Shown here: in pieces, positions 1-64,000 of the stretch
How positions within the stretch are numbered: position 1 is the first letter of the stretch
Layout of the letters: every line of letters begins with the position of its first letter
DNA from: Eubacteriales bacterium
GTDB lineage: Bacteria > Bacillota > Clostridia > Oscillospirales > CAG-272
DNA length: 64,000 bases
Direction of reading: 5' to 3'
Assembly: GCA_045535095.1 (NCBI GenBank)
Contig: JAZSKY010000042.1
Coordinates: 23,668-87,667 of the forward strand
Program-made: the position numbers and the translations under genes
Notes under the pieces: generated by a model
Told to the model about the DNA's origin: nothing
Seen by the model: only the letters and a program-made list of their open reading frames with translations
The model's database searches: none

Positions 1-2124
1 CCTGTTGCAGTACCGGTTGCAAAGCTCCCCGGCGGAGTAGTTATTAAGCCCGGTAAGCTTCGCGGAGTCGAGTCTGACGGTATGCTTTGCTCGATAGGCG
101 AGCTTGCACTCACCACCCACGATATGCCCGGCGCAGACGAAAACGGAATCTTCATAATGAACTCCTTCGTTTCCGAAAACGAGATCGGTAAGGATATAAA
201 GGACGTCCTTATGCTTTCCGATAAGTCGGTAGAGTTTGAGATCACCTCCAACCGTCCCGACTGCCTTTCGGTAATCGGTCTTGCAAGAGAGACCGCGGTC
301 AGCTTCGATAGAAAGCTTACTATCCCCACTCCCGAGGTAAAAGAGGGAAGCGGAGATATTTCCGAATATATTTCGGTTGACGTTGAGGACGCAGAGCTTT
401 GCCCCCGTTACAGCGCAAGAGTAATCAAGAACGTAAAGATCGAGCCCTCGCCTCTCTGGCTGAGAATGAGACTCCGCCCTTCGGGTGTCCGTCCGATCAA
501 TAATATCGTTGATATTACCAACTACGTTATGCTTGAGTACGGTCAGCCGATGCACGCGTTTGACTACGCAATGCTCGAGGGCAAGAAGATCGTAGTCCGC
601 CGCGCCGCAGAGGGCGAGAGCTTCAAGTCTCTTGACGATATCGACCATACCCTCAGTGCAAGCACCCTTGTTATTGCCGACGAAAAGAAGGCAGTAGCAC
701 TCGCAGGTGTTATGGGCGGAGCAAATAGCGAAATAAAGGATTCTACCACAACGGTAGTGTTCGAGTCTGCAAACTTCCTCGGCTCGTCTGTAAGACTTGC
801 CGCAAAGGCGCAGGGAATGAGAACCGAATCGAGCGGACGCTTTGAAAAGGGACTCGACCCCGAAAACACTATGGCGGCTCTTAACAGAGCGTGCGAGCTT
901 GTAAACCTTCTCGGAGCAGGCGAGGTAGTCGGCGGATATATCGACGTATATAAGAATAAGAAAGCGCCCACAACCGTTAAATTTGATGCGGCAAGAATCA
1001 ACGCATTCCTCGGAACAGAGGTCAGCGAGGATAAGATGCTCGAGATCCTTTCATCTCTCGGATGCAAGGTTGAAAACGGCGTGCTCACGTCTCCCTCCTA
1101 CCGCTCGGATATCGAGAATATGAACGATATTGCCGAGGAAATAGCAAGAATCTACGGATATAACAATATCCCGTCCACCCCCTTCAAGTGCGAGGTCAAG
1201 GCAGGAATGCTCACACCCAAGCAGGCGTATAAGGCAAGACTCCACAGTCTCCTTTGCTCGCTCGGAATCAGCCAGAGCGTGACCTTCTCCTTCGTATCTC
1301 CCAAGACTCTCGATACGATAAATCTCCCTGCAGACGCACCCGAAAGACGTCAGGTAGTTATCACTAACCCGCTTGGCGAGGATACCAGCGTTATGAGAAC
1401 GACTCTCATTCCGTCGGTACTCGGCGTTCTTGCAAGAAATAATAATCACCATTCGGATAGCGTTGCTCTCTATGAGCTCGGACATATTTATATCCCGAAT
1501 GAGGATATAAACGAGCTTCCAAATGAGCCTCTTAGACTCACCTTCGGATTCTACGGCAAGGGCGACTTCTATACTCTCAAGGGTATGGCAGAGGCGATCC
1601 TTACTGACGCGGGCATTGCAAAATACCGCTTCGCATCTGAGGCAAATAACCCGATCTTCCACCCCGGAAGATGCGCAAATATCATTGCAAGAGGCTTTGA
1701 GGTGGTCGGAACTATCGGTCAGATTCACCCGAAGGTTGCGGCAAATTACGGCTTTGACAGCCCCGTATATCTTGCCGATATCGACTTTGAAAAGCTCTTT
1801 AGCTTCTCAAGCTTCGATAAGCACTATAAGCCCCTTCCTAAGTATCCGCCCGTAGGACGTGACTTTGCGTTCATCTGCGATAAGGATACCGAGGCGGGAT
1901 CCATCGAGGACGTTATCCGCAAGGCGGCAGGCAAGCTCGTTGAGGAGGTCAGACTCTTTGACGTGTACGTCGGCGAGCGTCTCGGCGAGGGCAAGAAGAG
2001 CCTTGCATTCAGAGTAACCCTGCGCGCCGCAGACCACACTCTCACTGAGGACGAATGTGAAAAGACCTCTGCGAAGATCATCGCATCGGTTGAAAAGCAG
2101 CTCGGCATCAAGCTCAGAGGATAA
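1..2124 (+). CDS. pheT: Phenylalanine--tRNA ligase beta subunit, 5'-truncated by the window edge
   Basis: The frame is open from nt 1 (PVAVPVAKLPGGVVIKPGKLRGVESDGMLCS), which is the tRNA-binding domain motif. The B3/4, B5 and FDX-ACB regions follow. The stop is at 2124 and is followed by a terminator. Confidence 0.95.
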   Translation, partial: PVAVPVAKLPGGVVIKPGKLRGVESDGMLCSIGELALTTHDMPGADENGIFIMNSFVSENEIGKDIKDVLMLSDKSVEFEITSNRPDCLSVIGLARETAVSFDRKLTIPTPEVKEGSGDISEYISVDVEDAELCPRYSARVIKNVKIEPSPLWLRMRLRPSGVRPINNIVDITNYVMLEYGQPMHAFDYAMLEGKKIVVRRAAEGESFKSLDDIDHTLSASTLVIADEKKAVALAGVMGGANSEIKDSTTTVVFESANFLGSSVRLAAKAQGMRTESSGRFEKGLDPENTMAALNRACELVNLLGAGEVVGGYIDVYKNKKAPTTVKFDAARINAFLGTEVSEDKMLEILSSLGCKVENGVLTSPSYRSDIENMNDIAEEIARIYGYNNIPSTPFKCEVKAGMLTPKQAYKARLHSLLCSLGISQSVTFSFVSPKTLDTINLPADAPERRQVVITNPLGEDTSVMRTTLIPSVLGVLARNNNHHSDSVALYELGHIYIPNEDINELPNEPLRLTFGFYGKGDFYTLKGMAEAILTDAGIAKYRFASEANNPIFHPGRCANIIARGFEVVGTIGQIHPKVAANYGFDSPVYLADIDFEKLFSFSSFDKHYKPLPKYPPVGRDFAFICDKDTEAGSIEDVIRKAAGKLVEEVRLFDVYVGERLGEGKKSLAFRVTLRAADHTLTEDECEKTSAKIIASVEKQLGIKLRG

Positions 2125-2130
2125 AAGAAT

Positions 2131-2163
2131 AAAAAGCCAAGTCAAACGACTTGGCTTTTTTTA
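2131..2163. terminator. Rho-independent terminator after pheT, bidirectional in shape
   Basis: Stem aagccaagtc / gacttggctt with loop aaac. It has an A-run upstream and a T-run downstream. Confidence 0.85.
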
Positions 2164-2183
2164 TGAATAATGAATAATTTCGG

Positions 2184-2972
2184 TCACTCCCCGAGAATAT
2201 TGAACGCCGTTTTGAGACTGACGAGTCTGTAAGATGCTATTGTCTCTCCCATACCGAGTATCCGCTCGTTTTCCTGAATGTATGCGTTAGGATGTAAAAC
2301 GAGGATCAAAGCGTCACTCTCGCAAATCTCACCGATGTCGCGCTGTACCTTGCGCCCTAAAAACGAAGGCCCGATGCGAGGAAAGAGTCCCTCGGTGTCC
2401 TCCTCAAACCGCTCGACGTCGCGTATGTTTTCGATCATATACGCCTTGCCGTTGCCGAATTTCTGCGAGGTGACCGTGCTTCTTCCAAAGATGTAACGCA
2501 CCGATTCAACAGAGCCGAGAATCCCGACCGTTATGCGCTTTTTCGGGCTTTTCACAAAGATATTATATGGCGTGCGCGATCCGCAGAAAATACATTTGAG
2601 AAGGCTTACGTCAGACTCACATTCGCCGTTCTTAATAAGAGAGCGCACGCGCGCATAGAGACGAAGTCGGATAAAAAGATATTTCGCTGTCGGAAGAATG
2701 TGTCCGAAGAAAAGGGAAACGCCCCAGAGCGCCCACATAAAGAAGAGACGCACGTCCGAATATATCGCAATGGCCGAGAGAAACAGTATGGGAAATATCA
2801 GTAAAAGGTCCTTGTAAAAGCCGAAGCGGAAAAGGAAAAAAATCCTTCGTCTGAAATAGGTGTAAAGGACGAAAATTACCGATACAAAAAGAAAAAGCGC
2901 TGTAAATCTCGGGTAAATATACGCAAGGACGATAAGCGCAGTGTGAAATAAAAGTCCTAAAACAGAAAGCAT
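2184..2972 (-). CDS. Hypothetical membrane protein: N-terminal multi-TM region plus a soluble C-terminal domain
   Basis: 262-aa ORF with a hydrophobic N-terminal half. It does not overlap a better gene. I recognise no family. Confidence 0.6.
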   Translation of the reverse strand: MLSVLGLLFHTALIVLAYIYPRFTALFLFVSVIFVLYTYFRRRIFFLFRFGFYKDLLLIFPILFLSAIAIYSDVRLFFMWALWGVSLFFGHILPTAKYLFIRLRLYARVRSLIKNGECESDVSLLKCIFCGSRTPYNIFVKSPKKRITVGILGSVESVRYIFGRSTVTSQKFGNGKAYMIENIRDVERFEEDTEGLFPRIGPSFLGRKVQRDIGEICESDALILVLHPNAYIQENERILGMGETIASYRLVSLKTAFNILGE

Positions 2973-3065
2973 AAAAGCTCCTTTTGTACCTGAAAATATG
3001 GCTTACAAAGTGATTATAGCATAAAAATATGAAATTTTCAACATTTGAGAAAAACTTATAAAAAA

Positions 3066-3097
3066 GGTCTCCGCCATTTTGACGGAGACCGATTTTT
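3066..3097 (-). terminator. Terminator downstream of the flippase gene
   Basis: Stem ggtctccg / cggagacc flanked by A- and T-runs, immediately after the stop at 3096. Confidence 0.75.
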
Positions 3098-4628
3098 ATT
3101 TCTTGAATATCTTCTTTATCGGACCAAGCACGAGATCCTTCTCGTAGGCGTTCATTCCGAAAAGCCACATAGACGCGCAGTAGATAGCACTGTAAATTGC
3201 AATGCAGCCTACAAGGACTATAAGGCTTCCCATATTTACAAATTTCATCATCAGAATGCCCACAGCTATCGGGATAATAAGTCCTGCCGAAAGACGAATT
3301 ATGCTCTTCCAGAAGGCTATCATATTAACAAAGCAACGCTTGTGATAAAAGACGTTCATTATAAATCCGTTCGCGAGGACTACCGAAACTGCAGTACCGA
3401 ACGCGCTTCCGACCGCTCCGTATATCTGACAGAGATATATCGAAAGTCCGAGATTTATAAGCGCCATTATGATATAAACCACCGAGCGGAACTGATGTCT
3501 GTTGAGCGCTCTCTGCGTCTCAATTCCGATGTTCTGAATAAGGGGTACCGTCGAGGGAATTATCAAAAGAAGGGCAACGTAGTAGGAGTCGCCGTACGAC
3601 TCGCTGCCCGTCCAGAAATAGATAAATTCACTGCCGAAGAAGATAACACCGGTGCAGAGAAGCATCAGAATAAGGTACTGTATTCGTCCGACCTTAATAA
3701 AAAGCGCGGTGAGCGTGTCCGTCATCTTCCGTGCGTCGTCTCTGAAGTCGTTTATGATTCGGTGTATCATAGGCGTAAATACGCTTGAAATCGAGGTAGA
3801 GAAGGTCTGGTAGTAGTGATGCAGCGAATATCCTATCGTGTAAACAGAAACGGCTGTCGTACCCTTGAAGCGTCCGAGAAGGACCTTGTCGATGTTGAGG
3901 TTTATCTGGTCAACTATCATATTGAGCGCGATAAACGCCGAATATGCGAATAGACTGCTGAATATTCCTTTTTCGGGGAGACCGATGATAAATCGCTGCT
4001 TGAGTACGCCTAAAACGTAGAAAAGGTAGATTCCGTCAACGATTATCGAAAGAGCGAGTGAAACGCTTACCATTGCAATAGACTTGTGTCCGTTCAAAAG
4101 AAGGATAATGGTAAGCATCGGGCTGATTACCGTTCTCGCGATGCCGAGAAGCTTAAGGAAAACGAATTTTTCGTGCGCCGAGATGATGTTTGCGAACACT
4201 CCCATAGGGAAGGAGAGGGCAAGAGACGCGGTGAGAATCAGCATAAGCACTCTTGCTATTTCGTATTCGCGAGCGGTAAGACCGCTGTCGAATATCGCGT
4301 GGAGATTTGCCGTCAAAAAGAGGCCGCAAACGAGTACTATCGCACCGATTATCGAGAAAAGAAGCAAGAACAGACCGTTTAGCTTGTTTAGTGACTCGGT
4401 ATCGTTGTTTCGTTTGTACTTGCTGTAATATCTGATATAACCGCTGTTGAATCCGAGATTCAGTATCGACATCATCGAGATAGTGGACGATGCTATATTG
4501 TATAGACCGTACTCGCTCTCACCGAGGAGCCTCAGCATCACAGGAGTATAAATTATACTTATAATGATGCTGACTGCCATCTGAACGTATGAAAGTATAG
4601 AGCCGATCTTTCGCTGGTTTAAATTCAT
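3096..4628 (-). CDS. Polysaccharide/oligosaccharide flippase, Wzx-like MOP superfamily
   Basis: 510 aa and polytopic. The N-terminus (SILSYVQMAVSIIISIIYTPVMLRLLGESEYGLYNIA) is typical of polysaccharide biosynthesis flippases. Confidence 0.8.
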   Translation of the reverse strand: MNLNQRKIGSILSYVQMAVSIIISIIYTPVMLRLLGESEYGLYNIASSTISMMSILNLGFNSGYIRYYSKYKRNNDTESLNKLNGLFLLLFSIIGAIVLVCGLFLTANLHAIFDSGLTAREYEIARVLMLILTASLALSFPMGVFANIISAHEKFVFLKLLGIARTVISPMLTIILLLNGHKSIAMVSVSLALSIIVDGIYLFYVLGVLKQRFIIGLPEKGIFSSLFAYSAFIALNMIVDQINLNIDKVLLGRFKGTTAVSVYTIGYSLHHYYQTFSTSISSVFTPMIHRIINDFRDDARKMTDTLTALFIKVGRIQYLILMLLCTGVIFFGSEFIYFWTGSESYGDSYYVALLLIIPSTVPLIQNIGIETQRALNRHQFRSVVYIIMALINLGLSIYLCQIYGAVGSAFGTAVSVVLANGFIMNVFYHKRCFVNMIAFWKSIIRLSAGLIIPIAVGILMMKFVNMGSLIVLVGCIAIYSAIYCASMWLFGMNAYEKDLVLGPIKKIFKK

Positions 4629-4742
4629 AAATACACCTTTTGGGAAAATATTTGTATATCCATATTATGATACCATATATTACGGATAAAGTCAATAGCA
4701 AAGAGAGAATGTTTATATTTATAAAAAATATTTTTGCTTTGC

Positions 4743-4771
4743 TTGACAATCGCGCGATTGTATGATATAAT
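4743..4771 (+). promoter_or_regulatory. Sigma-A type promoter
   Basis: TTGACA (4743-4748), a 17-nt spacer, then TATAAT (4766-4771). Confidence 0.7.
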
Positions 4772-4809
4772 CACACACAGTTAAAATGCGTAAAGTGAAA
4801 GGCAAAAAT

Positions 4810-5394
4810 ATGAAATACACGATAAATACCGGTCTTATCCCGGGTACGGTTCTCAAAAAAAGCGATTATAGCGGAATTTCCGGCAAGGACTTTCTTGATA
4901 AGATATATTTCTTCTCAGGCGGACTTATGCTGAGTCAGGTAAGGGAAGTATCGGGTGTTGACGGCTCGACCCTGCAAAACTGGGTCAAGCGCGGCTGGCT
5001 TGGAAATACGGTCAATAAGAAATACTCTAAGGAGCAGCTTGCGAGAATACTCATTATAAATATGATGAAAAGCAGTATGATGCTCGAAAAGATAGATTTC
5101 ATTCTGCACTATATAAACGGTGAGATCGAGGACGCAAGCGACGATATTATCTCCGAGTCCGAGCTTTACGGATATATCTGCGATATATGTGAAAGATACA
5201 CCGAGGCGGGACTTAGCGAGCCGAGTGAGCTTCGTAAAACGATCAGCGACTTCACCGACGAAAACTATACAGAGCCCTTTGAGGGCGCAAAAAAGAGACT
5301 TGACAGCGCGCTTGAAATAATCATCGCGGCATACTTTGCGTCAAGCGTTGCAAGCTTTGCAAACGAGCTTTTCGGCGGACTTGAAAAACGATGA
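4810..5394 (+). CDS. DUF1836-like putative DNA-binding protein
   Basis: The motif LSQVREVSGVDGSTLQNWVKRGWL...KKYSKEQLARILIINMMK resembles DUF1836/MerR-like HTH proteins. I moved the start to ATG 4810, which has an AAAGG RBS. ATG 4786 lies only about 8 nt from the predicted TSS. Confidence 0.65.
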   Translation: MKYTINTGLIPGTVLKKSDYSGISGKDFLDKIYFFSGGLMLSQVREVSGVDGSTLQNWVKRGWLGNTVNKKYSKEQLARILIINMMKSSMMLEKIDFILHYINGEIEDASDDIISESELYGYICDICERYTEAGLSEPSELRKTISDFTDENYTEPFEGAKKRLDSALEIIIAAYFASSVASFANELFGGLEKR

Positions 5395-7121
5395 GAGATA
5401 ATACCGTAAATGGCAAAAGCGGTGTTGTTTCAAACGGAAAGCTTATCGTTTATACAAACGGCCTAAAAATGTCCGAGATAAGAGGCTTTGGAAGCAGAGC
5501 GCTTCTCTCGGTGCTTCCCGTGCTGTCCGAGAGCTTTTATGACACCGAGGAAATATTTGATACAAACGCAAACAGCTATCACCAAAGCGTGTTTTCCAAA
5601 AGACATAAATTAACACAAAACTCTGAAAAGATAACAGAAATCTTCCAAAGCGCCCGTATTTGCGGCAAATTTTCGCAAGGCGGCGCTTTTGTTTGCGAGG
5701 TAGAGACGCTCAGTCCGATCGAGATAAATCTGGTCTCTCCGCCTTACGTGGAGACGGCGTTTTACCAAAATTACCGCATCGGATCAAGGGAAAAGAACGC
5801 CCTTCTTCTGAGAGAAGCGAGCGGCGAAAAGGGAATACTCGTCACCCTCTGCGGCGACGCCCGCTTTTCAGAAAACGGAGAGTCTGTGACACTCTTGCGC
5901 GGATTTTCAAGGATGATCTTCGCATTCGGCGAGGGCGAGGAGCGTATAAGATCGTCGCGTATCGCGATGCCTCCAAAATACTCGCCTGACGCGGTAAAAT
6001 ATACAAGCGACACACCTCTTTGCGACGAGCTTTTACATATTCTTCTCTCGCATCAGTCTGACTGCGGCGGAGTTTTGGCATCGAGAAACGAGACCCTGTT
6101 CAGAATGGATAGCGTGCGTATGATCGTGAACGCATTTCTGAAATACGGAAACACCGAAAACGCCCGCGCTCTGCTCGGATTTTTCTGCGAAAGATTTGCC
6201 TCTGACGGTGCGTTTTACCAGATCTATTCTGCCGAGACTCTTCGCGGAAAGCGTCATTTTTGCGACTCTTCTCTCGGCTGCGCAGGTCTTGCTTCGGCAA
6301 TGCTTGACTATGCCAAAATAAGTGGAGATAACTCACTTTTAAAGAAAAACATCAAGATGATGCGAAGTGCGCTCTACGCGCAGTTTGACGCACTCACAAA
6401 CGGAGTAATGCCGTTTTCGGGTGCGGAGACCGAGCTTTCAGACTCGCTCGTCAGTATAAGAAGCAGGGAATACGCATCGCTTGAAGCAACCCTCTCGTTT
6501 GCCGAGTCAGTTCTCGATTTTTGCGACTACTGTGAGGAAAATGGGATAAAGCTTCCACACGATAACGGAAGCGCCGCAAGACGCGGCAGAGCGATCCTTG
6601 ACGGCGTATCCGAGAATTTTATAAGAGACGGAGAGCCCTCTCTTTCCTCGATCGAAAGGAAAATAAGGCTTCCTCGCTTTTCGCACGGCGAGTGTGAGAT
6701 CTGCAGTAGAAAATTCTCACGTATATACTACGGAGAGCTTGAGCTTACAAGCGAAAATACGTACGCCTGTCCGCGATGCTACGCAGCCTTCACCCCCTCG
6801 GACGAAAGAGCGGATATTACGGAAGGCAACTCCTTTTCAACCCTTGCCGCCGCGATTCTGCTCTCAAGCGAGCGATTTGTAAAATCGTACGGAGCAAAAG
6901 AGTCGAAAAAGATGCTCGAGAGAGCGCTTCTCGTAAGGAAAAACGGAGGCGATATGACGAGCGTGCGCGCCGACTGTCTCCTTCTTCTTTCAGCAAGAAA
7001 ACTCGGACTTGATGCCGATTTTCTGGAAAGCGAAATAAAAAGTCAGGCTGAGTGCGGACGCCTTGCCGGAGAGTCGTTTGACACGAAAACCGTTGCGTCG
7101 CTCCTTCTTGCACTTGAATAA
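5391..7121 (+). CDS. Hypothetical 576-aa protein, possibly an (alpha/alpha)6 six-hairpin-like core with an inserted CxxC...CxxC zinc ribbon
   Basis: Long ORF whose ATG overlaps the upstream stop (ATGA). It contains the Cys pairs CEIC...CPRC. The fold assignment is only an impression from a helix-rich central region. Confidence 0.6.
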   Translation: MRDNTVNGKSGVVSNGKLIVYTNGLKMSEIRGFGSRALLSVLPVLSESFYDTEEIFDTNANSYHQSVFSKRHKLTQNSEKITEIFQSARICGKFSQGGAFVCEVETLSPIEINLVSPPYVETAFYQNYRIGSREKNALLLREASGEKGILVTLCGDARFSENGESVTLLRGFSRMIFAFGEGEERIRSSRIAMPPKYSPDAVKYTSDTPLCDELLHILLSHQSDCGGVLASRNETLFRMDSVRMIVNAFLKYGNTENARALLGFFCERFASDGAFYQIYSAETLRGKRHFCDSSLGCAGLASAMLDYAKISGDNSLLKKNIKMMRSALYAQFDALTNGVMPFSGAETELSDSLVSIRSREYASLEATLSFAESVLDFCDYCEENGIKLPHDNGSAARRGRAILDGVSENFIRDGEPSLSSIERKIRLPRFSHGECEICSRKFSRIYYGELELTSENTYACPRCYAAFTPSDERADITEGNSFSTLAAAILLSSERFVKSYGAKESKKMLERALLVRKNGGDMTSVRADCLLLLSARKLGLDADFLESEIKSQAECGRLAGESFDTKTVASLLLALE

Positions 7122-7123
7122 AT

Positions 7124-7158
7124 AAAAGCGAGGAATTTTGCAATTCCTCGCTTTTTTC
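7124..7158. terminator. Bidirectional terminator between convergent genes
   Basis: Stem agcgaggaatt / aattcctcgct, flanked by A- and T-runs. Confidence 0.85.
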
Positions 7159-7161
7159 ATT

Positions 7162-7500
7162 TTAAACGATCTTCTCGCCGAGACACTTTCCGCCGAGTAT
7201 GTGGAAGTGCAGATGCTGTACGCTCTGGCAAGCGTCCTCTCCGCAGTTGGATATAACTCTGTATCCCTTTGTGAGTCCCGCCTCGGATGCGATCTTCGGA
7301 ATAGCGGCGAATATCTTTGCGATAACGTCAGCGTTTTCGGGGGTGATGCCGTCCATCGAGGGAATGTGCATCTTGGGAATTATAAGAATGTGTACGGGCG
7401 CCTGGGGAGCGATGTCGTAGAATGCGAAAACGCTCTCGTCCTCATATACCTTGTTTGCAGGAATGTCGCCGTTTATTATTTTACAAAAAAGACAGTTCAT
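7162..7500 (-). CDS. HIT family (histidine triad) nucleotide hydrolase
   Basis: 112 aa containing the HLHFHILGG histidine triad motif. Confidence 0.9.
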   Translation of the reverse strand: MNCLFCKIINGDIPANKVYEDESVFAFYDIAPQAPVHILIIPKMHIPSMDGITPENADVIAKIFAAIPKIASEAGLTKGYRVISNCGEDACQSVQHLHFHILGGKCLGEKIV

Positions 7501-7684
7501 AGTTTAAAATCTCCTTGTTTTTTTATATTTTACCACAGAAGAAGCGCAAGTTCAAGTCCGCAGAGAAAATTTTGAAAATTTTTTTGAGTTTTCGGTAATA
7601 TCTATCAAGTTTTGCTGCACACGTTGACAAAAGAGTAAAAATATGCTACAATAAAGGCGAAAGAAAACCGAAAGGAGAAGGTGT

Positions 7685-8269
7685 ATGAACGGAAAACGCA
7701 AATGTAAGATCTTAAAAGAAATTCGCAAACAGATAGCAGAGCAGAATGATATTGAATTTATCACCTCTGAATGTACGCATAAGGGAACTTGCAAGGGTAC
7801 TTGTCCGAAATGCGAGGCAGAGGTAGTTTATCTTGAAAACGAGCTCAGAAAACGCGAAGCTCTCGGCAAAAGGGTGGTAGTTGCAGGACTTGCACTTTCT
7901 CTTGCCACAATGTCATTTGGATGTGCGGACACCCTCACAGATGATACTGATAGCAGCATAGATGATATGCAGGGCATTGCTGAGCGCAATCCTGATTTTA
8001 CCGAGCTTCTTTCTCTCAACGAAGCTGCAAGAAACGCCTATATTTCGGGCTTTGCGCAAAGCGAGCTGCGAAGAGCGTGGCAAAACGACGATGCGGTTCT
8101 TGGCGATGATCTCGATATCTTTTATATGTCCGCACAATATGAAGAATTTGAGATTCGTGTAACCTATGATGAAAACGGACGTGCGAAATCGATTGATATC
8201 ACGATTATATCGGAGCTTATGGGTGAGCCTGTGGACGAGTTTGTGGGCGATATTCCGCCCGAGCAGTAA
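7685..8269 (+). CDS. Hypothetical single-pass membrane protein with an N-terminal Cys-rich motif
   Basis: N-terminal C-x5-C-x3-C-x2-C (SECTHKGTCKGTCPKCEAE), then a TM segment (VVVAGLALSLATMSFGC) and an acidic extracytoplasmic domain. GGAGAAGG RBS. Confidence 0.65.
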   Translation: MNGKRKCKILKEIRKQIAEQNDIEFITSECTHKGTCKGTCPKCEAEVVYLENELRKREALGKRVVVAGLALSLATMSFGCADTLTDDTDSSIDDMQGIAERNPDFTELLSLNEAARNAYISGFAQSELRRAWQNDDAVLGDDLDIFYMSAQYEEFEIRVTYDENGRAKSIDITIISELMGEPVDEFVGDIPPEQ

Positions 8270-8273
8270 GGAT

Positions 8274-8891
8274 ATGGAAATAAGAGCGCCAATCGTCGGA
8301 TACTCACGCCATAGAATTGACACGGACGGGCAGGGAGTTACTACACTCGTTATATTTCACGGTTGCCCATTAAGATGTAAATGGTGCATAAATCCGTACA
8401 CATTTGATCCAAACACGAAATATACCCAAACCACACCCGTAGAGCTTTACGAAAAGCTTAAAGTTGACGATATCTATTTTCGCGCAAGCGGTGGCGGAGT
8501 CACCTTCGGCGGAGGAGAGCCTCTGCTTCGAGCTGAGTTCATAAAGGATTTTCGAGCAATATGCGGAGATGCTTGGAAAATCTGCGTAGAGACCTCACTT
8601 TCCGTGCCGTGGGAGAATGTTTCTCTTGCAAGCGAATGTGTCGATAAATTCTACGTTGACTGCAAGGACACAAGCCCCGAAATCTACCGTAGATATACGG
8701 GAAAGGATAACGCTATCGTCCTTGAAAATCTTGAAAAGCTGATCAAAAAAGTCGGACCCGAAAGGGTAGTTGTGAGACTTCCGCTTATCCCCGAGTTCAA
8801 CACAGACGAGGATAGGGAAAAGAGCAAAAAGCTTCTTTCGGAAATAGGAGTTTTGAACTTTGATCTGTTTAACTACGTAATAAAGCACTGA
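8274..8891 (+). CDS. Radical SAM protein, PflA/glycyl-radical-enzyme-activase-like
   Basis: GCPLRCKWCINP is a CxxxCxxC cluster motif, and GGGEPLL is also present. The start was moved to ATG 8274, 4 nt after the upstream stop. Confidence 0.8.
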   Translation: MEIRAPIVGYSRHRIDTDGQGVTTLVIFHGCPLRCKWCINPYTFDPNTKYTQTTPVELYEKLKVDDIYFRASGGGVTFGGGEPLLRAEFIKDFRAICGDAWKICVETSLSVPWENVSLASECVDKFYVDCKDTSPEIYRRYTGKDNAIVLENLEKLIKKVGPERVVVRLPLIPEFNTDEDREKSKKLLSEIGVLNFDLFNYVIKH

Positions 8892-8903
8892 AAGTGCAAA
8901 AAT

Positions 8904-8946
8904 ATCGGTGTCAGGAGAAATTTTCCACTTGACACCGAATTTTTTA
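8904..8946 (+). terminator. Terminator after the radical SAM gene
   Basis: Stem tcggtgtcagg / cttgacaccga with one mismatch, followed by a T-run. Confidence 0.7.
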
Positions 8947-8957
8947 TGTGCTATAAT
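8929..8957 (+). promoter_or_regulatory. Sigma-A type promoter overlapping the preceding terminator
   Basis: TTGACA (8929-8934), a 17-nt spacer, then TATAAT (8952-8957). Confidence 0.65.
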
Positions 8958-9003
8958 AACTTGAATAATTATATTTATAATATCTTTTAAAGGAGTACCC
9001 AAA

Positions 9004-9204
9004 ATGAAAGTAACTAAAGATTCCATAATCGGCGACGTTCTCAGAGCAGACGTTTCGACCGCTAAATATTTCCTCGAGATAGGTATGCACTGTCTCGGAT
9101 GCCCCTCTGCAACAGGCGAGTCTATCGAGATGGCTTGCGCAGTACACGGCGTAAACGCAGACGAGCTTGTGGACAAGCTCAACGCACACTTTGCCGCTAA
9201 ATAA
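9004..9204 (+). CDS. DUF1858-like small redox-disulfide protein
   Basis: 66 aa containing GMHCLGCP, typical of the hybrid-cluster-associated disulfide protein family. Confidence 0.75.
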   Translation: MKVTKDSIIGDVLRADVSTAKYFLEIGMHCLGCPSATGESIEMACAVHGVNADELVDKLNAHFAAK

Positions 9205-9206
9205 TC

Positions 9207-9920
9207 TTGATGATAAACAAAAACAGATCGTTTCCGCTCCCCGATCTCTCAAAGAGACTTTCGGAGGTGGCGAAATTCGTACGCACCGATTCGGTCGTTG
9301 CCGATGTCGGCACAGACCACGCGTATCTGCCGATATACCTTTTAAAAACGGGAGTCGCAAGACGCGCGGTCGCAACGGACGTCAGGGAAGGACCGCTCGT
9401 TCACGCAAGAGATAACGTCGCTTTCTATAACGTCGGTGATGCGGTAACTATCTACCGCGCGGACGGTCTTTGCGGTATAGACGCACACACCCCCGACGAT
9501 ATTATGATCTGCGGAATGGGTGGCGAGCTGATACTCCGCATAGTCACCGAGTGCGACTATACGAAAAAAGAGGGAGTCAGACTCCTTCTTCAGCCGCAGT
9601 CCTCGTTTGCAGAAATGCGAGACGGACTCTGCGAGGCGGGATATAGCATAATAGACGAATCTCTCGTTCGTGACGGTCACATGATCTATCAGGTAGCCGT
9701 TTTCGAATATACCGGAGAAAAAAGGTCGCTCACACCTGCCGAGGCGCTTCTCGGACCGAAAAATATCGAAAAGGGCGGCGATCTCTTTTGCGAATATGCG
9801 TCTATCCATCTTCGCAAGCTTGGTCGCAAGATAGCCTCAAAGGGAGGCGCAGGATACGACGTTTCTCCCGATATTGCGCTCGTGGGTGAAATAGAGGCGC
9901 TTGTCGGAGATAAAAAATAA
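9207..9920 (+). CDS. trmK: tRNA (adenine22-N1)-methyltransferase
   Basis: Contains ADVGTDHAYLPIYL and ICGMGGELI motifs and is followed by a NIF3 gene, as in the yqfN-yqfO arrangement. The start is TTG 9207 or ATG 9210. Confidence 0.85.
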   Translation: MMINKNRSFPLPDLSKRLSEVAKFVRTDSVVADVGTDHAYLPIYLLKTGVARRAVATDVREGPLVHARDNVAFYNVGDAVTIYRADGLCGIDAHTPDDIMICGMGGELILRIVTECDYTKKEGVRLLLQPQSSFAEMRDGLCEAGYSIIDESLVRDGHMIYQVAVFEYTGEKRSLTPAEALLGPKNIEKGGDLFCEYASIHLRKLGRKIASKGGAGYDVSPDIALVGEIEALVGDKK

Positions 9921-9935
9921 ACGGAGGATTTTGAA

Positions 9936-10706
9936 ATGCCTAACGCATACGAGCTTTATTCATACCTCGATAAACTGATACCAAAGCACCTTTCGTGCGA
10001 GTGGGATAACGACGGAATGATGGTCTGCCCCGATAAGTACGCAGAGGTAGAGAAGGTTCTTCTCACCCTCGATATAACCGCAGAGGCGGTCGAGTACGCC
10101 ATTTCGGAGGGCTTTGATACTATAATTTCGCATCACCCCCTTATATTCAGACCCCTCGGCGCGATAAACGGAGAGGATCACGTCTCCTCGAAGGTGATCT
10201 CGCTCGTAAAAGGCTCTGTAAACGCATTTTCCTTCCATACCCGTCTTGATGCGCTTGACGGCGGAGTCAACGATACTCTTGCCGATCTTCTCGGCATCGA
10301 GGACGTTGAGATCCTCCCCGGCGACAGCGATATGATAGGCAGAATAGGAAACCTCAGAGAGCCTATGAGCCCCGAGGACTTTGCAAGACTCGTCAAGGAT
10401 CAGCTCGGCGCACCGAGTGTAAATCTTATCGACGCACAGCTTGACGTGTCGAGAGTCGCACTTTGCGGAGGTGACGGAAAGAGTCTCCTTTATACGGCAT
10501 TTAAGTCGGGAGCGGATACCTTCATTACGGGAAACGCATCATATAACTCAATGATAGACGCGCTCGAATATCCGATAAACGTTATCGAGGCGGGGCATTT
10601 CTACACCGAAAATCAGGTGCTTGGCTTCCTTGCCGATATGATCGAGGAGTTCGATAGTAATATCGAGATCGAAATATTCGAGAGTAACGCGATAAAAACA
10701 CTTTAA
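9936..10706 (+). CDS. Nif3-like dinuclear metal centre protein
   Basis: 256 aa with the NIF3 pattern (DTIISHHPLIF ... IEAGHFYTE). Confidence 0.85.
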   Translation: MPNAYELYSYLDKLIPKHLSCEWDNDGMMVCPDKYAEVEKVLLTLDITAEAVEYAISEGFDTIISHHPLIFRPLGAINGEDHVSSKVISLVKGSVNAFSFHTRLDALDGGVNDTLADLLGIEDVEILPGDSDMIGRIGNLREPMSPEDFARLVKDQLGAPSVNLIDAQLDVSRVALCGGDGKSLLYTAFKSGADTFITGNASYNSMIDALEYPINVIEAGHFYTENQVLGFLADMIEEFDSNIEIEIFESNAIKTL

Positions 10707-10788
10707 AAAACGAAAATAAGAGCAGATTTTCTGCCAAAACTAAAAATACTGCATAGTCTGTAAAAGAGCAGAATAACGGAGGTTAATT

Positions 10789-11895
10789 TTGATAATCCAG
10801 CTTGAAGAATCACTGCAGAAGCTTCGCGCCATGAAGGACGATATGGCAGAGCTTGCGCAGGCACTCAAAATAAGCGAACACGAAAAAACTGTCGAGGAGC
10901 TTGAGAAAAAGACTCTCGAGGAGGGCTTCTGGAACGATCAGGCGAACTCGGGAAAGATACTTCAGCGCCTTAAGCAGTCAAGAGATAAGGTCGAGCAGTT
11001 TGCCGCTCTCAGCGCAAAGATCGAGGACACGATGTCCCTTGCCGAGCTTGCTATCGAGGAGGACGACGCCTCCTTTGCCGACGAGGTCGTTTCCGAAACC
11101 GAGAAGATCGGTCAGGAAATGGAGACCGAGCGTATTGCCGCGCTCCTTTCGGGCGAGTACGATGCAAATAACGCCATCCTCTCCTTCCACCCGGGCGCAG
11201 GCGGTACCGAGGCGCAGGACTGGGCGCTTATGCTTTACAGAATGTACACCCGTTGGGGCGAAAAGCACGGATATAACGTCAAGCTTATAGATATGCTCGA
11301 CGGCGAAGCGGCAGGAATCAAGAGCGCGACCATTATGATCGAGGGACTCAACGCTTACGGATATTTGAAGAGCGAAAACGGAGTTCACCGCCTCGTTCGT
11401 ATATCTCCCTTTGATGCTTCGGGCAGACGTCAGACCTCTTTTGCATCTGTCGAGGTAATGCCCGAGTTTACAGACGACGGCACTATCGAGATCCGCGACG
11501 AGGATATCGAGGTGACCGCACACCGCTCAAGCGGTGCGGGTGGACAGCACGTCAATAAGACCGACAGTGCTATCCGTATTCTCCATATTCCTACCGGAAT
11601 CGTAGTCGGATGTCAGACCGAGCGAAGCCAGCTTCAGAATAAGGAAACCGCAATGAAGATGCTTCGCAGTAAGCTTATGGAGATAAAGGAAAGGGAACAC
11701 CTCGAGAGAATCGAGGATATTCAGGGCAATAAGACCAATATCGAGTGGGGCGCGCAGATCCGTTCCTACGTCTTTATGCCTTACACCCTCGCAAAGGATA
11801 CCCGTACAGGCTTTGAAAACGGAAACATTCAGGCGGTAATGGACGGCGATATCGACGGATTCATTAACGCATATCTCAAAATGAACGCGAAATAA
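10789..11895 (+). CDS. prfB: Peptide chain release factor 2, encoded in a single frame
   Basis: SPF tripeptide (RISPFDASG) and GGQ (SGAGGQHVN) are both present. TTG start. There is no in-frame stop at the usual frameshift position. Confidence 0.9.
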   Translation: MIIQLEESLQKLRAMKDDMAELAQALKISEHEKTVEELEKKTLEEGFWNDQANSGKILQRLKQSRDKVEQFAALSAKIEDTMSLAELAIEEDDASFADEVVSETEKIGQEMETERIAALLSGEYDANNAILSFHPGAGGTEAQDWALMLYRMYTRWGEKHGYNVKLIDMLDGEAAGIKSATIMIEGLNAYGYLKSENGVHRLVRISPFDASGRRQTSFASVEVMPEFTDDGTIEIRDEDIEVTAHRSSGAGGQHVNKTDSAIRILHIPTGIVVGCQTERSQLQNKETAMKMLRSKLMEIKEREHLERIEDIQGNKTNIEWGAQIRSYVFMPYTLAKDTRTGFENGNIQAVMDGDIDGFINAYLKMNAK

Positions 11896-11934
11896 TCAAA
11901 ACTTATCATAAACAAACGAAAGGCGGAAAAAAGT

Positions 11935-12261
11935 ATGAAAAACTTTAAATTCCCGAAGATCCCGATCGAAAAGTCCAAATTCACGATAGCACTTATTTTG
12001 CTCGTGCAGTCGGCATCGTTTCTCATTATGTCGATAGTTCAGTGGAATAAGCGCAGAAGCCTTGCAGGAGCATTCCTCGCTATTGCCGCAATAAGCGGTA
12101 CTGTCGGCGGAATCCTCATGGCAAAGAGTGCTGATAAGGAAAAGAAGCGTCTTACCGTTATCGACTCTCTCTGCGGAGACTATCTCGATGAGGATATGTT
12201 CACCGAGGGCTTTGACGTTCCCGTTGAAGACGAGATCGACGAGGCAGAATTTCCTTTCTAA
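11935..12261 (+). CDS. Hypothetical small membrane protein
   Basis: 108 aa with two hydrophobic segments and an acidic tail. Confidence 0.55.
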   Translation: MKNFKFPKIPIEKSKFTIALILLVQSASFLIMSIVQWNKRRSLAGAFLAIAAISGTVGGILMAKSADKEKKRLTVIDSLCGDYLDEDMFTEGFDVPVEDEIDEAEFPF

Positions 12262-12289
12262 AAAGTAAAATAAAATTTCGGAGGTAGTT

Positions 12290-14251
12290 ATGAAAAAGCT
12301 TACACTGAAAGCACTCGCGCTCTTAATGGCGCTTGTTATGGCACTTTCCTTTGCACTCGTCGGATGTACGGACGATGCAGAAATCGATGATGACGATGAC
12401 GACGGCGGCAAAAAGCCTTCGTCAAGCATTACCCTGACTAAGGAAAACGCTGAGGAAAATATTCTCGCGGCGTATGAAAAGCTCTCGGGTGCCAAGTATT
12501 TTGAAGGCACGAGCACACTCTATCACTCACAGAACGGCGAAGCGAGCGAGATGACCGTATCGGTGTCCGCACAAAAGGACGGCGAAAATTATAAGGTCAT
12601 CAAAGAGACCAAGGCTAAAGCAGAAGATGGCGAAGAAAACGATGAATATACCGAGCGCACCTATGTGACCGGTGATACCGTTTTCACCACCGATCCGTCC
12701 TATAACGGAAGCGGAGAGCTTTTCGTTTACGGTAAGCCTGTGGATACACAGTTCGTTGTAAATCTTTTGACCGACGAGCTCTTTATGCTTCCTTTCGCAA
12801 CGACGGTAAAGAATTTCTGTGCAAAGGATTTTAAAGTAAACAAAGAGGATAACGTTTACACGCTTTCTCTCGAGCTTAAGATCTACGAGGAGGCGATAAA
12901 GCTCTTCGTAAGCGATGAATACGATGCCGATGAATACGGAGCGTATGACAGCTTCAGCGGAGAAGTAAACATTTTAGTAAATAAAAAGGGCGAATTTATC
13001 GGATTTTCCATTGATATGGAATTTTCCGCGCAGGGAATGACCTTTGTATCGAAGATCGCTACCTCGATAGATAATATCAACGAGGAAAAAACGGTCAGCG
13101 AGCCCGAGTGGTACACAAATAAATCGCTTAACTGGGGCGATGAGGTTTACGAAATGCGCGACGACGTGACGTATAAGTACACTGTCGATAAGTACGGCAG
13201 TCTTTCGTTCGACGGCGCATTCTATGATCAGAATTACGAGATCGAGTCTGTTGAGTGTTACAGAGTCCGTACCTCTCTTGCGGGAATCCCCGTTACAACT
13301 GTCGGCTCTCACGGATATCTTGAGATCACAAATCTTATAATTCCCGACGGAATCACCTTCGATCTCGGATATAACGATCCCGACTGCACCATCTTCTTCG
13401 AGGGTGACTGCGATATCGATTTCGATCTTACCTCTCTTTATTTCGACGTAAAGGGAATATATGATGAAGGCAGCTGGGAGACACTTGACGGGCTTCCCGT
13501 AGTCAAGGAAGGCGCAAAACCCGTATATCCGAACGTCGGCGGCGAGGATCCCGACATCGGCGGCGACCCCGACATCGGCGGCGACCCCGATATTGGCGGA
13601 GATAATAATCCTACGCTCGATAGCGAAAGCGAAAAATTCGTCGGTACATGGGTAACCGATTTCGATTTCACCGAGTTCTTCAACGAAATTATGGACGAAA
13701 TGCTCGGCGAAATGTCGGTATATTTCAACTTTGACGATATTACTATCGCTTACATAATAGAGTTCTATGCAGACGGAACCTATCAGACCTATGCATATCA
13801 GGATAGTATAGATGAGCTTGCAGAGAGCTTGAAAAACATTATGAAGGCAGGTCTTACCGACTACATCAATTCTATGGCATCTCAGGCAGGCTATCCTTCG
13901 GGAGACGCTATGTGCCAGGCTGAAATGGGAATGAGCCTTGAAGATTACGTAAACACGGCAGCAGCCGAGCTTGACTTCTCGGCAACCTTCCCGATAGACG
14001 ATACCAAAACGTCCGGACGCTATAAGGCAGAGGACGGAAAGCTCTATCTCGCAGAGGGAACTAACGATTTCTCGTCCACCAACTATACTCCTTACGAGTT
14101 TATAAACGATTACACCTTCGAAATGCGTCTCCCCGAGAGCTTTAACGAAGATAATCTCGGTGATTTTGACGAGGATACGGAGGCGCTCTACGATTTGATA
14201 GTAGATATGTTCCCGCTTGTTTTCGGTTACGTAGATAATATATGTAGATAA
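12290..14251 (+). CDS. Hypothetical lipoprotein
   Basis: Signal peptide with lipobox FALVGC, an acidic linker (DDDDDD) and a GGAGG RBS. I recognise no family. Confidence 0.75.
   Translation: MKKLTLKALALLMALVMALSFALVGCTDDAEIDDDDDDGGKKPSSSITLTKENAEENILAAYEKLSGAKYFEGTSTLYHSQNGEASEMTVSVSAQKDGENYKVIKETKAKAEDGEENDEYTERTYVTGDTVFTTDPSYNGSGELFVYGKPVDTQFVVNLLTDELFMLPFATTVKNFCAKDFKVNKEDNVYTLSLELKIYEEAIKLFVSDEYDADEYGAYDSFSGEVNILVNKKGEFIGFSIDMEFSAQGMTFVSKIATSIDNINEEKTVSEPEWYTNKSLNWGDEVYEMRDDVTYKYTVDKYGSLSFDGAFYDQNYEIESVECYRVRTSLAGIPVTTVGSHGYLEITNLIIPDGITFDLGYNDPDCTIFFEGDCDIDFDLTSLYFDVKGIYDEGSWETLDGLPVVKEGAKPVYPNVGGEDPDIGGDPDIGGDPDIGGDNNPTLDSESEKFVGTWVTDFDFTEFFNEIMDEMLGEMSVYFNFDDITIAYIIEFYADGTYQTYAYQDSIDELAESLKNIMKAGLTDYINSMASQAGYPSGDAMCQAEMGMSLEDYVNTAAAELDFSATFPIDDTKTSGRYKAEDGKLYLAEGTNDFSSTNYTPYEFINDYTFEMRLPESFNEDNLGDFDEDTEALYDLIVDMFPLVFGYVDNICR
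13538..13603 (+). repeat. In-frame tandem repeat encoding GGEDPDI-GGDPDI-GGDPDI-GGD
   Basis: ggcggcgaccccgacatc is repeated head to tail, with a 21-nt variant first. Confidence 0.9.
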
Positions 14252-14261
14252 TATATAAAAC

Positions 14262-14297
14262 AAAAAAGTTGAGTTCGATTCGAACTCAACTTTTTAT
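14262..14297. terminator. Bidirectional terminator between convergent genes
   Basis: Stem agttgagttcg / cgaactcaact with flanking A- and T-runs. Confidence 0.85.
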
Positions 14298-14668
14298 TTT
14301 TTTATCTTTTCAAATGCGTGACGCTTTATCGCCTCAAACGACGTGTCGCTTATGGCATGCTCAAGCTTGCAAGCGTCCTCGGACGCAGTCTTTTCGTCAA
14401 CACCGATAGAGGTGAGAAAACGCGTTAGCAGGGTGTGCCTTTCGTATATCTTCTCGGCAACCTCGCGTCCTGCATCGGTAAGAGTGATAAGACCTTCCTT
14501 GTCAACCGTGATGTAGCCGCCGTTTTTGAGAAGTCCGACCGCACGGCTGACGCTCGGCTTCGAGTATCCGAGATGCTCGCTCACGTCAATCGAGCGCACC
14601 TCGCCTTTTTCAACAGAGAGAACGTGTATCGCCTCGAGATACATTTCTCCCGATTCCTGTAAACGCAA
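14294..14668 (-). CDS. DtxR/MntR family metal-dependent transcriptional repressor
   Basis: ESGEMYLEAI...SVSRAVGLLKNGGYI is a winged-helix region, followed by a dimerisation domain. TTG start with a GGAGG RBS. Confidence 0.85.
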   Translation of the reverse strand: MRLQESGEMYLEAIHVLSVEKGEVRSIDVSEHLGYSKPSVSRAVGLLKNGGYITVDKEGLITLTDAGREVAEKIYERHTLLTRFLTSIGVDEKTASEDACKLEHAISDTSFEAIKRHAFEKIKK

Positions 14669-14749
14669 AAGATCGCCTCCTTTTTTATCATTTTACCTAT
14701 TTTACCATATATTATCGTCTTTTTCAAGTGAATTTTCAAAATTTATAAT

Positions 14750-14787
14750 AAAAAAGCATCTGCAGACCTGTTGCAGATGCTTTTTTC
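14750..14787 (-). terminator. Terminator downstream of ackA
   Basis: Stem gcatctgca / tgcagatgc flanked by A6 and T6. Confidence 0.85.
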
Positions 14788-14801
14788 ATTTAATGTGTAA
14801 A

Positions 14802-16025
14802 TTAAAGAGCCGAAACGATAGCTGCGGTATCCTGTGCGATAACGAGCTCCTCGTTGGTGGGGATAAGGTAAACGTCAACCTTGGAGTCGTCGGTGGAGAG
14901 CTTGATGATCTCGGACTGACGAAGCGCCTTGTCGTTTACTTCCTTGTCGATCTTAACGCCGAAGAATTCCATATCCTCGCAAACCTTCTCACGGAGACGG
15001 GTGTTGTTTTCGCCGAGACCTGCGGTGAATACGATAGCGTCAAGTCCGCCCATAGCAGCGGTGTACGAGCCGATGTACTTCTTTATCTGATAGAAGAGAA
15101 TGCTGGTAGCGAGGTTTGCCTTCTCGTAAAGAGGATCGGAAGGACCGTTGGCAACAGCGTCCTCAAGGTCACGAGAGTCGGACTTGCCGGTGAGACCGAG
15201 GAAGCCGCACTTCTTGTTCATGTAGCTTGCAACCTCAGAGCCGCTCCAACCCTTCTTCTCCATAATGTAGGGAACGATAGCAGGGTCGATGGATCCGCAA
15301 CGGGTACCCATTTCAACGCCTTCAAGGGGAGTGAGACCCATCGAGGTGTCAACAACCTTGCCGCCGCGAACTGCGGAGATGGACGATCCGTTACCGATGT
15401 GGCAGGTAACGATCTTGGTGTCGCCGGTAACACCCTTCTTTGCGAGGATCTCGTTCATGATGCCTGCAACGAAGCGGTGAGAGGTTCCGTGTGCGCCGTA
15501 ACGGCGGATCTTGTAGTCCTCGTACATATCGTACGAAAGGGGATACATATAAGCCTTCTCGGGCATGGTCTGATGGAATGCGGTGTCGAATACGAGAACC
15601 TGAGGAGTCGTAGGCATAACAGCGGTGCATCCGTCAATACCCATAAGGTGTGCGGGAGTGTGGAGAGGTGCGAAATCATAGCAAAGCTTGAGCTTTTCGA
15701 TAACCTCGGGGGTTACGAGGCAGCTCTCGAAGAAGTAAGGTCCGCCGTGGACGACGCGGTGACCGATAGCCTCGATCTTGGATACGTCCTTGATGCAACC
15801 GATCTTCTCGTCGCAGAGAGTGTCAACAACGATCTTCATAGCGACAGAGTGGTTGGGCATATCGTACTGGCTCGAGTACTTTTCTCCGTTGATCTTGTGC
15901 TCGATAAGACTTCCGTCAATACCGATTCTTTCGCAAATACCTTTGCATTTTACGTCCCCGGACTGAGTATCAATAAGCTGATACTTGAGCGAGGAGCTTC
16001 CTGCGTTTACAACGAGTACGTTCAT
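14802..16025 (-). CDS. ackA: Acetate kinase
   Basis: MNVLVVNAGSSSLKYQL N-terminus. The start was trimmed to ATG 16025, which has a GGAGGA RBS. Confidence 0.95.
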   Translation of the reverse strand: MNVLVVNAGSSSLKYQLIDTQSGDVKCKGICERIGIDGSLIEHKINGEKYSSQYDMPNHSVAMKIVVDTLCDEKIGCIKDVSKIEAIGHRVVHGGPYFFESCLVTPEVIEKLKLCYDFAPLHTPAHLMGIDGCTAVMPTTPQVLVFDTAFHQTMPEKAYMYPLSYDMYEDYKIRRYGAHGTSHRFVAGIMNEILAKKGVTGDTKIVTCHIGNGSSISAVRGGKVVDTSMGLTPLEGVEMGTRCGSIDPAIVPYIMEKKGWSGSEVASYMNKKCGFLGLTGKSDSRDLEDAVANGPSDPLYEKANLATSILFYQIKKYIGSYTAAMGGLDAIVFTAGLGENNTRLREKVCEDMEFFGVKIDKEVNDKALRQSEIIKLSTDDSKVDVYLIPTNEELVIAQDTAAIVSAL

Positions 16026-16166
16026 TTTTTTCCTCCGATTGACAAATGAAAAATTTTGTGATAATATTAACAAAGAAGATTATATAACAAATCAATCAAA
16101 ATTTCAAGTGGATAAAGCGCAAAATATAACTTTATTTGAAAAATTTTACAAAAACGGGAAAAAACG

Positions 16167-17318
16167 ATGAAAAAAGTAGCAGTTATTTGTGAATTTAACC
16201 CTTTCCATAACGGGCATAAGATCCTTTTTGATAAGATAAGAGCATCTTTTGCGTCCGAGGAGGTCTGCATAGTCTGTATAATGAGCGGAAATTTCGTACA
16301 AAGGGGAACTCTTTCGGTGATGTCAAAATACCAAAGAGCATCTCTTTCCTGCGATATGGGAGCGGACGTTGTCCTTGAGCTTCCTTTTCCGTATAGCGCA
16401 TCCTTTGCGCAGTCCTTTGCAAGATCGTCCGTCTATATCGCAGATAGCCTTGGCGGTGTCGATTACCTCGCGTTCGGTAGTGAGTCCTTTGATAGTGAGG
16501 GCATCATAGAAGCCGCCGAAAAGCTCGCAAGCGACGAGTTTGAGAGCGCTCTCTCAAAGGCGCTTGCGGAGAACAAAAACACGTCAAAGCCGTATGCGGC
16601 TCTGCGTGAGGAGACCTTTGAAAAGCTCTATAAAAAGCCTCTCCCCGTAAAGCCGAACGATATTCTGGCGCTCGAATATATCTCGGCGCTGAATAAGCTT
16701 TCAAGCGAAATAAAGCCCCTTTTCATAAAGAGGGAAAAGGACTTTTCGGCAACCGAGAGCAGAAAGAATATTTTTGCGGAAGATGCCGATTCTCTCGGGA
16801 AAAATATCCCGTCCGAGATATATGAAAGGACTCTCGCCGCGCCCAAATTCACCCCCCATCTGCCCGATGCCGCGCTGATACTTTTCCTTGCGGACAAAGC
16901 CCCCGAAATTCTCGCAGAGTCACCCGAAATGAGCTTTGACCTCGCGTCAAGACTTGTGAACGCGGCAAAGAGCGGAAGGTATAGAAGGATCGACGATCTG
17001 CTTTCTGCGGTAGCGACCAAGAAATATACCGATGCGAGAATACGCCGTGCGCTGAATTTTGCCTTCTTCGGAGTAAAGAGGGAGGACCTCGAAAAAATGC
17101 CCGAATATACCACTCTTCTTGCAAGCAGTGATGCGGGAAGAAGGGCGCTCCGCACCTTCTCGAAAACGGCAAGAATAAATATTCTTGCAACCAAGGCGGC
17201 ACATAATAAGCTCTGCGGACTCGCAAAGGAGCAGTATCTCCTTTCCGAAAAGGCGGATAGAGCCTTCGCTCTCTGCGGCGAAATCGAGGAAGAAAATAAA
17301 CCGTACGTAAAAAAATAA
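16167..17318 (+). CDS. tmcAL: tRNA(Met) cytidine acetate ligase (YlbM/UPF0348 family)
   Basis: The N-terminus VAVICEFNPFHNGH is the family's nucleotidyltransferase signature. Confidence 0.8.
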   Translation: MKKVAVICEFNPFHNGHKILFDKIRASFASEEVCIVCIMSGNFVQRGTLSVMSKYQRASLSCDMGADVVLELPFPYSASFAQSFARSSVYIADSLGGVDYLAFGSESFDSEGIIEAAEKLASDEFESALSKALAENKNTSKPYAALREETFEKLYKKPLPVKPNDILALEYISALNKLSSEIKPLFIKREKDFSATESRKNIFAEDADSLGKNIPSEIYERTLAAPKFTPHLPDAALILFLADKAPEILAESPEMSFDLASRLVNAAKSGRYRRIDDLLSAVATKKYTDARIRRALNFAFFGVKREDLEKMPEYTTLLASSDAGRRALRTFSKTARINILATKAAHNKLCGLAKEQYLLSEKADRAFALCGEIEEENKPYVKK

Positions 17319-17405
17319 AATTTTTACAAAATCTCTTGATTAAATTGCTTTTTTATGCTATGATATACTAAATTACAACGAAAACACCCAGTGGAGGAAT
17401 ACAAA

Positions 17406-17723
17406 ATGGCAAACGAAATTACCGTAGAGGGAAAATACCTCGTATATAAAAACAAGCCCCTCGTAAGAGAAAATAACTTTATCTGCTACGGAGATATGAG
17501 AGATAAGTACGTCCTTTTCCTCATGCTCCTCGGCTCAAGAAAGCTCGACACCTCTGACCCTAACATCAAGGTCGAGATCCCCGAGAACATCGTCGGACAG
17601 ATCCTCAGCACCGACACCACGAAGCCGGTTTCCGAGAGAATGGTAGAGCAGTTCACCAAGAAGGATCTCTACGAGGCACTCGATTTCGGCATCATCCGTC
17701 TTGACAGACACAACAAAAAGTAA
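17406..17723 (+). CDS. Hypothetical protein
   Basis: 105 aa. The start was moved to ATG 17406, 8 nt after GGAGG. A TTGATT-17-TATGAT promoter lies upstream. Confidence 0.6.
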   Translation: MANEITVEGKYLVYKNKPLVRENNFICYGDMRDKYVLFLMLLGSRKLDTSDPNIKVEIPENIVGQILSTDTTKPVSERMVEQFTKKDLYEALDFGIIRLDRHNKK

Positions 17724-17824
17724 GATCCCTTTTGCAAAATACCTAAAAACACCTTTTTCAGACGCGTTTTAGATGTTATTTTATATAAAATATAAAAAAC
17801 TCCTAACTTTTTTGAGGAAAACTA

Positions 17825-17852
17825 TTGCAATTTTTGAAAAAAGTGTTATAAT
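17825..17852 (+). promoter_or_regulatory. Promoter of the rimP-nusA-infB operon
   Basis: TTGCAA (17825-17830), a 16-nt spacer, then an extended -10 TGtTATAAT (17844-17852). Confidence 0.7.
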
Positions 17853-17877
17853 AGGTACAGTTAGATCGTGTATGGTT

Positions 17878-17908
17878 GGAAGAGTGTGAAAGCACTCTTC
17901 CGATTTTT
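17878..17908 (+). terminator. Intrinsic terminator/attenuator in the rimP-nusA leader
   Basis: 9-bp stem ggaagagtg / cactcttcc with a 6-nt loop, then gattttt. It lies between the promoter and the rimP RBS. Confidence 0.7.
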
Positions 17909-17931
17909 ATGAATACGGAGGTTTACACGCT

Positions 17932-18405
17932 TTGGCAAAGAATGATAACAAAACGGCAGTAAAGGTAAGAGAAATTCTCGAGGCTCCCATCAACTCTATC
18001 GGATACGAGGTATGGGATACCGAGTTCGTAAAGGAAGGCTCCGAGTGGTTTCTCAGAATCACTATTGACAGTGAAAACGGAATCGACATTAACGACTGCG
18101 AAAAGGTACACCGCTTCATAGATCCGCTTCTCGACGAGGCAGATCCTATTGAAAACGCATACCACCTTGAGGTCTCCTCTCCCGGACTTGAAAGAAACAT
18201 CCGCACGAGAGAGCATTTTCTCAAATCGGTAGGCGAAAAGGTCGAGATAAAGCTCTTTGCACCGAAAAACGGAGCAAAGCAGTTTGTGGGAATCCTCTCC
18301 ACCGACGAAAACGCAGACAAAATATTTATCGAAGTAAACGGCGAAAAGCTTGAGTTTGCAAGAGCAGATATCTCAAAGGCAAGCACCGTCTTCGATTTTG
18401 AATAA
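17932..18405 (+). CDS. rimP: Ribosome maturation factor RimP
   Basis: 157 aa containing LEVSSPGLER. TTG start with a GGAGG RBS. Located upstream of nusA. Confidence 0.9.
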   Translation: MAKNDNKTAVKVREILEAPINSIGYEVWDTEFVKEGSEWFLRITIDSENGIDINDCEKVHRFIDPLLDEADPIENAYHLEVSSPGLERNIRTREHFLKSVGEKVEIKLFAPKNGAKQFVGILSTDENADKIFIEVNGEKLEFARADISKASTVFDFE

Positions 18406-18449
18406 GATTATAAAAATAAAAGATAAATAACGAAAGGTCAGTCAGAAAA

Positions 18450-19487
18450 ATGAATGCAGAGTTTTTCAAATCTCTCGAGCTGCTTGCAGCCGAAAAGGGA
18501 ATCCCCCAGGAGTATATGATGGAAAAGGTCGAGGCGGCACTCACAAGCGCATACAAGCGTGAGTTCGCAGGCAACAGCAACGTAAGAGTTGTTATCGACC
18601 CCGTAAAGAAGGATCTTAAAATGTATCAGGTCCGCGAAGTCGTCGCAAACGATTTTGAAGAGTACGACGAGCTTCTTCACATTCGCCTTGACGAGGCGAA
18701 GGCTCTCAGCAGACGCCACACTCTCGGCGGCGTAGTTGAGACCGAGATCAAGACAAAGAACGTAAGACGTCTTTCGGCACAGACCGGAAAGCAGGTCATC
18801 ATTCAGGGCATCAGAGAAGCAGAGCGCGGAATGATGATAAAGGAATACGAGGATAAGAAGGAAGAGATCATCACCGCAACCGTTCAGAGAATCGATCCCC
18901 AGAACGGAAACGTGCTTCTTGACACCGGCACGAGCATTGCAACTCTTATCAAGAGCGAGCAGATTCCCGGCGAGATGTTCGCAGTCGGCGATCACGTAAA
19001 GGTATTCGTTACCGAGGTAAGCAAGGATTCTATGAGAGGACCTATCGTAACCCTTTCGAGAACCCACTCGCACATGGTCAAGAGAATGTTCGAAAACGAC
19101 GTTCCCGAAATTCAGGACGGCACGGTAGTTATCAAGGCTATCACCCGTGAGGCAGGCTCGAGAGTCAAGATGGCAGTTATGTCGAGAGACGAGTCGGTAG
19201 ATCCGGTAGGAGCTTGTATCGGTCAGCACGGATCGAGAATCCAGAACATCGTAAACGAGCTTCACGGCGAGAAGATCGACATTATCAGATATAGCGAAAC
19301 TCCCGAGGAGTTCATCGCAAGCGCACTTGCACCCGCAAGCGTCAAAGAGGTCGTTATCGACGGAGAGAAGATCTGCCACGTTATCGTTGACAGCGATCAG
19401 CTCTCGCTCGCAATCGGTAAGGCAGGACAGAACGCCCGCCTTGCTGCAAGACTTACAGGCTATAAGATCGACATTCGTACCGAATAA
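18450..19487 (+). CDS. nusA: Transcription termination/antitermination factor NusA
   Basis: S1 and KH domains are recognisable (GACIGQHGSRIQNIVNEL, LAIGKAGQNARLAARLTG). Confidence 0.95.
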   Translation: MNAEFFKSLELLAAEKGIPQEYMMEKVEAALTSAYKREFAGNSNVRVVIDPVKKDLKMYQVREVVANDFEEYDELLHIRLDEAKALSRRHTLGGVVETEIKTKNVRRLSAQTGKQVIIQGIREAERGMMIKEYEDKKEEIITATVQRIDPQNGNVLLDTGTSIATLIKSEQIPGEMFAVGDHVKVFVTEVSKDSMRGPIVTLSRTHSHMVKRMFENDVPEIQDGTVVIKAITREAGSRVKMAVMSRDESVDPVGACIGQHGSRIQNIVNELHGEKIDIIRYSETPEEFIASALAPASVKEVVIDGEKICHVIVDSDQLSLAIGKAGQNARLAARLTGYKIDIRTE

Positions 19488-19503
19488 TTAAGGCGGTGTT
19501 AAA

Positions 19504-19779
19504 ATGCCGATGAAGGAAAAAAAGATACCGAGCAGAAAATGCCTCGGTTGTATGCAGTCCTTTCCGAAGAAAGACTTGATACGCCTCGTGCGTTCACCCG
19601 AAGGAGAGCTTTCGCTCGATTTTACGGGTAAAAAGTCGGGAAGAGGAGCATATATCTGTAACAGTAAGAGCTGTTTTGCCAAAGCAAAAAAGGCAAAGCG
19701 CTTTGAAAAAAATCTTGAATGTCAGATTCCCGAGGAGATATATCTCTCGCTCGAGGAAAGCTTGGAGACAAATGGATAA
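19504..19779 (+). CDS. ylxR: YlxR/RnpM family (DUF448) RNA-binding protein
   Basis: Contains RKCLGC...KKDLIRLV...GRGAYIC. Confidence 0.85.
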   Translation: MPMKEKKIPSRKCLGCMQSFPKKDLIRLVRSPEGELSLDFTGKKSGRGAYICNSKSCFAKAKKAKRFEKNLECQIPEEIYLSLEESLETNG

Positions 19780-20131
19780 TTACGTAATAAGAATGCTCGG
19801 CCTTGCGCGTCGCGCGGGCAAGATAGTATTCGGAACGACGCTCGTCAGGGACTCGCTGAGAGGCAAAAAGAAGCCCTTTCTCGTGCTGATCGCGTCGGAC
19901 GCGTCCGAAAATTCGAGAAAAAGGATAAGCGATTCGTGTGCGTTCTATAACGCAACGCTTGCAAGACTTGATCTTACGGGCGAGGAGCTTGGAAAGATAA
20001 TCGGAAAAGACTCGGACGTAATGTGCGTTGCCCTGACAGACGAGTCAATGGCAAATGCAATAAAGGAAAAAATCGACGAAACAATGTTTATCAAGGCGGA
20101 TAACGGAGAATCCGCGGGAGGTAGAGCATAA
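19772..20131 (+). CDS. ylxQ: L7Ae-family ribosomal-protein-like protein (YlxQ type)
   Basis: Contains [13 protein letters not shown]...[12 protein letters not shown]. The start ATG 19772 overlaps the ylxR stop. Confidence 0.8.
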
Positions 20132-22647
20132 TGGCAAATGGTATTAAAATAAGCGTTCTTGCAAAGGATCTCGGACTCAAGAATAAAGATATGCTCGAGA
20201 TGCTTGCGGCAAACGGTTTTGCCGGCAAATCGCATTCTTCACCCCTTAGCGAGGAGGAGTTTGCATTCGTTATCGAGTATTATACGAAAAATAATCAGAT
20301 AACGAGCATCAACGACTATATCAACGGAGTTACGAAGATACTTCTCGAACGCCCCGAAGATAAGGAAAAGCCCGTAGTAGAGGAGAAAAAAGAGGAGAAG
20401 AAGGCAGAAGCGCCCGCTGCCCCCAAGGCACCCGAGCAGAAGAAGCCCGAGGCTCCCAAGGAGCCCTTCAAGCCGACACCTAAGCCGGTAGTTGAGAAGA
20501 AGGACAGATTTGCAAATCCTCTTGCTCCTGCGCAGAATGCGCCGAAGCAGGCTAAAAAAGAGAAGGAAAAGGCAAAGCCCGATACACGCGCTCAGGTAGT
20601 GCGCCCTCAGAGCAGCACGCCGAGCGAGGAGGTAACCGTTATTCGCACGGACGATCTCTCCGGACGCCGCGCAGGAACGAAGGTAGTCGATACTCGCGCG
20701 AGCAGTGTTGACCTTTCCAAGTACGATACTAAGCTCGAGAGATACGAGAGCGACGATAAGTCCTCGAGAAACTCTTCGCAGCGTCAGAAATTCGGAAAGA
20801 AGCAGCCTCAGCCTCAGCAGGGTAACGACGGCAGAGTCCGCAATATCCAGAATCAGAAGAATAATAAGAAGCAGGAGAAGATGCCTCCCGTTAAGCAGCA
20901 GGTATCTATCACCGTTCCCGACGAGATAAGCGTCGGCGAGCTCGCATCGAGACTCAAGGTTACCGCAGCAGAGGTAATCAAGAAGCTCTTCGGACTCGGA
21001 ATAATGGCAACCGTTAACCAGACCGTTGACTACGATACCGCAGAGTACGTAGGAACCGAGCTTGGCGCGATCGTTACTAAGGAAGTTGTTGTAACTATCG
21101 AAGAAAAGCTCTTCGATGAGAGTGAGGATAGCGAGGAAAGCCTCGTTGAGAGAGCGCCCGTCGTTGTCGTTATGGGACACGTTGACCACGGTAAGACCTC
21201 TATTCTCGACCGCATCAGAAACGCACACGTTACTGCGGGCGAGGCGGGCGGAATTACCCAGCACATCGGCGCATATAAGACTCACGTAAACGGCAAGGAC
21301 ATCACCTTCCTCGATACGCCCGGACACGAGGCATTCACCTCGATGCGTCTGCGCGGAGCGATGGTAACCGATATTGCAATTCTCGTTGTTGCAGCAGACG
21401 ACGGAATTATGCCCCAGACCGTTGAGGCTATCAGCCACGCAAAGGCGGCAGGCGTTGATATCATCGTTGCAATAAACAAAATGGATAAGCCCACGGCTAA
21501 CCCCGAACAGATAAAGCAGAGCCTTACTCAGTACGAAATTATCCCCGAGGAATGGGGCGGAGACACCATCTGCGTTCCCGTTTCGGCGCTTACCGGTATG
21601 GGTATTGACGATCTTCTTGAATCGGTGCTTCTCGTTGCCGAGGTCAAGGATCTCAAGGCTAACCCGAACAGAGCGGCAAAGGGTACAATTATCGAGGCAA
21701 AGCTTGATAAGGGACGCGGACCGGTTGCAACCGTTCTCGTTCAGAACGGTACTCTCCACCACGGAGACACTGTTATCGCAGGTACGTCGGTAGGACGCGT
21801 ACGCGCCATGACCGACGACAAGGGAAGAAGCGTCAAGGTTGCAGGACCCTCCGATTCTGTCGAGATCATCGGTCTTGACGAGGTTCCGAGCGCAGGTGAC
21901 GAGTTCAACGCAGTCAAGGACGAGCGTATGGCTCGTGAGCTTGCAGAGCAGAGAAAGGCAAAGACCAAGGAAGAGCAGTTCAAAGCTGCGTCCAAGGTCA
22001 GCCTCGACGATCTTTTTGCCCAGATCTCCGAGGGTAGCAAGGAGCTCAATATTATCGTTAAGGCAGACGTTGGCGGCTCTGCAGAGGCGGTCAAGGCATC
22101 GCTCGTTAAGCTGACTAACGAAGAGGTCAAGGTAAACGTAATTCATAGCGCAGTCGGTGGAATTACCGAGAGCGACGTTATGTTTGCGGCGGCATCTAAC
22201 GCAATTATCGTCGGATTCAACGTCCGTCCCGATAAGGGCGCTATCGACAGTGCAGAGAGACAGAAGGTAGATATCCGTACCTACCGAATCATTTACGACT
22301 GCATCAATGAGATCGAAGCGGCAATGAAGGGTATGCTTGCTCCTACCTTCAAGGAAGAGCTTCTCGGACACAGTGAGGTTCGTCAGACCATTCACGTTCC
22401 CGGCGCAGGTACTATCGCAGGATCGTACGTTCAGGACGGTAAGGTTACGAGAAACGCACAGATCAGAGTTGTCCGTGACGGTATCGTTATCTTCGAGGAT
22501 AAGATCTCCTCTCTCCGCCGTTTCAAGGACGACGTCAAGGAGGTCGCACAGGGATACGAGTGCGGTATCGGTCTTGAAAAGTTCAATGACATCAAGATCG
22601 GCGATATTCTTGAAGCCTTCGAGATAGTTGAAGTAAAAGCACAGTAA
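20131..22647 (+). CDS. infB: Translation initiation factor IF-2
   Basis: GTPase motifs [14 protein letters not shown] and NKMD, with a low-complexity K/E/P-rich N-terminal region. Confidence 0.97.
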
Positions 22648-22652
22648 TTTTG

Positions 22653-22703
22653 AAACCGCCGTGTCGGAGCTTTTAAAATAAGCCTCTGCTACGGCGGTTT
22701 TTA
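22653..22703 (+). terminator. Terminator after infB
   Basis: Stem aaaccgccgt / acggcggttt followed by a T-run. The loop is large. Confidence 0.7.
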
Positions 22704-22722
22704 ACTAAAAAGGAAAATAAAA

Positions 22723-24696
22723 ATGGCAAACGTTAAATATATTCCAAGACTCGGCGAGAGCTTTCTCCCGATAAATAAGGAAGAGTGCGACGCTCTCGGC
22801 TGGAGCGCACCCGACTTTGTCTGCGTAACGGGAGACGCATACGTCGATCACCCCTCGTTCGGCACGGCTATAATATCGAGAGTGCTTGAGGACGCGGGAT
22901 TCAGAGTTGCAATACTTTCCCAGCCCGACTATAAGAGCTGCGAGGACTTCAAGCGCTTCGGACGTCCGCGACTCGGATTTCTCGTCAACGCAGGAAATAT
23001 AGACTCCATGGTCGCGCACTATACCGCCTCCAAGAAAAAGCGCTCGTACGATTACTATTCGCCGGGCGGTAAGGCAGGACTTCGTCCCGATAGAGCGTGC
23101 ATAGTCTATTCAAACAGAATAAGAGAGGCGTACGGAGACGTGCCGATAATTCTCGGCGGACTTGAAGCCTCACTCCGCCGTTTTTCGCACTACGATTACT
23201 GGGAAAACAGAATAAGACGCTCGGTCCTCGTTGACTCGAGAGCCGATATTCTCACCTACGGAATGGGCGAAAATATCATTCTCCGCATCGCAAAGCTGCT
23301 TGATAAGGGCGTTCCGATAAAGAAGATCCACGACGTGCGCGGAACCGTTTATATGACAAAAGCGGGCGACGCAGTTCATTTCGACGCGGTCGAGTGTCCC
23401 TCGTTTGACGAGGTCAAAAACGATAAAAGGGCGTACGCAAAGGCCTTTGGAATTCAGTACAGAGAGCAGGACTCTGTCCGCGGAAGAGCGGTAATTGAGT
23501 CTTACGGAGATAAAATTCTCGTCCAGAATCCTCCGATGCCTCCCCTTGAGAGAGAAGAGCTTGATAAGGTCTATTCTCTCCCTTACACCCGTAGATGGCA
23601 TCCCTCGTACGATAGCGTCGGCGGTGTGCCCGGTATTGCCGAGGTCGAGTTCTCGATCACGCATAACAGAGGCTGCTTCGGCGCTTGTAACTTCTGCGCA
23701 CTCGCCTTCCATCAGGGAAGAAGCGTGCGCTCGAGAAGCATCGAGAGCGTTGTCGCAGAAGCTGAGCTTATTACGAAAATGCCCGGATTTAAGGGATATA
23801 TCCACGATATCGGCGGACCTACCGCAAACTTCAGATACCCTGCCTGCGATAAGCAGCTTCGTGACGGAGTGTGCGCCGAGAGAAAGTGTCTCGCGCCTAC
23901 ACCTTGTAAAAATCTCAAGGTCGATCATAGCGAATACGTCGAGCTTTTAAAGAGAGTAGAGGGCGTCCCGAAGATCAAAAAGGTCTTTATCAGATCGGGA
24001 ATCCGCTTTGACTATCTCATCTATGATGAGGACGAGACCTTCTTCAAAAAGCTCGTCAAGGATCACGTCAGCGGACAGCTCAAGGTCGCGCCCGAGCATT
24101 CGAGCGACCACGTGCTGAAATGTATGGGCAAGCCGTCTATCGACGTTTATGAAAAGTTCAGAAAGAGATTTTTCGAGATCACAAACGAGTGCGGAAAAGA
24201 GCAGTACCTCGTTCCGTACCTTATGTCGAGCCACCCCGGTAGCCGACTCAGTGACGCCGTAAATCTTGCCGAATATCTTAAAAAGATAGGATGCTCGCCC
24301 GAGCAGGTGCAGGACTATTATCCCACACCGGGAACGTCCTCGACGGTTATGTTCTATACCGGAATAGATCCGCTCACGATGAAAGAGGTTTACTGCGAGG
24401 GAGACTATCACGGCAAGATAATGCAGAGAGCGCTCCTTCAGTTTAACAGACCCGAAAATGCCGCGATCGTACGCGATGCGCTCAGAAAGTGCGGCAGAGA
24501 GGACCTTATCGGTAACACGCCAAGCTGCCTCGTTCGTCCCGACCGTCAGCATAAAGGAGCCTCGGAGGGCTCGCGCGGAGCGCAGGGCGGCAAAAAAACG
24601 CCGAGCGGAGGCAAAAAGCCTTCGTACAAGACAAATTACGGTGCGAAAAATAAAAAAGCGTACGCGCCGAAAAACAAGCCTAAAAAGGGCAGATAA
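22723..24696 (+). CDS. YgiQ family (UPF0313) radical SAM protein
   Basis: The N-terminus FLPINKEECDALGWSAPDFVCVTGDAYVDHPSFG and the cluster motif CFGACNFC are typical of YgiQ. The C-terminal tail is basic. Confidence 0.85.
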   Translation: MANVKYIPRLGESFLPINKEECDALGWSAPDFVCVTGDAYVDHPSFGTAIISRVLEDAGFRVAILSQPDYKSCEDFKRFGRPRLGFLVNAGNIDSMVAHYTASKKKRSYDYYSPGGKAGLRPDRACIVYSNRIREAYGDVPIILGGLEASLRRFSHYDYWENRIRRSVLVDSRADILTYGMGENIILRIAKLLDKGVPIKKIHDVRGTVYMTKAGDAVHFDAVECPSFDEVKNDKRAYAKAFGIQYREQDSVRGRAVIESYGDKILVQNPPMPPLEREELDKVYSLPYTRRWHPSYDSVGGVPGIAEVEFSITHNRGCFGACNFCALAFHQGRSVRSRSIESVVAEAELITKMPGFKGYIHDIGGPTANFRYPACDKQLRDGVCAERKCLAPTPCKNLKVDHSEYVELLKRVEGVPKIKKVFIRSGIRFDYLIYDEDETFFKKLVKDHVSGQLKVAPEHSSDHVLKCMGKPSIDVYEKFRKRFFEITNECGKEQYLVPYLMSSHPGSRLSDAVNLAEYLKKIGCSPEQVQDYYPTPGTSSTVMFYTGIDPLTMKEVYCEGDYHGKIMQRALLQFNRPENAAIVRDALRKCGREDLIGNTPSCLVRPDRQHKGASEGSRGAQGGKKTPSGGKKPSYKTNYGAKNKKAYAPKNKPKKGR

Positions 24697-24857
24697 TACC
24701 TGAAAAGAGGGTAAACTTATGAAAAAAGGAATAGATTTTCACGTTTTCGGCGGAGTAACTCCCGACAGAAAAACAGAGGACGTCGTATCCGACGTTGCGC
24801 GTCTGTACTCTCTCGGATTTGAGAGCCTCGACCTTTCAATTTCGATGAAAAAAATGA

Positions 24858-24891
24858 TAAAATCCACCCGATTTGGGTGGATTTTGTTTTA
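24858..24891. terminator. Bidirectional hairpin terminator
   Basis: Stem atccaccc / gggtggat with loop gattt, flanked by A- and T-runs. Confidence 0.75.
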
Positions 24892-25557
24892 CTCTAAAAG
24901 CTCTGATACAGTTACAAAGGTAAAGCCCCTTTCAAGTAGCGCAGGAATTATCACGCGGAGTGCGTCGGGCGTGTTGCTTTTTTTAGCGACGTAATCGTGC
25001 ATAAGAATTATCTCGCCGCCGTCCACCGTGTCAAGCACAGAGCTTATGATAGACTCGCGCGAGGACGGAACCCAGTCGCGCGTATCGACAGTCCAGAGAA
25101 TCAGCGAGTAGTTCATATCCCTCGCTACCGCCTTGACCGTCTCACTGCACACCCCTTCGGGCGGACGGAAAAGAGTCGTGCGGTAGCTGACGCTGTCAAA
25201 AATTAGCTGCTCCGCTTTTTCAATTTCCTCCATAAGAACGGCAGAATCAATGTTCCGAAGATGCGCGTGCGAGTAGGTGTGATTTCCTATCTCGTGTCCC
25301 GATGCGATCTCTCGCGCGACTATTTCGGGATACTTTTCCGCGCATACGCCGACAACGAAAAAGGTCGCTTTTACCGAATACTCGTCAAGAATGTCGAGTA
25401 TCTCCTCGGTGTATTTTCTGTGCGGTCCGTCGTCGAACGTGAGCGCGATTTTCTTTTCGTTTTCCTTTGCCGATATAGGTCTTGCGCCTATCAGCGAGAG
25501 GGCGAGCATCAAGGTCAGCACCTTAAAAAGAGATTTCAGCTTTCCCATAACTCGCAA
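24889..25557 (-). CDS. Secreted polysaccharide deacetylase (CE4/NodB family)
   Basis: Signal peptide plus the motifs LTFDDGP and HTYSH. Confidence 0.85.
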   Translation of the reverse strand: MRVMGKLKSLFKVLTLMLALSLIGARPISAKENEKKIALTFDDGPHRKYTEEILDILDEYSVKATFFVVGVCAEKYPEIVAREIASGHEIGNHTYSHAHLRNIDSAVLMEEIEKAEQLIFDSVSYRTTLFRPPEGVCSETVKAVARDMNYSLILWTVDTRDWVPSSRESIISSVLDTVDGGEIILMHDYVAKKSNTPDALRVIIPALLERGFTFVTVSELLE

Positions 25558-26306
25558 AGATTTCCGAATCGGTAGCCGTCCTGTTCAAGAGACGTCAGAT
25601 AGCGGTCGAGTATCTCGGAGTTCGTTTTTGAGGTAGGATGAAGAAGCAGCACCTCGCCGCTGTGCGTGTGAGCGATCAGCTTTTCAAGCGACTTTTCGCT
25701 ATCGGGCTGACAGGCGTTGTCCCAGTCTGCGTACGCAAACGACCAGAATACCGTCTTGTATCCAAGCGAGGACGCTATCTCAAGATTCTTCCTTGTAAAT
25801 CGACCCTGCGGCGGACGGTAAATTTTCGCCATTTCCTTGCCCGTCAGAGTGAAATACGCATTTTCAAGACGGGTAAGCTGTGCGGCAAAGGTTTCGGCAT
25901 CATTTATTTTAGTCATATCGGGATGCTTTGCCGTGTGATTGCATATAAGATGCCCCTCGTCTGTCATTCTCTGCACAAGCTCGGGACTGCGCAGAACGAG
26001 ATTTTCAAGTATAAAGAATGCGCCTTTCGCGTTGTGCGCCTTCAGGGTGTCGAGAATTTTCTCTATATTTCCGTTTTCGTATCCTGCGTCAAAGGTGAGA
26101 TATATCACCTTGTCCGAGGCGTTTTCGTTTGCGTAATATCCGTCATATTCTCTGATAAAAGCAAAATCCGGGTCGAGAGAGGGAAGAGTGTGAGTGTCGT
26201 TTCTCTTGCAGTACCAGTTATATGCCTTGTTTTCTGATGCGTATATCGGAGACTCGATAGTTAAAACCGAGAAAAGAGTCAAAAGTGCGATAAAAGAGGT
26301 CAACAT
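25536..26306 (-). CDS. pdaA: PdaA-like delta-lactam-biosynthetic de-N-acetylase (CE4)
   Basis: Signal peptide, then YLTFDAGYENGN...AKGAFFILENLV and NHTAKHPDM, which resemble sporulation PdaA. Confidence 0.7.
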   Translation of the reverse strand: MLTSFIALLTLFSVLTIESPIYASENKAYNWYCKRNDTHTLPSLDPDFAFIREYDGYYANENASDKVIYLTFDAGYENGNIEKILDTLKAHNAKGAFFILENLVLRSPELVQRMTDEGHLICNHTAKHPDMTKINDAETFAAQLTRLENAYFTLTGKEMAKIYRPPQGRFTRKNLEIASSLGYKTVFWSFAYADWDNACQPDSEKSLEKLIAHTHSGEVLLLHPTSKTNSEILDRYLTSLEQDGYRFGNLCELWES

Positions 26307-26449
26307 GACCTTTAATTTTGTTTTCAGTTTGATCAGTCCTTTCTTTTACTAAAATTTTTTGCAAAAGAGGACGCAAATATTCTCGAAAAATATTGTAAAA
26401 AACGACCTTATGTGTTAAAATAAGAAAAACGCAAAAAAAGAGGATAAAA

Positions 26450-27637
26450 ATGGCTGAAAAAACTATTGGCGAGAGATCGCTTGAAAAGCATAGTGAGTGG
26501 AAGGGAAAGATCAGAATAACCTCTGATACACCGGTCGAAACGAGAGAGGACCTCTCTCTTGCATATACCCCCGGCGTTGCCACCCCCTGCCTTGAAATAC
26601 AAAGGGATATAAATAAATCGTACGAGCTGACCCGCCGCTGGAATACCGTTGCCGTAATTACGGACGGAAGCGCGGTACTCGGTCTCGGTGATATAGGACC
26701 TGAGGCGGGAATGCCCGTAATGGAGGGTAAATGCCTTCTTTTCAATAAATTCGGAAATATCGACGCTATCCCTTTATGTGTAAGAACCAAGGATACCGAC
26801 GAATTTGTCAAAACGGTCGCACTTCTTCTCGGAAGCTTCGGCGGAGTAAATCTCGAGGATATAAGCGCGCCGAGATGCTTTGAGATCGAGAGAAAGCTCA
26901 AGGAAATATCGGACATTCCGATCTTCCACGACGACCAGCACGGCACTGCGATAATCGCGACCGCGGCGCTTGAAAACTCGCTTCGCCTTGCTAAAAAGAA
27001 GATAGAGGACGTCAAGATCGTCATAAACGGAGCGGGTGCGGCAGGTACGGCTATCGGACGTCTCTTTATGGCTTTCGGTGCAAAAAATCTCATATTTGCC
27101 GATAAAAACGGAGCGATCTCCAAGGACGCGCCCGACACCTGGCTCAGTAGCGAGCACGAAAAGCTCGCTAGTGAGTCCAATCCTTTCTGCGAAAAGGGAA
27201 GCCTTAGTGATATAATTCGCGGAGCGGACGTTCTCCTCGGCGTTTCCCGTCCGGGACTGCTTACTCCCGACATGGTAAGAACTATGGCAGATAAGCCGAT
27301 AATCTTCGCTATGGCAAATCCCACGCCCGAAATTATGCCCGATGAGGCTCTCGCGGCAGGCGCGTTTATCGTTGGTACGGGACGAAGCGATTTCCCCAAT
27401 CAGATAAATAATCTCCTTGCATTTCCCGGTGTGTTCAGAGGAGCGCTCGACTGCAGGGCAAGTGACATCAACGAGGAAATGAAGATAGCGGCTGCAAAGG
27501 CACTCGCCTCGGTAATTCCCGAGAGTGAGCTTTCAAGAGAGTATATCCTGCCCGACGTTTTTGATACAAGGGTAGTTGAAAGGATCGCGCAGGCTGTTAT
27601 CGACGCGGCAAGAAAGAGCGGCGTTGCGAGAAAATAA
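26450..27637 (+). CDS. NAD(P)-dependent malic enzyme (short form)
   Basis: Contains LSLAYTPGVA, VITDGSAVLGLGDIGP and GAGAAG. Confidence 0.9.
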   Translation: MAEKTIGERSLEKHSEWKGKIRITSDTPVETREDLSLAYTPGVATPCLEIQRDINKSYELTRRWNTVAVITDGSAVLGLGDIGPEAGMPVMEGKCLLFNKFGNIDAIPLCVRTKDTDEFVKTVALLLGSFGGVNLEDISAPRCFEIERKLKEISDIPIFHDDQHGTAIIATAALENSLRLAKKKIEDVKIVINGAGAAGTAIGRLFMAFGAKNLIFADKNGAISKDAPDTWLSSEHEKLASESNPFCEKGSLSDIIRGADVLLGVSRPGLLTPDMVRTMADKPIIFAMANPTPEIMPDEALAAGAFIVGTGRSDFPNQINNLLAFPGVFRGALDCRASDINEEMKIAAAKALASVIPESELSREYILPDVFDTRVVERIAQAVIDAARKSGVARK

Positions 27638-27639
27638 TG

Positions 27640-27675
27640 AAAAAATCACCTATGCGGGGCATAGGTGATTTTCTT
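27640..27675. terminator. Bidirectional terminator
   Basis: Stem atcacctatgc / gcataggtgat. Confidence 0.8.
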
Positions 27676-28233
27676 TTATAAAAACAGAGGTCTCATTTGC
27701 TTTCCGTTTTTCGCATACTCAAGAGCTTCCTCGATTTTTGAAAAATCGGCAACGAGTGAGCTTGGCTTGTTTGTCGGATCGTCCTGAACGAGAGGCACGA
27801 AATACACGTTCTTTTTTTCGATAAGAGTCGCGATATTCTTAAGATTTCCCGAGGTCGCATCGTTGGAGGCAAGCGCTATTATAAGCGGTCTCTCGCTTCT
27901 CAGATGCGACTTTGCCGCCATAGTTACGGGCGTATCGGTGATGCCTTGCGCGATCTTTGCAAGCGTGTTTCCCGTACAAGGCGCAATTATCAGAGCGGAA
28001 ACGAGCTTTTTCGGACCGATAGGCTCGCAGGATTCTATCGTGCAAAGAGGCTTTCTTCCCGAGATCCCTTCAACCGACTCGAAAAACTCGTCGGGAGTAC
28101 CGAATCTGCTCGTGATTTTTTGTACGTTAAAGGAAAATATCGGCAGTATCTCGTCGTACGCGGCGAGCTTTTCCATCTCCGAAATGGCATTTTTCATAGT
28201 GCAGAACGAGCCGCAAAATCCCCAGCCGATCAT
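27676..28233 (-). CDS. dpaB: Dipicolinate synthase subunit B
   Basis: Flavoprotein-like N-terminus GWGFCGSFCT. It overlaps the end of dpaA. Confidence 0.85.
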   Translation of the reverse strand: MIGWGFCGSFCTMKNAISEMEKLAAYDEILPIFSFNVQKITSRFGTPDEFFESVEGISGRKPLCTIESCEPIGPKKLVSALIIAPCTGNTLAKIAQGITDTPVTMAAKSHLRSERPLIIALASNDATSGNLKNIATLIEKKNVYFVPLVQDDPTNKPSSLVADFSKIEEALEYAKNGKQMRPLFL

Positions 28234-29123
28234 AAGCGCACCTCCTTTGGCAGAGAGGGCAGCACGCTTTCGAGAACGATCCTTGCCGCACTTTTCGGCG
28301 AGAATTTCGCAGGCAGAGACTGCGCGCTGATTATCTCTCGCGACGTCTCTTTTGATGTGTCCCTGTCAAAGCCACCCGGGGCAGATGCAAGCTCGATAAG
28401 GCGCGCATCCTTCTTTACGCGGCATATCGCGTCCTTCGTTATTATTACCGCAGGTGCGGTATTTATTAAGGCGTCAACGTCGGATACCATTTCGCCTATG
28501 CAGCAGGTGTCAAACGACTCGTAGCCACAGCATCTTGCCGAAGCTCTGTCCGATTCCTTTCGCGCAAAGATCCTCACTCTCGCGCCCAGAGAGGCAAGAT
28601 ACGAGGCAAGATAGCGCGAAATACGTCCGTATCCCACTATCGCGCAAAGAGAGGACGAAACGGTCGTCGGGATGCTCTCGATTATCACCGCAAGCGCTCC
28701 CTCGGCACTCGCCTGCGCGTTTTTGAGAAGAAAGCCCTCGTCTTTTGCGTAGTCGATAACACGTGAGCGCGCGGAAAGCGCTTCTTTTACCGACTCGCTC
28801 GGCATACCGAGTGCAATACAGGGACAGCTCGAGAGCGAGCTTACAGTGTCGCAAAGCGCGATCTTTTTCGGAAAGTAGGGCGCGTTAAGAGTGAGCGAGT
28901 CCTTTGAAAAGGGAATAGGCAGAATAGAAAAATCCGCTCCCTTTAACGCCTCGTCAAGACTCGCTTTGAGAGATACCTTGCCCGAAAGACAGGAAATACA
29001 CTGTCCGCCGAGCGCAAAGGCGGAGACCTCGTATCCCATTTCGGCAAGCTCGTTTGCTATAAATATCTGACGCGCATCGCCGCCGATCACCGCCGCTTTT
29101 ATGAGTTTTTCATTCAAAGGCAT
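28230..29123 (-). CDS. dpaA: Dipicolinate synthase subunit A
   Basis: 297 aa, dehydrogenase-like (IVGYGRISRYLA), upstream of and overlapping dpaB. Confidence 0.8.
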   Translation of the reverse strand: MPLNEKLIKAAVIGGDARQIFIANELAEMGYEVSAFALGGQCISCLSGKVSLKASLDEALKGADFSILPIPFSKDSLTLNAPYFPKKIALCDTVSSLSSCPCIALGMPSESVKEALSARSRVIDYAKDEGFLLKNAQASAEGALAVIIESIPTTVSSSLCAIVGYGRISRYLASYLASLGARVRIFARKESDRASARCCGYESFDTCCIGEMVSDVDALINTAPAVIITKDAICRVKKDARLIELASAPGGFDRDTSKETSREIISAQSLPAKFSPKSAARIVLESVLPSLPKEVRL

Positions 29124-29278
29124 TTACCACCTTTCCAAACTTTTATACGTCGTTTTTGTTTACTGATTGTAAGAAATACCTACTCTATATAATATGTTTT
29201 GCCGCCTTATAGGTCATAAATTCTATTGACTAATTGTGAAAAATCGTTTATAATGTAAAAAGAAAGGAGGATACCGCA

Positions 29279-31255
29279 ATGACACCCGATAAAATACATA
29301 ATATAGGCATACTTGCGCACGTTGACGCAGGAAAAACCACACTTACAGAGCAGATGCTCTTTCTCTCGGGCGCACTCCGTACGGCAGGAAGCGTGGATCA
29401 GGGTACCGCACAGACCGACTATCTTTCTGTCGAAAGAGAGCGAGGAATCTCTGTCAAGGCGGCGCAGACCTCTTTTTTCTGGAATGAAAAGCAGATAAAT
29501 CTTATAGACACACCCGGACACGTCGATTTTGCCTCGGAGGTTGAAAGAAGCCTTTCGGTGCTTGACGGCGCAGTCCTTCTCGTCTCGGCTGTCGAGGGAA
29601 TACAGTCCTATACCGAGAACCTCTGGTACGCACTTGACGAGCTAAGTATCCCGACAGTCATCTTCGTCAATAAGACAGACCGCGCAGGAAGCAGCTTTGA
29701 GAGAGTGTGCAGAGACTTTGAGAGATCGTTTTCTCAAAAGAAGATAAGCTTTCTCCCTCTGACTCTGCCGCAAGGCGAGGAGAGACCGTCGGTTTCGGTA
29801 AAATACGCAGAAAATATATGCGATAAAATCGCGGAGACTCTTGCCGACCATAGCGACAAGATCGCCGATATGTACCTCTCTGACGAGAAAATAGACGAAA
29901 ATACGCTGAAAACCGAGCTTGCAAGGGCAGTTTCGGAGCGAAAGATAATCCCCGTCCTCTGCGGATGCGCGCAAAAGTGCGTGGGTGTGGATATCCTTCT
30001 TGATACTGTGACGGGACTCCTTCCTGCCGCCGATAAAAAGCAGACGGACGAATTTTCGGCAAGAATTTTCAGACTTGAACACGATAAAACGATGGGCAAA
30101 ATAGCGCACGTACGCCTTTACGGAGGCGCACTGCACTCGCGCGACACTCTTGACCTCGGAGATGGAAAGAGCGAAAAGATAACCCAGATAAGGCGCTTTA
30201 ACGGACAGAAATACGTTGACGCGGGCGTTGTCACAGCAGGTGATATAGGTGCGCTTTGCGGACTTTCGTCTGTAAGAGCATCGCAGATGCTCGGGTGTGC
30301 ATACGCCGACTCGTCACCGAGACTTGCGAACCCCTATCTTTCTGTAAAGGTCATTCCTAAAAGCGATGCCGATACACCGAGTCTGCTTGCCGCCCTTCGC
30401 GAAATGTCGGACGAGGATCCTCTGCTTGACTGTAAGTGGGAAAAATCGGAAAGGGAAATACTCGTTTCGATAACGGGCAAAATGCAGACCGAGATAATTT
30501 CTGCCCTTCTTTCTGAAAGATACGGACTTTCGGCAGACTTTTCCGAGCCGTCTGTCATATATAAGGAAACTCCGAGTGGAGTCGGATTCGGGTACGATCA
30601 CTATACCATGCCAAAGCCCTGCTGGGCGATAGTCAAGCTCGATATCGAGCCTCTCCCGAGAGGTGCGGGAGTCGTCTATGACGGCGGAAACGTGCCGAAT
30701 AATACCTGCTTTTATAGGTATCAGGAGCATATAAAGCGCTCGTTTTTTGCAAATCTGGAGCAGGGGCCTCTCGGCTGGCAGGTCACCGATATAAAGGCGA
30801 CTCTTAGCTATGCCGAGCATCATACGATGCACACCCATCCGCTCGACTTCTTCGTTGCAACTCCAATGGCGATAATGAACGGACTTACTAAAATAGGAAC
30901 GACACTTCTCGAGCCCTTTCTGAAGGTCAGAATAGTCGCTCCCACAGACTGTCTCGGCAAGGTTATCGGCGATATTACCGCGATGCGGGGAGAGTTCGAT
31001 ACTCCGGTAAATACGGGAGAATCTTTCACCGTCGAGGCAAGCCTTTCGGTTGCCACCTCGCTTGATTATCCAACTCGACTTGCAAGCATCACCCACGGAA
31101 GGGGAATCTTCTTCTCCCGCTTTGACGGATATAGAGAATGTCCCCTGGAGCTTGGCAAAACCGCAAAGCGCAGAGGACCGAATCCTCTCGACAGAGCAAA
31201 GTGGATACTCTATGCACGCGGTGCTATGACAGACGAGGATTATTCGATAATATAA
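29279..31255 (+). CDS. TetM/TetW-like translational GTPase (ribosomal-protection-protein family homolog)
   Basis: NIGILAHVDAGKTTLTE, DTPGHVDF and NKTD motifs. It is collinear with Tet(M)/Tet(W) through the C-terminal RRGPNPLDR region. 658 aa. Confidence 0.8.
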   Translation: MTPDKIHNIGILAHVDAGKTTLTEQMLFLSGALRTAGSVDQGTAQTDYLSVERERGISVKAAQTSFFWNEKQINLIDTPGHVDFASEVERSLSVLDGAVLLVSAVEGIQSYTENLWYALDELSIPTVIFVNKTDRAGSSFERVCRDFERSFSQKKISFLPLTLPQGEERPSVSVKYAENICDKIAETLADHSDKIADMYLSDEKIDENTLKTELARAVSERKIIPVLCGCAQKCVGVDILLDTVTGLLPAADKKQTDEFSARIFRLEHDKTMGKIAHVRLYGGALHSRDTLDLGDGKSEKITQIRRFNGQKYVDAGVVTAGDIGALCGLSSVRASQMLGCAYADSSPRLANPYLSVKVIPKSDADTPSLLAALREMSDEDPLLDCKWEKSEREILVSITGKMQTEIISALLSERYGLSADFSEPSVIYKETPSGVGFGYDHYTMPKPCWAIVKLDIEPLPRGAGVVYDGGNVPNNTCFYRYQEHIKRSFFANLEQGPLGWQVTDIKATLSYAEHHTMHTHPLDFFVATPMAIMNGLTKIGTTLLEPFLKVRIVAPTDCLGKVIGDITAMRGEFDTPVNTGESFTVEASLSVATSLDYPTRLASITHGRGIFFSRFDGYRECPLELGKTAKRRGPNPLDRAKWILYARGAMTDEDYSII

Positions 31256-31261
31256 AAATAA

Positions 31262-31292
31262 CGGAGAGTCGTTTCGACTCTCCGCTTTTTTG
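31262..31292. terminator. Bidirectional terminator
   Basis: Stem cggagagtcg / gactctccg with loop tttc, followed by a T-run. Confidence 0.85.
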
Positions 31293-32165
31293 TTATTTTA
31301 CTATCGTCACTGCCTTGTGCGCGACCGTTATGTCTGCCTCGGTGCAGTCTATAAGCTCTCCGTCAGCGCAGAGACGCTCAAGTCCCTTGAATTTTACCGC
31401 CGTGCATCTCTTGTACTTTGCAACAGATGCGAACTTGTCTGCTATATTGCCGTCGGGAGTTATGTGCGTGCCCTTTTTGTATCCGCCCACGAATCCGAAG
31501 AAGCGCAGACGGGAGATCTTCTTGACGAGTATAACGTCAAGTATTCCGTCGTCAAGCTCGGCGTTGGGAGCGCACTTGAAGCCGCCGCCGTAGTATTTTC
31601 CGTTTGCAACCGCGCAGAGAAGGAACTTGCCCTTTTCTGTTTCAACGCTTCCGTCCTCGAGAGTGAACTCGATCTCAAGATCCTTGCCCATCTTCTTGAA
31701 GATAGTTACAACCACGCCGAATGCGTACGCGAGACTGCCCTTGACGAGCTTTAACTTCTTCATCTTTTCGGTAACTGCAACGACGTCACAGTCAAATCCG
31801 ACGTTCAGAATGTTTGCGCTGTACTTGTCACCGAATTTGATAAGGTCGATCTTCTTCTCAAACGACTCGTCCTCGGGAAGCGATCTTACGAAATCGTTGC
31901 CCGTTCCGAAGGGAACGATAGTGAGAAGAGCGCTCTCTCCCGCGCCTGCCTGCATTATTCCGTTTACCGATTCGTAAACGCTTCCGTCACCGCCGTAAAC
32001 GGTAACGTGCGCGCTCGGATCTTCGGTGCAGACCTGCTTTATTTTCTCGGTCGCATCTCCCTGACTTTTGGAGCGGTAGCACTTTGATTCGTCCACTCCT
32101 GCGGGCGTTTTTTTCTTTGAATTTATTATCGTAAATGCTTTTCTTTTAGTTTCTGTATGTACCAT
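31293..32165 (-). CDS. Diacylglycerol/lipid kinase family protein (YegS/DagK-like)
   Basis: Contains VYGGDGSVYESVNG and PFGTGNDF. Only the last 290 codons of the 885-aa track ORF are real. The rest is antisense to guaB. Confidence 0.8.
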   Translation of the reverse strand: MVHTETKRKAFTIINSKKKTPAGVDESKCYRSKSQGDATEKIKQVCTEDPSAHVTVYGGDGSVYESVNGIMQAGAGESALLTIVPFGTGNDFVRSLPEDESFEKKIDLIKFGDKYSANILNVGFDCDVVAVTEKMKKLKLVKGSLAYAFGVVVTIFKKMGKDLEIEFTLEDGSVETEKGKFLLCAVANGKYYGGGFKCAPNAELDDGILDVILVKKISRLRFFGFVGGYKKGTHITPDGNIADKFASVAKYKRCTAVKFKGLERLCADGELIDCTEADITVAHKAVTIVK

Positions 32166-32258
32166 ATTTACCTCGATAAGATCTGTACTTGTGAAACAAA
32201 CATAACAATTATAACACAAAAGTGTTAATTTGTCAAATAATGTTGCGATATTTTTTGA

Positions 32259-33863
<1,605 letters not shown>

Positions 33864-33874
33864 AATTAAAAGGT

Positions 33875-33917
33875 AAAAAATCCCGCGAAAGTAAAATCGC
33901 GGGATTTTATCTTTTTT
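33875..33917 (+). terminator. guaB terminator
   Basis: Stem aaatcccgcga / tcgcgggattt followed by a T-run. Confidence 0.85.
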
Positions 33918-33939
33918 GTGTAAAAAGACCCGAAAACCG

Positions 33940-33968
33940 TTGACAAACAAGAGAATTTGATATATAAT
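33940..33968 (+). promoter_or_regulatory. pflB promoter
   Basis: TTGACA (33940-33945), a 17-nt spacer, then TATAAT (33963-33968). Confidence 0.7.
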
Positions 33969-33971
33969 ATA

Positions 33972-33988
33972 TTGTTACGTTGTAACAA
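33972..33988. promoter_or_regulatory. Inverted repeat TTGTTAC-gtt-GTAACAA just downstream of the pflB -10 (candidate operator, Rex-like half sites)
   Basis: Perfect 7-bp arms read directly from the sequence. Confidence 0.4.
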
Positions 33989-34040
33989 AGTGTAAACGAG
34001 ACCGTTTGACTCCCAAACGGCATGAAAGGATAGATGATAG

Positions 34041-36266
34041 ATGAATTATTGGAGAGGCTTTAAAGAAGGAAATTGGAATAAAGAGATCGACGTGCGCGAT
34101 TTCATTATGCTTAACTATACACCCTACGAGGGCGGCGCGGACTTCCTTGAGGGAACGACCGAGCGTACTGAGGCGGTAATGACTCGTGTAAACGATCTTC
34201 TCGTTGAGGAGATCGAAAAGGGCGGTGTTCTTAAAATAGATACCGACCACGTTTCCTCGATACTTTCGCATAAGCCGGGATACGTCATCAAGAGCAAGGA
34301 TATAATCCTCGGACTCCAGACGGACGAGCCCCTTAAAAGAGCGGTCAACCCCTTCGCAGGATACAGAAACGCAGTTCAGGCTTGTCAGGCGTACGGCTAC
34401 GAGATCGGCGAAAACGTACATAACGAGTTCAGATACCGCACAACTCATAATACCGGCGTTTTCCGCGCGTACACCGACACTATGAAAAAGGCAAGACACG
34501 CAGGCGTTCTCACAGGACTTCCCGACGCTTACGCAAGAGGAAGAATTATCGGTGACTACCGCAGAATTGCTCTTTACGGAATGGACTACCTCATAAATGA
34601 GAGAGTCAAGGATAAAAAGCGCATCAGCGAGCGCGATATGGACGCAGATACCATTCAGCTTGTCGAGGATATCGAAAAGCAGCTCGACTTCATGCGTCAG
34701 CTCGTCAAGATGGCAGAGCAGCACGGATGCGACATCACCCGTCCTGCAGATAACGCTTACGAGGCTATTCAGTGGCTCTATTTCGGATACCTCGGCGCAG
34801 TCAAGGAGCAGAACGGCGCGGCTAACAGTATTGGCCGTATCTCCTCGTTCATTGATATTTATATTCAGAGAGACCTTAACGAGGGAACGCTCGACGAGAC
34901 TCGCGCGCAGGAGCTTATAGACGATCTCGTTGTCAAGATGCGACTCGTTCGTCATCTCCGTACCCCCGAGTATAATAACCTCTTTGCAGGCGACCCCGTA
35001 TGGGTAACCTGCTCGCTCGCAGGTATGAGCGAGGACGGCAGAACGCTCGTTACAAAGACCTGCTTCCGCTTCCTCCAGACTCTTTATAACCTCGGACCGA
35101 GCGCAGAGCCGAACATCACCGTTCTCTGGTCGCAGAATCTCCCCGAGGAGTTCAAGCGCTTCTGTGCAAAGGTTTCTATTGATACAGACTCTATTCAGTA
35201 CGAAAACGACGACGTAATGCGTCGTGATTTCGGTGACGACTACTCGATCGCTTGCTGCGTTTCGGCTATGAAGACGGGTAAGCAGATGCAGTTCTTCGGT
35301 GCAAGATGTAACCTTGCAAAGGTTCTTCTTATGGCGCTCAACGGCGGACGTGACGAGATCCACGGCGAGCAGATCGCTCCCGAGGGAGAGACCTTCGCCG
35401 AGGAGGTTCTTGACTACGAAAAGGTAGTCGAGGTGTTCAAGTCCTACGCATCGTGGATGGCAAAGCTTTACGTCAATACGATGAACGTTATCCACTATAT
35501 GCACGATAGATACGCTTACGAGCGTCTTATGATGTCCTTCCACGACGTCGAGCCCGAAAGACTTATGGCGTTCGGTATCAGCGGACTCAGCGTTCTTACC
35601 GATAGCCTTAGCGCGATCAAGTACGCAAAGGTAACTCCTGTAAAGGACGAGCGCGGAATCATCACCGACTTTAAGATCGAGGGCGATTTCCCCAAATACG
35701 GAAACGATGACGACAGAGTTGACTCGATAGCGAAATGGATCACCGAGTTCTTCTACGCAGAGCTTTGCAAGACAAAGCCGTACAGAGGAGCAAAGCACAC
35801 CCTTTCGATACTCACCATCACCTCTAACGTGGTTTACGGACAGAAGACGGGCGCAACTCCCGACGGAAGAAAGGCGGGCGAGCCCTTTGCTCCCGGCGCA
35901 AACCCGATGCACGGACGCGACTGCGAGGGCGCACTTTCCTCGCTCAACTCGGTTGCAAAGCTTTGCTTTGACTGCTGTCAGGACGGTATCTCGAATACCT
36001 TCTCGATAACTCCCGACACTCTCGGTGAAAACGAAGAAAAGCAGATAGATAACCTTGTAAGCGTTCTCGACGGATATTTCGTTCAGGATGCACACCACCT
36101 CAACGTAAACGTTCTTAACCGTCAGAAGCTTATCGACGCGATGAACGATCCCACACTTTACCCCTCGCTCACCATTCGTGTCAGCGGATATGCGGTCAAC
36201 TTCAATAAGCTTACAAAGGATAAGCAGCTTGAGGTTATCTCGCGTACCTTCCACGAGAAAATGTAA
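34041..36266 (+). CDS. pflB: Formate C-acetyltransferase (pyruvate formate-lyase)
   Basis: 741 aa with the glycyl radical motif RVSGYAVNF and the active-site pair IACCVSAM. Confidence 0.97.
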
Positions 36267-36267
36267 T

Positions 36268-36990
36268 ATGAAGGGATATATACATTCCTTTGAAAGTCTC
36301 GCCGCCCTCGATGGCGGCGGACTCCGTTTTGCAGTCTTTTTCGCAGGCTGCCCGATGCGATGCGCATACTGTCATAACCCCGATATGTGGGCGAGAAGCA
36401 GCGCAAAATACGAGATGACACCCGAGGAGCTTTTTAAGAAGATCGTCCGCTATACGCCCTATTTTAAAAATGGCGGCGGAGTGACCTTCCTCGGCGGCGA
36501 GCCTCTTGTGCAGTCCGATTTTATTTGCGAGATGATACCCCTGCTTGACGAGGCGAAAATAAGCTACGTCGTTGATACCGCCGGCGTTTGCGAGCTGACT
36601 CCAAGCGTCAAGAGGGTACTCGAAAACGCAGAAAAGGTGCTTCTTGACCTCAAATTCTGGGATAGTGAAAGCTATCTCAAATATACGGGTGACGCGGGAG
36701 AAAACACTCTCAAAACTCTCGATTTTCTCGAGAGCATCGGCAAAAAAACGGTTATAAGAACGGTAGTCGTTCCCGACGTGAACGATAGCGAGGAGATACT
36801 TGAAAGGTATATTCCGTTTGTCAAGGATAAAAAGTGCGTTGAGAAATACGAGCTTCTTTCCTTCCATACAATGGGATTTTTCAAGTACGATGCACTCAAA
36901 GTAGAGAATCCCTTTTCGGAAAAAAGCGCGCTCGATAAGTCGAAAAGAGACGCTCTGCAGGAATTCGTTAATAAAAAAATAATCGGTTGA
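36268..36990 (+). CDS. pflA: Pyruvate formate-lyase activating enzyme
   Basis: Contains GCPMRCAYCHNPD. The start ATG 36268 is 2 nt after the pflB stop. Confidence 0.93.
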   Translation: MKGYIHSFESLAALDGGGLRFAVFFAGCPMRCAYCHNPDMWARSSAKYEMTPEELFKKIVRYTPYFKNGGGVTFLGGEPLVQSDFICEMIPLLDEAKISYVVDTAGVCELTPSVKRVLENAEKVLLDLKFWDSESYLKYTGDAGENTLKTLDFLESIGKKTVIRTVVVPDVNDSEEILERYIPFVKDKKCVEKYELLSFHTMGFFKYDALKVENPFSEKSALDKSKRDALQEFVNKKIIG

Positions 36991-37012
36991 CTGAAAAGTC
37001 AACCGATTTTCT
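36983..37012. terminator. Bidirectional terminator
   Basis: Stem atcggttgac / gtcaaccgat. Confidence 0.75.
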
Positions 37013-37014
37013 TT

Positions 37015-38496
37015 TTAAAGTGTTACGCCGTCCTTGAAGATAGCAAGCTCGTGCTTGTCGAGAAGCTCGGATGCCGCCTTGATCTCACCCGAGGCCACCG
37101 CTAAAACGTAGTCGGTAAACTCGTCTGTAAGAGAAGCCATATCCTTGCCCTCAAGAAGCTGACCTGCGTTGAAATCTATCCAGCGCGATTTGAACTCTGC
37201 AAGACGCGAGTTGCTCGAGATCTTGAGCGTGGGAATGGGACAACCGAACGGTGTGCCGCGTCCCGTTGTGAAGAGAATGAGCTGTGCGCCCGAGATGGTA
37301 AGTGCGCCCGACGCCACAAGGTCGTTTCCGGGAGCCTGAAGCAGGGAAAGACCCTTTTTCGTTACTTCCTCTCCGTAAGAAAGAACGTCCTCTACGGGAG
37401 CGCCACCGCCCTTTTGAACGCATCCAAGCGACTTGTCCTCAAGCGTTGTGATACCGCCTGCCTTGTTTCCGGGCGAGGGATTTTCGTCCACCTTTTCGCC
37501 GTAACGCATAAAGTATTTCTTGAAATTGTTGATAAGATCAACAGTTTTCGAGAAAAGCTCGGGCGTTCTGCAACGGTTCATAAGAATCGTCTCCGCGCCA
37601 AACATTTCGGGTACCTCAGTGAGAATGGTGCTTCCGCCCATAGAAATAAGATTATCCGAGAAGGATCCGAGCAGGGGGTTTGCGGTAATTCCCGAGAATC
37701 CGTCCGAGCCGCCGCATTTGAGACCGACTATAAGCTCGGATGCAGGACACCTCTCGCGGCGCGCCTTGTCGGCATTTTCGGCAAGAGCCTTGACTATCTC
37801 AACGCCCTCGCTTATCTCGTCAGCACTTTCCTGACAGATAAGGAACTTGACTCTGTTTTCGTCATATTCGCCGAGACGCTTTTTAAGCTCGTCGATGTTT
37901 CCGTTCTCGCAACCGAGACCGACAACAAGCACGCCCGATGCGTTGGGATGACGGATAAGTCCTGCAAGATAGTCGAGCGTCATAAGACAGTCCTCACCAA
38001 GCTGTGAGCATCCGTACGGGTGGTTGTAGGAGTATATTCCGTCAATGTTTTCGGTAATAAAGTCGGAAGAGTTAGCCTCGATCTCGCGAACTATCGAGTT
38101 TACGCATCCGACAGTCGGAATTATCCATATCTCGTTTCTGATACCGACCTTTCCGTCAGGACGTCTGTATCCCATGAAATATTTGGACTCTTTTTTTGAG
38201 ATCTCCTCAAAATTCGGCTCATATTTGTAGTCAAGAAGCTGACCGAGATTTGAACGCGTGTTGTGGGTATGTACGTGCTCGCCCGCCTTTATATCACACT
38301 TTGCGTGACCGATAGGGAAGGCGTACTTTATGATGTTTTCGCCCTTGGCTATGTCACAAAGCGCGAACTTGTGACCTGCGGGAATGTCACTTTTGAGCGT
38401 GACCTCTTTCCCCGAGACTGTGACCCTTTCGCCGGCAGAGATAGCCTCGACGGCAACAGCTACCTTGTCCTTTGCGTTGATTTGAAGCGCCTTCAT
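37015..38496 (-). CDS. uxaA: Altronate dehydratase
   Basis: SAF domain N-terminus (MKALQINAKDKVAVAV...GHKFAL) plus the UxaA C-terminal domain. The start was trimmed to 38496. Confidence 0.9.
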   Translation of the reverse strand: MKALQINAKDKVAVAVEAISAGERVTVSGKEVTLKSDIPAGHKFALCDIAKGENIIKYAFPIGHAKCDIKAGEHVHTHNTRSNLGQLLDYKYEPNFEEISKKESKYFMGYRRPDGKVGIRNEIWIIPTVGCVNSIVREIEANSSDFITENIDGIYSYNHPYGCSQLGEDCLMTLDYLAGLIRHPNASGVLVVGLGCENGNIDELKKRLGEYDENRVKFLICQESADEISEGVEIVKALAENADKARRERCPASELIVGLKCGGSDGFSGITANPLLGSFSDNLISMGGSTILTEVPEMFGAETILMNRCRTPELFSKTVDLINNFKKYFMRYGEKVDENPSPGNKAGGITTLEDKSLGCVQKGGGAPVEDVLSYGEEVTKKGLSLLQAPGNDLVASGALTISGAQLILFTTGRGTPFGCPIPTLKISSNSRLAEFKSRWIDFNAGQLLEGKDMASLTDEFTDYVLAVASGEIKAASELLDKHELAIFKDGVTL

Positions 38497-38500
38497 TGCT

Positions 38501-39967
38501 TTACGCCTCCAAAGCTGCCGTAAGAGCGGCGTTTGCATCAGCGCGAAGGAGCTTGTACCACTTTGTAACTTCGTCGGTAAGACCGCAGTATTTCGTCAGA
38601 TCCTCGCCCCAGAAAGACTCGTTAGAAAGAGCGGCAGGAATGAACTTGCAGGGACATTCGGAGCTGTTTTCTGCAAAGAACTTGATCACAGCCTCGTCGT
38701 CGCGTACAGAGTATGCGTCGCCGTTTGCTCTCTTTGTCGAGAGTGCGCCGTCAACTATCTCGCTGCCTGTGTAGAAGGCAAGGAGTGCGGCAAGCGAGAA
38801 TGTGATAAGTCTCGGGAGCTTGCCCTCGTTCTTTACGTAGTCCTTAAAGGAGGGAAGAACTCTAGCCTTCCACTTCGATACCGAGTTGAGCGAGATCGAA
38901 AGGAGCGCGTGGTCGATAAAGGGATTTTCAAATCTTTCAAATACAGAGTCTGCAAATGCGAGAACCTCGTCTGCAGGGAGATTTACCTGAGGCGCTATCT
39001 CATCTCGTACGATAGAGCGGATAAACTTGCCCATTACAGAGTCGTACATACAGTCGCGAACGATGTCAAAGCCGCAGAGATATGCCGCAAGAACAGAGGA
39101 GGTGTGCGCGCCGTTGAGGACGCGTACCTTTCTCTCGCGGTAGGGCTTCTGGTTGTTGGTGAATACGACGGGGAGTCCTGCCTTGTCAAGCGGAAATTCT
39201 GCCGAGACGTCCTTGTCGCTCTCGATTACCCAAAGAGCGAAAGGCTCGCCGACGTCGATAAGATCGTCGGTGTATCCCATTTCCTCGTATATCTTCGATG
39301 CCGCCTCTGCGCCCGGATAACCGGTGACGATTCTGTCAACGAGAGTGCTGCAGAATACGTTGTTATTTTCTACCCAAGATTTGAACTCTGCGCCGAGATT
39401 CCAGATGTCGGAAAGAGCGAGAACGCACTCGCGGAGCTTTCCGCCGTTGTTTTCGATAAGCTCAACGGGGAGTATGATAAGACCCTTGGACGCGTCGCCA
39501 CCAAACTTTTCAAATCTGTTATAGAGGAACTTAGTGAGCTTTCCGGGATAGGTCGAGGGCAGACCCTCGATAGAATCGCTTTTGTCGAGAACGATGCCTG
39601 CCTCGGTAGTGTTCGAGATGACGAAGCGGAGGCTTTCAAGCTCGGAAAGAGCCATGTAATCGTCGTAATTTTCAGCGGCGTCAAGCACCTTCGATACAGA
39701 GGTGATAACTCGCTTGTCGTTTACAGTACGACCGTTTTCCTTACCGCGGAGAACTACCGTGTAGAGATTGTCCTGCTGATTAAAACGCTCGAGGTTTCCA
39801 AAGGAAATGGGCTTAACTATCGCAATATTTCCGTCAAAAACGCCCTTTTCGTTTGCAATGTCGATCATATAGTCGGTGAATGCGCGGAGGAAATTTCCTT
39901 CTCCGAACTGAACTACCTTTATAGGTCTGTCGGCACGCGAGATGCCGAGATCGGTTATCTTTTTCAT
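38501..39967 (-). CDS. uxaB: Tagaturonate reductase (altronate oxidoreductase)
   Basis: Mannitol dehydrogenase family. N-terminus VVQFGEGNFLRAF. Confidence 0.88.
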   Translation of the reverse strand: MKKITDLGISRADRPIKVVQFGEGNFLRAFTDYMIDIANEKGVFDGNIAIVKPISFGNLERFNQQDNLYTVVLRGKENGRTVNDKRVITSVSKVLDAAENYDDYMALSELESLRFVISNTTEAGIVLDKSDSIEGLPSTYPGKLTKFLYNRFEKFGGDASKGLIILPVELIENNGGKLRECVLALSDIWNLGAEFKSWVENNNVFCSTLVDRIVTGYPGAEAASKIYEEMGYTDDLIDVGEPFALWVIESDKDVSAEFPLDKAGLPVVFTNNQKPYRERKVRVLNGAHTSSVLAAYLCGFDIVRDCMYDSVMGKFIRSIVRDEIAPQVNLPADEVLAFADSVFERFENPFIDHALLSISLNSVSKWKARVLPSFKDYVKNEGKLPRLITFSLAALLAFYTGSEIVDGALSTKRANGDAYSVRDDEAVIKFFAENSSECPCKFIPAALSNESFWGEDLTKYCGLTDEVTKWYKLLRADANAALTAALEA

Positions 39968-39991
39968 AATCTTAAAATCCTTTCAAGACTC

Positions 39992-41392
39992 TTATTTTAC
40001 ATCAAAATACTTTTCTGCGTTGTTGTAGCAGATGCCGCAAACGATCTCGCCGAGATACTTTTCGTCTGCAGGATACTCGCCGTTTTCAACCCACTCGCCG
40101 ATAAGGTTGCAGAGGATTCTTCTGAAATATTCGTGACGTGTGTAGGAAAGGAAGCTGCGCGAGTCGGTAAGCATACCAACGAAGTTTCCGAGAACCGAAA
40201 GGTTTGCAAGAGATTTAAGCTGAGTCTCCATTCCGCTCTTTGTATCGTTGAACCACCAGGCAGAGCCGTGCTGGATCTTGCCTGCGATCTCAGTACCCTG
40301 GAATGCGCCGATTATCGTGCCGAGCATTTCGTTGTCGTTGGGGTTGAGCGAATAGAGTATAGTCTTGGGAAGGAGGTTATCCTTCTGAAGTGCGTTGAGG
40401 AATCCCGTAATAGCAAATCCGCAGTCGCGAACAGAGATGCAGTCAAATCCGGTGTCGGGACCGAGACGCTCGAACATTGCGCCGTTTGTGTTTCTTTGCG
40501 CGCCGTAGTGGAGCTGCATTACGATACCGCGGCGAGCGTACTCTCTGCCGAGGTGGAGCATAATAGCGGTCTTGTACTTGTCAGCCTCGGTCTGTGTGAT
40601 CTTTTCGCCGCTGATGGCACGTGCGAAAATGTCCTCAACCTCGCTGTCGGACGCTTCCTCATAAACCACGTAGTCAAGACCGTGGTCGGTAGCGCGGCAA
40701 CCAAGAGAGCAGAAATAGTCGAGACGGTTTGTGAGAGCCGCCTTTACGTCCTCAACGCTCTTGATTTCAATTCCCGATGCCTCGGAGAGCTTTGCAAGAT
40801 AGTCGGTAAAGCCTGCCTTTTCGATGTTGACGGCCTTGTCGGGGCGGTAGGAGGGAAGAACTGCTACGGGGAAATCTCCCTCGTCGCGGAGCTTTCTGTG
40901 CCACTCGAGCGAGTCGATAGGATCGTCGGTAGTACCGATCATCTTAACGTTCGATTTAAGAATGATGTTTCTGACTCTCATATCGTCGCTTGCAAGTCTT
41001 GCGTTGCAGAGATTCCAGACCTCCTTTGCGGTATCCTCGTTAAGGACGCCGCTATATCCGAAATACTTTTTAAGCTCAAGGTGAGTCCAGTGATACATCG
41101 GATTTCCGATAGCCTTCGGAAGCATTCTTGCAAAGTTCATAAACTTGGTGTAATCGTCAGCGGCGCCGGTGATCTCGTCCTCGCATACGCCGTTGCTTCT
41201 TATAAGACGCCACTTGTAGTGGTCGCCGCCAAGCCAGATCTGAGTGATGTTGTCAAACTTGCGGTTTTCATATATCTCCTGCGGATTTATATGGCAGTGA
41301 TAGTCAATTATCGGCATATTTGCCGCATAGTTGTGATAAAGCTTCTGAGCCGTTTTTGTTTTGAGAAGAAAATTCTTGTCCATAAATTTCAT
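39992..41392 (-). CDS. uxaC: Glucuronate isomerase
   Basis: Contains FLLKTKTAQKLYHNYAANMPIIDYHCH. The start was trimmed to ATG 41392, which has a GAGG RBS. Confidence 0.93.
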   Translation of the reverse strand: MKFMDKNFLLKTKTAQKLYHNYAANMPIIDYHCHINPQEIYENRKFDNITQIWLGGDHYKWRLIRSNGVCEDEITGAADDYTKFMNFARMLPKAIGNPMYHWTHLELKKYFGYSGVLNEDTAKEVWNLCNARLASDDMRVRNIILKSNVKMIGTTDDPIDSLEWHRKLRDEGDFPVAVLPSYRPDKAVNIEKAGFTDYLAKLSEASGIEIKSVEDVKAALTNRLDYFCSLGCRATDHGLDYVVYEEASDSEVEDIFARAISGEKITQTEADKYKTAIMLHLGREYARRGIVMQLHYGAQRNTNGAMFERLGPDTGFDCISVRDCGFAITGFLNALQKDNLLPKTILYSLNPNDNEMLGTIIGAFQGTEIAGKIQHGSAWWFNDTKSGMETQLKSLANLSVLGNFVGMLTDSRSFLSYTRHEYFRRILCNLIGEWVENGEYPADEKYLGEIVCGICYNNAEKYFDVK

Positions 41393-41409
41393 AGCACTGT
41401 ACCTCTTTT

Positions 41410-43104
41410 TTAGTCCTTGTAGGATTTTATATTGCCAAAGCACTCCTTGACCGTGTAGTAAGACTGCTTGGGATTTCTGTAAATATCAACGATACCCTTG
41501 TTGTTCTGCGTCTTGGGACGGCTGTTCCAGTCTCTGAAATCTCCGTCGATACGGCAGTCAGCAAACTGCCATATAGCAACGCCCGAGATCTCGTCAGACG
41601 CCGAAAGACCCTCGATAAGCTCTTTTATAACGTCGCACTGGCGGTCCTCACTCCACTTGACGTGGCTGAACGTGCGGTATCCGTAGATAGCCGCCGCGCC
41701 GCATTCGCTGATGATTATCGGCTTTTTCGATGAAACGCAGGTGTCAATGTACTCTCTTATCTTCTGATAATGCTCGAGAGGAGCGTAGTCGTTTCCGTAC
41801 CAGGTGTACCATCTCGGATAGATGTTAAGCGAGATGATGTCCTCCATATCGTAGCAGAGGTCCTTGAGATGATAGCAGGTAGCCGAGGTGCGCGGACGCG
41901 AGGGGTCGAGAGCCTTAAGCTGATCGTACTGAAGCTTGTAGCACTCTGCGCCGTACTCGGTGTGACTTGCACACTCGTTGAGGATTCCCCAGATAATTAT
42001 TGAGGGGTGGTTGTAGTGGTTTATTACCATTTCTTCAAGACAGTCAGCACTCTGCTTCTTGAAGTTCGGATTCTTCATCTTGTTTTCGTCAAGACCTCTT
42101 GCGTGGCCCTCCTCCCAGACGAAGAAGCCTCTCTCGTCGCACATATCGAGAAATCTCTCGTCGTTGGGGTAGTGGGAGGTACGAACGAAATTCGCGCTCG
42201 TGCTTGCAATAATGTCAAGGTCAAAGTTCATAAGGCTCTCGGGGACTGCACAACCGAGAGTGCCGTACTCCTCGTGGCGGTTGAAGCCCTTGAGGAATAT
42301 CTGTTTTCCGTTTATAAGTATCTTTTCGCCGTCGATCTTGATGTCGCGGAATCCGATTCGCTCTTTAAGGTCGCCGATGTACTCGCCGTTTTCAAAAAGC
42401 TTCGCGTGAGCGATGTAGAGACTTGGAGTCTCGGGCATCCACTCGTCAACACCCTCAAAGGCCGTCTTTGCCGAGAAGATAGCGGCGTTTTCCTCAAAGC
42501 CTGCACACTCAAGAGTTATAGTCTTTCCTGCAAGGGTAAGCTCTGCCGAATACTCGGAGCTGTTTTCACCAAAGCGTCTTACCTTCGCAACTATCTCGCT
42601 CTCCCAGCACTTTTCGCCGCGCGAGTTTTTAACGTGGAGGTATTCTATGTAAGCGTTGCCAAGCTCTTCGATAGCAACGGGACGGTTTATACCGCCGTAG
42701 GTTCTGTAATCGTTGGGAACGTGAAGAGCGGAGTCGGGCGAGAATCGGTTGTCGGCTATAACCTCGAGAAGATGCTCGCCTTCACTGACAGCTCCTACCT
42801 CTACTGTAAAGGGATTGTACGCGTTGTAGTGATGACCTACGTGTCGTCCGTCAAAATACACGTCTCCGGTGTGGGATACACCCTTGAAAACGAGGCGTAC
42901 GTTAGAGCTTTTCGTGCGTACTGTTGTCGAGTACTTTCCGAGTCCGCGATAGTCCTCAAGACCGCAGATAGTCTCCCAGACCGAGGGAACGCTTGCGCTA
43001 TATACTCCGGTGACCTCGCCCGAGGCGCTGAGCGTTTCGAGCTTCCAGAGTCCGCCAAGCTCTCGCTGGTTTCTCTTCTCGTTTGTTTCAAACATTCTTA
43101 ACAT
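41410..43104 (-). CDS. GH2 beta-glucuronidase-like enzyme
   Basis: GH2 sugar-binding, Ig and TIM domains. It has NHPSIIIWGILNE and a C-terminal N-x-K motif (QNNKGIV), and it heads a hexuronate operon. Confidence 0.8.
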   Translation of the reverse strand: MLRMFETNEKRNQRELGGLWKLETLSASGEVTGVYSASVPSVWETICGLEDYRGLGKYSTTVRTKSSNVRLVFKGVSHTGDVYFDGRHVGHHYNAYNPFTVEVGAVSEGEHLLEVIADNRFSPDSALHVPNDYRTYGGINRPVAIEELGNAYIEYLHVKNSRGEKCWESEIVAKVRRFGENSSEYSAELTLAGKTITLECAGFEENAAIFSAKTAFEGVDEWMPETPSLYIAHAKLFENGEYIGDLKERIGFRDIKIDGEKILINGKQIFLKGFNRHEEYGTLGCAVPESLMNFDLDIIASTSANFVRTSHYPNDERFLDMCDERGFFVWEEGHARGLDENKMKNPNFKKQSADCLEEMVINHYNHPSIIIWGILNECASHTEYGAECYKLQYDQLKALDPSRPRTSATCYHLKDLCYDMEDIISLNIYPRWYTWYGNDYAPLEHYQKIREYIDTCVSSKKPIIISECGAAAIYGYRTFSHVKWSEDRQCDVIKELIEGLSASDEISGVAIWQFADCRIDGDFRDWNSRPKTQNNKGIVDIYRNPKQSYYTVKECFGNIKSYKD

Positions 43105-43309
43105 AGATAAGATCTTCTTTAAGTTGTACTCTTTCTGTGCTGTTTATGGTAATTTTATAATATAATTGTGAACTTGTAGTTACGCCACAAGAGTAAAATA
43201 TGATAAAAACTACGCAAAACTTTACATATCGTGCTACTTTGTTGACACAAACTGCTTTTGTTGCTAAAATAAACGTATCAGATAAGTAACAGACGGAGGT
43301 GCAAGTCTC

Positions 43310-44113
43310 TTGAAGGTAACGAAGATTCGTCACGCTTGGCGTGAGGACGCCGATTTCGGCATATACAGACCTCACGGAACGCTAAACGAATACGTATTCC
43401 TGCATTTTTGGAATCCTATGCAGATGTTTTATCGCGGCGAAATGATAACGACCTTTCCTAACGCCTGCATAATACTCTCGCCGAGCGAGGCGCAGCAGTT
43501 TGGTTGTAAGGACGCGTGTATTCACGACTGGATGCACATAAGCGAAGACGTCGGCGCTGTCCTTTCAGAATACGAAATTGAAGCAAACTGCATATACTAT
43601 CCGCGAAATCACGAATTTATAACTGATATAATCCGCAGAATAGAGGTCGAAAGCAAAACGGGGGATACGTACAGCGAGGATCTGTGCGCCTGCCTCGTGA
43701 GAGAGCTGCTTGTCCGCTTTGCGCGAGAGGTGCATAGCGAGGCAGATGCTAAGAGCCTCAACGGACAAACGAGGGAGCAACTCAGAAAGCTGCGCAGGAT
43801 ACTTCATTTCGACTATATGCGAAACTGGGAAATATCGGAGATGGCGAAATATATCAACGTCAGCCCCTCGCATCTCCATTCGGCGTATAAAAAGCTTTAC
43901 GGAGTGTCGCCCATTCAGGACCTTATAAATATAAGGATCCAGCAGGCGAAAAGTATGCTTTCGGAGACGCAGAGATCGGTGTCCGATATAGCAAGCGCGC
44001 TCGGATATGCAAGCGCTACGCATTTCACAAGACAGTTTACTAAAATCGTCGGAATATCGCCTCTGAAATACAGACAAAGCAATCTGCTTGAAAACAGACA
44101 CATATTCACCTAA
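43310..44113 (+). CDS. AraC family transcriptional regulator
   Basis: C-terminal double HTH (ISEMAKYINVSPSHLHSAYKKLYG...ASATHFTRQFTKIVGISP). TTG start. Divergent from the uronate operon. Confidence 0.8.
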   Translation: MKVTKIRHAWREDADFGIYRPHGTLNEYVFLHFWNPMQMFYRGEMITTFPNACIILSPSEAQQFGCKDACIHDWMHISEDVGAVLSEYEIEANCIYYPRNHEFITDIIRRIEVESKTGDTYSEDLCACLVRELLVRFAREVHSEADAKSLNGQTREQLRKLRRILHFDYMRNWEISEMAKYINVSPSHLHSAYKKLYGVSPIQDLINIRIQQAKSMLSETQRSVSDIASALGYASATHFTRQFTKIVGISPLKYRQSNLLENRHIFT

Positions 44114-44234
44114 TTTAAGTAATATTATATTACTTTATAAGGCGCGTGTCAATAACTATCCCGAAATTACGCAAAAAAATACACGAAAGTCAAAGAATAG
44201 TATAGCATACGCCGAAAAAACGAGTATTAAAGGA

Positions 44235-44710
44235 CGGAGATTTTCCACTGAGGGAGTTGCATGGTATCAGAAAAAATTCTACTTTGAGGGCGGCACTATG
44301 CGTCTGAACTTCGGCGCAGTGCTCACCGAAGCAAACGTATATCTGGACGGCAATCATATAGGCTACCACTACGGCGGATTTTCGCAGTTTGATTTTATCG
44401 TAAACGGCGTTGAGGCGGGAGAGCACACTCTCACCGTTAAGGTCGATAACCGATTTGATTTCAATTCTATTCCGCAAAAGAGAGTGGACTGGTATCATTA
44501 CGGCGGCATCACCCGTGACGTTACCGTTGAAAAGCTCAGCGGAATCTCCTCCGGCAGTTTACCGATATGAGAACCTGCCCTGAGGCGGGACTTGATCGCG
44601 CGAGAGGCTTCAATAATAAGGGTATCGTCAACGAATACAGAAAGCCGAAGGCGGCGTATTACAGAGTAAAAGAGCTTTATGCAAAATATAAGGCGGAAGA
44701 AAACAAATAA
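44235..44710 (+). pseudogene. Remnant of a second GH2 beta-glucuronidase with a large internal deletion and a frame change
   Basis: Frame 3 encodes the sugar-binding-domain segment GVAWYQKKF...WYHYGGITRDVTVEKL, ending at 44570. Frame 2 from about 44567 encodes only the extreme C-terminus, GFNNKGIVNEYRKPKAAYY...*. Confidence 0.8.
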
Positions 44711-44727
44711 TATCAAGGACGATTGGT

Positions 44728-45468
44728 ATGAAAAAATATACCTTAAGATTTGATAAAAGTGCGGAGGACTCGGTTTTCGGTTGGAAAAACGAGTCCCTTC
44801 CGATTTCAAACAGCTATTTCGGTACGTGCATCTTCGGAGGCACAAATTACGAAAGACTCCAGATAACCGAGCCGACTCTCTGGACGGCAAACAGCGGATA
44901 TATCGAAAACCGATTTTGCAGCGGTCAGGAGACCTTTGGAGACCTTTTTATCAAATTCAGTCATAAGCACAAGATAAAAAACTATACGCGCGAGCTTTCG
45001 CTGAACTCTGCTGTCGCGAGCGTGAAATACACCTCGGGCGGCGTGGACTTTGAGAGAGAATATTTCTCAAGCTACCCCTCGCGCGTTACCGCAGTGCGCC
45101 TTTCAGCGTCCGAAAAGGGAGAGCTGAGCTTCACTCTGCGCCCCGAGATAGCAAACCTCCGAGATAGACTCACCGAGGGTAAAAATCCCGAAAGTTCAGG
45201 GAAATTCGGTAAGGTGTATGCAGAGGGCGATACCCTCGTTATGAGCGGCAGAGGGGAATATTACGGCATAGATTTCGAGGCAAGGATCCGAGTTGTCATT
45301 GACGGCGAGGGTGAGCTGACGGTAAAGAAAAGCTCTGTTTCGGTCAAAAACGCGAGCTGCGCTTATATCTATTTTACAGTCGGAACGAACTATATCCTCA
45401 GCGAAAAGACCTTTACCGCGCCCCGACTTGAAAAGCTGTCGGCAATCCGCATCCTCACGAAAAAGTGA
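44728..45468 (+). CDS. GH95-like glycosidase, N-terminal fragment (gene interrupted by a frameshift)
   Basis: LPISNSYFGTCIFGG...ERLQITEPTLWT matches the GH95 N-terminal domain. It stops at 45466-45468. Confidence 0.7.
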   Translation: MKKYTLRFDKSAEDSVFGWKNESLPISNSYFGTCIFGGTNYERLQITEPTLWTANSGYIENRFCSGQETFGDLFIKFSHKHKIKNYTRELSLNSAVASVKYTSGGVDFEREYFSSYPSRVTAVRLSASEKGELSFTLRPEIANLRDRLTEGKNPESSGKFGKVYAEGDTLVMSGRGEYYGIDFEARIRVVIDGEGELTVKKSSVSVKNASCAYIYFTVGTNYILSEKTFTAPRLEKLSAIRILTKK

Positions 45469-47114
45469 TGCAGATAATCGAAAATGCGACTAAAAAGGGC
45501 TACGAAAAGCTCAAAAAAGAGCATATTTCAGACTACTCAAAATACTTTACGCGTTTTTCCTTTGATATTGGCGGAAAAGCCGATAATCGCACGACTCCCG
45601 CACTTTTGGAGTCCTACCGAAGCGGCAAAAAAGAGCCTTATCTTGAGGAGCTTTTTATCCAGATGGGCAGATATATGATGATCGCCACCTCGCGTGACGG
45701 CACTCTGCCGAGTAGCGTTCAGGGTAAGTGGAACGCATACAAAATACCGCCGTGGACCTGCGGATACTGGTATAACATCAATCAGCAGATGAACTACTGG
45801 TTCGTCTTTGCGCTCGGTCTCGGCGACCTTTATAAGGCGTATGACGATTTCAACTCCGCTCGCTACGAAAAGGCAAAGATCAACGGAGACGCCTACATAA
45901 AGAACTTCTATCCCGAAAGATTTGAAGAGGGAGACGGCAAAAACGGTTGGCTCGTCGGTACGGCAAACAGTGCTTACGAGGTGTCGGGAGTGGGCAAAAA
46001 CAGCCACTCAGGACCCGGAACGAGCGGCTTTACCGTAATATCCGACGTTGATAAGGTGCGCTACACGCACAGTGAAAACGAGGCAAGGACCGTATATAAA
46101 GAGGTAAAAGAGAAAATAGACCTTCTCGATCCCGTCCTTGTCGGCGCTTCGGGTCAGGTCAAGGAGTTCCGCGAGGAAAACTATTACGGCGACCTTGGCG
46201 AGTTGGAGCATAGACACGTTTCGCAGCTTGTCGGACTTTATCCGGGAAGCGTTATAAATGACGAAACCCCCGCATGGCTTGACGCCGCGAGGGTGACTCT
46301 CAAAAATCGCGGATCGCGTAAGGGACCCGGCTTTGGAATTATGCACAGAGCGCTCCTCTGGGCAAGAGCCAAAGAGGGAGACATGGCATACAGACTTTTA
46401 AACCTTGAGATCTCAACGAGCATTTTCGATAATCTCTGGGGCTGTCATTACGATCCGATGCCCGTTGACCGCACAGACTCACACGCAAACTTTGCAATAG
46501 ACGCAAACTTCGGCGCGTGCGCTGCGCTTTCCGAGATGATAGTTCAGAGCGGGGACGGCACAGTCAAGATCCTTCCCGCACTTCCAAACGCTTGGAAAAA
46601 GGGAAAGGTAAAGCACCTTGCTGCGCGCGACGGATTTGATATTTCGCTTTCGTGGAAGGGCGGCAAGGCAGAGAAGATCGAGATGATCTCCACTCTCGGA
46701 GGACCTCTCACGATCAAATATTACAATATTTCAAAGGCGAGATTTGTTACCGATAATAAGGTAAAAGCACTTGATAAGGACACCGTACTTATCGAGACTT
46801 CAAAGGGCGATAAGATAATCGTCTTGGACATTCCGCTCTTTGAGATCACAAGAGACGCACACTCTCTTGCCGCGATCTGCTCGGGCGGAGAGACGATCTT
46901 AAAGTGGGAAAAATCTCCCGACGAGAATGTTACGTACAAGCTTTACAGAGCCTTCGACTCCTCTCCGACTTACACTCTTCTTTCAAAAACAGACTCCTTG
47001 GAGCTTGAGGACAAGGATCGCGGAGACAGACAAGCCACCTATAAGGTGATCGCGCTCTCGGGCGAAAAAGAGGAAAGCCACGGCATCACCGTCACAGTGC
47101 CAAGCAGAAAATAA
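45465..47114 (+). CDS. GH95-like glycosidase, catalytic and C-terminal fragment
   Basis: Contains EHISDYSKYF, PSSVQGKWN, YWYNINQQMNYW, HRHVSQLVGLYPG and FAIDANFGACAALSEM. This frame is open back to 45432. Confidence 0.7.
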   Translation: MMQIIENATKKGYEKLKKEHISDYSKYFTRFSFDIGGKADNRTTPALLESYRSGKKEPYLEELFIQMGRYMMIATSRDGTLPSSVQGKWNAYKIPPWTCGYWYNINQQMNYWFVFALGLGDLYKAYDDFNSARYEKAKINGDAYIKNFYPERFEEGDGKNGWLVGTANSAYEVSGVGKNSHSGPGTSGFTVISDVDKVRYTHSENEARTVYKEVKEKIDLLDPVLVGASGQVKEFREENYYGDLGELEHRHVSQLVGLYPGSVINDETPAWLDAARVTLKNRGSRKGPGFGIMHRALLWARAKEGDMAYRLLNLEISTSIFDNLWGCHYDPMPVDRTDSHANFAIDANFGACAALSEMIVQSGDGTVKILPALPNAWKKGKVKHLAARDGFDISLSWKGGKAEKIEMISTLGGPLTIKYYNISKARFVTDNKVKALDKDTVLIETSKGDKIIVLDIPLFEITRDAHSLAAICSGGETILKWEKSPDENVTYKLYRAFDSSPTYTLLSKTDSLELEDKDRGDRQATYKVIALSGEKEESHGITVTVPSRK

Positions 47115-47117
47115 AAT

Positions 47118-47158
47118 AAAAAAACAACTCCGAAAGCGTACTTCTCATAAGGAAGTTG
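47118..47158. repeat. 41-nt sequence, inverted copy of 48372-48412
   Basis: aaaaaaacaactcc + 8 nt + acttctcataaggaagttg, compared with the reverse complement of 48372-48412. Confidence 0.8.
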
Positions 47159-47275
47159 GATTCCTCCTTGTAGGGGTCGACGTCCTCGGCGACCCGTTAA
47201 GACAAAAATTGATCCGCAGAAAGCAAAGAACACCCCGACAGATTTTCAAAAAATCTATCGGGGGTGTCTGTTATT

Positions 47276-47899
47276 TTATTGTTTCTTTACCGTTATATCA
47301 TTTATTCCCAAATCTTCACACGACTCTTTTATACTGTTTTCGTCTTCGACTATGAATTCATCGTTCATAATGAAATGACCAACTGCTCTCAACGCGTCCC
47401 CTCCATCCGACACGAATGTAACTGCAACAGGACAACCTTTTTCAAAAACATACAGATAAATTTTGCTTGAATCTATGTTCTTATTTGCATAGGTCTTTTG
47501 TGCTGTGAATACCGCTGATACCGCCATAGCTTCAACACCACTTGTTTGATTAATTCGTGAAGCAAAAGATACATACGCCGATGAACAAATATATTCATAC
47601 AGTTCTTTCGACAACTCATCTTTATTAATAGTCTTATCAAGTAATTCTTCTTCCGAAATCAACAGCTCGTATACTGCAATACTTTTTGAATAATTTCCCT
47701 CGCGCAACATATTTATCTGGTCATCGTATGCAGCCGGAAGATTATATAAAGATTTATATTCTTCACTCTCAAGCATTTCCGCCATCAAGGAAATAACATC
47801 TTCTCCGCATTCCGTGAGCGACTTGGGTTTTCCGTTGCAAGATGTTAACAGAGTCAACAATATACAAGCAAGCAACACAATAAAGAGTTTTCTTTTCAT
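47276..47899 (-). CDS. Hypothetical lipoprotein (AT-rich gene)
   Basis: MKRKLFIVLLACILLTLLTSC contains a lipobox. The start was moved to ATG 47899, 7 nt after GGAGG. Confidence 0.75.
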   Translation of the reverse strand: MKRKLFIVLLACILLTLLTSCNGKPKSLTECGEDVISLMAEMLESEEYKSLYNLPAAYDDQINMLREGNYSKSIAVYELLISEEELLDKTINKDELSKELYEYICSSAYVSFASRINQTSGVEAMAVSAVFTAQKTYANKNIDSSKIYLYVFEKGCPVAVTFVSDGGDALRAVGHFIMNDEFIVEDENSIKESCEDLGINDITVKKQ

Positions 47900-47953
47900 A
47901 TTATCCTCCATTTTATTAAATTTAATTGATCGTTCTGTTTTATCGCAAGTTTC

Positions 47954-48153
47954 GCCTTTGTATTACAAAGGCACATCGGGCAAAGCCCATACCCCTAAAG
48001 ATGCACGAGCGTGTCCAAAGGCTCCCTCCGGGAGGGAACTGTCGCCGTAGGCGACTGAGGGAGAGCGCGTTACTATAAAGTCAATCTAAACTCTAAGTCA
48101 CGCAGGCTCCTTCCGTCACGGCTACGCCGTGCCACCTCCCTCTCGGAGGGAGG
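47954..48153. repeat. Cluster of GC-rich REP-like hairpins
   Basis: Hairpins at 47954-47972, 47978-47988, 48022-48038, 48041-48055, 48117-48131 and 48135-48153, read directly from the sequence. Confidence 0.75.
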
Positions 48154-48168
48154 CTTTTCGTTAGCTCC

Positions 48169-48197
48169 ATTATAACACAAATCGGCAGAGAAAGCAA
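48169..48197 (-). promoter_or_regulatory. Predicted sigma-A promoter on the minus strand
   Basis: On the minus strand: TTGCTT (48197-48192), a 17-nt spacer, then an extended -10 TGtTATAAT (-10 at 48174-48169). Confidence 0.6.
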
Positions 48198-48198
48198 G

Positions 48199-48364
48199 AG
48201 TGATATTCCGACTTCGTCGGAGTGATATTATTGCTATCGCAATAGTGATATTGAAGCCTTACGGCTTCAGTGATATTTTATTCGCCAAAAACTCGCGTAG
48301 CGAATATCACTCGGCGTCAGCCGAATATCACTGCGTAGCAATACAACTCGCCAGAGGCGAATAA
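48199..48364. repeat. Motif/hairpin array: AGTGATATT x4 direct and x2 inverted, interleaved with unrelated short hairpins
   Basis: Direct copies at 48199, 48221, 48244 and 48269. Inverted copies at 48303 and 48324. Hairpins at 48208-48220, 48230-48243, 48253-48268 and 48312-48323. Confidence 0.85.
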
Positions 48365-48368
48365 AACT

Positions 48369-48412
48369 GCGCAACTTCCTTACGAGAAGTTGCGCAAAGG
48401 AGTTGTTTTTTT
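48369..48412 (-). terminator. gpmI terminator, also the right copy of the inverted repeat
   Basis: 10-bp stem gcgcaacttc / gaagttgcgc (48369-48395). On the minus strand it is followed by agttttatt. Confidence 0.75.
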
Positions 48413-48417
48413 GCTTT

Positions 48418-50064
48418 TTACTTGATCTTTATCATCGAAGCGTCCCACATATCAGGAGCTTCATAACCGAGCATATTTACCGTAGTTGCGGCAACGTTGG
48501 AAAGTCCGTACGCGCCCTCGACTACCTCGTAAGCATCTGCGGTGAAGTTGTCGTATATTACGCAGGGAACGGGATTTAAGGTGTGGCTCGTCTTTGCCTT
48601 AGGCTTTCCGTCGGACGAGCATTTAACTTTGCCGGTCTTCTTGTCGGTCTCGTACATCTCGTCTGCGTTTCCGTGGTCTGCGGTAATGATAGCTGCGCCG
48701 CATACCTCGTCGATAACCGGAAGAAGTCTTGCGAGCTGAAGGTCAAGCGCCTCTACCGAGATCTTGGTAGCGTCCATATTTCCGGTGTGTCCAACCATAT
48801 CTCCGTTGGGGAAGTTTACACGAATATACTTGTACTTTTCGCTACGGATAAGCTCGATGAGCTTGTCGGTGATCTCAGCACACTTCATCCAAGGTCTCTG
48901 CTCAAAGGGAATAACGTCCGAGGGAATCTCGATAAAGGTCTCAAGCTCCTCGTCAAACTTTCCGCTTCTGTTTCCGTTCCAGAAATAAGTAACGTGTCCG
49001 TACTTCTGAGTCTCGGAGATAGCCGCCGAATAAATGCCGCATCCCACGAGATACTCGCTCATCGTGTTCGAGATCTCAGGGGGAGCAACGAGATAGTTCT
49101 TCGGAATGTGGAGGTCGCCGTCGTACTCAAGCATACCTGCATACATTACCTTAGGATATCTTACTCTGTCAAACTTGTCAAACTCCTCCGCGTCGAACGC
49201 CTTCGAGATCTCGATAGCGCGGTCGCCTCTGAAGTTGTAGAATATAACGCTGTCGCCGTCCTCAACAGTGCCGACAGGAGCGCCGTTTTCTGCGATAACG
49301 AAGGGGAGAATATCCTGGTCGATAGCGCCGGTTTCCTTTCTGAGGGTGGTGATAGCCTCCTCAGCCGATGCGAAAAATCTTCCGTTTCCGAGAACGTGGG
49401 TGTTCCAGCCGCGCTCTACCATAGACCAGTCGGACTCGTAGCGGTCCATCGTGATGCTCATTCTTCCGCCGCCCGATGCGATCTTTGCGTCGAATGTGCC
49501 GTCGTTAAGAGAAGCAAGGAATGCTTCAAAGGGGATAACGTAGTCAAGAGCCGAGGTCTCGCCAACGTCACGTCCGTCGAGAAGAATGTGGATTCGTACC
49601 TTGGAAAGTCCGTCCTCCTTCGCCTTCTCGATCATAGCCTTGAGGTGATCGATGTGCGAGTGAACGTTTCCGTCAGAGAAAAGACCGATAAAGTGAAGCG
49701 CTCCGCCGTTTTCCTTTGCGTTCTTGACGAGACTCTGCCAAGTATCGGAAGCGAACATCTTTCCGCTTTCGATAGAATTGGAAACGAGCTTTGCGCCCTG
49801 AGCGAATACCTGACCTGCGCCGAGTGCGTTGTGTCCAACCTCGGAGTTGCCCATATCGTCGTCAGAGGGGAGACCTACTGCCGTTCCGTGAGCCTTGAGC
49901 GAGAGAGTCGGGTACTTCGACATAAGCATATCGAGAGTGGGGGTGTTTGCCTTTTTAACCGCGTTTTCTTCACCGTCAGAGCCAAAGCCGATGCCGTCCA
50001 TAACGATAGTTACGAGCGGTCCCTTGACTCCCTGAAACTGTGCCGATTTTTTAAGTGATGCCAT
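48418..50064 (-). CDS. gpmI: 2,3-bisphosphoglycerate-independent phosphoglycerate mutase
   Basis: iPGM motifs are present (IVMDGIGFG, GNSEVGHNALGAG, ITADHGNA). The start was trimmed to ATG 50064, which has a GGAGGAA RBS. Confidence 0.92.
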   Translation of the reverse strand: MASLKKSAQFQGVKGPLVTIVMDGIGFGSDGEENAVKKANTPTLDMLMSKYPTLSLKAHGTAVGLPSDDDMGNSEVGHNALGAGQVFAQGAKLVSNSIESGKMFASDTWQSLVKNAKENGGALHFIGLFSDGNVHSHIDHLKAMIEKAKEDGLSKVRIHILLDGRDVGETSALDYVIPFEAFLASLNDGTFDAKIASGGGRMSITMDRYESDWSMVERGWNTHVLGNGRFFASAEEAITTLRKETGAIDQDILPFVIAENGAPVGTVEDGDSVIFYNFRGDRAIEISKAFDAEEFDKFDRVRYPKVMYAGMLEYDGDLHIPKNYLVAPPEISNTMSEYLVGCGIYSAAISETQKYGHVTYFWNGNRSGKFDEELETFIEIPSDVIPFEQRPWMKCAEITDKLIELIRSEKYKYIRVNFPNGDMVGHTGNMDATKISVEALDLQLARLLPVIDEVCGAAIITADHGNADEMYETDKKTGKVKCSSDGKPKAKTSHTLNPVPCVIYDNFTADAYEVVEGAYGLSNVAATTVNMLGYEAPDMWDASMIKIK

Positions 50065-50268
50065 AATTTGCGTTTCCTCCGTAGAATAAATCAAAACATT
50101 ACATAGTAGTATAACTCAAAAATGTGAATAAATCTTTAAGATAGAGCCGATTATCGCAAAAAAATGACACATTTTTTAAGTTTTATTAAAAATCCCTTGA
50201 AAAATCCTTATCTATGTGTTATTATATAATTCAATTCTTATGCGAAATAGCTTGAAAGGAATTAAACT

Positions 50269-51120
50269 GTGTTTAAGCTTTTAAATAAAGAGTACCTTAG
50301 TGAGTCTATCGTGAAGGCGGAGATCGAAGCTCCTGCCGTCAGCGCAAAAATAGGACCGGGTCAGTTCGTTATAATCCGCTCCCACGAAAAAGGCGAGCGT
50401 ATTCCTCTGACCGTTGCCGATTTCGACAGAGAAAAGGGAACTGTAACTATAATTTTCCAGACGGTCGGTGCATCGACAAAGCTTCTCGCCACCGTTGAGG
50501 CAGGAGAATATCTGCTTGACGTTGTCGGACCGCTTGGCAATAAGACCGAGCTTGACGGCGCAAAAAAGGTTGCCGTAATAGGCGGCGGACTCGGATGCGC
50601 TATCGCATATCCGCAGGCGAAATATCTCCATAACAGCGGCGCAAAAGTCGATATTATCGCAGGATTTCGCTCGCAGGATCTCATTATCCTCGAGGACGAT
50701 ATGAAGAAGGTCTCCGACAGTCTCACCATCCTCACCGACGACGGCTCGAACGGAAACCGAGGTCTCGTCACAGACGGACTGAAGAGCAATATTGAAAACG
50801 GCGCAGAGTACGATCTCGTTATCGCGATCGGACCGCCGATGATGATGAAATTCGTCTCTCTCTTAACAAAGGAGCTTGGAATTAAGACGATAGTCAGTAT
50901 GAACCCTATTATGATAGACGGAACGGGAATGTGCGGCGGTTGCCGTCTCACAGTCGGCGGCGAGACTAAATTCGCTTGTATCGACGGCCCTGATTTTGAC
51001 GGACACCTCGTTGATTTTGACGAGCTTATCCGCCGTAACTCGACCTATCGCGCCGAGGAATCGTCCGCTCTTGAAAGGGCGCATAAATGTAACCTCGACA
51101 GATTCGGAGGTGCAAAATAA
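50269..51120 (+). CDS. nfnA: NfnA-like ferredoxin-NADP+ oxidoreductase small subunit (FAD/NAD-binding with C-terminal 2Fe-2S)
   Basis: 283 aa. The C-terminal CGGCRLTVGGETKFACIDGPDF is typical of the family. GTG start. Confidence 0.8.
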   Translation: MFKLLNKEYLSESIVKAEIEAPAVSAKIGPGQFVIIRSHEKGERIPLTVADFDREKGTVTIIFQTVGASTKLLATVEAGEYLLDVVGPLGNKTELDGAKKVAVIGGGLGCAIAYPQAKYLHNSGAKVDIIAGFRSQDLIILEDDMKKVSDSLTILTDDGSNGNRGLVTDGLKSNIENGAEYDLVIAIGPPMMMKFVSLLTKELGIKTIVSMNPIMIDGTGMCGGCRLTVGGETKFACIDGPDFDGHLVDFDELIRRNSTYRAEESSALERAHKCNLDRFGGAK

Positions 51121-52517
51121 TGGCAAATATGCAGCTTTGTAAGACTCAGATGCCCGAGCAGGAGGCGCTCGTCAGAAATAAAAACTGGCAGGAGGTCGCG
51201 CTCGGTTATAGCGAGCAGGATGCAGTAAACGAGGCAAAAAGATGCCTTAACTGTAAGAATATGCCTTGCGTCAGCGGATGTCCTGTCGGCGTAAAGATAC
51301 CCGAATTTATAAAAAAGGTTGCCGAGGGCGACTTTGAGGGCGCGTACCTTAAAATCAAGGAAACGAACTCTCTCCCTGCGGTCTGCGGCAGAGTTTGTCC
51401 GCAGGAAAACCAGTGCGAAAAGAACTGCGTCCGCGCAGTCAAGGGCGAGAGCGTAGGCATCGGTCGCCTTGAAAGATTCGTTGCCGATTATCATAACTCG
51501 CACGCGAAGGGCTCTGATGCTGTGAGCGTAAAAATCCCCACAGATGCGCCGAAAATCGCGGTAGTAGGATCCGGTCCCGCGGGACTTTCGTGCGCAGGAG
51601 ATCTCGTGAAAATGGGATATAACGTCACCGTTTTTGAGGCACTTCATAAAGCGGGCGGCGTGCTTTCCTACGGAATCCCCGAATTCCGTCTCCCTAAGGA
51701 CATAGTTGATAAAGAGGTAGAATCTCTTGAAAAAATGGGCGCAAATATATGCCTCGATACCATAATCGGACGTACCTTTACAGTTGACGAGCTCTTTGCA
51801 GACGGCTACAAGGCGGTCTTTATCGCAAGCGGAGCAGGACTTCCGAGCTTTATGAATATCCCGGGAGAAAACTCGAACGGAGTATATTCGGCAAACGAAT
51901 TTCTCACGCGAATCAACCTTATGAAGGCGTATAGAGAGGACTATCTCACTCCCGTAAAATGCGGCAAAAACGTAGCGGTAGTCGGCGGAGGAAACGTTGC
52001 GATGGACGCGGCAAGATGCGCGAAGCGTCTCGGCGCAGAGAACGTTTATATCGTGTATAGACGAAGCGAGGCGGAAATGCCCGCAAGAAACGAGGAGATA
52101 CACCACGCAAAGCAGGAAGAGGTAATCTTCAAGACCCTCACAAATCCGATCAGAATAAACGCAGACGAAAGGGGTAACGTCCTCTCGATGACCTGCGTTA
52201 AAATGGAGCTTGGCGAGCCTGATGCAAGCGGCAGACGCCGTCCGACCGAGATACCCGACTCCGAGTTTGATATCGAGCTCGATACCGTCATAATTTCGGT
52301 AGGAACGTCCCCGAATCCGCTTATCCGTATGACGACGGACGGTCTTGAAACCAACAAAAAGGGTTGTATCATCACCTCTGACGGAGTAACCACCACAAAA
52401 AGCGGCGTTTTCGCAGGCGGAGACGCTGTCACGGGTGCGGCAACCGTAATACTCGCAATGGGCGCAGGCAGAGAAGCCGCCGCGGCTATTGATAAGTATA
52501 TAAAGGAAAATAAATAA
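51120..52517 (+). CDS. nfnB: NfnB / homotetrameric-type glutamate synthase (NADPH) subunit
   Basis: Contains CLNCKNMPC...CPV...CGRVCPQENQCEKNC, then VVGSGPAGLSCA and VVGGGNVAMD. Confidence 0.85.
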   Translation: MANMQLCKTQMPEQEALVRNKNWQEVALGYSEQDAVNEAKRCLNCKNMPCVSGCPVGVKIPEFIKKVAEGDFEGAYLKIKETNSLPAVCGRVCPQENQCEKNCVRAVKGESVGIGRLERFVADYHNSHAKGSDAVSVKIPTDAPKIAVVGSGPAGLSCAGDLVKMGYNVTVFEALHKAGGVLSYGIPEFRLPKDIVDKEVESLEKMGANICLDTIIGRTFTVDELFADGYKAVFIASGAGLPSFMNIPGENSNGVYSANEFLTRINLMKAYREDYLTPVKCGKNVAVVGGGNVAMDAARCAKRLGAENVYIVYRRSEAEMPARNEEIHHAKQEEVIFKTLTNPIRINADERGNVLSMTCVKMELGEPDASGRRRPTEIPDSEFDIELDTVIISVGTSPNPLIRMTTDGLETNKKGCIITSDGVTTTKSGVFAGGDAVTGAATVILAMGAGREAAAAIDKYIKENK

Positions 52518-52519
52518 GG

Positions 52520-52549
52520 AAAAGTCCGACGAAAGGTCGGACTTTTTTG
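52520..52549 (+). terminator. nfnB terminator
   Basis: Stem aagtccgac / gtcggactt with loop gaaag, followed by a T-run. Confidence 0.85.
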
Positions 52550-52625
52550 TGTCAAATAGGGCGGCACACAATATACTGACTGTGAGACGAAAAAACAAAG
52601 GAAAGTAAACTCATAGGAGGATAAA

Positions 52626-53408
52626 ATGATCGCCCAGCTTTTAAAAGGAATTCTTCTGCCGCTTCTGGGTACAACACTCGGTGCGGCCTGCGTATTTTTT
52701 ATGAAAAGGGAAATGAGCCTTCGCGTCAGAAGCGCACTTATCGGATTTGCCGCAGGCGTTATGATAGCCGCCTCGGTGTGGAGTCTTATCATACCGTCGA
52801 TCGAGGCGTCGGAATCGTACGGACGTTTTTCCTTTTTTCCTGCAACGGTGGGATTTTGGGCAGGAATAGGATTTCTCGTTCTGCTCGATCATACAGTACC
52901 TCATCTCCACCTTGGCAGTATGCAGAAGGAGGGGCTTCGTACCACCCTCGGCAAGAACGCAATGCTCGTTTTTACAGTCTCCCTTCACAATATCCCGGAG
53001 GGTATGGCGGTGGGTGCGGTATATGCAGGACTCCTTGACGGCGACGCAGGCGTGACCCTTGGCGGAGCGCTGATACTCTCGCTCGGTATAGCAGTGCAAA
53101 ATTTCCCGGAGGGAGCAATAATTTCAATGCCTCTTGCAAGTAGCGGCGCACGAAAGAGAAGTGCCTTTCTTTGCGGATTTGCCTCCGGTGTTGCCGAGCC
53201 TGTTGCCGCCTGTCTGACGGTCCTTCTGTACGAATTTCTGATAGGAGCGCTCCCTTATATGCTCGCCTTTGCCGCAGGCGCTATGATATACGTCGTTATT
53301 GAAGAGCTCGTCCCCGAAATATCCGAGGCTGAAAACTCGGACGTCGGAACACTCTTTTTCGCAGTAGGCTTTTCGCTTATGATGATACTCGATGTCGCGC
53401 TCTCCTGA
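52626..53408 (+). CDS. ZIP family metal transporter
   Basis: Contains HNIPEGMAVG and QNFPEGAIIS. Polytopic. Confidence 0.88.
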   Translation: MIAQLLKGILLPLLGTTLGAACVFFMKREMSLRVRSALIGFAAGVMIAASVWSLIIPSIEASESYGRFSFFPATVGFWAGIGFLVLLDHTVPHLHLGSMQKEGLRTTLGKNAMLVFTVSLHNIPEGMAVGAVYAGLLDGDAGVTLGGALILSLGIAVQNFPEGAIISMPLASSGARKRSAFLCGFASGVAEPVAACLTVLLYEFLIGALPYMLAFAAGAMIYVVIEELVPEISEAENSDVGTLFFAVGFSLMMILDVALS

Positions 53409-53480
53409 AATTTACTCAACACTTGACTTTTTCCTGCTTTTATGTTGTAGTTTACCCAAGTAAAATAAAAGGGGAAAACT

Positions 53481-55112
53481 ATGTCGGTAAAGAAAAACTT
53501 AACGCGCACTGTATCGCTTGTCCTTGTTGTAGCGTCTCTTCTTATGCTCTGTACGGGAATCGTCCACGCAGACGAAAGAGAGGGCATCACCGTAAAAAGT
53601 GCGTGGAAGAAGGTGGACGGAGAGATATATTCGTATGCCGAAGGAAGCTACTATTCAACCTCCAAAATGCCAAATAATATAGCTACCCTTGAGGCGTGGA
53701 TATATATCCCCAAAAGCAATTATTCGTTCGACTGCGGAGTTTATTTCGGTAACTACGCAGGACTTGATAATGATGCGTACGTCACCTACGAGGTGCTCAA
53801 AAACGGAGTTCCTTGCCTGACCTTCGGTGATACCGATAAAACAGTAAACAGCTATCCGTTTACAGATGCGGTAATACCTGCCGATACGTGGACGCACGTT
53901 ACGGTCGTTTACGGAGCAGGAAGAAATTATAAGGATATCTACTGCTACATAAACGGGGAGAGAAAGCACACCTATACAGATGATTCGTGGGCTACGATGC
54001 AGAAAACGGTAATTGATAACTATTTCTCGATAGCGGGTGACTCGCGTTCTCTCAATACGGCTCATTTCACAGGATCGCTCGGTGATATCGCGGTCTATAA
54101 GGACGTAAGAACCGATGCGTATATAAAGAATGATATGACCTCGCCCAACTACAAGGATAAGTCGCTTATGGCGTATTATCCTCTCTTTGAATGTGAAAAT
54201 AAGCAGAACGTTCCCGATGCGCAGTGGAAGATCGCCAAGGCGCAGACCGATAGACTTGACGGAATAGTTCCTTATACGGTAATGCGCGGAAATCACGATA
54301 CCACGTATAACGAGGGCGCGGAAATATTTGACGAGCTTTACTCGGTAAAGGACGGGTATTATTATAATTTCGTCAAGGAGAACGGTGGATTTTACGACGA
54401 AAATTCGGTCAAAAACGTTTATTTGCTCTTCAGTGTCGGAAACGTTGACTATATGATACTCAGCCTCGACTTCGGCGCGAGCGGTGATATAGTTCTTTGG
54501 GCAAACAGACTGCTTAAACAGTATCCTGACAGAAGGGTAATAATCACAACTCACGCATATCTCTACGTTGACGGAACGACTCTCTCCACCGGTGACGCGG
54601 GAGATCCGAACAAATATGAGCATTATCTTGATGCAGACTACGTCAACGGAGACGAGCTTTGGGGTAATCTTGTGTATAATAATCCCAACGTTGCAATGCT
54701 AGCGTGCGGACACATGCATTCAGACGCAGTACTCGTTACCGAGGCAGAGGGATACGCGAAAAACACTGTGTATCAGGTCCTCGTTGACGCGCAGACCACA
54801 GACTCAAATCTTGATGGCGCAGGACTCGTTGCGATGATGTACTTCACCGAAAATGGCGAATTTGCGACGTTTGAATATTATTCTCCCGTCTTTGAAGCCT
54901 ATTTCTGTGCCGAGAGATGTGCAGGAGTGCTTCAGTTTCCGACGCCTAAGGAGGAAATCACAGATGCCCCTGCGGCAAGCCCTGACGTTGACAGCGAAAA
55001 TAATCAGTATATGACTCTGATCCTTTTGTCGTCTGCCGTACTCGTTGTTTGTGCAGCGACACTTGGCACAATTTTCGCGGTAAAGAGCGGAAAAAAGAAA
55101 AAGAAAATATGA
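53481..55112 (+). CDS. Secreted, C-terminally anchored protein with a LamG-like lectin domain and a calcineurin-like metallophosphoesterase domain
   Basis: Signal peptide, the metallophosphatase motifs GNHD and GHMH, and a C-terminal TM segment with a KKKKK tail. The LamG assignment is weaker. Confidence 0.65.
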   Translation: MSVKKNLTRTVSLVLVVASLLMLCTGIVHADEREGITVKSAWKKVDGEIYSYAEGSYYSTSKMPNNIATLEAWIYIPKSNYSFDCGVYFGNYAGLDNDAYVTYEVLKNGVPCLTFGDTDKTVNSYPFTDAVIPADTWTHVTVVYGAGRNYKDIYCYINGERKHTYTDDSWATMQKTVIDNYFSIAGDSRSLNTAHFTGSLGDIAVYKDVRTDAYIKNDMTSPNYKDKSLMAYYPLFECENKQNVPDAQWKIAKAQTDRLDGIVPYTVMRGNHDTTYNEGAEIFDELYSVKDGYYYNFVKENGGFYDENSVKNVYLLFSVGNVDYMILSLDFGASGDIVLWANRLLKQYPDRRVIITTHAYLYVDGTTLSTGDAGDPNKYEHYLDADYVNGDELWGNLVYNNPNVAMLACGHMHSDAVLVTEAEGYAKNTVYQVLVDAQTTDSNLDGAGLVAMMYFTENGEFATFEYYSPVFEAYFCAERCAGVLQFPTPKEEITDAPAASPDVDSENNQYMTLILLSSAVLVVCAATLGTIFAVKSGKKKKKI

Positions 55113-55142
55113 AAAAATACCGCCGTTTCGGCGGTATTTTTG
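55112..55142 (+). terminator. Terminator
   Basis: Stem ataccgccg / cggcggtat with loop tttc, followed by a T-run. Confidence 0.85.
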
Positions 55143-55202
55143 ATAAATTCTCCGTCATACGCGAAAAGAAAACAAAAAACGAAAAAATATTTCATTTTGC
55201 TA

Positions 55203-55231
55203 TTGACAAGCGCACTTTTTTGTGATATAAT
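55203..55231 (+). promoter_or_regulatory. Consensus promoter of tRNA-His
   Basis: TTGACA (55203-55208), a 17-nt spacer, then an extended -10 TGaTATAAT (-10 at 55226-55231). Confidence 0.8.
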
Positions 55232-55261
55232 CGCAACGTTGACTGCGAAAGCAGTTTGTAT

Positions 55262-55336
55262 GGAGGGCGTAGCTCACTTGGTTAGAGCGCCAGGTTGTGG
55301 CCCTGGAGGTAGTGGGTTCGATTCCCATCGCTCTCC
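55262..55336 (+). tRNA. tRNA-His (anticodon GTG) with a genome-encoded G-1
   Basis: Manual cloverleaf. Acceptor gagggcg/cgctctc, D stem gctc/gagc, anticodon stem ccagg/cctgg with loop ttGTGgc, T arm gtggg-ttcgatt-cccat. G-1 pairs with discriminator C73. No CCA is encoded. Confidence 0.92.
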
Positions 55337-55339
55337 CTG

Positions 55340-55387
55340 AAAAACACCGTAGCTCAGGATTGTTCCTGAAGCTACGGTGTTTTTTGT
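55340..55387 (+). terminator. tRNA-His terminator
   Basis: Long stem aacaccgtagctcagga / tcctgaagctacggtgtt followed by a T-run. Confidence 0.85.
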
Positions 55388-55565
55388 TGCTTGATAAGAC
55401 GGTTTTTAAGCGCAAAAAAAGCACTAAATGCTTTGTGCATTTAGTGTTTTCATTTCTGCTTATTTTAATTATATTACAGGAACAGGCGGACATTCAAGGA
55501 CATTTCATAACATTTTTATAATTTAACGATAATTAACAAAATCCTAAAATTTTTCAATTTCTCGG

Positions 55566-55594
55566 TTGACACGGACGAAATATAATGTTATAAT
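55566..55594 (+). promoter_or_regulatory. Transketolase operon promoter
   Basis: TTGACA (55566-55571), a 17-nt spacer, then TATAAT (55589-55594). Confidence 0.7.
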
Positions 55595-55676
55595 ACTAAA
55601 GTATTATAGGTGAAAAATTTTGATTTTGCATTTTAACAGAATTTTATTGCCGAAACAAGCGAAAGGAACAGTAAAA

Positions 55677-56513
55677 ATGACGACAAAAGAACTTGCACTC
55701 ATTGCCGCAAAGGCAAGAAAACTGTGTGTTGAAGCAGTCTTCAACGCAGCATCGGGTCACCCGGGAGGAGCGCTCTCCTCGGCTGATATTATGACCACCC
55801 TCTATTTTGAGAGAATGCGCGTTGATCCTGAAAATCCGAGATGGGCAGACAGAGACCGCTTCGTGCTTTCCAAGGGACATTCCTCGCCCGGACTTTACGG
55901 AGTCCTCGCACTGCGCGGATTTTTCCCCGAGGATGACGTTCGCACCTTCAGAAAGATCGACAGCGATATGTCAGGCCACGCAGAAATGCGCAAGATCAAG
56001 GGAATAGATATGTCCACCGGCTCGCTCGGTCAGGGAATTTCGGCGGCAGTCGGAATGGCAATGGCAGGCAAGCTCGATAAAAAGGACTACCGCGTTTACG
56101 CTCTCCTCGGAGACGGCGAGATCGAAGAGGGTCAGGTATGGGAAGCGATGATGGCGGCAGCAAAATATAAGCTCGACAACCTTTGCGCCTTCGTTGACGT
56201 AAACGGACTCCAGATCGACGGACCTACCTCGGTAGTTATGCCCTCCGAGCCTCTTGACAAAAAGTTCGAGTCGTTCGGATGGAACGTTATCAAGATCGAC
56301 GGACATAATTTCGACGAGATAATTTCTGCGCTTGATAAGGCAGAAGCGTGCAAGGGAATGCCCACTATGATCCTTGCAAAGACCACGAAGGGTAAGGGCG
56401 TATCCTTTATGGAAAACAGCGTTGCATGGCACGGCAAGGCTCCCAATGCGGACGAATTTGCCGTTGCAGTCAGCGATCTCGATAAGATAATTTCTGAACT
56501 GGAGGGAAAGTAA
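55677..56513 (+). CDS. Transketolase, N-terminal subunit
   Basis: Contains SGHPGGALSSADI and GDGEIEEGQVWEA. The start was trimmed to ATG 55677. Confidence 0.92.
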   Translation: MTTKELALIAAKARKLCVEAVFNAASGHPGGALSSADIMTTLYFERMRVDPENPRWADRDRFVLSKGHSSPGLYGVLALRGFFPEDDVRTFRKIDSDMSGHAEMRKIKGIDMSTGSLGQGISAAVGMAMAGKLDKKDYRVYALLGDGEIEEGQVWEAMMAAAKYKLDNLCAFVDVNGLQIDGPTSVVMPSEPLDKKFESFGWNVIKIDGHNFDEIISALDKAEACKGMPTMILAKTTKGKGVSFMENSVAWHGKAPNADEFAVAVSDLDKIISELEGK

Positions 56514-56514
56514 G

Positions 56515-57462
56515 ATGGCAGATAAGATAGCAACCAGAGAAGCGTACGGAAAGGCACTCGTAGCGCTTGCTGAAAAATACCCCAACTACCTCGTGCTTGA
56601 CGCGGACCTCGCAGAGGCAACCAAGACCATCGGCTTTTCGAAGGCATATCCCGACAGATTCTTCGATATGGGAATTGCAGAAGCAAATATGATGGGCGTT
56701 TCGGCAGGACTTGCATCCTGCGGCAAGAAGGTCTTTGCAAACTCGTTTGCTATGTTCTCGGCGGGCAGAGCCTTCGAGCAGGTAAGAAACTCGATAGCAT
56801 ATCCGGGACTCAACGTTACGGTCGTCGGCTCTCACGGCGGACTTTCTGTCGGTGAGGACGGCGCCACCCACCAGTGCTGCGAGGATATCGCTCTTATGCG
56901 TACTCTCCCCGGAATGACCGTTATCGTCCCCTGCGACGGAAACGAAATGACTCAGGCGGTAGAGGCACTCCTTAACTATGACGGACCCGCATATCTCCGT
57001 CTCGGACGCCTTGCAATAGACGTTGTCACCGATAGCGTAGAGGGCTATAAGTTCGAGATCGGCAAGGGCGCAACCCTCAGAGAGGGAAGCGACGTTACCG
57101 TTGTTGCAACCGGTATGATGGTACAGATGGCTCTCGAGGCGGCAGAAACGCTCGCAGGTGAGGGAATATCTGTAAGAGTTATCGATATGCACACCATAAA
57201 GCCTCTTGACACCGAGATCCTTCTCAAGGCTGCCAAAGAGACGGGCGCTATCGTTACCACCGAGGAGCATACCGTTATCGGCGGACTCGGCGCGGCGGTT
57301 TGCGAATATATTTCGGGAGCTTGCCCCGTACCCGTTATTCGTCACGGCGTAAACGATGAATTCGGACGCTCGGGCAAGGCTCAGCTTGTCCTTGAAAAGT
57401 ACGGTCTCACCGCAAGCGAGATCGCAAATAAGTGTCGCGAGGCAATAAAGCTCAAGAAATAA
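56515..57462 (+). CDS. Transketolase, C-terminal subunit
   Basis: Contains FFDMGIAEANMMGVSAGLA and GEDGATHQ. Confidence 0.92.
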   Translation: MADKIATREAYGKALVALAEKYPNYLVLDADLAEATKTIGFSKAYPDRFFDMGIAEANMMGVSAGLASCGKKVFANSFAMFSAGRAFEQVRNSIAYPGLNVTVVGSHGGLSVGEDGATHQCCEDIALMRTLPGMTVIVPCDGNEMTQAVEALLNYDGPAYLRLGRLAIDVVTDSVEGYKFEIGKGATLREGSDVTVVATGMMVQMALEAAETLAGEGISVRVIDMHTIKPLDTEILLKAAKETGAIVTTEEHTVIGGLGAAVCEYISGACPVPVIRHGVNDEFGRSGKAQLVLEKYGLTASEIANKCREAIKLKK

Positions 57463-57484
57463 AAGTGTTTCGGAGGAAGAAACG

Positions 57485-58660
57485 ATGGAAAAGTTCACTG
57501 TAAAGACTGTATCTGACGTTGCCATTCCTAAAGATAAAGAATTTTTCGGATATCCGACTATGGTGCGTCTTAACGTAAGCGGAGAGCGAAACGGCACACT
57601 CCTTGCCACCTTTGCAAGATACGGAACGTGGAAGGGATATGACGTTTACGAAAGCTGTGACGACGGTGAGAGCTGGCATTATCTCTCAAGCGCCGTTGAC
57701 AATAGGGAGGATAAGATCCTTAACGCCATCTTCCAGCCCTGTCTCTTTGAAATTCCTAAGGATATGGGCAAATATAAGGCGGGAACTCTTATTCTCGGCG
57801 GCTGCACGAATTTCGTTAGGGACGGTATTGCAAAAACTGCCATCGTATTCTATATAAGCGAGGACAGCGGAAAGAGCTGGACTCAGTATATGGATCTTTG
57901 CTACGGAGGAACTGCTCCCGATAAGCTCGGAGTGTGGGAACCCTTCTTCATTTTCGACGAAAAGACCGACCGTCTCTATTGCTACTATTCGGACGAAAGT
58001 AACGAAGCAAACGATAAAAACGGCGCGGGCGCGCAGAAGCTCGTATTCAAGTATTCTACCGATATGAAAACTTGGGTCGGCAAGGATAATAAAACGGGTG
58101 TTACCGACGATCCCTTTATCGCTATAAACAGCTCGACCTATAATGCCCGCCCCGGAATGATCTCGATCGCAAAGATGGGTAACGGCGAATACTTTATGAC
58201 CTACGAGCTTTGCCTCTCGGGAGAAAATAACGGATGTCCTATATATTATAAGAAGACCACGAACCTTGCAGAGTGGACCGATACGGGAGATCACGGAAAG
58301 CCGATACAGACGGCAAACGGCTACACCTTCGGAAGTGCTCCTTGGTGTGCGTGGACTCCTGCGGGTGGTGAGTGTGGAACGCTTGTCGTTGTAGCGCACC
58401 ACAATAACAACAGTGTACGGCCTATCACCCTTGACGGAAACGGCAAGGTTTACGGAACCGATATGCTCATTTCTCTCGACTACGGCGAGACCTTTATCCC
58501 GTTCAGAAACCCCATTCCGTACTACACCTTTGAAAAGACCGCATATTCTCCCTTCGTAGGATTCTCTGCGGACGGAAATACTCTTTACTACCTTAACAAC
58601 CCTCCGGACAGTAAGCAGTCCTATCAGAGCGTTGTATTCAAGGCACTGAAGATCTGGTAA
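57485..58660 (+). CDS. BNR/Asp-box repeat protein, sialidase-like beta-propeller, no signal peptide
   Basis: Asp-boxes SCDDGESW, SEDSGKSW and STDMKTW. It starts 22 nt after the transketolase C-subunit gene. Confidence 0.7.
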   Translation: MEKFTVKTVSDVAIPKDKEFFGYPTMVRLNVSGERNGTLLATFARYGTWKGYDVYESCDDGESWHYLSSAVDNREDKILNAIFQPCLFEIPKDMGKYKAGTLILGGCTNFVRDGIAKTAIVFYISEDSGKSWTQYMDLCYGGTAPDKLGVWEPFFIFDEKTDRLYCYYSDESNEANDKNGAGAQKLVFKYSTDMKTWVGKDNKTGVTDDPFIAINSSTYNARPGMISIAKMGNGEYFMTYELCLSGENNGCPIYYKKTTNLAEWTDTGDHGKPIQTANGYTFGSAPWCAWTPAGGECGTLVVVAHHNNNSVRPITLDGNGKVYGTDMLISLDYGETFIPFRNPIPYYTFEKTAYSPFVGFSADGNTLYYLNNPPDSKQSYQSVVFKALKIW

Positions 58661-58667
58661 AATGAAT

Positions 58668-59078
58668 ATAAAAACACCGAAGCTTTAGCGTGATGTCCTT
58701 AACGGACAAATCACGCATCGAGATAAATCCCTTGAGGGATTTTCGATATGTTGCTAACGCAACTCGATATGCCTGCGGCTCGATATGTTTGCTACGCAAA
58801 CGAGGGATTTATCTCATATCGAATTGAAGCGAAGCGACAATATATCGAGTTCGAGCAAAGCGAGAACATATCGAGTCAACGAAGTTGACATATCGACAGA
58901 AAGAAAAACAAGAGCAAGAATAGAAGGATTTCTCCTTTTACTCTTGCTCTTTCTGTCGTTATAAGGGTTTGGGATTAGCCCGTATTTGCGCTTGACCGGT
59001 CAAATGCGATGCTCGCACTTAACGGCGGTTTTCAATTTCTCCGATAAGAGAACCACCCATTTGCTTCGGTGCTTTTAT
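58668..59078. repeat. 411-bp structured non-coding element with a 16-nt terminal inverted repeat and an internal TCGATATG/CATATCGA motif-hairpin array
   Basis: The terminal inverted repeat is ataaaaacaccgaagc (58668-58683) against the reverse complement of 59063-59078, with 15/16 matches. The motif occurs x3 direct and x4 inverted. A long hairpin lies at 58894-58958. Confidence 0.8.
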
Positions 59079-59079
59079 T

Positions 59080-59307
59080 TTAATGATGATAATCTCGCAT
59101 TTTGAAGGAGTATTTCCGAAATTTCAGCATATAAGATCTATATTGCTTTTCGGAGATCTTGCCCTCAGCGTAAAGCGCCTCCGTGCGCTCCTCGAGTCTT
59201 TTTCGCGAGTCGTGCGCGAGATCCTTGTAGTTGTTCATAAGATACTGTTCAATATCGTTTATGATCGAGTCAAGCTCGCGCTGTGCTTTGGATTTGAAAA
59301 ATAACAT
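59080..59307 (-). CDS. Hypothetical small helical protein
   Basis: 75 aa counted from ATG 59307, which lies 1 nt after the iorB stop (TAAGATG). Confidence 0.5.
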   Translation of the reverse strand: MLFFKSKAQRELDSIINDIEQYLMNNYKDLAHDSRKRLEERTEALYAEGKISEKQYRSYMLKFRKYSFKMRDYHH

Positions 59308-59308
59308 C

Positions 59309-59881
59309 TTACGCGTTGTATCCGAGATCAAACGCTTTCTTGTTCATCTCGATAAACTTGGGCGCAACCGTGTTCTCGATAGCGGCGATCCACTTTTCGT
59401 AAGGAATGTCGAAATATTTTGCAAGGCGTCCCATAAGAACGATGTTAACAGCCTTGGACGATCCTGCCTCGCTTGCAAGCGAGAGAGCATCGAGCGCGTC
59501 GCACTCAATACCAAGCTCTGCGAGCTTTTCAAGAGCGTCGTGCGGGTATTCTGCCGCGCCTGTGATAACGGGCATAGGATCGATCTCCTGAGTGTTTACG
59601 ATGATCTTTCCGCCGTCCTTTAAGTATGCAGCCCATCTTGCCGCCTCGATCTTTTCAAAGGAGACGATAACGTCCGCCTCTTTTTCGCAGATGATAGGCG
59701 AATATACCTTAGTTCCGAACTTTACGTACGTGATAACGCTTCCGCCTCTCTGGCTCATTCCGTGAACCTCGGAGACCTTTACGTCGTATCCCTCGTCAAC
59801 GAGCAGACGTCCGAGAAGCTTACTTGCGAGCAGCGATCCCTGACCGCCAACGCCCGAAATTATAATATTTTTAGTATTCAT
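59309..59881 (-). CDS. iorB: Indolepyruvate:ferredoxin oxidoreductase subunit beta
   Basis: 190 aa with the N-terminus IIISGVGGQGSLLASKLLG. Confidence 0.88.
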   Translation of the reverse strand: MNTKNIIISGVGGQGSLLASKLLGRLLVDEGYDVKVSEVHGMSQRGGSVITYVKFGTKVYSPIICEKEADVIVSFEKIEAARWAAYLKDGGKIIVNTQEIDPMPVITGAAEYPHDALEKLAELGIECDALDALSLASEAGSSKAVNIVLMGRLAKYFDIPYEKWIAAIENTVAPKFIEMNKKAFDLGYNA

Positions 59882-59904
59882 AACGATAACTCCTTTCTGA
59901 CTGC

Positions 59905-61620
59905 TCAGTTGATAGCGCCGAATGCGCAGAGCTGATTACATACTCCGCATCCTACGCAGAGAGTGCTGTCGATGACCGCTTTGCCGTTTTTCATGCTGAT
60001 AGCAGGGCATCCGAGACGCATACAAGCCTTGCAAGACTTGCACTTGTCACTGTCAACCGTAACGGGAGCCTTGGGCTTTACGTACTTGAGAAGAACGCAG
60101 GGACGTCTCGAAATGATTACCGAGGGCTCGTCTGCCGCAAGCTCTTCCTTGATAACCGTGTCGCACGCCTTGAGATCGTAAGGATCTACAACGCGCACGC
60201 GGTTGATACCGATAGAGCGGCAGAGCGCTTCAAGGTCTATCTTGCTTGCAGGATCGCCCTTGATGTTGTAACCGGTTGTGGGGTTCTGCTGATGACCGGT
60301 CATACCGGTTATCGAGTTATCAAGGATAATTACGGTCGAATTTGAGCCGTTGTAAGCGATGTTTATAAGTCCGGTCACGCCGGAGTGCATAAACGTAGAG
60401 TCACCGATTACAGCCACGCTTTTGCCCTCAAAGCCTGCCTTGTTAAATCCGTGGAGTCCCGAAACGGATGCGCCCATGCAAAGGGTGGAGTCGAGCGCGT
60501 TAAGGGGTGCCTGCGCGCCGAGAGTGTAGCATCCGATGTCACCGAGAACGGTAACCTTGTTTTTAGCGAGGGTGTAGAACATTCCTCTGTGAGGACAGCC
60601 TGCGCACATAACGGGCGGACGAACGGGGATAGTCGGAAGTCCCTCGGGGAGCTTCGACGTTTCCTTTCCGAGCGCCTTTGCAACTATGGTCTGCGAGAAT
60701 TCGCCGATAGGAGAGAAGAGTGACTTGCCCTCAACAGAGAGTCCGAGACACTTTACAAACTCCTCGATTACCGGATCAAGCTCCTCGATAACGATAAGGC
60801 GGTCAACCTTGGATGCAAAATCCTTTATCATTTTCGGAGGAAGAGGATTTACCATACCGAGCTTGAGTACGCTGCATGCGTCGCCGAATACCTCTTTTAC
60901 GTACTGATAGCAGGTTCCCGAGGTGATAATACCGATAGAGGTGTCGCCGTACTCAACGGTGTTGAGGGGCGAGGTCTCTGCATATTCTGCAAGCTTCTTG
61001 GTACGCTCCTCAACGAAGGGGTGGCGAAGCTTTGCGTAAGCGGGCATCATAATATATTTCGAGGGATTCTTCTCGTAAGCGGGAAGCGCTCTCTCGGCTC
61101 TTTCGCAAAGCTCGGTGATGCTCTGCGAGTGAGCGATTCTCGTGCACATTCTTATCATAACGGGGGTGTCGAACTGCTCGGAAATGTCAAAGGCGAGCTT
61201 TGCGTATTCCTTAGCCTCGGACGAATCCGCAGGCTCAAGCATAGGCACCTTGGACGCGATAGCGTATCTGCGCGAGTCCTGCTCGTTCTGTGAGGAGTGC
61301 ATACCGGGGTCGTCTGCAACGCAGATAACGAGACCGCCGTTTACACCGGTGTAGGAGAGGGTGAAGAGGGGGTCTGCGGCAACGTTCATACCAACGTGCT
61401 TCATAGCGCAAGCGGCACGGGCGCCTGCGAGAGATGCGCCGAACGCAGTCTCAAGAGCGACCTTTTCGTTGGGCGCCCATTCGCAGTATATCTCATCGTA
61501 TTTTGCAGCAAACTCGGTTATTTCGGTCGAGGGAGTGCCGGGGTAGCTCGAGATAACAGAGCAGGACGCTTCCCAAAGACCTCTTGCGAGGGCTTCGTTT
61601 CCAATTAAAAGTTTTTTCAT
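59905..61620 (-). CDS. iorA: Indolepyruvate:ferredoxin oxidoreductase subunit alpha
   Basis: 571 aa with a TPP-binding region (GDSTFMHSG) and a C-terminal 2x[4Fe-4S] motif (CKSCKAC...CVGCGVC). Confidence 0.9.
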   Translation of the reverse strand: MKKLLIGNEALARGLWEASCSVISSYPGTPSTEITEFAAKYDEIYCEWAPNEKVALETAFGASLAGARAACAMKHVGMNVAADPLFTLSYTGVNGGLVICVADDPGMHSSQNEQDSRRYAIASKVPMLEPADSSEAKEYAKLAFDISEQFDTPVMIRMCTRIAHSQSITELCERAERALPAYEKNPSKYIMMPAYAKLRHPFVEERTKKLAEYAETSPLNTVEYGDTSIGIITSGTCYQYVKEVFGDACSVLKLGMVNPLPPKMIKDFASKVDRLIVIEELDPVIEEFVKCLGLSVEGKSLFSPIGEFSQTIVAKALGKETSKLPEGLPTIPVRPPVMCAGCPHRGMFYTLAKNKVTVLGDIGCYTLGAQAPLNALDSTLCMGASVSGLHGFNKAGFEGKSVAVIGDSTFMHSGVTGLINIAYNGSNSTVIILDNSITGMTGHQQNPTTGYNIKGDPASKIDLEALCRSIGINRVRVVDPYDLKACDTVIKEELAADEPSVIISRRPCVLLKYVKPKAPVTVDSDKCKSCKACMRLGCPAISMKNGKAVIDSTLCVGCGVCNQLCAFGAIN

Positions 61621-61707
61621 CTTGTTTTGACGGAATAAAATTCCTTGTCCTTTCCGCCTTGCGGCTTGTAAATGATTTAATATTTTAATTTGTTAAAGTA
61701 AAATCTA

Positions 61708-61736
61708 TTGACAAAAAGATTTTAAATTGATATAAT
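61708..61736 (+). promoter_or_regulatory. Promoter of the yerC-like gene
   Basis: TTGACA (61708-61713), a 17-nt spacer, then TATAAT (61731-61736). Confidence 0.7.
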
Positions 61737-61835
61737 TAACTAAAAGCTATTATAACAAACATTTTAAATAATTTCAATAGCTTAAAAGAATAAAAATAAG
61801 GTAAAACGCAAATAAAAGTAAGGAAGGTTTAAAAA

Positions 61836-62150
61836 ATGTTAAATCAGCATAAGGAAAGAGATACGGCACTGCTTTTCAAAACTCTCGCAAAGCTTAAGAA
61901 CGAGGAAGAATTCCGTATGTTTTTCGAGGACCTTTGCACATATAAGGAGATCGAGCAGATGAGCCAGCGACTCGAGAGCGCTTGTTATCTTCTCGACGGA
62001 AAGACCTATTCCTATATCATAGACGAGACCGAGATCTCGTCCGCGACGCTCAGCCGAATTTCGAGATGTATTCAGAGAGGAAGCGGCGGATATAATAAGC
62101 TTCTCGTTGATATCCGTAAGGAAGAGAGCGGAGAGAGCGAAGAAAAATAA
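61836..62150 (+). CDS. YerC/YecD family TrpR-related protein
   Basis: Contains FFEDLCTYKEIEQMSQRLE...ISSATLSRISRCIQRGSGGY. Confidence 0.85.
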   Translation: MLNQHKERDTALLFKTLAKLKNEEEFRMFFEDLCTYKEIEQMSQRLESACYLLDGKTYSYIIDETEISSATLSRISRCIQRGSGGYNKLLVDIRKEESGESEEK

Positions 62151-62191
62151 AGATGCTTCTCGGCGGTATTTTGCCGCCGAGAATTATATAT

Positions 62192-62265
62192 CTGCTCGTA
62201 GCGTAGCTGGATAACGCACAAGACTCCGACTCTTGAGACCGCAGGTTCGAATCCTGTCGAGCAGG
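62192..62265 (+). tRNA. tRNA-Arg (anticodon CCG)
   Basis: Manual cloverleaf. Acceptor ctgctcg/cgagcag (C1-G72), D stem gcgt/acgc, anticodon stem caaga/tcttg with loop ctCCGac, T arm gcagg-ttcgaat-cctgt. Confidence 0.9.
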
Positions 62266-62270
62266 TAAAT

Positions 62271-62300
62271 AAAAAAGGACGGCTCAGCCGACCTTTTTTA
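62271..62300 (+). terminator. tRNA-Arg terminator
   Basis: Stem ggacggc / gccgacc with one mismatch, followed by a T-run. Confidence 0.65.
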
Positions 62301-62401
62301 TTTCACTCGTTAAACCGATTTGAAGCTCGCATTTCGCGAAGCGAATATGCTAATTTGCGCGTAAGTGAGTAAGCGGTAATAGTGAACGCGGGCGCAAATT
62401 T

Positions 62402-62426
62402 AGGTTCAGAAATCCTGTCGAGCAGG
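62402..62426 (+). repeat. Direct duplicate of the tRNA-Arg 3' end (att-like scar)
   Basis: aggttcagaaatcctgtcgagcagg compared with tRNA 62243-62265 aggttcgaatcctgtcgagcagg. The last 17 nt are identical. Confidence 0.8.
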
Positions 62427-62497
62427 GCTGAATTTCGGGGGGGTGACAATATCAACAAATGGCTGTATAATAAACATACAGTACAGTAAAAAGAGGT

Positions 62498-63040
62498 GTG
62501 CAAATGGATAAATTATCTATTTTGATTTCGCTGCTGATTATTTTTGTTCCTTCCGCTGTTGTAACCATTGCTGCAATATTTCAAAGCAGAAATATGCCTA
62601 AGATTTCAAGACAAAGCGAGGATAACTTCAGCGTTTTCGTATCTGATGCGGTTGTGTTTTTAGGCGTAATACTGACTGCAATGTATTCACTTTGCGTTTT
62701 GATTCCTACTTTCTTCGGAAAACCTCATTTGATAATGTATATTTTCTTCGGCGTTTTTATTTGGTTCGGGATATACTTAATAGTAAAGCCTATGACTTTC
62801 AGAATTTCGGTAAAGGGAGAAAAAATAACGGTTTATACGCTGTTTCGAAAGCCGTATGTGTTTACCCTTTGGGATATAGTGTCTGTCAAGCACCAGACAA
62901 AGAAAAATATGACAAAATCCGAAAGAGTTGTTATCAAAACAAGAAAGGGAAGAAAAGTAATTGCCGAAAGTGCAGAGGTTTCGTATAAGCGTCTGTTTAA
63001 CGCGCTCGAAGCAAAGCTTGATAAAAGCCTTTGGAGCTGA
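62498..63040 (+). CDS. Hypothetical membrane protein (AT-rich gene)
   Basis: 180 aa with 3-4 TM segments and then a basic soluble domain. GAGG RBS. A GTGACA-17-TATAAT promoter lies at 62443-62471. Confidence 0.65.
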   Translation: MQMDKLSILISLLIIFVPSAVVTIAAIFQSRNMPKISRQSEDNFSVFVSDAVVFLGVILTAMYSLCVLIPTFFGKPHLIMYIFFGVFIWFGIYLIVKPMTFRISVKGEKITVYTLFRKPYVFTLWDIVSVKHQTKKNMTKSERVVIKTRKGRKVIAESAEVSYKRLFNALEAKLDKSLWS

Positions 63041-63071
63041 TCCACTTTCCACCATATTCATAGTTAAATAC

Positions 63072-63106
63072 AAAAGGCAGAGAATCATCTCTGCCTTTTA
63101 TTTTTT
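63072..63106. terminator. Bidirectional terminator
   Basis: Stem ggcagaga / tctctgcc flanked by A- and T-runs. Confidence 0.8.
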
Positions 63107-63960
63107 CACTTAACCTTATTCCTTGCCGCAACGAGAGTGTTCTGAAGAAGCATCGTGATCGTCATAGGTCCGACTCCGCCGGGAACGGGGGTGATGTAGG
63201 AAGCCTTTTCGGATACGCTCTGATAGTCAACGTCACCGGTCAGCTTTCCGTCTGCACGGCGGTTCATTCCGACGTCGATAACGACCGCGCCGTCCTTGAC
63301 CATATCGCCGGTTATGAAATCAGCCTTTCCGATCGCCACAACGAGAATGTCTGCGCGGCGAGTCACCTCGGAGAGATCCTTCGTTCTCGAATGGCAGACG
63401 GTAACAGTTCCGTTTGCCTGAAGAAGGAGCATTGCCATAGGCTTGCCGACGATGTTGCTTCTGCCGACAACCACGCACTCCTTTCCCGAGATCTCGATAC
63501 CGCTCTCACGGAGCAGTACCATAACGCCTGCGGGGGTGCAGGGAAGGAAGCTGTAATTTCCTATCATAATTCTTCCGACGTTCGATTCGTGGAATGCGTC
63601 AACGTCCTTTTCGGGCGAGATGCGAGCGATGACCTCTTCGCTGTCGAGATGCCTCGGAAGAGGAAGCTGAACGAGTATTCCGTGTACCTTTTCGTCTGCG
63701 TTGAGCTTGTCGATAAGTGCGTTAAGCTCCTCACGGGTGGTGTTCTCGGGAAGCTCGTAAACGTCCGAATTAAATCCGACCTGCTCGCAGCCGAGCTTCT
63801 TGTTTCTTACGTAAACCTTGGACGCAGGATCTTCTCCTACGATGATTACCGAAAGACCGGGTGCAAAGCCGTATGTATTCTTAAATTCTTCGGTCTCTTT
63901 CGCTATTTTTTCTCTGCAGGACGCGCTTATCGCCTTGCCGTCAATTATCTTTGCTGCCAT
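63106..63960 (-). CDS. folD: Bifunctional methylenetetrahydrofolate dehydrogenase/cyclohydrolase
   Basis: Contains MAAKIIDGKAIS, LPLP and GRSNIVGKPMA, with the PGGVGPMT motif. Confidence 0.95.
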   Translation of the reverse strand: MAAKIIDGKAISASCREKIAKETEEFKNTYGFAPGLSVIIVGEDPASKVYVRNKKLGCEQVGFNSDVYELPENTTREELNALIDKLNADEKVHGILVQLPLPRHLDSEEVIARISPEKDVDAFHESNVGRIMIGNYSFLPCTPAGVMVLLRESGIEISGKECVVVGRSNIVGKPMAMLLLQANGTVTVCHSRTKDLSEVTRRADILVVAIGKADFITGDMVKDGAVVIDVGMNRRADGKLTGDVDYQSVSEKASYITPVPGGVGPMTITMLLQNTLVAARNKVK

Positions 63961-64000
63961 TATATTTACCTCTCAAAATCAGTTGTTTTCGGTTGCGTCC

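Follow-up and report, generated by a model that had tools for sequence, protein, structure and literature searches.

The array of short repeats and hairpins immediately downstream of gpmI in the 64,000-nt stretch of DNA analyzed here (hereafter the window) is, at the level of homology, a true copy of the Gut-1 RNA (RF01706) that falls just under the Rfam cut-off. It is a known kind of element, missed by annotation at the Rfam default threshold, and a member of a known orphan family rather than a new class. The Gut-1 motif as published is one half of a larger, two-armed element, and what we add here is this extended architecture, the assignment of the folded strand, and a link to S23p/four-helix-bundle genes and to heptad arrays. 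On balance, we think it probable that the array is an orphan Gut-1 element on the gpmI strand, with the layout, genomic context and inferred mechanism described below.

The motif AGTGATATT occurs on the plus strand at 48199, 48221, 48244 and 48269 and as its reverse complement at 48303 and 48324, just as the original prediction had reported. These six matches compare with 0.39 expected, and in the shuffle control which that prediction had named, six or more were reached in none of 100 dinucleotide shuffles. The repeats are 7–9 nt long with a spacing of 22–25 bp, and the sequence bears out the earlier description of the spacers as hairpins, which are short, perfect and built on palindromes of 9–18 nt. 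The previously noted complementarity of ttattcgcc (48278–48286) and ggcgaataa (48356–48364) also holds, forms an inverted repeat of 11 nt and covaries across homologues. On both strands the array folds far better than shuffled sequence (z = −7.2 and −7.9). A terminator scan places the intrinsic terminator of gpmI at 48367–48397 on the minus strand, just past the array as had been foreseen, and because its hairpin is part of the conserved layout, the element boundary reaches 48397; the extent of 48199–48364 given earlier is right for the array but too short for the element. The order of two plus four linkers proposed for the gpmI strand likewise needs extension: those copies are present, but the minus strand holds two further degenerate linkers, GUUUUAU (48361–48367) and GUUGUAU (48341–48347), and the grammar is 4 + 4 (four G-type, four A-type). 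By k-mer scan and by the family covariance model, the 64-kb window contains only two arrays of this kind. The present copy lies between gpmI and a lipoprotein-like gene, outside 23S rRNA, and is made up of the following parts, where X denotes the 5' strand shared by two mutually exclusive helices.

48199–48397, minus strand: full element
48367–48397, minus strand: hp0, the gpmI terminator hairpin (13 bp; terminator scan), whose U-tract UUUUAUU is the first linker
48299–48369, minus strand: M-arm, the Gut-1 RNA motif proper (full-model match to Rfam RF01706), in the order L1 GUUUUAU, hp1 (UUCGCC/GGCGAG), L2 GUUGUAU, hp2, L3 GUGAUAU, hp3, L4 GUGAUAU
48356–48366, minus strand: X, UUUUAUUCGCC (covariation of both pairings)
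48347–48352, minus strand: X', GGCGAG, the local partner of X, giving hp1 (helix-1 covariation)
48293–48303, minus strand: hp4, UCGC-UAC-GCGA (helix-4 covariation)
48287–48292, minus strand: GUUUUU spacer, 3' of hp4
48276–48286, minus strand: X'', GGCGAAUAAAA, the distal partner of X, giving P1, which closes the Gut-1 domain (covariation)
48200–48276, minus strand: A-arm, with four AUAUCAC linkers at 48270–48276, 48245–48251, 48222–48228 and 48200–48206 (sequence) and the hairpins hp5 (48252–48269), hp6 (48229–48244) and hp7 (48207–48221), all three covarying (helices 5–7)
48169–48197, minus strand: promoter-like site TTGCTT – 17 nt – TGT-TATAAT (extended −10; found by eye), abutting the last linker

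A peptide reading of the 54-codon ORF at 48200–48364 (plus strand) was rejected, as linker spacing varies and the reading frame is consequently not conserved.

At Rfam gathering thresholds, the window yields two tRNAs only and the array locus has no match. In E-value mode, RF01706 aligns over its full model length to 48299–48369 on the minus strand with 47.5 bits (E = 1e-8), which falls below the gathering threshold of 50 bits; many sister copies among the matches listed pass that threshold, with 57–76.5 bits. A weaker match on the plus strand (48186–48256, 34.5 bits) arises because the two arms are complementary. The Gut-1 consensus reads (G)UGAAAU – hairpin – GUGAAAU – hairpin – GUGAAAU – hairpin – GUGAAAU, precisely the grammar of the original prediction, and 48299–48369 on the minus strand conforms to it with four (G)UGAWAU linkers and three hairpins, the first being UCGCC...GGCGA. 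Both share the linkers, the three variable hairpins headed by UCGCC/GGCGA, and a setting in gut Clostridia; the organism belongs to an uncultured lineage of that kind, its gpmI reaching at best 78% identity with MAGs sampled from the guts of animals and humans. Two Gut-1 seed sequences, BAAZ01000095.1 and BAAZ01025322.1, carry the GUGAUAU variant and a preceding terminator as in the window, and their unannotated flanks hold the GGCGAAUAUA center followed by four AUAUCAC linkers with hairpin spacers. Our family model R1 scores the window copy at 190.6 bits, a value to be read with the inclusion of this copy in the R1 training set. Gut-1 was found in human-gut sequences and judged to be probably a non-coding RNA (Weinberg et al., 2010; PMC2864571). 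The published motif covers the first arm only, and neither the paper nor its searchable supplements mention a second arm, a helix that closes the domain, a location after terminators and tRNA genes, or a gene downstream (PMC2864571). Membership in a known repeat family takes away the novelty that the original prediction had in mind and leaves the element real.

A metagenome scan returned at least 120 loci, corresponding to at least about 60 distinct full copies with the same architecture; family figures given here (out of 60 and the like) refer to the copies among the matches listed. The original idea of a family of structured elements, with a shared grammar and differing motifs and stems, is well borne out by these at least about 60 homologues, by the covariation described below, and by the detection of the second window locus with R1. 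Among the copies listed, and on the strand equivalent to the window minus strand, the layout is constant at 171–181 nt plus hp0, the whole unit being about 200 nt long. The order is hp0, CAG, L1 (GUUWUAU), X (UUCGCC), a loop, X' (GGCGAG), L2, hp2, L3 (GUGAUAU), hp3, L4 (GUGAUAU), hp4, GUUnnn, X'' (GGCGAAUAWA), and then four AUAUCAC linkers with three hairpins. A strong hp0-like hairpin ends 1–5 nt before CAGUUWUAUUCGCC in about 56 of the 60 copies listed, and four A-linkers are present in 40 of the 60. Repeat spacing ranges from 16 to 34 nt across the family. The palindromes vary between copies and between slots and the linkers alone are conserved, with a UGC-UAC-GCA hairpin (TTGCTACGCA) recurring across the family; this 10-mer is also common to both window loci, as had been noted before. 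Between subfamilies, the linker pair changes in concert on both arms.

GUGAUGU / ACAUCAC: L018
UCGAUAU / AUAUCGA: second locus of the window
GUGAAAU / AUUUCAC: L210, L326, L329
GUGAAGC / CCUUCAC: L328
AUGAUAU / AUAUCAU: L331
AUAUCAUC / GAUGAUAU: L296

One contig (L210) carries a GUGAAAU-type element at 4950–5190 (plus strand) and a GUGAUAU-type element at 5768–5944 (minus strand), about 600 nt apart and in opposite orientation, so that several linker types coexist in one genome. Tandem or near-tandem duplicates are found at L196 (4242–4728), L238 (6819–7305) and L254 (395–1233), and duplicates with a 240-nt period occur in the Gut-1 seed. At L254 two nearly identical copies of the element are accompanied by differing small genes and terminator hairpins, a pattern that suggests gene conversion or a recent spread of the element core. 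The gpmI loci of 80 related species (551 kb) contain three copies, at differing positions and in differing orientations and one of them with a single arm, which points to fast turnover of the element. In one of these relatives (L018, 514–889, minus strand), gpmI is preceded at a distance of about 2.1 kb by an RNase P RNA gene, which has no connection with the element.

To assess covariation, a covariance model was built from 22 copies and 76 same-strand matches were aligned to it; since the alignment is fitted to the model it favors structure, though the margin is large. Covariation supports all seven predicted hairpins and, in addition, the two mutually exclusive helices. Within the local hairpins, 92% of cells are paired, compared with 68% in shuffles and 31–47% with slid partners, and compensatory or both-side changes are seen in 35 of 36 pairs. 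Compensatory cells number 566 against 170 expected, a count reached in none of 500 shuffles, and an independent parse of the hairpins gives 732 Watson-Crick pairs of about 790. Helix 1 (X:X') is 98% paired (CG 68, UA 6), the double change from CG to UA being seen in 6 sequences, and helix 4 is 98.6% paired with GC/CG/UA exchanges. The competing helix P1 (X:X'') reaches 95% pairing and 32 compensatory cells, where 6.4 would be expected; its column 7/220 reads AU 49, UA 15 and CG 7. Where the variable position of P1 is U, A or C, the center carries the matching A, U or G with 0 exceptions in about 45 distinct copies listed. Both X:X' and X:X'' are thus maintained although they exclude each other, which suggests a conformational switch, or else folding in a set order.

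Pairing between the arms themselves presents a different picture. In the canonical family, G-type and A-type linkers are 87.5% paired versus 87.3% in shuffles, with no compensatory support, because the linkers hardly vary and the variants that occur (all of single linkers) are uncompensated. A rung-by-rung pairing of the arms into a ladder of four-way junctions was accordingly set aside for the canonical family, and the concerted change of linkers between subfamilies leaves it as a possibility.

Several comparative features identify the gpmI (minus) strand as the strand predicted to fold. On this strand, 17 distinct A-arm hairpins have tandem G·A/A·G mismatches within them (37 GA/AG versus 3 UC), which on the opposite strand would become destabilizing U·C pairs. 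A tRNA gene on the same strand precedes 23 of the 60 copies listed by 35–43 nt and an opposite-strand tRNA precedes none; eight different tRNAs are involved among the copies listed, and one copy ends an rRNA operon. At L256, L242, L237 and L328/L330, the ribosome binding site of the following gene comes directly after the last linker, and a promoter would not fit in between. It is the tandem G·A mismatches, the tRNA polarity and the position of these binding sites together which assign the strand. Counts of G·U versus A·C (43 vs. 50, or 9 vs. 5 in a smaller count) are uninformative in this respect, loop composition is symmetric by construction since the arms are complementary, and ORF-based orientation statistics proved too noisy, so that tRNA positions were used instead. 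The copy at L018 is oriented opposite to both of its flanking genes.

The family is tied to a protein-coding gene. Its typical site is immediately behind the intrinsic terminator of a strongly expressed gene, frequently a tRNA gene, and, where the protein-coding gene is present, immediately ahead of the promoter or ribosome binding site of the latter. Among the copies listed, 17 distinct ones have a complete gene of 116–118 aa directly downstream on the same strand, and nine more show the gene start before the contig end, or a fragment, giving 26 of 52 assessable copies listed with the gene and 26 with none (8 more are unassessable). The three copies from unbiased loci (L018, L039 and L051) are all without it. 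The protein belongs to PF05635 (23S rRNA-intervening sequence protein) and TIGR02436 (four helix bundle protein), and its closest structure is PDB 2RLD, with five chains. The S23p member of X. campestris is a homopentamer, and it is from the S23p family that the ORF in 23S rRNA intervening sequences (IVS) comes; these sequences have inverted-repeat borders, are excised by RNase III and are regarded as selfish (PMC4990558). The Avd protein of diversity-generating retroelements (DGRs) resembles the four-helix-bundle family (PMC10053308). Near the Gut-1 loci examined we found no reverse transcriptase, DGR component, transposase or integrase, and the searchable literature yielded no publication that links Gut-1 or heptad repeats with PF05635. 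At sister loci the −35 element usually begins 2–7 nt past the last linker, as in the promoter of L194 (TTGACT-17-TATAAT), which precedes the gene; at L296 the arms are swapped relative to the gene. One locus, which looks Ruminococcus-like, combines tRNA-Arg, Gut-1, the four-helix-bundle gene and a CHAP-dockerin gene.

Homologues of this gene in other lineages are accompanied by comparable arrays. All three Bacteroidaceae homologues (L317, L320 and L323; gene at 1201–1578) have paired inverted arrays of 7-nt repeats and are inserted inside operons (araD-araA; aminotransferase-DAHP synthase). Their arrays consist of four to five contiguous heptads, (AATTGAC)n upstream of the gene and the complement downstream, and L323 (73% protein identity to the 2RLD query) has a different heptad pair in the same araD-araA context. 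Paired inverted arrays of 7-nt repeats also accompany 12 of 13 diverse homologues on viral contigs, and in both sets the repeat sequence is lineage-specific. On the viral contigs the arrays are either Gut-1-like with hairpin spacers, or contiguous with the two arms lying upstream behind a tRNA and terminator, or contiguous and flanking the gene. The sole exception of the 13 is L335 (around 701–1021), where AATTGAC-type heptads stand on both sides in direct orientation. A separate viral-contig scan for three copies of AATATCAC gave 109 loci, mostly in giant-virus MAGs, which were set aside as probable AT-rich tandem repeats.

The window copy is an orphan: the promoter-like site is kept and the four-helix-bundle gene is gone, with no tblastn match to the gene or a remnant of it in the window or at either locus. 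This site, at 48169–48197, scores below the −35 threshold of the scan tool; by eye it resembles the L194 layout, and it may function as a promoter. Downstream of it there is now a leader of about 250 nt, followed by a lipoprotein-like ORF of 211 aa. The apparent orthologous locus in a close relative (L205) has the same element, likewise without the gene. The scan gave no convincing plus-strand promoter in the window, and there is no target-site duplication around 48199–48397.

The second locus lies downstream of the transketolase-BNR genes and has every part of the layout with differing sequences.

58688–58897, plus strand: second element, with hp0 at 58688–58716, X (GAGAUAAAUCCC) at 58720–58731 and X' GGGAUU (sequence and R1)
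58743, 58764 and 58780, plus strand: three UCGAUAU linkers (sequence)
58804–58815, plus strand: X'', GGGAUUUAUCUC (sequence)
58816, 58842, 58868 and 58890, plus strand: four AUAUCGA linkers (sequence)

R1 finds it at 58740–58897 on the plus strand with 28.6 bits (E = 2e-5), and it has no match to Gut-1 in Rfam. The hairpin in front of it has no U-tract and no terminator is called there. As judged from its sequence, this locus (58688–58897) is a divergent paralogue and likewise an orphan; between the two copies in the window, the grammar alone is common.

If the array is an orphan Gut-1 element on the gpmI strand, it would be transcribed by read-through of the gpmI terminator, since it starts right after that terminator and its transcription depends on read-through. 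Folding would then be co-transcriptional, with hp1 forming first and P1 later (a hp1/P1 switch). The 7-nt linkers could provide the binding register of a pentameric protein, or they could bring the two arms together, zipper-like, as an IVS-like processing stem. For the orphan copy only passive effects seem likely, namely a barrier between gpmI and the next unit together with protection of the RNA end. The number of repeats ranges from 3 to more than 7, and a match of “five repeats” to a pentamer is numerology.

Four other readings are possible and fit fewer observations than the orphan Gut-1 reading. One treats the array as a DNA operator or iteron-like array, in which 7–9 bp duplex sites bind a protein, possibly the four-helix bundle, that controls the abutting promoter, the hairpins being secondary. 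The last linker does lie 2–7 nt from the −35 element in most loci, the 22–25 bp spacing comes to about two helical turns, nearly all pairs in the hairpins are Watson-Crick without an excess of G·U, arm orientation can flip relative to the gene (L296), and the Bacteroidaceae repeats are contiguous and flank it. We nevertheless regard an operator as unlikely, since duplex DNA does not need spacers that are free in sequence yet always palindromic, with massive compensatory change; a spacing of 16–34 nt destroys helical phasing, both of the exclusive helices covary, the tandem G·A mismatches are strand-specific, and at some loci the element sits inside the gene leader. We would give about the same low standing to a selfish MITE-like or IVS-like mobile DNA, whose arms would be terminal inverted repeats, whose target would be the 3' flank of terminators and tRNAs, and of which the window copy would be a decayed example that serves no host function. 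The patchy occurrence (three copies, variously placed and oriented, across the 551 kb of orthologous gpmI sequence taken from 80 species), the tandem duplicates (L196, L238, L254 and the 240-nt period in the seed), the identity of the cargo family with that of the ORF in selfish 23S rRNA intervening sequences bordered by inverted repeats (PMC4990558), and the insertion of the Bacteroidaceae gene with its heptad arms inside operons all fit such an origin. It is opposed by the lack of a nearby transposase or integrase and of a target-site duplication at the window copy, by copies within one contig (L210, the window) that differ in linkers and hairpins, unlike the products of recent transposition, and by the retention of hairpin potential and of hp1/P1 across genomes of 70% identity, which argues for purifying selection on the fold.

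It seems very improbable that the locus encodes two convergent small RNAs, one Gut-1-like unit per strand with antisense overlap. Rfam Gut-1 does match both strands (47.5 bits minus, 34.5 bits plus), the family model scores the reverse strand at 55–87 bits, the loops are U/C-rich on the GUGAUAU-reading strand of each arm, and a good many of the terminator hairpins are bidirectional; complementarity of the arms, however, by itself produces both the bias in the loops and the scores on the reverse strand. On the plus strand the tandem G·A pairs of the A-arm turn into destabilizing U·C, the window has no convincing promoter for that strand, and T-class hairpins, that of the window included, are without a plus-strand U-tract; the strict orientation that the element keeps toward tRNA genes and the gene downstream also speaks against a second transcript. 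Equally remote, in our estimation, is a back-up transcription barrier and nothing else, that is, stable hairpins that stop read-through from strong promoters (tRNA, rRNA, gpmI) with no partner protein. Such a role would suit the abutment to an intrinsic terminator (about 56 of the 60 copies listed), the strong enrichment after tRNA and rRNA operons, and the position between a terminator and the next promoter, but it leaves unexplained the invariant 7-nt linkers, the complementary arms, hp1/P1 and the recurrent four-helix-bundle gene, and the internal hairpins are all without a U-tract.

Comparison with known systems places the orphan Gut-1 reading in context. REP/BIME sequences of enterobacteria are extragenic mosaics of palindromic units in alternating orientation, multicopy, and located after terminators or between co-directional genes. 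Gut-1 elements are likewise palindrome mosaics after terminators in multiple copies, but in REP/BIME the palindromes are conserved and the linkers vary, whereas in Gut-1 the linkers are conserved and the palindromes vary, with no association to a RAYT-type transposase. Assignment to REP/BIME was rejected because a shared conserved imperfect palindrome is absent, the palindromes differing between copies and slots. TRAP recognizes 11 GAG/UAG repeats, and type III toxin-antitoxin systems have ToxI repeats. By analogy, these short regular repeats adjoining the gene of an oligomeric protein may resemble the model proposed for the pentamer and its heptads, although Gut-1 repeats lie in two complementary arms with structured hairpin spacers, no toxin is evident, and the binding is putative. 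A MITE was discarded in view of the missing target-site duplication at 48199–48397 and of two window copies that share grammar only. A CRISPR array (repeats of at least 23 nt, non-palindromic spacers) does not fit repeats of 7–9 nt with palindromic spacers, and CRISPR-DR matches are at chance level (E about 0.5). Motif, spacing or context also appear not to suit DnaA boxes, Spo0A boxes, lambda-type arm sites, res sites, attC sites, single-strand origins or ToxI-type antitoxin repeats.

Another close parallel is the 23S rRNA intervening sequence with an S23p ORF, as in Coxiella burnetii (PMC4990558). Both systems have a PF05635 protein (in the case of Gut-1, at sister loci), complementary arms that border or precede the gene, a location in or beside stable-RNA operons, and a tendency of the ORF to decay (PMC4990558). 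They differ in that the Gut-1 element lies outside 23S rRNA with both arms upstream rather than flanking, and in that the intervening sequence has a plain 28-bp stem in place of 7-nt repeats and hairpins (PMC4990558); the window copy, moreover, has no ORF. DGR Avd is a PF05635-like pentameric four-helix bundle that acts with a structured RNA (PMC10053308), but the Gut-1 loci examined lack a nearby reverse transcriptase as well as template and variable repeats.

As an RNA motif, Gut-1 has counted as an orphan since 2010, and S23p/four-helix-bundle as an orphan protein family since the 1990s; the comparative data tie Gut-1, S23p/four-helix-bundle genes, and paired heptad arrays in other phyla to one another. 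A tentative extension, about which we are more doubtful than confident, is that Gut-1 and the paired heptad arrays are the cognate nucleic-acid partner of pentameric S23p/Avd-like proteins, with one 7-nt repeat per subunit and with the second arm and hp1/P1 as a protein-controlled switch. The whole might then be a small RNP or a selfish cassette, widespread and settling both within operons and where tRNA/rRNA operons end, and the window would hold two decayed relics of it. The testable questions that arise are whether five 7-nt repeats are bound by the pentamer, whether the arms form a processing stem, and whether the cassette is mobile.

Two further observations concern the neighborhood of the array. 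Another palindromic element, at 48010–48165, occupies the leader of the 211-aa gene; its arms are 21-nt inverted sequences (48017–48037 and 48137–48157; 90% complementary), with CTCCCTCC/GGAGGGAG hairpins. This segment of about 150 nt seems to be absent from L205 and therefore looks like a MITE-like insertion. A GH95 alpha-fucosidase-like gene appears to be split into two overlapping ORFs at 44728–45468 and 45465–47114 (plus strand), one with the N-terminal domain and the other with the catalytic and C-terminal domains, which could be due to a frameshift, a pseudogene or a sequencing error.

Follow-up and report, generated by a model that had tools for sequence, protein, structure and literature searches.

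A gene-less hairpin ladder with Gut-1-like architecture in the loop of a host bidirectional terminator

In the window, by which we mean the whole 64,000-nucleotide (64-kb) stretch of an Eubacteriales genome analysed here, the stop codons of a BNR-repeat gene and of a small open reading frame (ORF) linked to iorB and iorA face each other across a gap filled by 411 bp of ornate sequence. An earlier note had taken this for a discrete structured element bounded by its own inverted repeats, and every sequence feature that it listed is present where it had been placed. The locus raises the question of what the element is, where it ends, and whether its structure serves RNA, DNA or nothing at all.

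Insertion into the loop of a host terminator

The 16-nt arms that were read as the ends of the element (left, 58668-58683, ATAAAAACACCGAAGC; right, 59063-59078, GCTTCGGTGCTTTTAT) do match at 15 of 16 positions, the single mismatch being a G.U pair on the minus strand, but they are not its property: each is one half of a bidirectional terminator that the host already had, the stem of which is intact in four insert-free relatives. Syntenic loci were reached through homologues of the window's proteins (exact-protein look-ups for four of these returned no record), and four related genomes, L180, L178, L002 and L001 (related loci carry L numbers throughout), proved to have empty sites, with the same gene order and only a terminator hairpin, an A-run and a stem, at the same place. 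In the closest relative, L180, the stem is identical (CACCGAAGC/GCTTCGGTG) and encloses a 4-nt loop, the empty site reading aaaaaacaccgaagc-AAAA-gcttcggtgttttt; the other three are similar. Taken by themselves, the flanks have the GC-rich stem, A-run, T-run and convergent genes of a bidirectional intrinsic terminator, which serves the BNR-repeat gene on the plus strand and the small-ORF/iorB/iorA operon on the minus strand, and whose halves probably still close after the insert folds. A similar terminator lies 3' of the tRNA-His gene, at 55340-55378. The parts of the locus are as follows.

58668-58683, unstranded: left terminator half, A-run and stem CACCGAAGC, outside the insert
58684-59062, plus strand: inserted element, 379 nt, in the place of the 4-8-nt terminator loop of related genomes
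58688-58716, plus strand: H0, the hairpin before the ladder, GCGTGATGTCC-TTAAC-GGACAAATCACGC
58718-58896, plus strand: hairpin-ladder core, linkers TCGATAT four times and ATATCGA four times with short hairpins between them
58718-58801, plus strand: first ladder half, linkers at 58718 (TCGAGAT) and at 58743, 58764 and 58780 (TCGATAT)
58725-58742, 58750-58763, 58771-58779 and 58787-58801, plus strand: hairpins 1-4, in the first ladder half
58802-58815, plus strand: centre segment C, GAGGGATTTATCTC, of which 58803-58815 pairs with 58720-58732
58816-58896, plus strand: second ladder half, linkers ATATCGA at 58816, 58842, 58868 and 58890
58823-58841, 58849-58867 and 58875-58889, plus strand: hairpins 5-7, in the second ladder half
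58894-58958, unstranded: H9, long hairpin flanked by A-rich and T-rich sequence, internal and bidirectional-terminator-like
58959-59062, minus strand: insert tail with several hairpins, common only to L089 and L159
59063-59078, unstranded: right terminator half, stem GCTTCGGTG and T-run, outside the insert

The junctions read gaagc/TTTAGCG...CCCATTT/gcttc, with TTT at both of them in the window copy and in L159. The loops of the empty sites are AAAA, TTGA, GAAAG and AGATTACT, and in comparison with these loops the junctions of the window insert show no clear target duplication. No transposase or recombinase lies near the window insert. A weak Pfam match of an 83-aa ORF to D12 methyltransferase fell below threshold and was taken as spurious.

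That the gap holds a discrete, inserted and highly structured element, as the earlier note had proposed, is backed both by the empty sites and by folding: the whole gap folds far better than its shuffles (z = -9.4 on the plus strand and -14.9 on the minus strand). The tail, the long hairpin and the host stem account for the minus-strand advantage, to which the ladder contributes nothing, and H0 with the ladder folds equally on both strands. The compound hairpin H9 is real (z = -5.7 plus, -7.9 minus); the better U-run after it is on the minus strand, homologues with T-runs occur in L113, L096, L162 and L121, and it stands where complete copies of the family have a gene. Folding of the tail is significant on the minus strand only (z = -2.6, versus -0.2 on the plus strand). 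H0 is kept with compensatory changes in L123, L121, L096, L071, L161 and L160, and gene-linked copies have a hairpin at its position, 3' of their promoter.

A ladder of invariant linkers and covarying hairpins

The direct motif TCGATATG stands at 58743, 58764 and 58780, and its complement, reported as (C)ATATCGA, occurs four times, ending at 58822, 58848, 58874 and 58896, the second copy being preceded by T rather than C. A further forward copy, the degenerate TCGAGAT at 58718-58724, had been overlooked, so that the array is 4 + 4, not 3 + 4; the linkers of the two halves are exact complements. Exact TCGATATG occurs 10 times in the window against 2.9 expected (none of 100 shuffles reached 10), with six of the ten in the 150-nt ladder stretch, and blastn found no other copy with the TCGATAT linker in the window. 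In hairpins 5 and 6, GCGAAGC or GCAAAGC is enclosed by a GA/GA internal loop; GCGAAGC is known from the literature as an exceptionally stable DNA mini-hairpin.

A scan for three occurrences of TCGATATG returned at least 118 loci, against about 3 expected from base frequencies, and at least 76 of these are true ladders with distinct hairpin spacers, all in metagenome-assembled genomes (MAGs) of gut or rumen Clostridia. On viral contigs, 34 of 35 pattern matches were plain tandem repeats with identical spacers, which indicates that the ladder family is not phage-borne, and blastn in distant mode against phage and plasmid collections gave no match to the element. A literature search by motif sequence returned primers and unrelated matches only.

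The earlier proposal that a conserved linker with variable, self-complementary spacers reflects selection on structure was borne out, with compensatory double changes in 22 of 28 hairpin pairs. The covariation score was 0.624 compared with 0.207 in shuffles (0 of 500 reached it) and at most 0.147 in slid controls, and 97.3% of alignment cells were paired. Of the 330 distinct intervals found in the family, 66% have an end-anchored perfect stem of at least 4 bp, versus 0.67% of shuffled intervals. A covariance model, R1, matched the whole core at 184.8 bits (E = 2.4e-38), a score that is partly circular because the window copy is in the seed alignment; independent ladder copies scored 100-186 bits, and full ladders 140-186 bits in one orientation versus 45-82 in the other. 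With 4 + 4 inverted linkers, seven covarying hairpins and a pairing centre segment, the window copy is a member of this family.

An alternative, mutually exclusive pairing around the first hairpin, also suggested from the letters, is both real and covarying: 58720-58732 is complementary to 58803-58815 at 13 of 13 positions, and the long-range helix takes up motif 1 together with the left arm of hairpin 1, so that the local hairpin at 58725-58742 cannot form at the same time. Among 27 parsed copies, the centre helix has 12-13 contiguous base pairs in 23 and 11 in one more, in five sequence versions; AGCTAAAT ladders show this pairing too, as does a sequence of the Gut-1 seed. The related idea that direct and inverted motifs pair into a rod fared worse. 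RNAalifold does pair direct with inverted linkers, but such pairs never vary and so provide no evidence, and the sole informative variant argues against pairing of motif 1 with motif 8: in all seven parsed window-type copies carrying the motif-1 change TCGAgAT, the compensation lies in the centre segment (ATcTC) and in no inverted motif.

Spread of the family and its candidate explanations

Near-identical copies of the window element stand in other flanks at L159, L163, L162, L161, L089 and L044, and window-type cores that are 90-96% identical occur in at least 9 (about 10) copies at unrelated loci, with substitutions mainly in loops. The search for further copies and empty sites that had been recommended thus found both, and the window cassette is probably mobile. 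Of the earlier suggestion of a MITE-like element, the near-identical copies at unrelated loci hold, whereas terminal inverted repeats of its own do not. L029, L121, L123 and L159 likewise lie between a half-stem with an A-run and a half-stem with a T-run, each with a different stem; complementarity was sought in the flanks of promoter-type ladders and none was found, split-terminator flanks being a trait of the window-type subfamily only. Many ladder copies lie at contig ends.

Complete copies have a fixed order of promoter, H0 hairpin, ladder, ribosome-binding site (RBS) and a four-helix-bundle gene, with a TATAAT or TGnTAnAAT box 28-35 nt upstream and with the RBS and ATG of the gene directly after the last ATATCGA. 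The encoded protein matches PF05635 (E = 2.5e-22) and TIGR02436 (E = 1.6e-25), the 23S-rRNA intervening-sequence protein family, and its gene was the sole recurrent neighbour among 867 flanking ORFs. Linker sequence and protein clade go together: TCGATAT ladders accompany clade A genes (L025, L088, L164/L172, L046, L087 and L174) and AGCTAAAT/ATTTAGCT ladders accompany clade B genes (L027, L182 and L191), while the linkers are GCGATAT/ATATCGC in L078 and GTATGTAAT/ATTACATAC in L062. Such co-variation of linker and protein also fits simple co-inheritance of a linked cassette. The 64-kb window contains no four-helix-bundle gene by tblastn, and a remnant of one in the insert tail, considered as a candidate, was not found by tblastn either. 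The protein family is large, with at least 3,000 and at least 7,900 clusters at 90% identity in the two clades sampled. We know of no role for it outside diversity-generating retroelements, and the 23S-rRNA intervening-sequence protein family has, to our knowledge, gone unexplained since 1993.

The explanation that we prefer, which we regard as evenly poised between right and wrong, is that the window element is a gene-less copy of a mobile, structure-encoded Gut-1-like cassette whose linkers are bound by the bundle protein. The insertion has split the host bidirectional terminator at its loop, and the core of the insert consists of two Gut-1-like modules, inverted and joined by the centre segment. 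Complete relatives would be transcribed in the orientation of the window plus strand and so, judging by gene order, might the window copy. The repeated linkers may be recognition sites for the bundle protein on a folded single strand, probably RNA, with the hairpins between them acting as putative spacers, and the competition between hairpin 1 and the long-range helix may constitute a switch. Having lost the gene, or never having had it, the window copy would be mobilized in trans and would persist as a selfish or decoy copy 3' of the BNR gene.

An unlikely alternative, though one that several features of the family recommend, is that the functional form is single-stranded DNA, with each linker and hairpin forming a site for a strand-specific enzyme and with the hairpins extruding during replication or transfer, as in attC sites, IS200/IS605 ends and REP/RAYT systems. 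This would account for insertion into hairpin loops, of which the 4-nt terminator loop is one and the small hairpins nested in the loops of ladder hairpins at L089, L160 and L161 are others. It would also suit the near-perfect Watson-Crick stems, in which about 1,700 pairs include only 3 G.T and 9 A.C; G.U pairs, essentially absent from the ladder, gave no means of assigning it to a strand. G..A-closed loops (GNA or GNRA, including GCGAAGC) occur only on the strand that reads ATATCGA (85 versus 1 of 168), so that the first half looks optimised on the strand opposite to the transcribed one; halves optimised on opposite strands, in a core that folds equally well on both, are what such DNA sites might show. 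The near-absence of G.U and the strand-biased loops fit an RNA-only model poorly. At L164, L168, L170 and L172, moreover, the bundle gene stands between two direct copies of the same first half, and first halves are swapped between L164 and L172. Against a DNA site, however, no HUH or tyrosine recombinase or transposase recurs beside ladders, no conserved cleavage tetranucleotide could be defined despite subterminal hairpins, and the order promoter-ladder-RBS-gene makes the ladder at least also an mRNA leader. Gut-1 itself was graded as certainly RNA by Weinberg et al. (PMC2864571).

It is improbable, in our judgement, that the element is instead a stand-alone regulatory RNA of the Gut-1 class, an sRNA or a 3'-UTR derivative acting by base-pairing, whose ATATCGA linkers would pair in trans with the TCGATAT of solitary half-ladders in 5' leaders and whose own first half would be an internal anti-sense lock. 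Solitary first halves do precede genes in the same orientation about 16 times versus 5, with the RBS directly after hairpin 4 in L015, L008, L087, L164 and L174, and Gut-1 is classed as sRNA in Rfam. The exact complementarity of the linkers is matched by complementary loop types (UNC versus GNA). The linkers, invariant within a type, can give no linker-linker covariation. The motif-1 variant, compensated in the centre segment and not in an inverted linker, speaks against such pairing. The window copy, besides, has no promoter of its own: the TGgTAAAAT at 58655-58663 runs into the stop codon of the BNR gene, and an empty-site relative has it as well.

We give still less credence to a decaying, functionless cassette remnant that survives as a harmless insert in a terminator loop. 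The window copy has neither gene nor promoter of its own, its linkers differ from the 8-nt consensus at motif 1 and at the second inverted copy, and the host needs only the flanking terminator; yet a subfamily conserved at 90-96% over at least nine loci, with its changes mainly in loops, is not what decay would leave, and compensation of the motif-1 change in seven of seven parsed carriers argues for continuing selection on structure. Very improbable is a protein-binding array on double-stranded DNA (iterons, centromere-like or transposon-end sites) with incidental hairpins: eight copies of a 7-bp site in two inverted blocks, with a linker conserved across distant Clostridia, would suit it, but site spacing of 16-27 bp within one element, which also varies among copies, leaves no helical phasing, the intervals are selected for self-complementarity with free sequence, which a duplex array does not need, strand-asymmetric loops make no sense in duplex DNA, and no replication or partition genes are nearby.

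Comparison with Gut-1 RNA and other known systems

Gut-1 (RF01706) has stood in Rfam for more than 15 years as an RNA of human gut sequences only; it has been unexplained since 2010, and we know of no organism, partner or function for it. The earlier statement that the ladder matches no described non-coding RNA is correct in that Rfam misses it, and falls short in that each half has the architecture of Gut-1. At gathering thresholds, Rfam found only two tRNAs in the whole window, and a permissive scan of 57500-60500 (E ≤ 10) found no Gut-1 and only chance microRNA-type matches on the long hairpin. The Gut-1 model likewise gave no match at E ≤ 1 to six other TCGATAT-ladder loci. A sister ladder in the window, at 48186-48369, scored 47.5 and 34.5 bits with the same model, against a threshold of 50.

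The likeness lies in layout: each half of 58718-58896 has the four 7-8-nt linkers and three short variable hairpins of Gut-1, in which the hairpins have CUUCG-type loops. The linkers differ, being GUGAAAU or GUGAUAU in Gut-1 and UCGAUAU in the window ladder, and the window ladder stays below the 50-bit gathering threshold. The flanks of the Gut-1 seed alignment, however, contain an inverted second half (AUAUCAC four times) and the same long-range pairing, whereas the Rfam model covers one half only. What has been described as Gut-1 is thus one half of a larger inverted ladder, which also has a covarying, putative switch helix, and this locus and its relatives place its architecture in identifiable Clostridia genomes. 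Gut-1 was described from gut metagenomes, with its supplement listing detection in human-gut sequences (Weinberg et al. 2010, PMC2864571); the portions of the paper and supplement that we could consult contain nothing on an inverted half, a centre helix, a bundle gene, insertion into terminators or function.

The ladders also resemble REP/BIME, BOX and MITE sequences in being multi-copy, intergenic and highly structured, often at gene 3' ends or terminators, and modular, with hairpins and linkers reshuffled between copies, and in breaking assemblies, here those of metagenomes. REP/BIME elements, however, conserve the palindrome, with its GTAG-type foot, and vary the linker; the ladders do the reverse, keeping the linker invariant and letting the hairpin sequences differ between copies. 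Like MITEs, the window element has many near-identical copies at unrelated sites, but it has no terminal inverted repeats of its own, no clear target duplication and no transposase partner. Of the traits expected of an IS200/IS605-derived non-autonomous element (subterminal hairpins, insertion 3' of a fixed tetranucleotide and a TnpA/TnpB partner), subterminal hairpins exist (58688-58716 and about 59025-59058), left flanks end in T, TT or TTT, and no transposase recurs near ladders. Array finders can mistake ladders for CRISPR-like arrays, but where CRISPR has repeats of about 23-50 nt and unique, non-palindromic spacers, the window ladder has a 7-8-nt repeat and hairpins of 8-19 nt as spacers, and cas genes are absent from its neighbourhood.

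Avd, the accessory protein of diversity-generating retroelements, is small, basic and pentameric, has a four-helix-bundle fold and acts together with a structured RNA. The ladder-linked protein belongs to the same superfamily, which ties the ladder to an extremely abundant family of small proteins (23S-rRNA intervening-sequence, four-helix-bundle or Avd-like). The surroundings of ladders contain neither a reverse transcriptase nor a template or variable repeat. PF05635 and Avd have been linked (PMC10053308), and Xcc0516, a family member, is cited in PMC3936711 as an assembly from five four-helix bundles.

The insertion itself has a parallel in 23S rRNA intervening sequences, which carry the S23p ORF (PF05635) and whose sporadic distribution has been read as horizontal spread; in Coxiella burnetii, about 400 nt are inserted into a hairpin, helix 45, and the complementary ends of the insert form a stem (PMC4990558). 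The window element differs in lying in the terminator of protein-coding genes, with no rRNA in the window and so at neither helix 25 nor helix 45, in being closed by the host's terminator stem and in having no ORF, although its ladder relatives precede a gene of the S23p family. A broader proposal, which we consider doubtful, is that ladders and four-helix-bundle genes together form a new class of mobile element with hairpin loops as its homing sites, its linkers recognised on a folded single strand by a pentameric PF05635 protein; its targets would be terminators, other ladder hairpins and, by extension, 23S rRNA helices 25 and 45. If true, this would give rise to the classic rRNA intervening sequences and explain their spread, and would assign a function to both the orphan Gut-1 RNA and the 23S-rRNA intervening-sequence protein family. 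The locus itself offers a clean pair of filled and empty sites, an insertion into a 4-nt terminator loop that is reminiscent of the insertions in rRNA.

Insertion into a host terminator loop

The convergent stop codons of a BNR-repeat gene (plus strand) and of an operon comprising a 75-aa ORF, iorB and iorA (minus strand) enclose a gap that folds much better than shuffled sequence on both strands (z = -9.4 and -14.9). The features of the region are as follows.

57485-58660, plus strand: BNR-repeat protein, 391 aa
58655-58663: TGgTAAAAT, an extended -10-like box overlapping the stop codon of the BNR gene, shortly before the insert
58668-58683 and 59063-59078: inverted arms, 15 of 16 positions matching
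58684-59062: insert, 379 nt
58688-58716: H0, the hairpin before the ladder
58718-58896: ladder core, repeated 7-nt linkers with a short hairpin in each interval
58894-58958: long compound hairpin
58959-59062: tail of the insert
59080-59307, minus strand: 75-aa ORF, directly downstream of iorB

Using BNR-repeat protein homologues, we reached syntenic loci in four related genomes (L180, L178, L002 and L001), all with the order transketolase, BNR genes, 75-aa ORF, iorB, iorA, TrpR-like. The convergent stop codons in all four relatives are separated by only about 45-57 nt, holding a bidirectional intrinsic terminator and nothing else.

Empty sites in the related genomes
L180: aaaaaacaccgaagc-AAAA-gcttcggtgttttt, stem identical to the window arms
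L178: caccgaaac-TTGA-gtttcggtg
L002: stem as in L178, loop GAAAG
L001: taccgaaac-AGATTACT-gtttcggta

Because the empty sites hold the terminator hairpin only, the element is the discrete 379-nt insert, occupying the former 4-8-nt loop with junctions gaagc/TTTAGCG...CCCATTT/gcttc. The arms, which the earlier note had located correctly and read as the element's own terminal inverted repeats, are instead the two halves of the split host terminator, intact at the same site in the four relatives.

The box at 58655-58663 is probably a by-product of conserved C-terminal codons, because a similar box (TGGTAAGAT) occurs in the empty-site relative L002. The 75-aa ORF is conserved in all four relatives and matched no Pfam family; for an 83-aa longer frame of it, a D12-methyltransferase match was weak and below threshold. 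The nearest syntenic homologues of the BNR-repeat protein are longer, at 583-589 aa, and additional paralogues precede them; the cluster therefore varies in copy number and length among relatives.

The copy search proposed in the earlier note, by blastn and a subfamily-specific metagenome scan, recovered window-type copies at L089, L044, L113, L123, L121, L029, L096, L071 and L159-L163, with cores 90-96% identical to that of the window in different flanks. These copies have H0 in common, lack both promoter and gene, and carry a long terminator-like hairpin at the gene's place; near-identical gene-less copies thus occupy unrelated sites. Four of them, L029 (AAAAAGCGAGGA...TCCTCGCTTTTT), L121, L123 and L159, are enclosed by an A-run plus half stem and a half stem plus T-run, with stems that differ in sequence, and the left flanks of the remaining copies also end in an A-run and GC-rich half stem. 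Terminator-loop insertion therefore looks like a property of the subfamily. The compound hairpin at 58894-58958, also described in the earlier note, probably terminates the ior operon, because its better U-run lies on the minus strand; BNR transcripts would read through the ladder. The tail is common to L089 and L159 only and folds on the minus strand only.

Ladder structure and covariation

We parsed 27 full copies in the orientation of the window plus strand. They follow a constant plan: H0; M1-hp1-M2-hp2-M3-hp3-M4-hp4; a centre segment, C; and M5'-hp5-M6'-hp6-M7'-hp7-M8', where M is TCGATAT and M' is ATATCGA. Most ladder hairpins start with G and end with C. The three copies of TCGATATG and four of (C)ATATCGA listed in the earlier note are present, but a degenerate forward linker, TCGAGAT at 58718, had been overlooked, making the array 4 + 4.

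Selection on structure, proposed in the earlier note, is borne out by covariation in a 21-sequence alignment, A1. Within it, 97.3% of hairpin cells are paired and compensatory double changes are found at 22 of the 28 pairs, with a covariation score of 0.624 against 0.207 in shuffles (none of 500 as high) and at most 0.147 in slid controls. The competing pairing noted for the window (58720-58732 with 58803-58815, 13 of 13 positions, against the local hairpin 58725-58742) recurs as a long-range helix between C and M1 positions 3-7 plus the left arm of hp1, with 12-13 contiguous pairs in 23 of the 27 copies and 11 in one more. It occurs in five sequence versions, including the window-type TCGAgAT with ATcTC, and is also visible in AGCTAAAT ladders and one Gut-1 seed sequence. 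As this helix excludes hp1, the competition is a conserved feature, and the two structures may act as a switch. A rod of paired direct and inverted linkers, suggested earlier and predicted by RNAalifold, fared less well: its pairs are invariant, and in the one variant that is informative the compensating change lies in C and not in M8'.

H0 and the ladder fold equally well on either strand. G.U is nearly absent from the stems (3 G.T and 9 A.C in about 1700 pairs), and loops closed by G..A (GNA, GNRA and GNNA, often GCGAAGC) occur in 85 of 168 hairpins on the ATATCGA strand versus 1 of 168 on the TCGATAT strand. Because of these stems without G.U and strand-asymmetric loops, a mechanism acting on single-stranded DNA instead of RNA stays the main rival. 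We consider a trans-acting antisense RNA, an array of duplex-DNA sites or a dead remnant less probable.

The bundle-protein gene and its linkers

A pattern scan of one genome per species (TCGATATG three times, gaps of 4-30) gave at least 118 loci versus about 3 expected by chance from our own base-frequency estimate. Among the matches listed, at least 76 are true ladders, in which every interval is a distinct hairpin, several genomes contributing more than one locus. Every one of the 76 is from a MAG of gut or rumen Clostridia (Oscillospiraceae, Acutalibacteraceae, Christensenellaceae, "Eubacteriales" and Fimenecus). Perfect end-anchored stems of at least 4 bp occur in 66% of 330 distinct intervals versus 0.67% of shuffles. 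The other listed genome matches, like 34 of 35 on viral contigs, are plain tandem or coding repeats and served as negative controls; L151 holds the only true ladders on IMG/VR "viral" contigs. Other-linker ladders occur in the same genomes, with CAATTCATG (L017, 1900-1973; L063, 1402-1449; L110, 4571-4644; L151, 9594-9645) or TACATCATG (L030, about 560-620).

When 867 ladder-flanking ORFs were clustered, the only neighbour to recur was a protein of about 116-120 aa that matches PF05635 (23S rRNA intervening-sequence protein) and TIGR02436 (four helix bundle protein). A ribosome-binding site and ATG lie within about 15-25 nt after the last ATATCGA in L025, L088, L164, L172 and L078, and in remnant form in L046 and L087; TATAAT or TGnTAnAAT stands 28-35 nt ahead of M1 in about ten full ladders, with H0 after it. 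With a promoter box upstream and a start site downstream, the ladder of complete copies reads as a transcribed 5' leader of the bundle-protein gene in window-plus orientation. R1, our covariance model of the ladder, discriminates orientation (140-186 bits one way versus 45-82 the other). We infer that the copy in the window is a cassette that either is non-autonomous or has decayed.

Linker sequence, as read from these loci, tracks the bundle-protein clade, clade B occurring in three independent contexts.

Linkers by bundle protein (clusters at 90% identity)
Clade A (at least 3032 clusters): TCGATAT / ATATCGA
L078 (about 60-64% identical to L088/L025): GCGATAT / ATATCGC
Clade B (L027, L182, L191; at least 7987 clusters): AGCTAAAT / ATTTAGCT
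L062 (44% identical): GTATGTAAT / ATTACATAC

The linkers may serve as sites at which a protein recognises the folded single strand.

The cassettes also appear modular. In L164 (1307-1482 and 1855-1950), L168, L170 and L172, a first half-ladder with identical hairpins occurs as a direct repeat, once ahead of the second half and bundle gene and once behind them, where it precedes a 71-74-aa Cys-rich ORF; L172 has another upstream first half and upstream gene (ArgRS) with the same second half and protein. These repeated and swapped halves suggest recombination between ladders. Solitary first halves lie mostly upstream of genes, co-oriented.

Hairpin loops seem to be a recurrent site of insertion. 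In L089 (about 175-225), L160 (about 1700-1760) and L161 (about 660-710), the loop of ladder hairpin 6 or 7 contains a mini-hairpin of about 45 nt (consensus ggggttccccaaaacgaagtatgagttttgggg); within the centre segment, L172 carries a distinct insert, about 70 nt long. A conserved promoter-like box, ggcatctaaattgttcac-N6-tataat, precedes H0 in some cassettes (L078) and recurs directly after the ladder (L119, L077, L093, L075, L108) or after the bundle gene, before the next host gene; L182 has it at about 1340-1375. The cassette appears to supply a substitute promoter.

A second ladder and the relation to Gut-1

A second ladder emerged when the window was scanned generically for 7-mers that occur three or more times with hairpins between them.

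48020-48170: GC-rich hairpins (ctccctc...gagggag and gtcgcc-gtag-gcgac types), just upstream of the second ladder
48186-48369: second ladder, AGTGATATT four times, then AATATCACT twice and two degenerate copies
48418-50094, minus strand: gene whose 3' end adjoins the second ladder

In L011 (about 6590-6700) and L052, hairpins of similar appearance lie beside ladders; they may be another repeat family.

R1 matched the second ladder at 40.2 bits on the minus strand, and its halves scored 47.5 and 34.5 bits (threshold 50) against the Rfam motif Gut-1 (RF01706). The earlier note had recognised no described ncRNA, which holds insofar as Rfam searches gave no match for the element, but a half-ladder has the Gut-1 consensus layout. 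The element belongs to a large, structurally constrained, Gut-1-like family.

Our literature search found no paper joining Gut-1, ladders and the PF05635/TIGR02436 protein. This protein family was already known in connection with rRNA intervening sequences. One of these, in Coxiella, is 428 nt long and lies in helix 45; a 28-bp stem closes it, RNase III cuts it and it is regarded as selfish (PMC4990558). Members also occur dispersed in cas loci, and one, Xcc0516, is described as an assembly of five four-helix bundles (cited in PMC3936711). The portions consulted of the original description rate Gut-1 as certainly RNA and not cis-regulatory, and describe it only as detected in human-gut sequences, with no sequenced organism (Weinberg et al. 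2010, PMC2864571). Its consensus, GUGAAAU four times with three variable hairpins, equals one half-ladder, and the flanks in the original alignment carry AUAUCAC four times downstream, that is, full ladders.
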